Of a DNA stretch of 36,952 nucleotides, positions 1 to 36,952 are shown in pieces. A program made the position numbers and the translations under genes. The stretch is from Phoronis australis (taxonomy: Eukaryota > Animalia > Phoronida): positions 535,060 through 572,011 of the forward strand of contig NMRA01000173.1 in NCBI GenBank assembly GCA_002633005.1, in the 5' to 3' direction. The notes under the pieces were generated by a model. It was not told the origin of the DNA, made no database searches, and worked only from the letters and a program-made list of their open reading frames with translations. Each line of letters starts with the position of its first letter. The first letter of the stretch is position 1.

Positions 1-26
1 CCCCCCCCCCCGTAGATCCGCCACTG
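1..26. mobile_element. Right end of a CAGTGGCGGA-type MITE
   Basis: Poly-C followed by tagatccgccactg, the reverse complement of the cagtggcggatcta terminus seen elsewhere in the window. Confidence 0.6.
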
Positions 27-1308
27 CCCACTTTCAACATTACAAAAAGTGCTTACGGATTTACCTCCCCTGTCACGTGATGAACGCAATATCAATTATA
101 TTTGATAGTGCTCATGTTCCACTTCCTAATCACATTATGTGTTTTTTTCTCATTGCATGCAATATACCTGCTTTTTATGTTGGAAAATTGCAGTTTTCGG
201 TATGAAAAAAAAACGTGCCATTTTCTTCGTAAACCTTTGAAGGCCTATAGGTAAAAAACTAACATAAGTGGAAACTTGATTTTTATACCAGAGCCACATC
301 ACGATCACATACACAAAGTTTAAGCTGAATCTGGAAGACGACCCTTAGAGTGCGTTTTTGATTTCTTTTGATTTTCTCGTGGAATGGCTCTTAAGCTCTT
401 GAAAAGGAAATTATTATGAAGAAAAAGATAAAAAATCAAGAATAACAGTACTCTGAGCTGGTACGCACAGAGCAAATGACGTGGAAAGTGATTAGTTGTT
501 AGTGTCATGAAAGTAGGGAGCATTTTCGTTTGCATTTTGCATCCAAATCGGCTAAGAGAAGTAAACCACCTATGAGCAATTCCCAGTAGTCGAGTAACTC
601 CACGCAAGCATTTCAACGTCAACAACTGAATGGACAAAGGAGCAGGCCACATTCCTTCCGTGTGTTTAAAAACGAGTCGACTATTGCTCATAAATTCGTA
701 CATACTCCATACGATTGCCAAAATGATATGACGATTGGCTTTACGCCTTTACCACACACATTAGGAAAATAATAGAATTCTCTCTCGCTCCCTCTTCCTC
801 TCCCTTTCGTTCTCTGTGAATTACTTATATTTCATAAAATATAATGAGCCGAAGAGGTCTTAGACAAGTACCTTTTTACGCATGAAATGATGCCATGTTA
901 CGCACACGTGCCTATGTTAAAATTTAACAATTGTATAGCAAAGATGTCGCTACATAATAACACAGCAAATTCCATAGTACGAAGGCAATTTATTTAATTA
1001 CGTGGTCGTCAGACTGAATTAATGATCATTTGCGCCTTTAACACACATTTTGTTTTTTTTCTGTATGGTGGTTGGGTTCCTTCAAACTACTAGGGAGTCC
1101 CCAGAAGTTTCGTAATCTGTGAAACCTGAGACACTAATAAGTGGCAATTTGAGGCAGTGACATAGTAGGTTAGAGAGGTTTATTAACCCTTTGACACAAT
1201 TGTGAGTCCCTTCGACGACATAAAACAAGAAGGATAGGACAAAAGAGTAACATTTTGTTAATTAACACAGTGAAAAGCATGCAGTTTCCATTCACTTCAC
1301 AAAAAACA

Positions 1309-2811
1309 CTAAATATCCACTCTAGACATTGAATCGATTCCCTCGACATTTAAAGTTTGACATGGAGTGTTGCTGAGATTCTTGCGCGTCCTGCTAACTT
1401 CCGGCTCATTCATGGCACTTCCGTTACGAGAAAAACTCGTTTGCAAAGTAGATGAGGACATGTTTTGCTGATCAATCCTTTTAGCAAGTATATGAGCCAG
1501 CCGGGCTCGGTCCTGTGGGCTAATTTCGACCGAATCTACACTTCTTCTGCACGGTCGCATTTGCACATTGGTATCAGAAGATGTGCTTCCTCGTCGAAAT
1601 AAAATCTTGAATTCTCTCCTAATTGCTGTATTTCTAAATACATACACCATGGGATTAATAGCAGAGGCGCTCAATGCGACCCAATACACTAGACACTGGA
1701 CAACAGCTGGTATGCGCGAATGAGTTCCCAATATGGATTCAATTAAAATAACCACAAAATATGGCGACCAGCACAACAGGAATGTGGCGATGACTACAAG
1801 GCCAGTCTTTGCCGCTTTCCAATCGTCCTTGTGGAATATCAAGGCCAAAGATCGGCCAACTAAACTGCTTCTCCGACGACCGTTAATTAACGAATCTTGG
1901 CGTCTTAGCACATTAGAGCTCGAACTGTTTCTGCGAGTAAAAATCAACGAACTTGTACTTCCTTTGCGGGAGATGGTTCTCTGTTCGTCCACAATTCCAT
2001 CAGAACTGTTTGAATCAGGTTGTACACTATTTCTCCGCGCTCGCGCAGTTATCTTTTGAGTGGCTCTATAAAGGACGATGTATATCCATAACATGGTCCC
2101 AAAAGGCAATAAAAAGCAGACAATAGTAAGAAATATAGTGTATGACATGTGAGCCGATTCTGGATTGCGCCATTTCACGGTGCAAGAACCCTGTGCAGGT
2201 TGATATGCAATATAATTCCAGCCGAAAATTGGCGGCAGGGAATACAACACGGACAATGTCCACACACCGGCAATCATGTACGTCGATCTGTCTGTGGTAA
2301 AACGTGCATTGTAGTGAAACGGGGATACAATAGCTGCGTATCTGTCACAGGCAATCAAAAGTAATGTCAATATACACGCTGAAATTAACAGCGTCGTGAG
2401 CATTCCCGTAATTTGGCACCATCCGTCACCGAACTGCCAACTGCTGGTAACCATTGTAACGATGCTAAACGGCATTACGAAGACAGTTATTAAAAAGCAG
2501 CTGACTGACAAGTTCATTACAAAGCGGTTCGATATTGTCATGAGTTGCGCTCGGCGTTTGTAGAAAACAACGAACACAAATATATTTCCGATTAAACTAG
2601 CAATAAATATCAGTGAGATAAATATGACTAGAAAAACAAAAGCTGAGACTGGTATATTCTCCAAGCTATCGTTGTACCCTTCGAGTTCGCTATCTTTTGA
2701 ACTCCCGGTGACATTTGAAACGCTATTTCCAGAGTCAGGGATCACAGTTGTTTCAACCAAAGTGAAGTTAAACGGAGACATTGTTGACTGTTGAACATCT
2801 GTTGGGGCCAT
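1309..2811 (-). CDS. GPR161: GPR161-like rhodopsin-class orphan GPCR, intronless CDS, 500 aa
   Basis: Seven hydrophobic segments with class A motifs (GN in TM1, DRY, CWSPY, NPMVY). LMTISNRFVMNL, WQFGDGWC and LPPIFGW resemble recalled GPR161 segments LLTLSNKFVFSL, WIFGVVWC and LPPLFGW. GPR161 versus GPR101-type orthology needs a phylogeny. Confidence 0.8.
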   Translation of the reverse strand: MAPTDVQQSTMSPFNFTLVETTVIPDSGNSVSNVTGSSKDSELEGYNDSLENIPVSAFVFLVIFISLIFIASLIGNIFVFVVFYKRRAQLMTISNRFVMNLSVSCFLITVFVMPFSIVTMVTSSWQFGDGWCQITGMLTTLLISACILTLLLIACDRYAAIVSPFHYNARFTTDRSTYMIAGVWTLSVLYSLPPIFGWNYIAYQPAQGSCTVKWRNPESAHMSYTIFLTIVCFLLPFGTMLWIYIVLYRATQKITARARRNSVQPDSNSSDGIVDEQRTISRKGSTSSLIFTRRNSSSSNVLRRQDSLINGRRRSSLVGRSLALIFHKDDWKAAKTGLVVIATFLLCWSPYFVVILIESILGTHSRIPAVVQCLVYWVALSASAINPMVYVFRNTAIRREFKILFRRGSTSSDTNVQMRPCRRSVDSVEISPQDRARLAHILAKRIDQQNMSSSTLQTSFSRNGSAMNEPEVSRTRKNLSNTPCQTLNVEGIDSMSRVDI

Positions 2812-4500
2812 CTCAAAAAACTTTGTTGATGTTTCTGAAGCTAGCTGTCGTGTATCCAGGGGCTATGACATTAAACGCATGCCTGGGAACGCTTATAAAA
2901 ACTCATCGCCAATCCAAACGTAAATAATTATAGATTGCCAGATGTTTCGTCTTTATTACAATACAACACCGAGAAATCTTGTTCCTTGACAAATGAGACA
3001 CCTGAAGTTTGAATTTGGCAGGCGGATGGCTGTTTTAAAGTAGGCTGCCAGTTTACTTCAATATCTCCAACAAAATGACCCAAGGTCATCATTGAAGGGT
3101 TGTCTACTCTGGTTTCAAAGCAGACATCCTGAACACTATGCCTAACTGCAGTAGACAGTCACAAAAGTCGTGTCTGTTATCTCATGTACAAAGATCGTGC
3201 CGTAAAAACCTTCCCTAATCTCCGACATCAATTCATTTTGATGGTCTCCAAAAGTTTCAAAATCTGGCAGCGCACAACTGGCGATCATTTGACAAGAACG
3301 CACGCCATCGCACTCAGTTCACGTATCGCTAACGCTACACGTTATGTTGTCACGCGCGTCGACCGACTTCTCTCATTTCTGTTATGGTTTCGACTACCTC
3401 GATGTCTTAGTACTCAACACTATGGATTGGTTTCTTTTCTTCTCCGGTGGTATATCCACGCCAAAGTCATCCACGACTACCAAAATCTCACTCCATGTAA
3501 ACTGTGACAGATAACCCAAGATCCAGGAAGCCAACAACCGGTGGAAATATTGTAAAAAGCAGCTGACCTAGAAAAGAACTTACATAACATCCCTCCGGTT
3601 TGACTGTGAATGCACACTGACTGAGAAATTTCCACGAATATGGGGCATTCATAAGTTACCAGTGCTGTATTTGTCGACGATTACTGGACCACACCTGCTG
3701 AGAATAAGAACAACAGCTATTGGTGAAATAGTTTCAGTCTCCATGTGAGTCTTTCATTGTGTTGTGCTAAGCTGATTCTTTCAGTCAGTTGAAATACTGA
3801 ATGCCCTGCGGTTAGCAAGCCCGACAGAGTAGTGACTCACAAGATTTCTTTATGTAGTTATCAGCTTACACAAGCTTCGTCCCGTTCCACGTGTTGTATG
3901 AAGTTTCCACTTCGACACAGGCAACATGCAAGCGATATCGATTTAGTTTTGACTGCCAGTTAACAACCGTTCTGTCCTAGCGTTCTCGTCGCTCCTACAT
4001 TATTTATTGCAGTCAGAAAATAAATACACAGATTCTATCGTGATGATAAGTAGGCAGGGCTTGTGGTCTAAAAATAGTTCAGAACCCGACGCCGTGATCG
4101 AAAGAACAACATGTGTGGTAAGAGCTGTTCTAAAAATAGATGGACTCCGCCTTGATGGACGCTATCACTTTCCGAGGGGCGGAATCTGCTCGTGCGATTT
4201 AATATTTAATAATGGTTTCGTGAAACCATGTGTGTTGCTTTGTAACACCCTTACCAACTTATGGGAGTTTTTCATGCATATTCTAATTTTCCAATGGAGC
4301 CGATATGTTATATCTAATAATTGCCTAATGCACACAAATAAAACGGTACAGGTAGAGATGCTCTGTCTCTGCTGCAATAAACTGAGCAGCAGAAACAATT
4401 ACATGTGTGTATCGAACTAACGAGGTTTGTGGTCCGAGCCATGATACGATTATTGATGAGTCAAAAGTGTTCAAAGATTGTTTGTACCTGCTTCAGGTCC

Positions 4501-4651
4501 CAGTGGGGGATTTAGGGGCGGGGGGGCAAGGGGTACATGGCCCCCAAAAATTCTCCCAGATTCCATTTGGCAGTTCGGGAGTGCTAATGTCTGACGGCAA
4601 AGTCCTGGCTAATACTCTGCCCTGCCCCCCAACTCAAAATCCTGGATCCTG
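4501..4651. mobile_element. Degenerate CAGTGG-type MITE
   Basis: Runs cagtgggggatttagggg...aaatcctggatcctg and shares internal sequence (ccatttggcagt, aactcaaaatcctggatcc) with 5771-6060. Flanks ggtcc/ggacc. Confidence 0.7.
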
Positions 4652-5770
4652 GGACCTACGCAGACCACAAACCTCGTTTGGGGTTGATCGTACTCTATAA
4701 ACCGCTTTTGACCTTAAATGGATGTAACTGGTAATTCCACCTGTCTAATTTACTTATTGATAGCTGGGCCCAGGGTGAATAACATCAATAATTACCTATT
4801 GTTGAGGCATACTATGGTTTAGTAATTATTCTCTGTAATTAATGAACAAACCAACAGGAGACTTTCAGTCTACGTTGGTCCTGCGTTGGTCTACTTCCTC
4901 AAGTTAATGCTCTCAAGTACTATTAATCTGCAAGCTAAAGCTATGGATGCTCTTATGCAAGATTTTTCTGTACTTAGAGCCACACTGAATGTCTGATCCA
5001 CAGACTGAAAAAATCCATGACATTAAACCTTCCGTCTTATCAACCGACCCCAGATCAGAAGGTTACATTCCAGCGATACAAAATGTGGCGAGCGTGAGCA
5101 TAAGGCCCTGTCCGCCCCAGCCTCTTTCCGATCGTTGGCGGCCGAGAGGAAAGTGTCGTTAGGCGTAAGTTACGCTCGTAAATTATGGGCGCAAAGACAC
5201 CTTTTTCACGCCCGTGTTTTACGAGCATAATTGTTAAGTCTTATGAGAGTTTAGGTTGCAGGTCATGTGATCCCTAGCGCAAAACGGCGAGGATCTTATA
5301 TCTACAATGCAAGTCTTTACGTTTGGCCAATTGCCTACAAAGCTACAGAATATAACGCAGTGAAAGTATATATTTCTGAAAGTAGAAATTGTAGAATTTG
5401 ATTCATTGGGGTCTCATGACCATGTCTTATTATCAAAAACTTTGCAAAAAAGAAAGTTGCATTCATTGCAAAACAACGGTATCAACAACATGGTCAAATT
5501 TTATGTTTTTACTCTTGGTACAGCGAACTAATTAGTCTAAGATTACCTTCCACGACACGTATCTGTAGTTGAAAAATGACTTATGAGCTAGACAGAGAAT
5601 TTTAAATTTTATGTTACATGTCAGTGATACGTTTGCAACCATTACTTACAACGAATATTTTGGCGAAATTTGTTAATTTTCCCTCATTTCTTCACGCAAC
5701 TGGACGTGCCACACTTAAATTTTCACAAAACAAAATTCACAAACCTGTCACGAAGTGCCTTCTCCCCTCC

Positions 5771-6060
5771 CAGTGGCGGATTTAGGGGGGCCAAGGGGAC
5801 CATGGCCCCCCTAAAGTTCTTCGAGATACCATTTGGCAGTCTGGGGTGCGAATTGCTGACTAGCATATGCGCGCACCCAGGGGGCTCGGGGACCTTGAAC
5901 AAACCCCGTTTACGTTTTTTTTTTTAGTAAAATGGTCCACAAACCCAAAAGTTAAAGACCCCTTCATCCCTACATATTCGGCTGGGCGCGCGCATTTGGC
6001 AAAATTCTGGTTATTTCCGTGCCCTAGCCCCCCTAACTCAAAATCCTGGATCCGTCCCTG
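5771..6060. mobile_element. MITE with TIRs and perfect 5-bp TSD (hAT5-like)
   Basis: cctcc|cagtggcggattt...ggatccgtccctg|cctcc. Confidence 0.8.
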
Positions 6061-6423
6061 CCTCCCCCATTGCGTTGTGGCGTTGCTCGGTAGCGACTGA
6101 TTTCAGGTAGTTCAGAAGAAGCCCGAATTACTAAATGGCAGCACCTTTGGATCATATTTTTGGAATTTGTATGAAATTTTCTTGCAGGATCTACATTGTT
6201 GGCTTTTATCTAGCATAATTTTGGGCTGAAGGCTGTCAATTTTGCATTTTAGTTGACATTTTTTCAGAGCCTAAATTCCATTTCAGTGAATGAAAGGGCA
6301 AAAATGAGACATGGTTAAATTTTTGTGGTCATTGTAGAGCTTTTGATGCGAAATGCCTCACTCAAAGCTTTTCATTTTGTTCATTCAATTTTCGACAAAG
6401 TGGAATAAAAGCAACAAATCCAG

Positions 6424-6620
6424 TGATGATAACTGTACTATGGCGGGGCAAAACCAACTGATGATAACTGTACTATGACGGGGCAAAACCAACTGATGAT
6501 AACTGTACTATGACGGGGCAAAACCAACTGATGATAACTGTACTATGACGGGGCAAAACCAACTGATGATAACTGTACTATGACGGGGCAAAACCAACTG
6601 ATGATAACTGTACTATGACG
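6424..6620. repeat. 35-bp minisatellite, ~5.6 copies
   Basis: Unit tgatgataactgtactatgacggggcaaaaccaac. Confidence 0.95.
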
Positions 6621-6884
6621 CCTTATGTCAGAGGATCAACTAGGTCTGTACATCCACACCACTGTTGTTATGGATTTAACTTTTTTATTGATCATGATTG
6701 GTTGATTTATTTAACAACGATGGTCCAAAATAATAGGGTATAATTTAATTTTCATGGAATTGAAGTTTGAGGAAGATTCTATTTTTTGTAAATTATTTGG
6801 TAAGTTGTTCCATTGTTTGACACTAGTTTAAAAAAATGAGAGTTGTATGGGCAGCAGAAAGTGCAAAATTTATTTAAAAATAAG

Positions 6885-7185
6885 AAATCCCATTCAATGC
6901 TATGTAATAAATTCAATCCTATTTAAAATAAAAATCAATCCTACTTTGAACATTCCCTTTGAATCTAGTCAGGTGTTGTATGAATTCAATCATGTTTTAG
7001 AAGTTCCGAATCCTATTTTAGATGAACGCTGTTTTAGAAATTCAATCCTATTTTAGAAATTCAATCCAATTTTAGAAATTCAATCCTATTTTAGAAATTC
7101 AACCCTATTTCACAAAATTAATTCAATCCTATTTCATCGACTCAATTCTTTTTCATCATTTCAATCCTATTTCATCAATTCAGTG
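6885..7185. repeat. Degenerate ~20-bp ttcaatcctatttt array
   Basis: Repeated aattcaatcctattttaga units. A related array lies at 22720-22965. Confidence 0.8.
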
Positions 7186-7400
7186 CTATAGGCAGTTTTC
7201 AGTTTATTTCCCAAATCAAACTTATGAACAAGGGCAAGAATTAAGTGATGATGAACCAGTGCGAGATGTATGGATAGAACCACTGTTTGAGAGACAAATA
7301 TTGCAAAAGGCTTGACACGTTTGTAGAGCCACACTGGTTACATGTGTCGGAGCCTGTTAACGGACCTCGCTCCATTAGTATTGGAATGCATATACTTTAT

Positions 7401-7512
7401 TATAGGCGGACCCATGGGGTTAATTTAGAATTTTCAAATTGTTGACTTGCACTCCCGTTTTAAAAAATCCTCGATCCGATCCCCCTTTTAAAAAATCCTG
7501 GATTCGCTCCTG
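7401..7512. mobile_element. Short degenerate MITE of the same terminus type
   Basis: tttat|tataggcggaccc...ggattcgctcctg|tttac. Confidence 0.55.
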
Positions 7513-7863
7513 TTTACATTTTTCAGACAGTGCTTGTTTATCACTTGCATTTCCTTGTCCATCTGTTAGCCACGCCACAGCACTCGTCTTTCACTGTAAT
7601 CGAACTGAACCTCTTTGATCTATGCACTCACTTCATGCTGTTGCTTTAATCACCCTTCACTTCCTCCCGATGTGACCACACCTGTCTCTTTGTTCTGCTC
7701 CTGCATCTTTATTGCTGCTTTCCTATTGTCCACTTCTCTGAGGCCATCTCTTGTCTAGTGATAATTTTGGTTAATATCTAGTTTGTTGTAATTTTGGTAC
7801 CTCACTTGTTGGAACAGTTCCGTATTGTCAGAGAGAGAATCATTTTTCTGTAGACAGCCTTCT

Positions 7864-7884
7864 TGTGTGTGTGTGTGTGTGTGT
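7864..7884. repeat. (TG)n microsatellite
   Basis: About 10 TG units. Confidence 0.9.
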
Positions 7885-8037
7885 ATATACATACCCATAT
7901 ATATTTATATAATCAAACCGATCGTGGGTTACACTTACAGACAATGAGTGCATGCGCTGCGAAGGAAATTACGATAAATGCGTGTCCGTTGGTTCTGACC
8001 CGAATACTGCCAAACCTAGCGTGTGTTATCTTACTCA

Positions 8038-8304
8038 CAGTGGCGGATCTAGGATACCGGAGAATTGGGCAGAGCGTGATTGTATGCACAGGCGGCCCAA
8101 AAGTTGCGGGGGCTGGCGATGTGGACCTGGTGTGCCCAAATTCTATCGGAGGACTAAAAAAAAAGAAAAAAAAACGGGAACACGGTTCCGCCGCGCTCTG
8201 CCCCCCCCGCTGCCGTTCCAAATTGGTGCACTGCACTCGATATTTATTTCTTCACGCTGCTGCGGTTTAATTTTCCTTGCCCCCCCCCCCTAAATCCGCC
8301 TATG
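8038..8304. mobile_element. MITE with TIRs and perfect 5-bp TSD (hAT5-like)
   Basis: actca|cagtggcggatctagg...ctaaatccgcctatg|actca. Confidence 0.8.
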
Positions 8305-9894
8305 ACTCATATCGCCTACAGTTTTCTCGGTAGAGCGCGCAGTTGTTATTTTTTGAGACTAGACTCTTTCGAAGCCTGGATTCGGAAATCATCCGTATTT
8401 GACATCGTGTTTGACTTTCGAACAGTTTGAGACACAAAAATTGTAATGAAAGGCGGGTTTGCTGGGGCTTTAACAAGGTGTACGGGTTAATATTCAACTC
8501 ACTCATGCGCGGCAAGAATGTCTTACCAACAGTGAGAATCGCATAATCACAAGTTACGGGTCAACGACCTCGACTAAACTGAACTCATGTGGCCATTGAG
8601 GATTACCATGATGTGCCCTACAGATCACGACCAACGTACTGGACCTACAGACGTTAATTGCACCTGGCATTATTGGACGAGACATCTTATAGAAAAAAGC
8701 CGTGTTTTTGCAATTTATATGAAGCCGAGAATAGCAACAAAGCACCTATATGACCGGTGAATAAAAATCAATAAATGTTGGCACACTGCGGCATGTAGCC
8801 AAGACTAGAACTCACGCGATAGATTGCACTTATGACACAAGTTCAGTCACGAGATGACTTATTTCAATTCTTTTAGTGATTTTTTGTTTAACTTTGACGA
8901 TAAAGTCATGAGGAGCTTTCTTTGAACTAGACCTACGTTAGCGCTATGTCACATCAGATGTATTGAAAAAGTAGCAGTAAAATTGGAGGTACATTGATAT
9001 GGCTTGATGAGAGACACCAGAACAATGTGGAAATATTGCACCAAACATATAATGCAGATTAGGTTTCGATGTAAAAACGCTGTTAATGTTTATGCAGTGA
9101 CCTTTATTAAAACGGCAGCGGCACTGAGTAGCAATACTAGTCGATTAGTCGTAATGTGGAATTCCAAGTCCGTCAGTCAGTTGATTTGTTAAGACGTAAG
9201 GTTTTATACGTTAACGCGTGGATGTATAACGCTTTTTAATTAAAATTCGGTTTGTAGATGTATGTAGAGTGTCGCTTATTTAACCTTTGTTAGAGCGGTA
9301 GTCCCGCATTTCAGATTCCTCGCTTTCGCCACTTCTGCCCGCCCCTACCCCAATTTCACACATACTCCCATAAGCGTGGAGATTTTGGTGTTTGGGTCAA
9401 GCCCCTGGGCAACCAGAAACTTTGATACCCTTATTTCCACAAAAAATTACGGTCGATAACTTGAAGAATCATTTGCACCCGACCACGTTACGCGACGAAC
9501 GTGTTAAAGGCAGGATTTCGATGTTTTGTGGCGTCTTTTTATGAAATACACTTTATTAAAACGACACACTGTCATGATAAACTTGTAGGGGATATAAAGA
9601 TAACGTAAACACGTTCTGTTGAGGGCAGCGGAATGCAAAGAAATTTGGGGAGAAATAACGTCACCTCGGAATTGAGTACACAGAACACTGTCTCTTTAAA
9701 GAGGCATGTAACGCGCAATCTTTTAAAAAATATCTTTTACACAGATCTACTCATTGGGATGCTAACGTAAGAGTTATTCAATTTGAATATTTGAATTTCT
9801 TGAAACCATCGCCAGATTCACCATTTTGGAAACACAGACGAAATATAAACCGAACTCTTGTCCCAGCATAGTTCTCTACCCCTAATAATAGTCA

Positions 9895-9913
9895 TGCGCA
9901 TGCGCTATAAAAA
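9895..9913 (+). promoter_or_regulatory. NRF1-type motif directly followed by a TATA box
   Basis: tgcgcatgcgc-tataaaaa. Confidence 0.35.
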
Positions 9914-11260
9914 GTCGGTATGGTTGCTGCTTGAATTCGCTAGTTTTGTTTACATCAAAGGTCGTATAAGGAAACGTGTTACGTTTACGTCTTGCCATAC
10001 CTATAAGGAGAGGTATTTGCCGTGTGAGAGAAAAATCGACGAAGTGACGAGCAGCTGATATTTTTTTTGAAATTTGAAACTAATGGAAAATTGCTTTGAC
10101 ATCAACAGAAATTCAAAATGTTTACGAACAATTCGTAAGAATATCTGGTGAACAGTTTGACTTCCGTTTCAGCGGCAGAGAACCACTTTGAATAAAGCAA
10201 TTTTCCGTTTTTCACGTTCTGTACCACTTTAAACATCGGTTATGGCTTCGCCTGTCGCAAACAAATCCACTACAACAGGAAACTATAGGAACACCGTATT
10301 TGTCAACCTTCACTCTTATCTGGCTTCTATTGTGAGTCAGCATGTGTGTATATTTGGCTAATAAGCCACCTATGGAACTCCTTTTGGATGAATAGATGAC
10401 CAGGCCATAAAATGCTAATTAGCCAACACAAGTTAAATAATGGTGGCCGGCAGTGAAATGACACATCATCTGGGGGCCCAGTTTGGAGAAACTTGGGCCG
10501 TTTCCAAATCCCTTGTTGACATAGGCCGGGATAAACGAGTTTCTGGTAGCTGTCCCCCCGAGAAAGTAAACGATAAAGAACTGGCGGGACTTCATCGGCA
10601 TGTCAAAATTGAATGCCACACTACTTCTTTAGACGTTTATTTCACAATGGCAAAAGTCTATGGAATTCGTAGCCTGTCAGTTATTATTACGCACTGGTTT
10701 TACGCGTCAGCGTGTTAATCTAGGTCCGGCCAGCACATTTATTGAATAACGCATTAATTCGCTTTGTAGATGTGCTGTACCTACGAAGCAAGTAGCTTGC
10801 ATTGCATCAGTTCTTATAACGTTTGGACAGACTGGGGTGAGATACATATGCCAGCGAATGGCCTAAACGAGTGATTAAATTTCGTATCTACCAGTTTAAC
10901 GGCAGTGAACTAACATACATACTAGCAAAGATTGTGACTAGTTCATTCCTGTTACTTAGTTGGATGTTCGTTCATCAGGTCATCACTTTCTATGATCGGG
11001 AAATGCAGGTTGAAAGCAATCTGTGAAACTGTCAGCACATGTCAGATCTGGTCAGTCCGGTACAGGGTTCTGCTCTCACCTGGCATCATTTCTCATTGTA
11101 TTTTTACCAATATTCGTTTTTAAATGAAATGGTGAAGTTGCCGTATTAAGTACGGATGTGTACGCGTCTAAATAAGCAACTGTTATTGAACTCCGTGACC
11201 CACCAGCCGTGTTCGTTTTACATAGTGATACGAAAATTCACCTTGTTTGCAACACATTAA

Positions 11261-12250
11261 AGGAGAAGGCAACATTTTTCATGTCATTTTTAGTAAAAAA
11301 ATACGTTTCTTTGAGTATCCCAAACATATATTTCAGTTAATAACGGCTTCCCAAAATTTTATTAATTAGTCGTGGCTAATTAATCAGGAAGTGACGTTTA
11401 GGGGGTTAAGAATTTCCCACCATTTTGTTTTCATATTGTCTGATTGCGTGAGCTGTCGAGTCGGTCATTGTCTTACCTCGGTTGTGATAAGTTCGGTCGT
11501 CGTTTGCGTTTGTTAACTGGTCAGTCAACATGCCGCTGCGTACCGGGGTGTAACGTATGGTGGTTGCACGCTATTACCGAACGTGTATGAACACAGTCTA
11601 ACCCAGTGCGTCCGTTTGGGCAGAATAGATTGTCTTAACTTCTGTTGCAGTTGTGCGATTTTGGTGATTCAAAAACGGAACATGACCAGCATTTGACAAG
11701 GAATTCAGAAATTCTATTGGTTTAAGCTCAAATATGTTATAACTTAACTTTCATTTTTATCAGCCCAGCCCAGTCAGTCTAGATACGATCTGATCGGAGA
11801 TTAGAGCGATTATCGAACAAAAGAACGCAGGCCCTACAACCATAAATGCCGGAATGGAGTTAATCAGTCGTGTAAGATATTGGCTACGGGGGTAAACTTC
11901 CCAACTTGTTGTTAGGCTGTAGAATCGAACAAGTTGGGAGCAACGGGATGTCGCCGTCATGTGAGTTCTCTAACAACCTGGCTGGTCGTAGAATACTCGT
12001 CGATGGGAAGTGGGGACAACAATTTTAGGAAACCAGTACAAAAACAACAGTAGAACAGCTCCTCACAGTAAACTCGAAAGCAATAGAAACAAAAGGGCGG
12101 GAAACTCTTTTAAAACCCCCTAAACCTCACTTCCGAAGTACTGCACGATTCAAAATTACGGGGAGCAGTAATTAACTGAAACGTACGTTTGGGATGATTA
12201 AAGAACGATATTTTTACAAAAAAAATGACATGAAAAAGGATACCTTCCCT
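11261..12250. mobile_element. Non-autonomous DNA transposon with TTAA TSD and ~170-bp imperfect TIRs (Kolobok-like)
   Basis: ttaa|aggagaaggc...tttttcatgtcattttt at the left end mirrors aaaaatgacatgaaaaaggataccttccct|ttaa at the right. Inner blocks also mirror (ggaagtgacgtttagggggtt versus aaccccctaaacctcacttcc). Confidence 0.75.
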
Positions 12251-13419
12251 TTAACCCTTTACGAAATAGATTAGCGAGCTAATGAGCCAAGCCTGCACGC
12301 GCTAACGTGTTTTAACCCCTGCCCGTTCATCTGGAAGGCTTGAATTCCATATAAAACCTGCACACGTTTCAGTGAACAACTGACAGGCTTGGAATTTCAC
12401 ATGGTAATCATACCGTGTCAGAAAATGTCACTTTGGTCAAGAATGGCATAGTTATGTTTTCTGGTGTGTCTCGCGACTTATTCTAAAGCTACATTTCGCC
12501 ATGTTAGCTGGTTAAAAACGAAACTCCAATCAGGTCTTATACTGTCACAAAATCAGTCTAACAATATTAATTACCCCACGATACAATGTCCATTACGAAA
12601 AAGACCATCGGGACCATTAACGACTCAAGAAAACGTTTGGAGGTAATTGACCAACTGTACCCTAAAATTGCAAATTCAGAAAATGGTGCATATACGCAAT
12701 TTAATATAACTCAGTTGCCAGCTTTGATTCAGAGGCGAAATGCAAAAAAAAAATCCCCGTCCACAGCTTCGGGCAGTTGAGCGCACATCACGACGCAGCC
12801 AATGTTGGACATTAATTGTGATGTTTGAGCACATCAATCATTCAATGTTTGGTCGCCCTCACTGTCCTAAAATATTCAAACTGTTTTTCAGTAAGCCAAT
12901 AACCCGGCAAAGGCGGAATCTGCAGCATCGCAGATCCGCTAACTGCTTAACGTCAAATGGATAGGACAAGTCCTAATTCTCCTCTAAAAAAATCGCTTTC
13001 ACAAACACCAAAGTGCAACCAACCTATAGGGCCGGTATCTACCATGCAACTGCGACATTTCTTAATAGACACATCCGTAGTGGTCTCGTCTCGCGTCCAG
13101 CCAGTTGATGCGAGACGTCTGCTGAAGTTCATACAGTCTCGTTCCCAAGCCTCAAGATGTCTTTGATCGGTTAACCAGATAGACTACAGCTAACGAGTAT
13201 CTATGGTTTAACCGATCATAGCCATCTTGAGGCTTGGGGACGACTCAGAGGCTGAATTCATCTCCCTGGTTCACTGCGTGTCCGCTAGGGAGAAGGGGAC
13301 TCTCCTAGCGGACACGCAGGGAACCAGGGAGGGAGTTCACATGCCAGCTTCGCCATCTTTCGACCTGAAAAAACATCACCACAATTATTGTTCGAAATGC
13401 GTTATCTCCCTGAACAACA

Positions 13420-13608
13420 ATGGTTGAATTCTCCAAAAAGAGCCTGTGTTTTGTTCTGGGGGTTGTCTTCGCAGTTGGCGTCGTTACAGGCTACAAGTTG
13501 AAATCGGCAAGAATCCAGTGGCTGAAGAGGCGTAGAGACAAGCTAGCGGATAAATTAGTCGCTGCTCAAAATCACATCAACGCGTCGCAGACAGGAGAGG
13601 CATTCTGA
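13420..13608 (+). CDS. MTLN: Mitoregulin-like (MTLN/MOXI/MPM) single-pass microprotein, 62 aa
   Basis: Ungapped by-eye alignment to recalled human MTLN (MADVSERTLQLSVLVAFASGVLLGWQANRLRRRYLDWRKRRLQDKLAATQKKLDLA) gives about 18/56 identities. Shared features: FAxGVxxG transmembrane motif, basic patch, LxDKLxAxQ. Good start context acaATGG. Confidence 0.8.
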   Translation: MVEFSKKSLCFVLGVVFAVGVVTGYKLKSARIQWLKRRRDKLADKLVAAQNHINASQTGEAF

Positions 13609-14143
13609 ATTGAGGTGTGGTGCAGCCAGGGTAAAGTTCAACAGTACAACACTCTCTGCCTCGCGGCGAGAAAAGTGTAGCCAAAAATCACCCATTGAAT
13701 ATACACTGCGAGATCTTGCTTTTTAGCGAGTCATTCCAGAGTTTCTCGACACATATACTCTCTGTCACAGCGCCATATCTCTCACTAGCATTGTAGTTTT
13801 GTACGTCCATCGATAAGGCTGTCAGTGTCACAGTGGCCTAGCCCTAGGCCGACTTTTCCGCGACGGCCGAGATTGGGTCTAGACAGTGACCACCGCCAGT
13901 AGGATGGTGGAGTTCTTATAGGCGCTTCATACGCCATAAGCTTTTCGGGGAATTATGCCACGCACTGACTAATACATCAAAGTCACATTGTTATTAATAC
14001 CTGCCCTTTGGCTTTGCACACAGAGGGACACCTCAGGAGGCCCTCGATGTATTTAATTCCTTCCAACTCAAATAAATGCTCCCGTTATCAAACTTTTTCT
14101 TCGAGTAGTCCCTCGTTCAGTTCCCTAAATCAGTAACTCACCA

Positions 14144-14737
14144 TTTTTATGCTCCCACATATTTATATGCGCATTATGCCGTCATCTCTGTCCATCTGGC
14201 GTCTGCTGCTCTATCTCCAAAACACCATGAGGTAGTATGTTCATGAAATTTTGCGCATGTGTTCCTTCCATGGATGGGACGGCATGAGCGAACTTTTGGA
14301 CGGATCCGACTAATGGTCTACCCCCTAGTGGCAATTTTAGTTTTTACGTTTACCTCTGTATCTTCAAAAGTCCTCAACGGATTTTCATAAAATTTGGTAT
14401 ATAGGCACCTATTAGTGAGATGACGCTATCCTCCTTCAGATGGATTCAACCTAGTTTGCGCCACCTAGTGGCCATTTTTACTGTTTTCGAGTCTGTTTTT
14501 TGGCGTCCACTTGTCTATCAACCAGACTGCATTCAGGATAATTGCGAAAATTGGCATGTATGTTTTTACTATGAAGTGGACGGCTGACGACAACTGTGGT
14601 ACCTCCTAGTGGGAGTTTTTTTTTCGCTCTCATGGCTGTATCTCCTAAACCATTTGCAGGATCTCTACTTAATGTATCAAGTGTATTTATATGATGTTGA
14701 CAACGGACGACGACAACGACTTTCGGACGGATCAACA
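14144..14737 (+). mobile_element. 3'-truncated second copy of the HINE-like element
   Basis: Colinear with roughly 16784-17415 (atgctcccacatattta, gctgctctatctccaaaac, gacggatccgacta, attagtgagatgacgctatcctcc). Confidence 0.75.
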
Positions 14738-15167
14738 TAGGATCCCAGTCATTAAGTCTCCAGTCATATAAATGTTCACCCAATTCAATATTATGATATA
14801 AATGATCACCCTATTCAATACTAAATTCAATGGGTGTGAGTTAGAAAACTTGCTGAATGCTGAAGGTATCTCCTGACATGTGAAATTTATGGATAAATTC
14901 ATGTTCGTGTTTAACTTTTGGAACACTGAAGACTAAAAAGTGTGTACAACGGTAGAAGTTCTGACAAGACCATACCAGAAGGATGACATCCTCTGGTTCG
15001 TTTCTACAAAAGTTGAACATTTAGGAATCTTTGACTTTATGACTATGACTCTATGACTCCTTGAAACCATTTCAATTTTGTATCAAAGCTAATGAGCTTT
15101 CTTCCACTGTTTCACTGGTAGAATGGGAATTAAACACCAATTGTCACTGTGTGTCTCAGGCGTGTTT

Positions 15168-15291
15168 TAACTACATCATTATCCTGTCTGCACCAGCGTG
15201 CTTGACCTTCCAAAGTATTAACTACATTCTTATCCTTTCTGCACCAGCGTGTTTGACCTTCCAAAGTATTAACTACATTATTATCCTTTCT
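15168..15291. repeat. 51-bp tandem repeat, ~2.4 copies
   Basis: Unit taactacatcattatcctgtctgcaccagcgtgcttgaccttccaaagtat. Confidence 0.85.
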
Positions 15292-16098
15292 AACCTGGTG
15301 ACAATAATTCTGAAATTCAACTAACTGTAAAGTTACCTTGGCAACTGAAGATAATCGGGGTGACAAGCATTCGTGACCTGTCAGTTCTCAAACCATGAAA
15401 TCATTTCTAATGTCAGTAAAAAACAAGGTGAGACGTTTCATGACACTAATTAGGGGCTTAAATCAAAAGTTGACCTTTGACTTGAAGATGTACATGGACT
15501 TATTGCTCATTAAAAATACTCTCTGCTTCATTTTAGTAATCTTCATAAAATGGATTTTAACGCAAATAATTCCATCCAAACTTGATCTCTAATCATGCTT
15601 ATTCAACACTATTTTCGAATTTAACTGAATTTAATATGAAACTTATAATTTAATTTTCATTTTTGGTGGTGCTCCACCACTTTAAATGCTCGCTGTAGTG
15701 AGTGACAGGTGACATGCATTATGGGTACTCCCTCAACATTCGCCATGTATTGAGGTTTCCGCGGAAACCCGTCCATTTAAAAATAGCAGTGTAATAAAGC
15801 AAACACAACAAGGCTGAAAGTTGCAAAATTGACTGGTGAAACTCGTGCTATGCTCGAAATAGGTGAATATAAAAGAAAGACAATCTTTATAGCGAAACTG
15901 TGTGCTCTTAGTTGGTGGCCCGCAGATTATGAATAAACAATTGCAGTAGAACAGACAACCCACACAGCAGTCCACCAAATCAGAACACTAGTCATAAGTC
16001 AGAGCTGGTTGTTGACCTACCAACCGCCACAAGAGACAGCAGGGCACACAAAATATAACCAATTTATTTCAACAAAAAAGCTGATTTATCTAAGAAAC

Positions 16099-16131
16099 CT
16101 TAACTTTCTGTTTTATTATTGTATTTTTCAG
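16099..16131 (+). other. 3' splice site upstream of the cupin ATG
   Basis: Branch-like cttaac, T-rich tract, then tttttcag. Confidence 0.7.
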
Positions 16132-16160
16132 TTGACATCCTGACAAGGTGATTTTACAAG

Positions 16161-16481
16161 ATGCCCATTGGCAAAGTAAATATTGAGAAGTGGAACCCTA
16201 GTGTGGATGGAAAACTCGACGTGGAGAATATGAAAAAGAAACTTACAAATCAAGGGTACCACAGTACAGTGTATCACTTCCCTCCAGGAACTGACTTTCC
16301 TGATCACACGCACTCGTACACGAAGAAAGACGCCATTGTGGCTGGAGAATTTAGAATGGAGATGTTGGGAGAAGTAGTTGTACTACAGCCTGGAGACATC
16401 ATCGTTGTCCCTGCTCAAGTAGTTCATAACGCTTCGGTTATTGGCAATAAAACTGTGGTCTTCGTTGATGGTTCAAAGTGA
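16161..16481 (+). CDS. Small single-domain cupin (Cupin_2/RmlC-like), 106 aa
   Basis: Cupin motif 1 FPPGTDFPDHTH and motif 2 LQPGDIIVVPAQVVHNA. Start context aagATG, preceded by a strong splice acceptor ending at 16131. Confidence 0.85.
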   Translation: MPIGKVNIEKWNPSVDGKLDVENMKKKLTNQGYHSTVYHFPPGTDFPDHTHSYTKKDAIVAGEFRMEMLGEVVVLQPGDIIVVPAQVVHNASVIGNKTVVFVDGSK

Positions 16482-16598
16482 ACCGCTGCATGACGTTTCT
16501 TTCCTGACGTTGCCTTACAAAACGTTATTTATTTGGTTGATGCCATCATTGTTTCACATTTTGCATAGTCTGTGATTTTAGAAATGCGGTGATTCTGT

Positions 16599-16696
16599 CA
16601 ACACCCGACTGTGTTGCTTGCCTGGTTCTCTCAGCACCCGACTGTGTTGCTTGCCTGGTTCTCTCAACACCTGACGGTGTTGCTTGCCTGGTTCTC
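16599..16696. repeat. 33-bp tandem repeat, 3 copies, downstream of the cupin stop
   Basis: Unit caacacccgactgtgttgcttgcctggttctct. Confidence 0.9.
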
Positions 16697-16783
16697 TGAA
16701 ACCCACTCTGCAAAGGCTGAGTTTAAAATCATCTGACTTTCAGATTTATCTCATTGGCTGTGCAGATCTTGTATCTCGTATGA

Positions 16784-18057
16784 TTTTAATGCGCCCACAT
16801 ATTTACATGTGGACGCATTATGCCATCATCTCCGTCCGTCCGTCCGGGCGGCGTCCGTCCGGCGTCCGCTGCTCTATCTCCAAAACTCTTTGACATGCGT
16901 TCATGAAATTTGATGCATATGTTTCATTCATGAATGGGACGGCATGAGGAAACTTTCAGACGGATCCGACTACTGGTGTGCCCCTAGTGGCAATTTTATT
17001 TTTTTACGTTTACCTTTGTTTCTTCAAAAGTCCTTAATGGATTTTCGTGAAATGTAATATGTAGGCATCTATTAGTGAGATGACGCTATCCTCCCGTTTT
17101 CGGTTAGATTCGACGTAGTTTGCACCACCTAGTGGCCATTTTTACTGTTTTCGAGTCTGTTTTTTTCCGTCCACCCCTCTATCAACCAAACTGCTCAAAA
17201 GATGTGAAAATTGGCATGTGTGTGCTTACTATAAAGAGGACTGTTGACGATGATTTTCCAACGATTTCGACTACTGTGGCGCCTCCTAGTGGCAGTTATG
17301 TTTTTGTTGCGCCTATGGCTGTGTCTCCTAAACCGTTCGCAGGATCTTTACTTAATTTAGCAAGTGTATTTATATGATGTTGACTACGGATGATTACGAC
17401 TTTCGGACAGATCCGACTACTGCTGTGCCCCCTAGTGGCAATTTTAATTTTTTACGTTTGACTCAATATCTTCAAAGGTCCTCAACAGATTTTCATAAAG
17501 TTTTAAATAAAGGCATCTATTGGTGTGATGACGCTATCTTCCTGTTTTTGGATGGAATCGAGGTATTTTGCACCTCCTAGTGGCCATTTTTGCTGTTTTC
17601 AAATCTTGTTTTTGGCGTCCACCTGTGTATCAACCAAATCATTTGAAAATTGGCATATATGTTTTCAGTGTGAAGACGACCTTTGATGATGGTGACTGAC
17701 TACTGTGGCGCCTCCTTGTGGTTGTTTTGTTTTGCGCCCATAGGTGTATCTCCTAAACCCACTGCAGGATCTTTACTAAATTTATTACCAGTAAGTGTAT
17801 TTATATGAAGATAACAACAGACGACGACTTTCAGGCAGATCCAACGGACACTGTGCCCACTAGTGGCAATTTCATTTTATTCTGTTTTTCTTAGTTTCTC
17901 TGAAGTTCCTTGACAGACTTTTATGAAATATGGCATGTTCCTGTTTTTGGATGGATTGTATGTTTTTACGCCATCTAGTGGCCATTTTTATGATACAAAT
18001 AAATAACCCTAAAAGCACACCATTTGGGCGCATTTCAACGCTCCGCGTTGCTCTTGT
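16784..18057 (+). mobile_element. Helentron-associated non-autonomous element (HINE/DINE-1-like) with internal tandem array
   Basis: T-run start, subTIR aatgcgcccacat with a nearby inverted copy, (CGTC)n microsatellite, ~147-bp subunits marked by ctagtggc, 3' subTIR atttgggcgcatt and terminal hairpin caacgc-tcc-gcgttg. Confidence 0.75.
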
Positions 18058-18809
18058 AATTTATTTTAAAAAGTCACGGATCATGCACGAGAGATAGTGA
18101 ACAAGAATATTTCTTGGTGAAAGCTTACAACACTTTGACCTGTTTTTGTGCTCGCTAGATTGTTTCAGTTCTGAATGATCAAAGTAAGGCCTGTTGTCCA
18201 TGTTAATTAAATAAAGTACTGAATTATTCCCATGCACTACAGAACGTTTCAGTTTCAGTGGCTTTAAGTCCACGACAATGTAGATATCAATCTATTACAT
18301 TGTTGAGTGTTACCGTGCTCGTTTGCTGGCACATAGGTCGGTTATCTATCACGGTTAGAACAATTTACCGACGGATACCAAAGAACCGAAACCTAACGCA
18401 TTTACACGAGGACCAGTGAACACGGAGCAGCTGATAGGGCTGAGGTGTGTGTGTAAACGTGGCTGACGAGAAAAGTTGACGCCACGGCGCCCATTTTTGA
18501 CACCGGCTTGGGAAGTTGAGCAAGTTTCACTCGATTAGTTACTCCTGTATCAACTACTCTTCTGAATACAAACAGGGGAGGACCATCTTTATTGTGTTTG
18601 CGCAAAAGCGTATTCGGATGTTAAGTGATGGTGTATCTGCCACTAATTTGACCCAAAATAGGAACGTAAGTCCCCAGCCACATACTTTCCAAAATTTTGC
18701 TTGTCTTGGTTTTTTTCCGGTTCAGGTAACCAGGGAGACAACTACACTTGAAATTTTTGTAAAATTATCTGTCAAGATAAATGTGTTCCGACAACTGTTC
18801 CACCATTTA

Positions 18810-19020
18810 CAGTGGCGGATCTAGGATATCACAAGGGGGGGCCCAACATTTTGTCCGGCTGTAAGCATTTGCGCAAACCACGATTGTAGATGCGCATAGC
18901 ACCGAATGGGGGGAGGTCGGGAGGGGGGTTTGCCCAGGAAATTTTTCTGTTTTTTCCTCTAAAAATCAAGCATTTTCCTTGATTTCTGATGTATTATCCA
19001 AGAAAAAAAGGCAAAAAAAA
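18810..19020. mobile_element. Left end of a CAGTGGCGGA-type element; right end not found
   Basis: cagtggcggatctagga is identical to the terminus at 8038 and is followed by G-rich runs. The right boundary is approximate. Confidence 0.6.
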
Positions 19021-21461
19021 AACCGAGAACGTGTCACACAGGAAAAATTGAGTTTTTCAGAATCGACCTGGCTGATAGGACGCGCGTGCTTTACCACTAC
19101 ACCACCACGATTTCAACAGTAACCTTAAACTAAGAGACTTACTTGTTTATGGTCCACAGCGTTTGCACGCGAAACCTACTTCTTTTTGTATATTATTACA
19201 CGTTTTATATTTTGTGCAATCGGTTCTTAACATATTTGTTGTATTTAAAATAGTCTTCAAATGCCCAAAAGACCAAATCCGTTTTTCGTGTTGGCAATAA
19301 TGACGGGATTGCTTTGGAAATCGTCTTAAGTTAAGGTTTGACAAAGAGAGAATTAATGAGTTTCTGAGTGATTCACTAAGGCTTCGATTAAAATTCACAT
19401 CTTACCAGCAGCTTCTGTTTTTTCATCGTCACTCAGGTTCCATTTTCTTTAAAAAATGAAGTAAATTTTCTCCATTGCACAGTGGAGCAGACGACGGAAA
19501 CGGAGTCGTAGTGCGCAGCGCCACTGCCGGTCGCCTGGGATATCGCGGGTGAGCTTACTTAGCCATAGTTCCGTTACGAACGCGCCGTGTTCCGAATTTG
19601 ACACTTGAAATTGGATACAGCTTATACTAGTGATCCTCGTCTCTGGTATTCCACGTGCTTTGGACGTTCTTCATTGCGAGCATGCGCAAACAGTCTGTGT
19701 AGCTGATGCTGCCGGATCCAGTTTGCGATCTAGGCCCGAGGTCTAATCATTTTTGGTAGCCTGTCTTCTATTTTACTTTTTGCAAGCTCAAGAACAGTGC
19801 CTTGCATGAGTAACTTTCCAATCCCAGTTTTGCATATAGTGACCGCAAAATAAGTCTTAAAGTTCGAAACTGAATTCGAAGTTTAGAGTTTTTACTCGAG
19901 TTTGTAGCTCGAATCTAGGGGTCATCATGCGCGAACTTAGACTAAAAACTCGTATGCATCATGGCAATGCACTCAAGCACAGAATAATAGACACTTATCT
20001 CGAGTTCGCTCAAAAGTAGAATGAAAGACTTCAAAAATAATTTCGGGATTTCGGGTCCTAATGTCGTGTAAATGCGACTTAAGAGGAGCAACTCGCGCTG
20101 TGTCAATTGTTGGTCGTGTAAATGGCTACATGTATGAACTAAATGTATCGCATATTTCTGTTAACAAATATTCCAACGGCTTACAGAGGAAACAGGAGCC
20201 ATGCGGTTCAAAAAATCATCAGTTTTAGTCCGCGATAAATCATTTCAGCTAGCGTTTCACTGCCATGAAGGCATCGTTGATGTGGCAACTGGTCTACTTC
20301 ACACAATAGTGCATTAGAACAGATTTTCTTATCGACAGGCCTTTTGATGGCTGCCGTAGAAAACGAGTCGTTTGAAATACTAGGTGCCATGAAACGGGCC
20401 GCAAAATGTACTTAAATTTGATGTTTTAAAAACATCACTCGAAGATGTAACAATAGTCATTGTCAGTGTAAATAGTTCTCAACATTAACGTCGGGTCACA
20501 GCATAATTTGAACACATTTTGTACACTTTCATTGACATTTGCAAGAAAACAAACTCATCTGTGCAGTTTTGTGTCACCAAGTGTCATACGTAAATACCAA
20601 CACGTCTGTTCGATATCTTGCACCTATAACAACACAGACCCACTAGTCTTTCACAAACTTGAATACAGTCTTCTAATTTTTGTCAGTAACGATTTATCCA
20701 AACTGGAAGTTCATTTATTTTTCCTACAGTCACTATGTGCTTAACAAATTAACGACTCACATATCGATCAGTCCAAATAAGTGCACTGTGAAGCTTCAAA
20801 TAGTCGCAACGTCTGAACTTGATTCGACCTAAAATTGTGAAAATTTGAGTCAGCTGCAGGTCCAATCTCTGCCCGTGACAATTCTCTGAAGTAAAATAAT
20901 GCTCTTTAAACCTCAACACTAACCCTCAAAAGTTTGCAGGAAAAGTTGAAAACTCCTTTCAAAGTATGGTTAACGGACAAGCGTGACCTTCAATTTTTAC
21001 CAAATTAAAGGTAACTGTAGAGAAAGAACATCCGCCATCGGAAGAACAATAACATGCAGTCTGCGACACAGGGAGCATGAGTTTTGAGTTGACTTGCGTT
21101 TTATCTTTCAAGATTGACGCCAGTGATGAATTATCTTGGTGATCAGAACGAGGATTGGTTGAAATCATGAAAACGGGGTTTAGTATCTTTTTAAGATTGC
21201 TACCAGGTATTAGAGCCGGCTGCAAAATGAAATATCAATTCATGATGCTAGCTTCATATTTAAGCAGTCTAGGTTCTGCCGTCGTTATGTGAAACACTGG
21301 CTAAAATATTCCACTGCCACAATTTACGTTTTTATTATGACAATCTGGGCCGTTGCGATAATTTCGACCTGTGCAGTGCATGCTCGCAAAAATTTCTACG
21401 GGCTACGACAATGCTTATTAGAGAACGTCCTATGACACTCATTTCAGCACTTAGGATTAGC

Positions 21462-21547
21462 AACTGAAGACCTCTATGGAACATTGACACGTCACGTCAT
21501 ATAACTGAAGACCTCTATGGAACATTGACACGTCCCGTCATATAACT
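21462..21547. repeat. 41-bp tandem duplication
   Basis: aactgaagacctctatggaacattgacacgtcacgtcatat occurs twice with one mismatch. Confidence 0.9.
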
Positions 21548-22398
21548 TCCGAGATACGATGCAGCACGTTGAGTTAAGTAGTTCGTGTGGCCCGGTCTGA
21601 TTTCGTGCAAAAACTACCGCCACCTGGACGAGGACTTGTGTAAAAAATGAAAACGCTAGCCCTAAGTCTGGCCCTGGACAAAATAGTCAAAATTGTCTCC
21701 TGTCAGTACCATGGCTGGCGCATTTGTCGAATTTGAAATTATGTTTCAAAACAAATTAAATACTAGTAGTGTGCAGCTTGAAAGCAACAAGCGGCCGGGC
21801 CCTACAGGCGGCCGGGCCCTACACTGCAGACACGCTGAACCATTACAGGATAATATTCACACACCGGGCTGTCCCTCGCTTCTGCCAATTATAATATCAA
21901 AACTGCTAAAAACATCTCTTGTGGCGCTTAGCATAGATTATTATTTTTTACACTTTGTATCTTATTTTTATCCCTGTTCTTTATATTTTATCATGCCGTA
22001 ATAAATGACCTTATGTTACTTCACCAACCTGGGTTCCGACATGACCTTTTCATCTCTGGTAACAAGCTTGTTAGGCACGCATTTACTCCCAACATATATC
22101 GATCATAAATATAAGGCATTTTGCGCAAACTTAAGTTTTGTAAATTTCCTCTCTCTACATTTAACAAAACTCAAATTGTTAGCTCAAGAATGATTAAAAA
22201 ATCACTGAATGCCTGGCGCCTCGGTGATTTCTGCACTTTTAGAGCACCGTGTTTTTCTGTGTGCGCGCTAAAGCTTTGAGCAACACCGCAACACCTGTAA
22301 GTCTTCAAGAACATCGCTAACTGGGGCCCCGGCAGTACCCTTGACGTTACAAATATTGAAAATGGCGGAGCCTGAACACCAACTTTCCAAATTCGCAT

Positions 22399-22471
22399 CA
22401 TCTGATGTCAGTGCTTCCACAGAGGTAGAATAATCATTATTCTACCTCTGTGGAAGCACTGACATCAGATG
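22399..22471. repeat. Perfect palindrome, 36-bp arms with 1-nt centre
   Basis: catctgatgtcagtgcttccacagaggtagaataat-c-attattctacctctgtggaagcactgacatcagatg. Confidence 0.95.
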
Positions 22472-22719
22472 TATACGTTTATGGCATCGGTGCCTCTAAA
22501 AATGCCAAAAATCGAGGGGCCTGTAGCATATGCCATACTTCTACGTTCATAGTCCGGAACTAAGACACCCGCGGGAGTTGGCATTCAGCTAGTTCTATGC
22601 AATACCGTAGCTCAATTCCCTGCATCAATCGCTTAGTCTCCTATGACTTGCAGCTCCCAAATTTATGGGCAACGGAAAATGCAAAAATTTGTTTAAAGTA
22701 AAAAAATCTTATTTTGGAA

Positions 22720-22965
22720 ATCCAATGGTATTTTATTAATTCAACCACATTTCAAATAAAAGTCAATCCTATAATGAAAATTCAATCTAATTGCATAAAT
22801 CAATCCTGTTTCACGATTTCAATCCCGTAGTATTTCATATTCAATCATAGTTTGTATCAATTCAATCCTGTGTTAATGAATTCAATCTTATTTTACAAAT
22901 TCAATTTTGCTTTACAAATACAGCTCCATAATTCAATCTTACATTAAATATTCAATTCTGTTTTG
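22720..22965. repeat. Degenerate ~20-bp ttcaatc array
   Basis: Repeated ttcaatcct/ttcaatctt units. Confidence 0.7.
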
Positions 22966-23591
22966 CAAATTGGTGAATTAAAAAATAATAGTTTGATTAA
23001 AATTTACATTACACTAAACATGTGAGTTGCTTTAGAGCAGTGCAAAAATTTTTTCAACTTGATCTTTATCATTTGAGTGAATTTCCAAGTTTCCAAAGAT
23101 ATTCCAAGTTCGCCCATATGCGATTTTGAGATTAAGCAATTTAACAACCTTGAATACATCTTCACCCATATATGTCAAAGACGTCTCTGATCGTATGCAG
23201 GCCTCAAATGGATAAACCGATTAGCGCCATCTTGAGGCTTGGGTACGAGGCTGTGACCGTATGCATCACAGGCGACACCTGTTATCTGGTAGAAAACATT
23301 CTCAAGGGATGATACGTTTTCTTAATTGAAATCAACGGTAACTAAATTAAGCAATACACCAAACTAGAACTTAAATGTGCATGTGGTAAGTTTTTATTTC
23401 TACAAAAATTCCCAGTGAACTGCATAAATTGAATTCATTGCACCGTAAACTGTGTAAGGAAGACCTGTCAACCCTACAACAATGGGATGATCTCAAAGTC
23501 GTGGCTTCAGCACACCTTCCACCGGCTTGAGGAGGTAGCATTAGGTTTTCAGTTACGGGGCTTTGGTATTTATCACTGTTATTTTGCAAAT

Positions 23592-23948
23592 ATGAACGCT
23601 CTGATGGGCATCAGACAACTTTTTTATTTAGCGTATATACTCTTCTTCACGTTTGATTCGATTCATTGTTTGCAAGTTATCTGGGCAGTGAATGCTGGCG
23701 GGAATGCACACACCGACATCCACGGAATCAAATACCAAAAAGACAAATTATCATCTGGCTTTCCTTCTGACTACGGCACAAGTCTAATCATCCAAAGAGT
23801 TGTACCTCAAGACCAAATCCTGTATCAGACAGAGAGATACCACACCGATAACTTCGCCTACAACATACCAATCAAAGCAAATGACGAAGGGGATTATGTC
23901 CTTGTGTTGAAATTCTGTGAGGTCTGGTTCAACGCACCAAATCAAAAG
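23592..23948 (+). CDS. MLEC: Malectin coding exon 1 (signal peptide and N-terminal lectin domain)
   Basis: MNALMG...[21 protein letters not shown] and [12 protein letters not shown] match malectin. Donor AAG|GTAATC at 23948/9, phase 0. ATG 23592 is chosen because a signal-like peptide follows. Confidence 0.93.
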
Positions 23949-25000
23949 GTAATCGCTGATTAATTGATAATAACCTGTTAACTGTGTATCAATCATTGCC
24001 TGTTAGTTAGTGCATCATACCTTTGAACAAGTCAATACAATGTGCAGTTTACTAGACTTGAAATCCTCCTGCAGTTGAACCTAGTATCTGCAGCATGTGA
24101 ATCAAGCGTCCAAACTGGTCAGTCAGGAAGCAGTTGACTTGTCTATTCGCTAACGATTTATGCCTCGTGCCTAAGGGTAATGTGTCACAGTTTTCCTTCC
24201 GCTTCCATAGAACTGGATTGCCTTTGGACTACAGATCCCGGTTACACTCTTAGTCTGTGTCCTGGAATTTGCCCTCAGCGATACTAGATCTTTCTGTGTT
24301 CTGGATCCACCACAACCATCAGGCTGGCACGGTCTCCATCCACTACTTGGAAGCTTCGTATACATCGCAAAATTTTGTGGGCGTTACTGTTGTTGGACGC
24401 CAATGTTGAAAATTCACCAGCACTGAGATTTGAACCTAGTATCTACAAATGGCAGTAATAGTACGATATAACTGTCCCGCATTTTGAGAAGTGTTAAAAA
24501 TTAGCTATTTACACTGAATATTGCTGGCCGTCATTTAGTTAATGTAATTGGTTCTCAAGTCAAGGCCAGTTAGGCCGACTGGGCAGCTGCGCATCCTAAT
24601 CAAACCTTTCAGATTTTTTTGCAAATTACACTTCTTCCTGGCTAAACTGTCGAAGTTGCGTCACTGTATGCACCTTTGGAGTTTGTTGGAGTTTTTAAAA
24701 TTTTAAAACTTTCCTACTTGAACAAAACAATCTACATCTTTTTTTAAAAAGTTTGTATATTGGTAATGGACCATATTTACAAATGGATTGCTATCATAGT
24801 GTTCTTTCAGACAAATCTCTGGTGTGCAATACCATATGTTTCATCTTGCAAAGCCAGCTTAGTGCTCGTCTCCTGTGTGCCAGGGTAAGGTGACCTTTCT
24901 GGGCCTTGCTGTCAGTGATGTATATGCTGTGAATTTGTGAAAGCTGGGGAATATTAATTTATAAAATTGCAAGTTAACTCCACCTTCACAACATTTTCAG

Positions 25001-25180
25001 GTTTTCAGTGTTAACCTCAACGACATTCCAATTATACTGGACCTGGATATATTTGGTAGAGTGGGACGAGGCGTCGCTCACGATGAAGTGATTCCATTCA
25101 AGTTGAAGTCTGGACGCATTTACTTGAATAGTGACAACGCAGTTATTGAAGGCAATAGCTTGTCCCTGGAATTCATAAAG
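25001..25180 (+). CDS. MLEC: Malectin exon 2
   Basis: Acceptor ttttcag at 25000. Translates as VFSVNLNDIPIILDLDIFGRVGRGVAHDEVIPFKLKSGRIYLNSDNAVIEGNSLSLEFIK. Ends at a non-canonical donor AAG|GCATGT. Missing from the ORF track. Confidence 0.9.
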
Positions 25181-25433
25181 GCATGTATATATGTCATACT
25201 GCTTTGTTGTTTCATAGTCAAACAGCTGAACAAGACTTGAACAAAAACTTTAAAATTAATCACTTTAAGCTCTGCTATTCGGTTGTTCAGTGATGATAAA
25301 TTTGGCACTATTATGGCATGACATGGACCTGCCTATAGAATAGAAATGCACAGTCACATGACATTGTCTTTGATATTTTTCCCATTTGAGGTAAGTATAG
25401 ATCGGTAGCAGCCCTACCATTGACACAAACTTG

Positions 25434-26060
25434 GCTGAAGGCACAACTGTACTTTTTATTAGACAGCTTAATATATACTGTAGTCACTTGTAGTTTCTAT
25501 ACAATCTCCTATCTTCAGGCGTGCAGTTATGAAGCAAAACACCAAGAGACATAACGGACAAACAGTCGCTATATTTTGAGACCATATGTCTCACCATCAG
25601 GTTATATGTGAAATGAACATGGAAGTGATATGAACAGATGAAATAAATGGTGACAACAGGTAGAAGGGCACAGAGGCAGGGAGTGTGAAGATATCACACG
25701 GTAGGGAGTCCACAAGCACAACGGAACAGGGCTAGTGTGCAGCACACACCCTGTTCTATTAGGCTTGTGGACTCCCTACCGTGTGATACCTTCACACCCC
25801 CTGCTCGCATGCCCTTCTACCTGCTGTACTTTTTAGTTCATCTGTTCATTTTGCTTTTACGTTCATTTCACCTATTGCCCGATGATGAGACACATGGTTT
25901 TGAAACAGCAACTATCTTTACTTGATTGTCATTTACATTATGTCTCTTGGTGTTTTGCTCCATAACTGTGGGCCTGAGGATAGGAGATTGTATGGAGGCT
26001 ACCCGCAAGTATATATTAAGTTTATATTGTCTAGCAAAAAGTACAGTTGTGCCTTCAACC
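25434..26060. repeat. ~630-bp imperfect foldback inverted repeat in malectin intron 2
   Basis: Paired blocks gaaggcacaactgtactttt/aaaagtacagttgtgccttc, gcaaaacaccaagagacataa/ttatgtctcttggtgttttgc and tatcacacggtagggagtccacaagc/gcttgtggactccctaccgtgtgata. Centre near 25740. Confidence 0.9.
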
Positions 26061-26955
26061 ATGTTTGTTTTATTTGAGGTAACCACAGAGAATTTTAGAA
26101 CTCGAAACTTTTACGTTTTATGTTTTTATTGTTTGTTGTTTACCATTAGTTAATTTAAAAGCCATTGAGTGCTCAGGTGGAATTGAGAAGGGACGGGCTA
26201 AGACTGACAAGCTCTTTAGCCTCTAATTATTTTCAAAATGTTTCAGTAATTTAAAGCGTAATGTAAATGTTGCTTTATTAGTATAATTGCTTTTATTTTT
26301 GCATTTTAATGTTTTTTGACTAGATCCATAACATCAAAATGATGTCATACTTAAACAAACCCTATTACCGGGTAAGCCTGCTTGTGCACAAATACTAATT
26401 TGAATTAGACTCCTTAAACCTGTTCCATTAAGTTGAGACCAAACATGAGAACAAGTTGGCTTGTCACACCATGTTCCATGCATCATCTCAAGCAATAACA
26501 AATTGCCAGTTTAGAATGTTCTAATCCCACAAACACTTCCTTGTCTAAGTGATGAATAAGGTTAAGAACAGGCTTGCATTTGTTGGATGCAACAACTTCT
26601 TAACAATGCAAAATCACGCCAAACTTTGCAAGGTATCGCCATGGATTACCAAGGCCTTCATTCCCTTGATTTTGGGACTGAATATTGGCCCCATTCTCCT
26701 TTTGAAAAATATTTTAAAAACCACGTGAAATTTCTCTCATAAGACCCCAAAATTCCCCTCAAGGTTCGAATCACTTTTAACTCAAACAGGCGACAATTTG
26801 AAACAGTACAAAATCTTGTTTATTTTTCTGTGATGAAACCCAGACTTATCACAGCTTGAACACTTTGTCTAGCAAATAATCACTTCGCAAACTCACTTGG
26901 GAATTGTCGCTAAACTTGAGTTGCTTTTTGATTAACCCACATCCGCACAATGGAA

Positions 26956-27239
26956 ATAGTCTTTTACAGGGCATCAGATAGTCACTTACAAGACATCAAA
27001 CAGTCACTTAAAAGACATCAAATAGTCACTTACAAGACAGCAAATAGTCACTTACAAGGCATCACATAGTCACTTACAAGACATCAAATAGTCACTTACA
27101 AGACATCAAAAAGTCACTTACAAGGCATCACATAGTCACTTACAAGACATCAATTAGTCACTTACAAGGCATCAAAAAGTCACTTACAAGACATCAAAAA
27201 GTCACTTACAAGACATCAAATAGTCACAAGACATCAAAA
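26956..27239. repeat. 22-bp minisatellite, ~13 copies
   Basis: Unit atagtcacttacaagacatcaa. Confidence 0.95.
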
Positions 27240-27674
27240 CCCAGGACCACTGTAAGTGACTATTGCACAATACATTACTGTCATCTGTATGATATGCATG
27301 CATCCAGTGTCTGTCACCATGTCAACTAAACGCCTTGAAGGCTCTTCCTGAACTAAATACAATTTATGAAATACTGCTTTATGACATTGATTACTTTTAT
27401 AAGGAAACCCGATTCTTCAACAGATGTGAAAATTAGTGCGCAATACCTGCGTACTCTCGATTCATAGTTTTCCAAACTTGGATTCGTACTATTAGGTGGA
27501 AGGAAGGGGTTTATTTCATTGTTTCCTATTTCGTATCTCTCAAGTATGTGTCTTTAACATTCCTTGTATTACATTAAAAGTGTTTTGTTTTGGCTGTGTG
27601 TTAAAACAAATCAGATGATGGAAGGTTGGCTTTAATTTGACTACTTATTGTTTTTTGTTTTTTTTTGTTTTCAG

Positions 27675-27732
27675 GGACACAAAGATAACCCCAAAGTTAA
27701 TGCAATGTACCTCATCAAAGGATCTCTTGAAG
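27675..27732 (+). CDS. MLEC: Malectin exon 3
   Basis: Long poly-T tract plus cag acceptor. Translates as GHKDNPKVNAMYLIKGSLE with the conserved DNPK motif. Donor G|GTGAGG, phase 1. Confidence 0.92.
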
Positions 27733-29289
27733 GTGAGGTGCTAAAAGAGTGAAAGTGAAATTTCTGATGTTCACTAGAAACTCATATTCAACTGCACTTA
27801 CATGAATGCTCAGTAATTTTGAAAAAAGGAAATAATTATTATACAAAGGTATCTGTATGTAAGCCAATATGACTGTTTCAGTCGTTTGAACGTCTACATC
27901 ATCAGACAGCGAGATTATTTTAATCAATTGTCAGTTTAGTACAAAAAACATGTAACACATTTTTTAGATTATTCTGTGCGAGTGTGAAGAAATTACGTCT
28001 GATGTCTTGCTATTGCACATTTTGCTTGCATCACACTTACCATGTTAATGTGTGTTGATTTCCGTGCAATGTTGTGTGACACTTTCATTTTCTACATTCT
28101 TCTGAAGAAAAGCTTTATTTTGTGGTCAAGTCAGTTGAATTTTCCGTTCTTATAATTTGATTATTATGTAAATGAATCTTATTTACCATATGTTGGTACT
28201 CAGACGGACGTTTTAAGATGGAGGATTTTACGTAGTTGTACATTTTTTATTTCGTAGCAAGGTGCAAAGTGTTTTGATATTGTAAACAGAAAGCAAACTA
28301 ATTTAACAACTTTGAAATGACTCAGAGTTGAACTGTACATTAATTTATAGATGAGCAACTTCAAGCCAAACAAGGGCAAAAATAGATAATTATACTACGT
28401 AAAATATCGCTGCTTTAAACAAAATGACATAACTAGAGTTCTACTAGCATCATTCCCTGTTCAGACTAAAGATTAGAGACAACAAGATGTCGCTACTGAA
28501 CTACCACAGTGACAAATGTGAATTCGAAATAAGCAGCAAAGGTAGTAGTAGTGTTAATGTGATCAACAGCAAGGCACTCAAAGTGTGCTAGATAAAAGCA
28601 TGAAATAAGGTCGCAACATGCTGCTAACATTTAAATAAATACAGACCAGTTACAAGCATATTGCAAATGTGAACCTTATACAATGTGTCGGCAATAACAC
28701 CTTGTTTCAACATTTTCATATTTTCACCAATGATCCTTTTGTTAGTAGTAAGGTATATTGGTAGCGCTAATGCAGGTTTTGATGGTCTATTATTAAGGAA
28801 TGATTGCTAATTATCCTTTGTACATGAGAGAATAACAATTACCACTCTCTACTCGCTGCCGACTAATTACCGCATAGTATGGAATTGGTGTTTGTGTTGT
28901 TAAAATATTTCATGGTTTTCTAAGGGTTTGTTCTTAAAAATGGTGTTCAGGTGGACTTTTGAGTCATTTAAAAGTGCATTTCCTCTGTTAAACTGTCTGA
29001 AAGAACAAAATCAAAAGGTGTCCATTCATTCCAACAAATTCACTCTTGAAATTTCCGTGACCATCATAGGACATTATTTCAAACATTCAATACATTCAAT
29101 AGTAAAAAAATCTCCTCCCAATTCAACCCCAAATCATCTCTCAAATGCAGCTATATATTGAGACTGAGCTTAACGAGTTTGATAGGTATATTGGTAACAT
29201 CATTTCTTTAAAATCTATTGTTCTATTTACACCAACCTCTTGCCTGTCTACATTGGTACGATGTTTCGCTAGGTCATTAATGGGTGATT

Positions 29290-29357
29290 TGGTGATGTAG
29301 TAGCTAGAGTACTGGACTGACAATCCAAGGTCTGTAGTTCAATTGCAGCTTGTGCCA
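29290..29357 (+). mobile_element. Degenerate tRNA-derived SINE head
   Basis: A-box-like ggtgatgtagtagcta and B-box-like agttcaattgc at tRNA spacing, but no intact cloverleaf. Similar relics occur near 19060-19107 (-) and 33135-33210 (+). Confidence 0.4.
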
Positions 29358-29582
29358 GGAAAAAATGACGTGTTCATCATTGACCACTATGAGTGAACAA
29401 TACACTTGTTTTCTTTCTCCTTAGAACACTGTAACACCTGAAGATGGTTGGAGAAATGATCGAGTGAAACACCGTGCCAATGTAAATAGGGTAGTGGTTG
29501 GTGTAAATAGACCAATAGATATTACCAAGTCGTCACCTCAAAGCAGTTTTAGGAGCACTGGCTTTATAAGCATATTTGTTGA

Positions 29583-30378
29583 CTTCATGTATAACCAATA
29601 TACACCTTCATGTATAACCAATACACATGTTCATGTATAACCAATACACATCTTCATGTATAACCAATATACACCTTCATGTATAACCAATATACACCTT
29701 CATGTATAACCAATATACATCTTCATGTATAACCAATATACATGTTCATGTATAACCAATATACATCTTCATGTATAACCAATATACATCTTCATGTATA
29801 ACCAATATACATCTTCATGCATAACCAATATACATGTTCATGCATAACCAATATACATGTTCATGCATAACCAATATACATCTTCATGCATAACCAATAT
29901 ACATCTTCATGCATAACCAATATACATCTTCATGTATAACCAATATACATCTTCATGTATAACCAATATACATCTTCATGTATAACCAATATACATCTTC
30001 ATGTATAACCAATATACATCTTCATGCATAACCAATATACATGTTCACGCATAACCAATATACATGTTCACGTATAACCAATATACATGTTCACGTATAA
30101 CCAATATACATGTTCACGTATAACCAATATACATGTTCACGTATAACCAATATACATGTTCACGTATAACCAATATACATCTTCATGTATAACCAATATA
30201 CATGTTCATGTATAACCAATGTACATGTTCATGTATAACCAATATACATCTTCATGTATAACCAATGTACATCTTCATGTATAACCAATGTACATGTTCA
30301 TGTATAACCAATGTACATGTTCATGTATAACCAATGTACATCTTCATGTATAACCAATATGACCAATATACATCTTCA
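29583..30378. repeat. 23-bp minisatellite, ~34 copies, abutting malectin exon 4
   Basis: Unit cttcatgtataaccaatatacat with variants. Confidence 0.97.
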
Positions 30379-30379
30379 G

Positions 30380-30603
30380 AAGTACCACAGTTACCACCAC
30401 TGCCGAATGCAAACAAACCTGATGAAGAAGAAGAGGATGATGAAGCTGAAGTGAACGAGAAGAAGCCGAGTAAGCCACGTCGACCATCTGGTCCTAAAGT
30501 ACAAGATCCTTACGCGACAGAAGACAGCAGTAGTATGCTATTACCTGTTCTGGCGGCCATTGCTGCATTCCTGCCACTACTGTTCTGCCTATGCAAGTTA
30601 TAA
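30380..30603 (+). CDS. MLEC: Malectin exon 4 (acidic linker and C-terminal TM anchor); the spliced CDS totals 819 nt, 272 aa
   Basis: Acceptor cttcag at 30379 completes the phase-1 codon GAA. EVPQLPP...EEEEDDE...SGPKVQDPY...LLPVLAAIAAFLPLLFCLCKL matches the malectin C-terminus (FCLCRL). Confidence 0.92.
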
Positions 30604-31599
30604 TGTCTAGACTCATGTCCTTATTGTTATTCTGTTAACATGTTACAGTTTTAGTGAGCGTCATCACTTTTGGTTACATTGACTGTTGATCTATCACTGG
30701 AGTAGTTGGCAAGACTCCTTTTGTGGAGGAAACATAAGGTCAAAGGTTATGTTCTTTAAAGGGGGAGGGCCAATGTGAGCACATATTAATGTTTTCCATT
30801 GGTCTTGTTTGTTTTAACATTTGGTCTGTACACCTGTTATGCCCATGTATGGTCAAAATGATTCTATTGAGGGACTGATCATGGCAGGATATTTATATAA
30901 CTTAGACTTTGTGATGCAATGAATGATGGTCACATGAAAGTTACATTTGGAAATGCTCTCTCTTTAAGTTCCATAAAAGCAGGATGATAACTTGAAGACA
31001 GACGTACTCTACCTGTTTAAGTGCATGTGTACTGGTCATCACACAGAACCTTCATCCAATGAATGACCCCATCTGGTGGTCTAATTTTTTCAAATAAGAC
31101 ACATTTTTCATTAGCTGTGCATTATGGGTCTCCTCGTAGAATCTTTAATCTCTTTGCTTCATGAAAGTCTCTCACAGTTCTTGTCTAAGTGCACCTTCAT
31201 GGCCCAAGTTTTGTTATTGTGTGTGTAATATAAATGTTCAAGAGGAAATCTCGAAAACGCTGTCACAGTTTCCTAAAGTATCGTTTCCTTTAATGCATCT
31301 TTAAATTTTTTTCTCAAAGATCGTTAAGTCCTTTTTTATGATAGTCCCTCATCCAAATATGTAACATTTCAAAAACAATTCCTAGCATCGTTTTGGAGAC
31401 CAGTGCACAAGACATGTTAGTTTCATGTGAGTTTCATATGAATCCATTCTGCCACTTGTGAGATATGGTGTTCCCAAGATGGTCAAAATTGAAAATTTTT
31501 TAAGGTCCTGCATAACCTTAACGATGGTTGTGTTCACTCTGGAGAATTGAATCAGTGCTAAGTAATCACGTGGAGCTCACTAAACCACCTTTACAGGCT

Positions 31600-31658
31600 G
31601 TTATAACCGCGACACAGTTATAACCGCGACACAGTTATAACTGCGACACAGTTATAAC
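31600..31658. repeat. 17-bp tandem repeat, ~3.5 copies
   Basis: Unit gttataaccgcgacaca. Confidence 0.9.
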
Positions 31659-34059
31659 TTATAAAGTCACTGTGACACTGTTCACCCTAGGGTTGACAAC
31701 CTTTCAACTGGGTTAAAAGTTGTAACGGCTTTTTGTGTACCTTAAAATTGAATGAGAGGACACTGATATTCACATGTACGTCAAGAATTAGGTTGCTGGT
31801 CTCTTTTGCCTTAGATTTATTCATCATTCAGGGCCAATGAATGTGTCAGAGTCACTTGAATGTGTCTAAATCAGTTTCAACGACTTTACTATTTAATTGT
31901 GAAACTGTTTCGTATCTTACTTGGATTGTGTTGTGTTTTAATTTGTGTATGTTTTAGGACTTTTTGTAGTTCAAATGTTTATGTGAACTTTTGTATGCAG
32001 AGTTGCATAGGAGACATTTTTGCATTTATGTTCTTAGATGTGCTCTTCACTGTATAGCGGCCACATCTCAACATCCATCTGAACTCTACGTAATCTCGTT
32101 ATTCACATCCAGAGAGTAGGTTTTCGACCTCGATTTCATGCTATTAAGTTTTACGTATTAATTTCAGCTTTGATGTAAATTTAAGTGCATTTGTCATTTC
32201 AACTCAAGACTGTAGTATGAGACAGTGTTTATTTTTTGGTGGAGTGTCACTTATTGATAAAGTTGCAAATTTCTGTGGCCTCCTAATAATGTTTACCTTT
32301 TTAGATGCTTGCAATGTCTACACAAAGTTATGTTGTAATGAGAGCAAATTTGAATAAGGCTCTCATTCAACAAAATGTGTTTAATGTGACTGTGCTCTTG
32401 TCTGGTGTCTTGGTTCTCACCTCACAGCCTAGAGGGCGCTAGTTTGGTTTGTGGCTGTTGGACCATAGTTAGTTTCTGGTATCTGTTCATTTTTCTGTTA
32501 GAAGTTATTGCTTTTTCATTGTTATCCTTAAAGTGGCACTCTACCACTGTGTTGGGAAATGATCAGTGCGTATGTCAAGATGTCATCCATGCTTCCATCA
32601 TGCACCACATCTAATGTTGTTATCAACAAATGCCCAATGTCCTGACTTCATATGCTCTAGTGTGCCAGTCTGTCTCTTTACAAGTGCAATGGTGTGTTGT
32701 GTATCAAGTTTCAAAAATATCAATGATCAGTATCTGGTAAGGGGAACAGGTTGCACGCGCAGTGGTTGGTGTTGACAACAACAGTGTCCTTATAGTGGAT
32801 TGAAAAAACTGCCGTTTTTGAGATGAAGTATTCCTTTGAAACCCATAGATTTTGCTGCTTTGTCTTATGGATTCCTCCCGATAAAAACTGGGTCACAAGT
32901 ACCCACATAGGACATACCTCTGGTGGAAATCGCATAGTGTTTAATTTCTATTTGAGCTTAAGCATTGCCCAAGACATGTTTATTCATGCGTGATGACAAG
33001 TCATCAATTCTAGTCTATTCTCAACATTGCCACCATTTAAATGTGTTACTGTGTCAGTTTCACGTAGACAAAAAGTCCATGTACCTGTTAAGGCTGAACA
33101 TGAAATTCATTACCTTGTTACTTCAATGAGGAGTCAGTGTGGCCTAGTGTGAGTAGTGTCTGCTTCATTTACTCAACGTCATGGGTTCTGGTCCACTGGG
33201 GCACACTGCTAGAGCCCCAAGTAAGGTATCCAGCTTCTCAGCTCGGTTTTCACTATATGTTAATAACATGGGCGGCGCACCATAGGGGGCTGGGGGGCTA
33301 TAGTCCCCCCACTTTTTTCAGTGCTATGCTGCCCATGAATAAAGGATAATAATGGTTCCAGATGATTAGTGTAATGGGTCCACATGCGCGACTTGCTCAC
33401 GTCTGCAATTGCTTTTTTCTTGATACTCCAATGAGGTCATATAAGCTTTTATATCATGTAGCATTTGAACTGTGATGTTTGATGTGGGCGCTTCAGGAAG
33501 AACAATATATCTGATAAATAAAACATTCTAGTGCCGGACTATACGTAGTGTCTGCTATGTATCATGTTTTACTATTTACCTTGGGGACCAGTTTCATTTT
33601 GTATCTCTTGTAAACAGGTGTGTCTGTGTGCCTTGTATATGGCTGTGGTTTGTTCAGATTTTTTTCTTGGTATGTTCTGGTTATTCTTCACCTAGCATAC
33701 AACATGGTGGTGAAGTTGAAATTTATGTCATCAAAGTTCTCTAGAAAAATAAAGACTAAAAATGTTTTATTGCATTAGCCACTTGGTCCCCAGTGCAGGT
33801 GTTGTAGAATGACATGCAGTAAAGCTTTAATTGTTTGCAACAACGTAGACTTTGAAAAATCGAATGATGAAATTATTTTGTGTGAAATAAGTGAGTAGTC
33901 TATCCATTTTTGTTTGACTATTACGAGAGCAACGTTTCAGGAATTAAGTCAGGCACTTAACTTGGGCGAAGAAGCATTAAGTCAGCTTCATTTTCCACTA
34001 CCTCTTATGTGTATTGAAGTTCTCACTTCATTGCGCCATGGCTGAATATTCGAACCTGG

Positions 34060-34265
34060 GTTTGTGATGAATGTCCTCACATTGCATACTGCAGCGTACG
34101 TTTGTGATGAATGTCCTCACATTGTATACTGCAGCGTACGTTTGTGATGAATGTCCTCACATTGTATACTGCAGCGTACGTTTGTGATGAATGTCCTCAC
34201 ATTGTATACTGCAGCGTACGTTTGTGATGAATGTCCTCACATTGTATACTGCAACGTATGTTTGT
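34060..34265. repeat. 40-bp minisatellite, 5 copies
   Basis: Unit gtttgtgatgaatgtcctcacattgtatactgcagcgtac. Confidence 0.95.
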
Positions 34266-36952
34266 CTGCCATCCTTTAGTGTAGTTGTAAGTAGTGGATT
34301 TGTTCAGTAGTCAAACTTAATCACTTAGTTATTCAGGGAATTCATTCAAGTTTTTCAGCATAATCCTCTCACTGTCACTGACGTCATTACTAAAGATTGG
34401 GTTAATGCACCGAAACTAAACATTAGTTTTTTCAAGGCTGTGAAGTGCTTTTGGTATCAAATGTTACTTTCCATTCGCTCAGCTCCGTGAATTTTAATTA
34501 ATGTCACTAACCCCTGAGGAGCTCTGTTGTTGGAGAGATTGTTGTGGCATACCGCCAACGGAGGTGGTTAGATTGCCCTGACAGGTGTCCTCTTTGTCGT
34601 TGTGCCTTAATGGGTATTATCTCCCATGGGCATGTATTTCGTTATCGTGTCATGTATTGGGTGGGCAAACGAAAGACATGGCGACCAGCCAAGGGAAACT
34701 GTATTTTACCTAGATAAAATTTTCATCCTTGTCCTCCCGTGGATTCTAAATATGCCTATGTACTCTGTACCCATAACTTGAAAGAGAATACCCTGGCATA
34801 TAACCTGCATAATGTGAAAGAGAGTACCCCCGGCATACCTGCGTAATTAGTCGTTAGCAGCTGTATGTAGTTTAATTGCTGGTGGCTGAGAGTACATCCT
34901 TGCATTTGGTCCCTGATACTGCAGTGCAGCAGAACATCTTAGTACAGTCTCCCAATACAGTTTAGTACATGCGGCAATGACAATCTTGGTGTGTTGTAAG
35001 CTAGTAGATATAGCCGTTCCATCTCTATGTGTGAAGTCTTGGAAAATTATGTGTATATTTTGTTCTTGTGTACCTTCTTGGAATACCTCGTAAAACCTAT
35101 CTGTGTTTTGCTTTGCCTTCTATAACCTTTTATTACTACTGGAAAGTAATCATTTTGCCTAGTGTGTACAAAGTCTCCTGATTTTAGTGGGTGTTTTGGC
35201 TACAAATTTGCTTCTAAAATTAGTTTCAGTTTAGCTTATAGTTTTCATGGACTTGATTACGTTTGTGCAATGCTTGTTTATTTCAATTTAATAAACTTCT
35301 CAACATATTGATTTTGCGGTTCTTATAGAAAATGCATTCAGATTTTAAAAAACAGTTTTATTCAAAAGAACAACTGTTGTCTCCTTGTACCTTACATGAA
35401 GCTGGTAAGCACCCCTGAAAGCATACCTTGTGCGGCTTGTGATTCACAACGCTGTCGTCGTGTGAATTTCATTTCTCCATTGTTTTTAAAAAAACTTTAA
35501 AATATTTAAATATATTCTCTTTTGAGCGCGTGACTAAAACGTGTGCTGTGATGATTTAGACGTAATACATGAGTTGATTTTACAAGTAAAGATTCAAATG
35601 GCATTGTTTATTTGAAGGTGGAATTAACTTGACGTAAGTCGATCTTTTCTCATTCCCTTGACGATTGATGTTTCACTTAAAGCACCAACCTGCATAAAAT
35701 TGCTCCTTATAAGTGATTTCATCGTGCTTTGTTTGTCGGAAGGCAGTGTAATCCTACACAATAAAATGGCCTTTTTCCTCGCTAGTCCCGTCGAGTAATA
35801 GGATCTCGGACAAAAACTAACTATGAAGAGACTTGCGCAATGTCAACATAGTCTAATGAAAAACACGTAGAGGACTATACTGACTTGACAGGCGTGAGGG
35901 CAGGACCATTTCTCTCGTTTTCGCTGGTACTTAGAAAAACGCGTTAAATTTCAAGTATCAGAGAGAACAGGGTAGAGTCCAGCAACGCTACGACATGATC
36001 GCTAAAACCTAGCCAAAATCACATGCTCTCATTTGAAATACAAGGCAATATCTCACGTAATATCGCGAAGTCTTGCTTTTTAGCGAGGTCCTAGCTAGCT
36101 TCACTGAACTTACCCAAGTTAGAGTTCAGTATAGCCTTGGTGCAAAGGTATATACTAAATGTACAGCTTTGCGCCGATATGAGTAAAAAACTGACAATAA
36201 AATCTGACACAAAATTAGTGTCATAAAAAGCTACACTCTTCCTTGGGCAAAATAAATTATTTGCTGGTGTTTTAAAAATTGGCGTTCTTCCGTTATTCTG
36301 CTGCTAAAGTGGTAGAGTGATCATCGTCGGCTTTTGGCGCCATGACTAAACGTTGCGTCATTTATAGGCCAGTTTCTTTTTTCGCCAATTCTTCAATCAA
36401 GTGTTCTTCTTTGCACGAGGTTGCCTACATGTCACAACACATTATCGGAACTGGTTTCATTTCGTTACAAGTTTTCAGTATGTTAATACCAGCAAACCGA
36501 TTTTCAGAACAAACTTAGCAGATGCGAAGCTGTCATCGTCTCCCGAAAGATGTCGCACAGAATTTAGGAAATGGCGTGTGCCGGGTGTCACGAGCAAACT
36601 GTTTTCTTTGTTACAAAAGGCGGACAACTACGCAAGAAAATGACTTTTATTAGACTGTTTTTCACTTAAGGGCTGTAACGGGCAGGGTTAGTGTCGGTTG
36701 ATTCTCAGATTTTGCATGCACCCCCGCCGGTCGTTACCTCTAGATGTTGATATAGTTTCACGTCTCACGACGACTAAGCAGCGAAAAGTACCCGGGCCGT
36801 GTGAAATTTCGGGGTCTAACGAAGCTCAACACGCAGTATACCTCACCCTAGCCAGCCAGCTGCCTGTACACGAAGACTATCGTCAAAGTATAGCTAGATA
36901 TCACTGTCTGTTGAACTCCGACAGACCTCGATTGCACCCACTGTCCGGGTAG

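What the first reader, a model, noticed from the sequence alone, without database searches (positions are those of the whole stretch)
13420..13608. Mitoregulin-like microprotein in an apparent invertebrate genome
Seen: a 62-codon ORF with good start context, one TM helix and a basic amphipathic tail. Known: mitoregulin (LINC00116 product) is a 56-aa mitochondrial microprotein linked to fatty-acid oxidation and respiration, mostly described as vertebrate-conserved. Inference: the ungapped match (~18/56 identities to the recalled human sequence; FAxGVxxG, RxxxLxxR, LxDKLxAxQ) suggests an older metazoan family that length cut-offs would miss.
Basis: partly seen in the sequence, partly recalled or inferred. 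Interest (0 to 1): 0.8.

Follow-up and report, generated by a model that had tools for sequence, protein, structure and literature searches.

The report
Invertebrate mitoregulin shares mRNA with cupin

Summary
Confirmed and extended. The 62-codon ORF (13420-13608, +) matches Pfam MTLN over residues 1-54 at 44.9 bits (cut-off 27); 0 of 5000 architecture-preserving shuffles approach its score on a profile built without it. Stranded RNA reads from 3 of 3 raw-read runs (one study) cover it on the + strand. New: reads leave the exon 6 or 22 nt after the stop and continue at 16132, the exon holding an intact, intronless 106-aa cupin ORF. So the mRNA is bicistronic, with no AUG between the two starts and a stop position that should escape NMD. 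The family is widespread outside vertebrates: 78 relatives, named ones from a scorpion and a flatworm; all 78 already carry the Pfam label, so databases hold it implicitly, although a 2025 review calls it generally absent from invertebrates. No cupin was found beside 8 other loci, so the pairing looks lineage-specific, like STREMI-SLC35A4. Translation, mitochondrial location and function are inferred, not shown. New variant of a known kind; interest 0.55.

The parts
13420..13608 (+). Mitoregulin-family ORF, 62 aa: hydrophobic segment 8-24 with G20-x3-G24, basic amphipathic helix 26-54
   Evidence: RNA depth 16-73 on one strand over 13448-13602
13293..13419 (+). Leader region with low, rising read depth; the 5' end is not mapped
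   Evidence: table 2 (depth 0-7 in these bins, mostly X2 and X3)
13397..13501 (+). Upstream AUG and 34-codon overlapping ORF in another frame (G at -3, C at +4); a second upstream AUG at 13341 ends at 13427
   Evidence: translation untested
13445..13446 (+). Polymorphic 2-nt loss in a short dinucleotide run, seen in reads of two runs
   Evidence: 8 of 19 reads (X2), 4 of 13 (X3), 0 of 23 (X4)
13615..13616 (+). Splice donor 1 (GT), 6 nt after the stop codon
   Evidence: loose ends behind 13614 in 10, 7 and 8 reads; GT in sequence
13631..13632 (+). Splice donor 2 (GT), 22 nt after the stop codon
   Evidence: loose ends behind 13630 in 3 and 3 reads; GT in sequence
13615..16131 (+). Intron (2517 or 2501 nt) ending in a pyrimidine tract and AG; holds dispersed and tandem repeats
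16132..16160 (+). Start of exon 2, 29 nt before the cupin AUG, no AUG
   Evidence: loose-end consensus matches here once in the window, 0 expected by chance; sequence
16161..16481 (+). Intronless 106-aa cupin ORF (Pfam Cupin_2) with H49, H51, H89 kept in 3 bacterial relatives; second cistron
   Evidence: RNA depth 32-48 on the same strand

Best explanation
The ORF is a transcribed member of the mitoregulin family in an invertebrate, its exon is spliced just after the stop codon onto an exon holding an intact cupin ORF, and the resulting mRNA likely makes both proteins. Shown: family match, + strand transcription, the splice junctions, the intact cupin frame. Inferred from vertebrate work: the peptide is a single-pass mitochondrial membrane protein, probably in the outer membrane with its N-terminus inside and its basic helix in the cytosol, that binds anionic lipid, self-associates and supports fatty-acid metabolism and membrane integrity. 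Inferred from the anatomy: most ribosomes start at the strong mitoregulin AUG; the cupin is made at a lower rate by ribosomes that scan past it or restart after it (or after the overlapping ORF from 13397), the cupin AUG being the next AUG on the mRNA; the stop lies within 55 nt of the junction, so the mRNA should escape nonsense-mediated decay. The pairing most likely arose when an intronless cupin gene came under the mitoregulin promoter by read-through, without the two proteins needing to work together.
For: Pfam MTLN 44.9 bits, colinear 1-54; shuffle controls 0 of 5000 and 0 of 5000. Strand: first-mate-plus depth 0 and first-mate-minus depth 16-73 over 13448-13602 in X2, X3, X4, the same direction as over the cupin exon. 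Junction: loose ends in 13 (X2), 10 (X3) and 37 (X4) listed reads, median loose lengths 39-81 nt, so many run through the 29-nt spacer into the cupin frame; their consensus equals 16132 onward; GT donors and AG acceptor. Depth just beyond the donors is 0 in X2, 2-3 in X3 and 0 after 13665 in X4, so nearly all transcripts seen are spliced. Depth on the two exons is alike (about 34/24/50-73 against 27-34 and 32-48). No AUG in 237 nt between the two starts. Cupin frame is conserved (Pfam E 5.5e-12; 31-42% to 3 bacterial proteins), so it is made from some mRNA. Precedent: STREMI-SLC35A4 and the enrichment of intronless second ORFs (PMC13303939, passages); 55-nt rule (PMC3951408, passages).
Against: No ribosome or peptide data. 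The raw reads are from one study and about a fifth of each run was read. The mitoregulin AUG is in strong context and 62 codons is long for re-initiation, which would limit cupin output. The lack of AUGs is rare under base shuffles (P 0.006) but not under synonymous recoding of the ORF (P 0.115). An alternative cupin first exon was not excluded (556 joints not shown). A frame-breaking 2-nt loss is present in reads of 2 of 3 runs, which is odd for an essential peptide. The human protein was not compared directly and the make-up of the Pfam seed was not seen.
Confidence: 0.7

Rival explanations
1. The mitoregulin gene is real, but the cupin exon only serves as its 3' untranslated end; the cupin protein comes from a separate transcript with its own promoter or first exon.
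For: Strong mitoregulin start context; in human the ORF also lies in the first exon of a short transcript (PMC6091870, passage); low + strand signal across the intron in X2 and X3; AUG avoidance not significant under the codon-aware null.
Against: Similar depth on both exons leaves little room for a second major transcript; CpG observed/expected is 0.75-1.0 around the mitoregulin exon and 0.27-0.62 in the 1.5 kb before the cupin frame (300-nt windows, weak); the cupin AUG has A at -3 and is the next AUG.
Confidence: 0.2
2. The two proteins are an operon-like pair that work together, for example the cupin being a metal enzyme held at the mitochondrial surface by the peptide's cytosolic helix.
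For: Shared mRNA; PMC9681215 (passage) cites a trend for bicistronic smORF pairs to interact.
Against: No cupin match (best E 0.84) in 8 of 8 other loci, of which 4 hold 1.1-4 kb of genomic DNA downstream; the cupin family occurs in bacteria (3 of 251 genomes) where the peptide family was not found; STREMI and SLC35A4 are described as not interdependent.
Confidence: 0.07
3. The peptide is not related by descent to vertebrate mitoregulin but is a look-alike made of a membrane helix and a basic tail.
For: Short, compositionally simple protein; ESM Atlas scores only 0.86 and 0.85, 'lead only' by that tool's scale; no named vertebrate sequence was retrieved.
Against: Block shuffles that keep the layout reach at most 20.7 bits against 66.3; the only Pfam family above its cut-off is MTLN; fixed residue pattern G20, G24, R31, L35, R39, L42, K45, Q50 at 93-100% in 75 relatives.
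Confidence: 0.03

Closest known systems
Vertebrate mitoregulin (MTLN / MOXI / MPM / LEMP, product of LINC00116; Pfam PF22002)
   Same: Colinear match over 54 of 56 model positions; one N-terminal membrane helix and a polybasic tail; no cleavable leader; ORF wholly inside the first exon (human: PMC6091870 passage).
   Different: Invertebrate host; 62 aa instead of 56; by register, human Trp25 (needed for self-association, PMC11732159 passage) is Tyr25 here and Trp37 is Arg37; the second exon encodes another protein, which the papers read do not report for the vertebrate gene.
STREMI-SLC35A4 and the 'gene symbiosis' class of bicistronic mRNAs (PMC13303939)
   Same: Mitochondrial-type single-pass microprotein in front, an unrelated intronless ORF behind, the two families older than their linkage.
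   Different: Different microprotein family and partner; invertebrate; stress-dependent control of the second ORF is untested here; retroposition of the cupin was not tested.
Drosophila sloth1-sloth2 (SMIM4 and BRAWNIN orthologues; PMC9681215)
   Same: Invertebrate bicistronic mRNA with a mitochondrial smORF first, second ORF reached by leaky scanning.
   Different: There both peptides are paralogues in one complex, 5 nt apart, and the first start context is weak; here the partners are unrelated, an intron separates them, and the first context is strong.
Small stand-alone Cupin_2 proteins (PF07883) of marine invertebrates and bacteria
   Same: HxH plus later H pattern, about 105 aa; nearest Atlas cluster 60% eukaryotic, commonest Mollusca.
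   Different: Substrate unknown; encoded as the second cistron.

Membership tests
Mitoregulin (PF22002) | Score above the Pfam gathering cut-off over most of the model | tested here: met
   44.9 bits against 27; 1-54 of 56
Mitoregulin (PF22002) | Single N-terminal membrane helix followed by a polybasic helix | tested here: met
   hydropathy, charge and moment; one helix 6-59; prediction only
Mitoregulin (PF22002) | Match is residue-specific, not compositional | tested here: met
   0 of 5000 full and 0 of 5000 block shuffles reach the score
Mitoregulin (PF22002) | Transcribed, ORF inside the first exon | tested here: met
   no upstream joint among listed loose ends (one row not shown); 5' end not mapped
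Mitoregulin (PF22002) | Reciprocal best hit to a vertebrate MTLN sequence | not testable with these tools
   no call returned a named vertebrate member; Pfam seed not visible
Mitoregulin (PF22002) | Trp25 used for self-association in the human protein | tested here: inconclusive
   Tyr at 25; aromatic in about 99% of 75 relatives (Y 88, F 7, W 4); oligomer not tested
Mitoregulin (PF22002) | Translated; mitochondrial membrane location; cardiolipin binding; role in fatty-acid oxidation | not testable with these tools
   needs ribosome profiling, tagging and knockout
Bicistronic mRNA of the STREMI-SLC35A4 type | Both ORFs on one spliced transcript | tested here: met
   junction reads in 3 of 3 raw-read runs of one study
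Bicistronic mRNA of the STREMI-SLC35A4 type | Both ORFs encode conserved proteins that do not overlap | tested here: met
Bicistronic mRNA of the STREMI-SLC35A4 type | First stop within 55 nt of the junction (NMD-immune layout) | tested here: met
   6 or 22 nt (33 nt for the third form); further 3' introns not excluded because repeats mask the reads after 16525
Bicistronic mRNA of the STREMI-SLC35A4 type | Shared form is the main transcript of both genes | tested here: inconclusive
   depths alike; alternative first exon not excluded
Bicistronic mRNA of the STREMI-SLC35A4 type | Both proteins translated from the shared mRNA | not testable with these tools
   no ribosome data

The most novel reading that the evidence does not exclude
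Mitoregulin is an ancient, at least bilaterian microprotein whose short first-exon gene repeatedly acts as a landing pad: in different invertebrate lineages it has become the first cistron of mRNAs with unrelated second genes (a cupin here; ASRGL1 and an RNA ligase in unchecked notes from other genomes) and sets their translation. In this species a common 2-nt loss allele would be rescued by an upstream AUG that gives a 69-aa form with a new N-terminus.
Probability: 0.4. Interest if true: 0.72.

Novelty: new variant of a known kind. Interest (0 to 1): 0.55.

Why it matters
[quoted passage not shown] The bicistronic layout explains why such genes are lost in annotation (they look like a 5' UTR) and offers a natural test of the 'gene symbiosis' model outside vertebrates. 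The family range alone is modest news, since Pfam labels already sit on the invertebrate sequences.

Tried and rejected
Word-based search with the single protein found nothing; the exact protein and the cupin are not in the 15-billion collection. PDB sequence search gave 3 weak unrelated hits and Foldseek 0 matches. No own genome is held, so copy number and synteny with relatives were not tested; a six-frame scan found one copy in the window (1 of 1268 segments). The look-up of sequencing runs listed no holder on record as RNA; the reads were informative only when laid. Viral contigs: 0 of 252 pattern matches confirmed. Prokaryote genomes: 2 of 17 pattern matches passed tblastn on 13- and 24-codon stretches only and were not taken as members. 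Rfam: 0 matches. Complex prediction of cupin with the peptide: no answer, score 0.00, alignments not used; no evidence either way. A non-animal origin was considered because L005 has a family ORF 6 nt before an algal-type triose-phosphate translocator; set aside as a probable chimeric contig (GC3 0.42 against 0.69, Fisher P 7e-5; Arg codons AGR 4 of 6 against 0 of 8; its peptide nests in a 55-row clade, 95/99, with the animal-like loci), though GC3 also differs between neighbours in L001 and L004 (P 0.03, 0.01). AUG avoidance as proof of leaky scanning was dropped after the codon-aware null (P 0.115). The tree (86 rows, 62 columns) is too thin to place the host. Literature: searches 'mitoregulin+invertebrate' (7 papers), 'mitoregulin' (40 of 184 listed), 'MTLN+cupin' (1 unrelated listing), 'mitoregulin-like' (0) and searches showed no paper on invertebrate or bicistronic mitoregulin; subscription journals, figures and supplements were not seen, and alignments there may include invertebrates.

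Full report
Observation. The ORF at 13420-13608 (+) is real and encodes 62 residues, with A at -3 and G at +4 of the start, a hydrophobic stretch at residues 8-24, a tail of net charge +7 over residues 26-46 and a helical moment peaking at residues 31-48. AlphaFold2 on a 20-row alignment gives a single helix (6-59) with mean pLDDT 90.7 and pTM 0.47.

Family. Pfam MTLN (PF22002) matches residues 1-54 on model positions 1-54 of 56 at 44.9 bits, E 1.1e-11, cut-off 27; the two other families listed are below their cut-offs. On a profile built from 14 relatives without the window protein it scores 66.3 bits; the reversed protein scores 3.3, and 0 of 5000 full shuffles (max 10.5) and 0 of 5000 block shuffles that keep the membrane/basic layout (max 20.7) reach it. 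The ESM Atlas lists two MTLN clusters first, at 0.86 and 0.85 with 199 and 184 shared features, the first 'commonest Mollusca' on only 2 members of known phylum; the tool rates scores under 0.9 as leads. I could not see whether the Pfam seed itself holds invertebrates.

Range. phmmer over 1.84 billion representatives gave 19 hits at E up to 0.001; the profile of these gave 78 of 7986 scored candidates, all 78 with PF22002 precomputed. Almost all are unnamed. Two have species names: a scorpion record (Androctonus bicolor, P0137; 43.8 bits) and a flatworm record (Macrostomum lignano, P0231; 31.5 bits). In 75 relatives G20, G24, R31, L35, R39, L42, K45 and Q50 are 93-100% kept and position 25 is aromatic; the set was collected with this protein as seed, so it is biased towards it. 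The host is an invertebrate: its malectin exon is about 60% identical to Xenopus malectin (58 of 97 columns, counted by hand), 70% to a mollusc record and 63% to a beetle record, and the cupin's nearest Atlas cluster is 60% eukaryotic, commonest Mollusca. The phylum was not determined.

Expression. Four runs with the same species label were laid: X1 (contigs, RNA only a guess, another study) gives one 170-nt contig on 13452-13619 with no differences; X2-X4 (raw paired reads, one study, about a fifth of each read) give first-mate-minus depth 16-73 and first-mate-plus depth 0 over 13448-13602. The cupin exon reads in the same direction, which fixes the RNA as + strand.

The new feature. Reads stop fitting just after the stop codon: behind 13614 (10, 7 and 8 reads), 13630 (3 and 3) and 13638 (29 in X4; one loose-end row was not shown). 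Their loose consensus lies once in the window, at 16132, and all 30 letters agree with 16132-16161. Both 13614 and 13630 are followed by GT, and 16132 is preceded by a pyrimidine tract and AG, giving introns of 2517 and 2501 nt. The joint itself was not among the rows shown (556 hidden), so it rests on the loose ends. Exon 2 holds, 29 nt in, an intronless 106-aa Cupin_2 ORF that is 31-42% identical to three bacterial proteins and keeps H49, H51 and H89. The spacer from stop to AUG is 35 or 51 nt. Depth falls to 0-3 beyond the donors (X4 runs on to 13638), and the two exons have similar depth. There is no AUG in the 237 nt between the two starts: rare under base shuffles (P 0.006), not under synonymous recoding (P 0.115). 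The stop lies well inside the 55-nt limit described in PMC3951408 (passages).

Mechanism. Shown: family, transcription, splice, intact second frame. Inferred from vertebrates: outer-membrane, N-in/C-out topology with MTCH2-assisted insertion and partners in fatty-acid metabolism (PMC10469944, passages; inner-membrane location was reported earlier, PMC6091870, passages; the dispute is reviewed in PMC11920140, passages and first part of the text); polybasic tail expected to bind anionic lipid (PMC13019689, passages); self-association that needs Trp25 (PMC11732159, passages), Tyr here by register. Inferred from anatomy: the cupin is made by leaky scanning or re-initiation; the 34-codon overlapping ORF from 13397 could carry some ribosomes past the mitoregulin AUG. 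The closest model is STREMI-SLC35A4, where an unrelated intronless ORF was joined by read-through and the proteins are not interdependent (PMC13303939, passages); sloth1-sloth2 is the invertebrate precedent for leaky scanning (PMC9681215, passages).

Is the pairing general? Eight loci came from 35 pattern matches in metagenome contigs; 7 of 8 pass the Pfam cut-off. None has a cupin match (best E 0.84); only L001, L003, L004 and L006 hold 1.1-4 kb of genomic DNA downstream, and in L001 and L004 the next gene-like frame is on the opposite strand. These loci belong to a different clade of the family, so they say nothing about close relatives. Unchecked notes from this scan report mitoregulin sharing an mRNA with ASRGL1 in an octopus and with an RNA ligase in two other windows; I did not test them and they are leads, not support. 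L005 joins a family ORF to an algal-type translocator with a signal peptide and an ASAFAP-like motif (motif from the abstract start of PMC4329603 in the listing; PMC5635587 passages), but is probably chimeric.

Against my reading. A 2-nt loss at 13445 is in 8 of 19, 4 of 13 and 0 of 23 reads, compatible with heterozygosity in two samples. It cuts the main frame to 37 residues, yet puts the AUG at 13397 in frame with the last 53 residues, giving 69 aa; the two runs with the allele also have more leader coverage (0.17 and 0.21 against 0.02 of ORF depth), which library bias could explain, and an in-frame upstream AUG has a one-in-three chance. It may equally be a tolerated null allele. No translation data exist, and the raw reads come from one study.

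Novelty. [quoted passage not shown] Ten searches (seven or eight of them on this question) showed no paper on invertebrate or bicistronic mitoregulin. Pfam labels and an Atlas cluster already cover invertebrate members, so the family range is implicit in databases. Verdict: a true new member of a known family in a new bicistronic arrangement; new variant of a known kind; interest 0.55.

Noticed in passing
window 13445-13446 and 13397: 2-nt loss in reads of X2 and X3 breaks the main frame but brings the upstream AUG at 13397 into frame with the last 53 residues; null allele or rescued allele, undecided.
   Followed up: partly
window 13507: G to A in 6 of 25 reads of X3, first base of codon 30 (Ala to Thr), a position that is Trp, Leu or Phe in 96% of relatives.
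   Followed up: partly
window 13631-13638: In X4, 29 reads run to 13638 and carry 3 further letters before exon 2: a third junction form, perhaps a short duplication allele at the donor; unexplained.
   Followed up: no
L005 46-240 and 247-1434: Mitoregulin-family ORF 6 nt before an algal-type triose-phosphate translocator; probably a chimeric contig, but if real it would put the family outside animals and again as a first cistron.
   Followed up: partly
window 13139-13243 and 13262-13331: Two long hairpin-like inverted repeats (36 and 28 nt arms) just upstream of the gene; the first has partial copies at 23208-23254, so probably a small mobile element.
   Followed up: partly
window 1309-2811 (-): Intronless 500-aa rhodopsin-family GPCR (Pfam 7tm_1, E 1.4e-54).
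   Followed up: no
window 23487-23963 and 30334-30603 (+): Malectin gene: one exon matches Pfam Malectin; the second stretch looks like its acidic C-terminal anchor exon (recalled resemblance, no family hit).
   Followed up: partly
window 14117-14718 and 16780-18000: Dispersed repeat family with a roughly 140-nt internal period, heavily covered by divergent, mostly one-strand RNA reads from other copies.
   Followed up: no
window 15164-15316: 51-nt tandem repeat, about 2.5 copies, inside the intron.
   Followed up: no
P0137: A scorpion record named only 'cellular protein AbCp-37' is a mitoregulin-family protein (43.8 bits).
   Followed up: yes
L001 1473-3626 and L004 1585-4174: In these intron-poor loci the mitoregulin ORF lies 333 and 625 nt downstream of same-strand CTC1-like and asparaginase-ankyrin genes, so it might be a second cistron there.
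   Followed up: no
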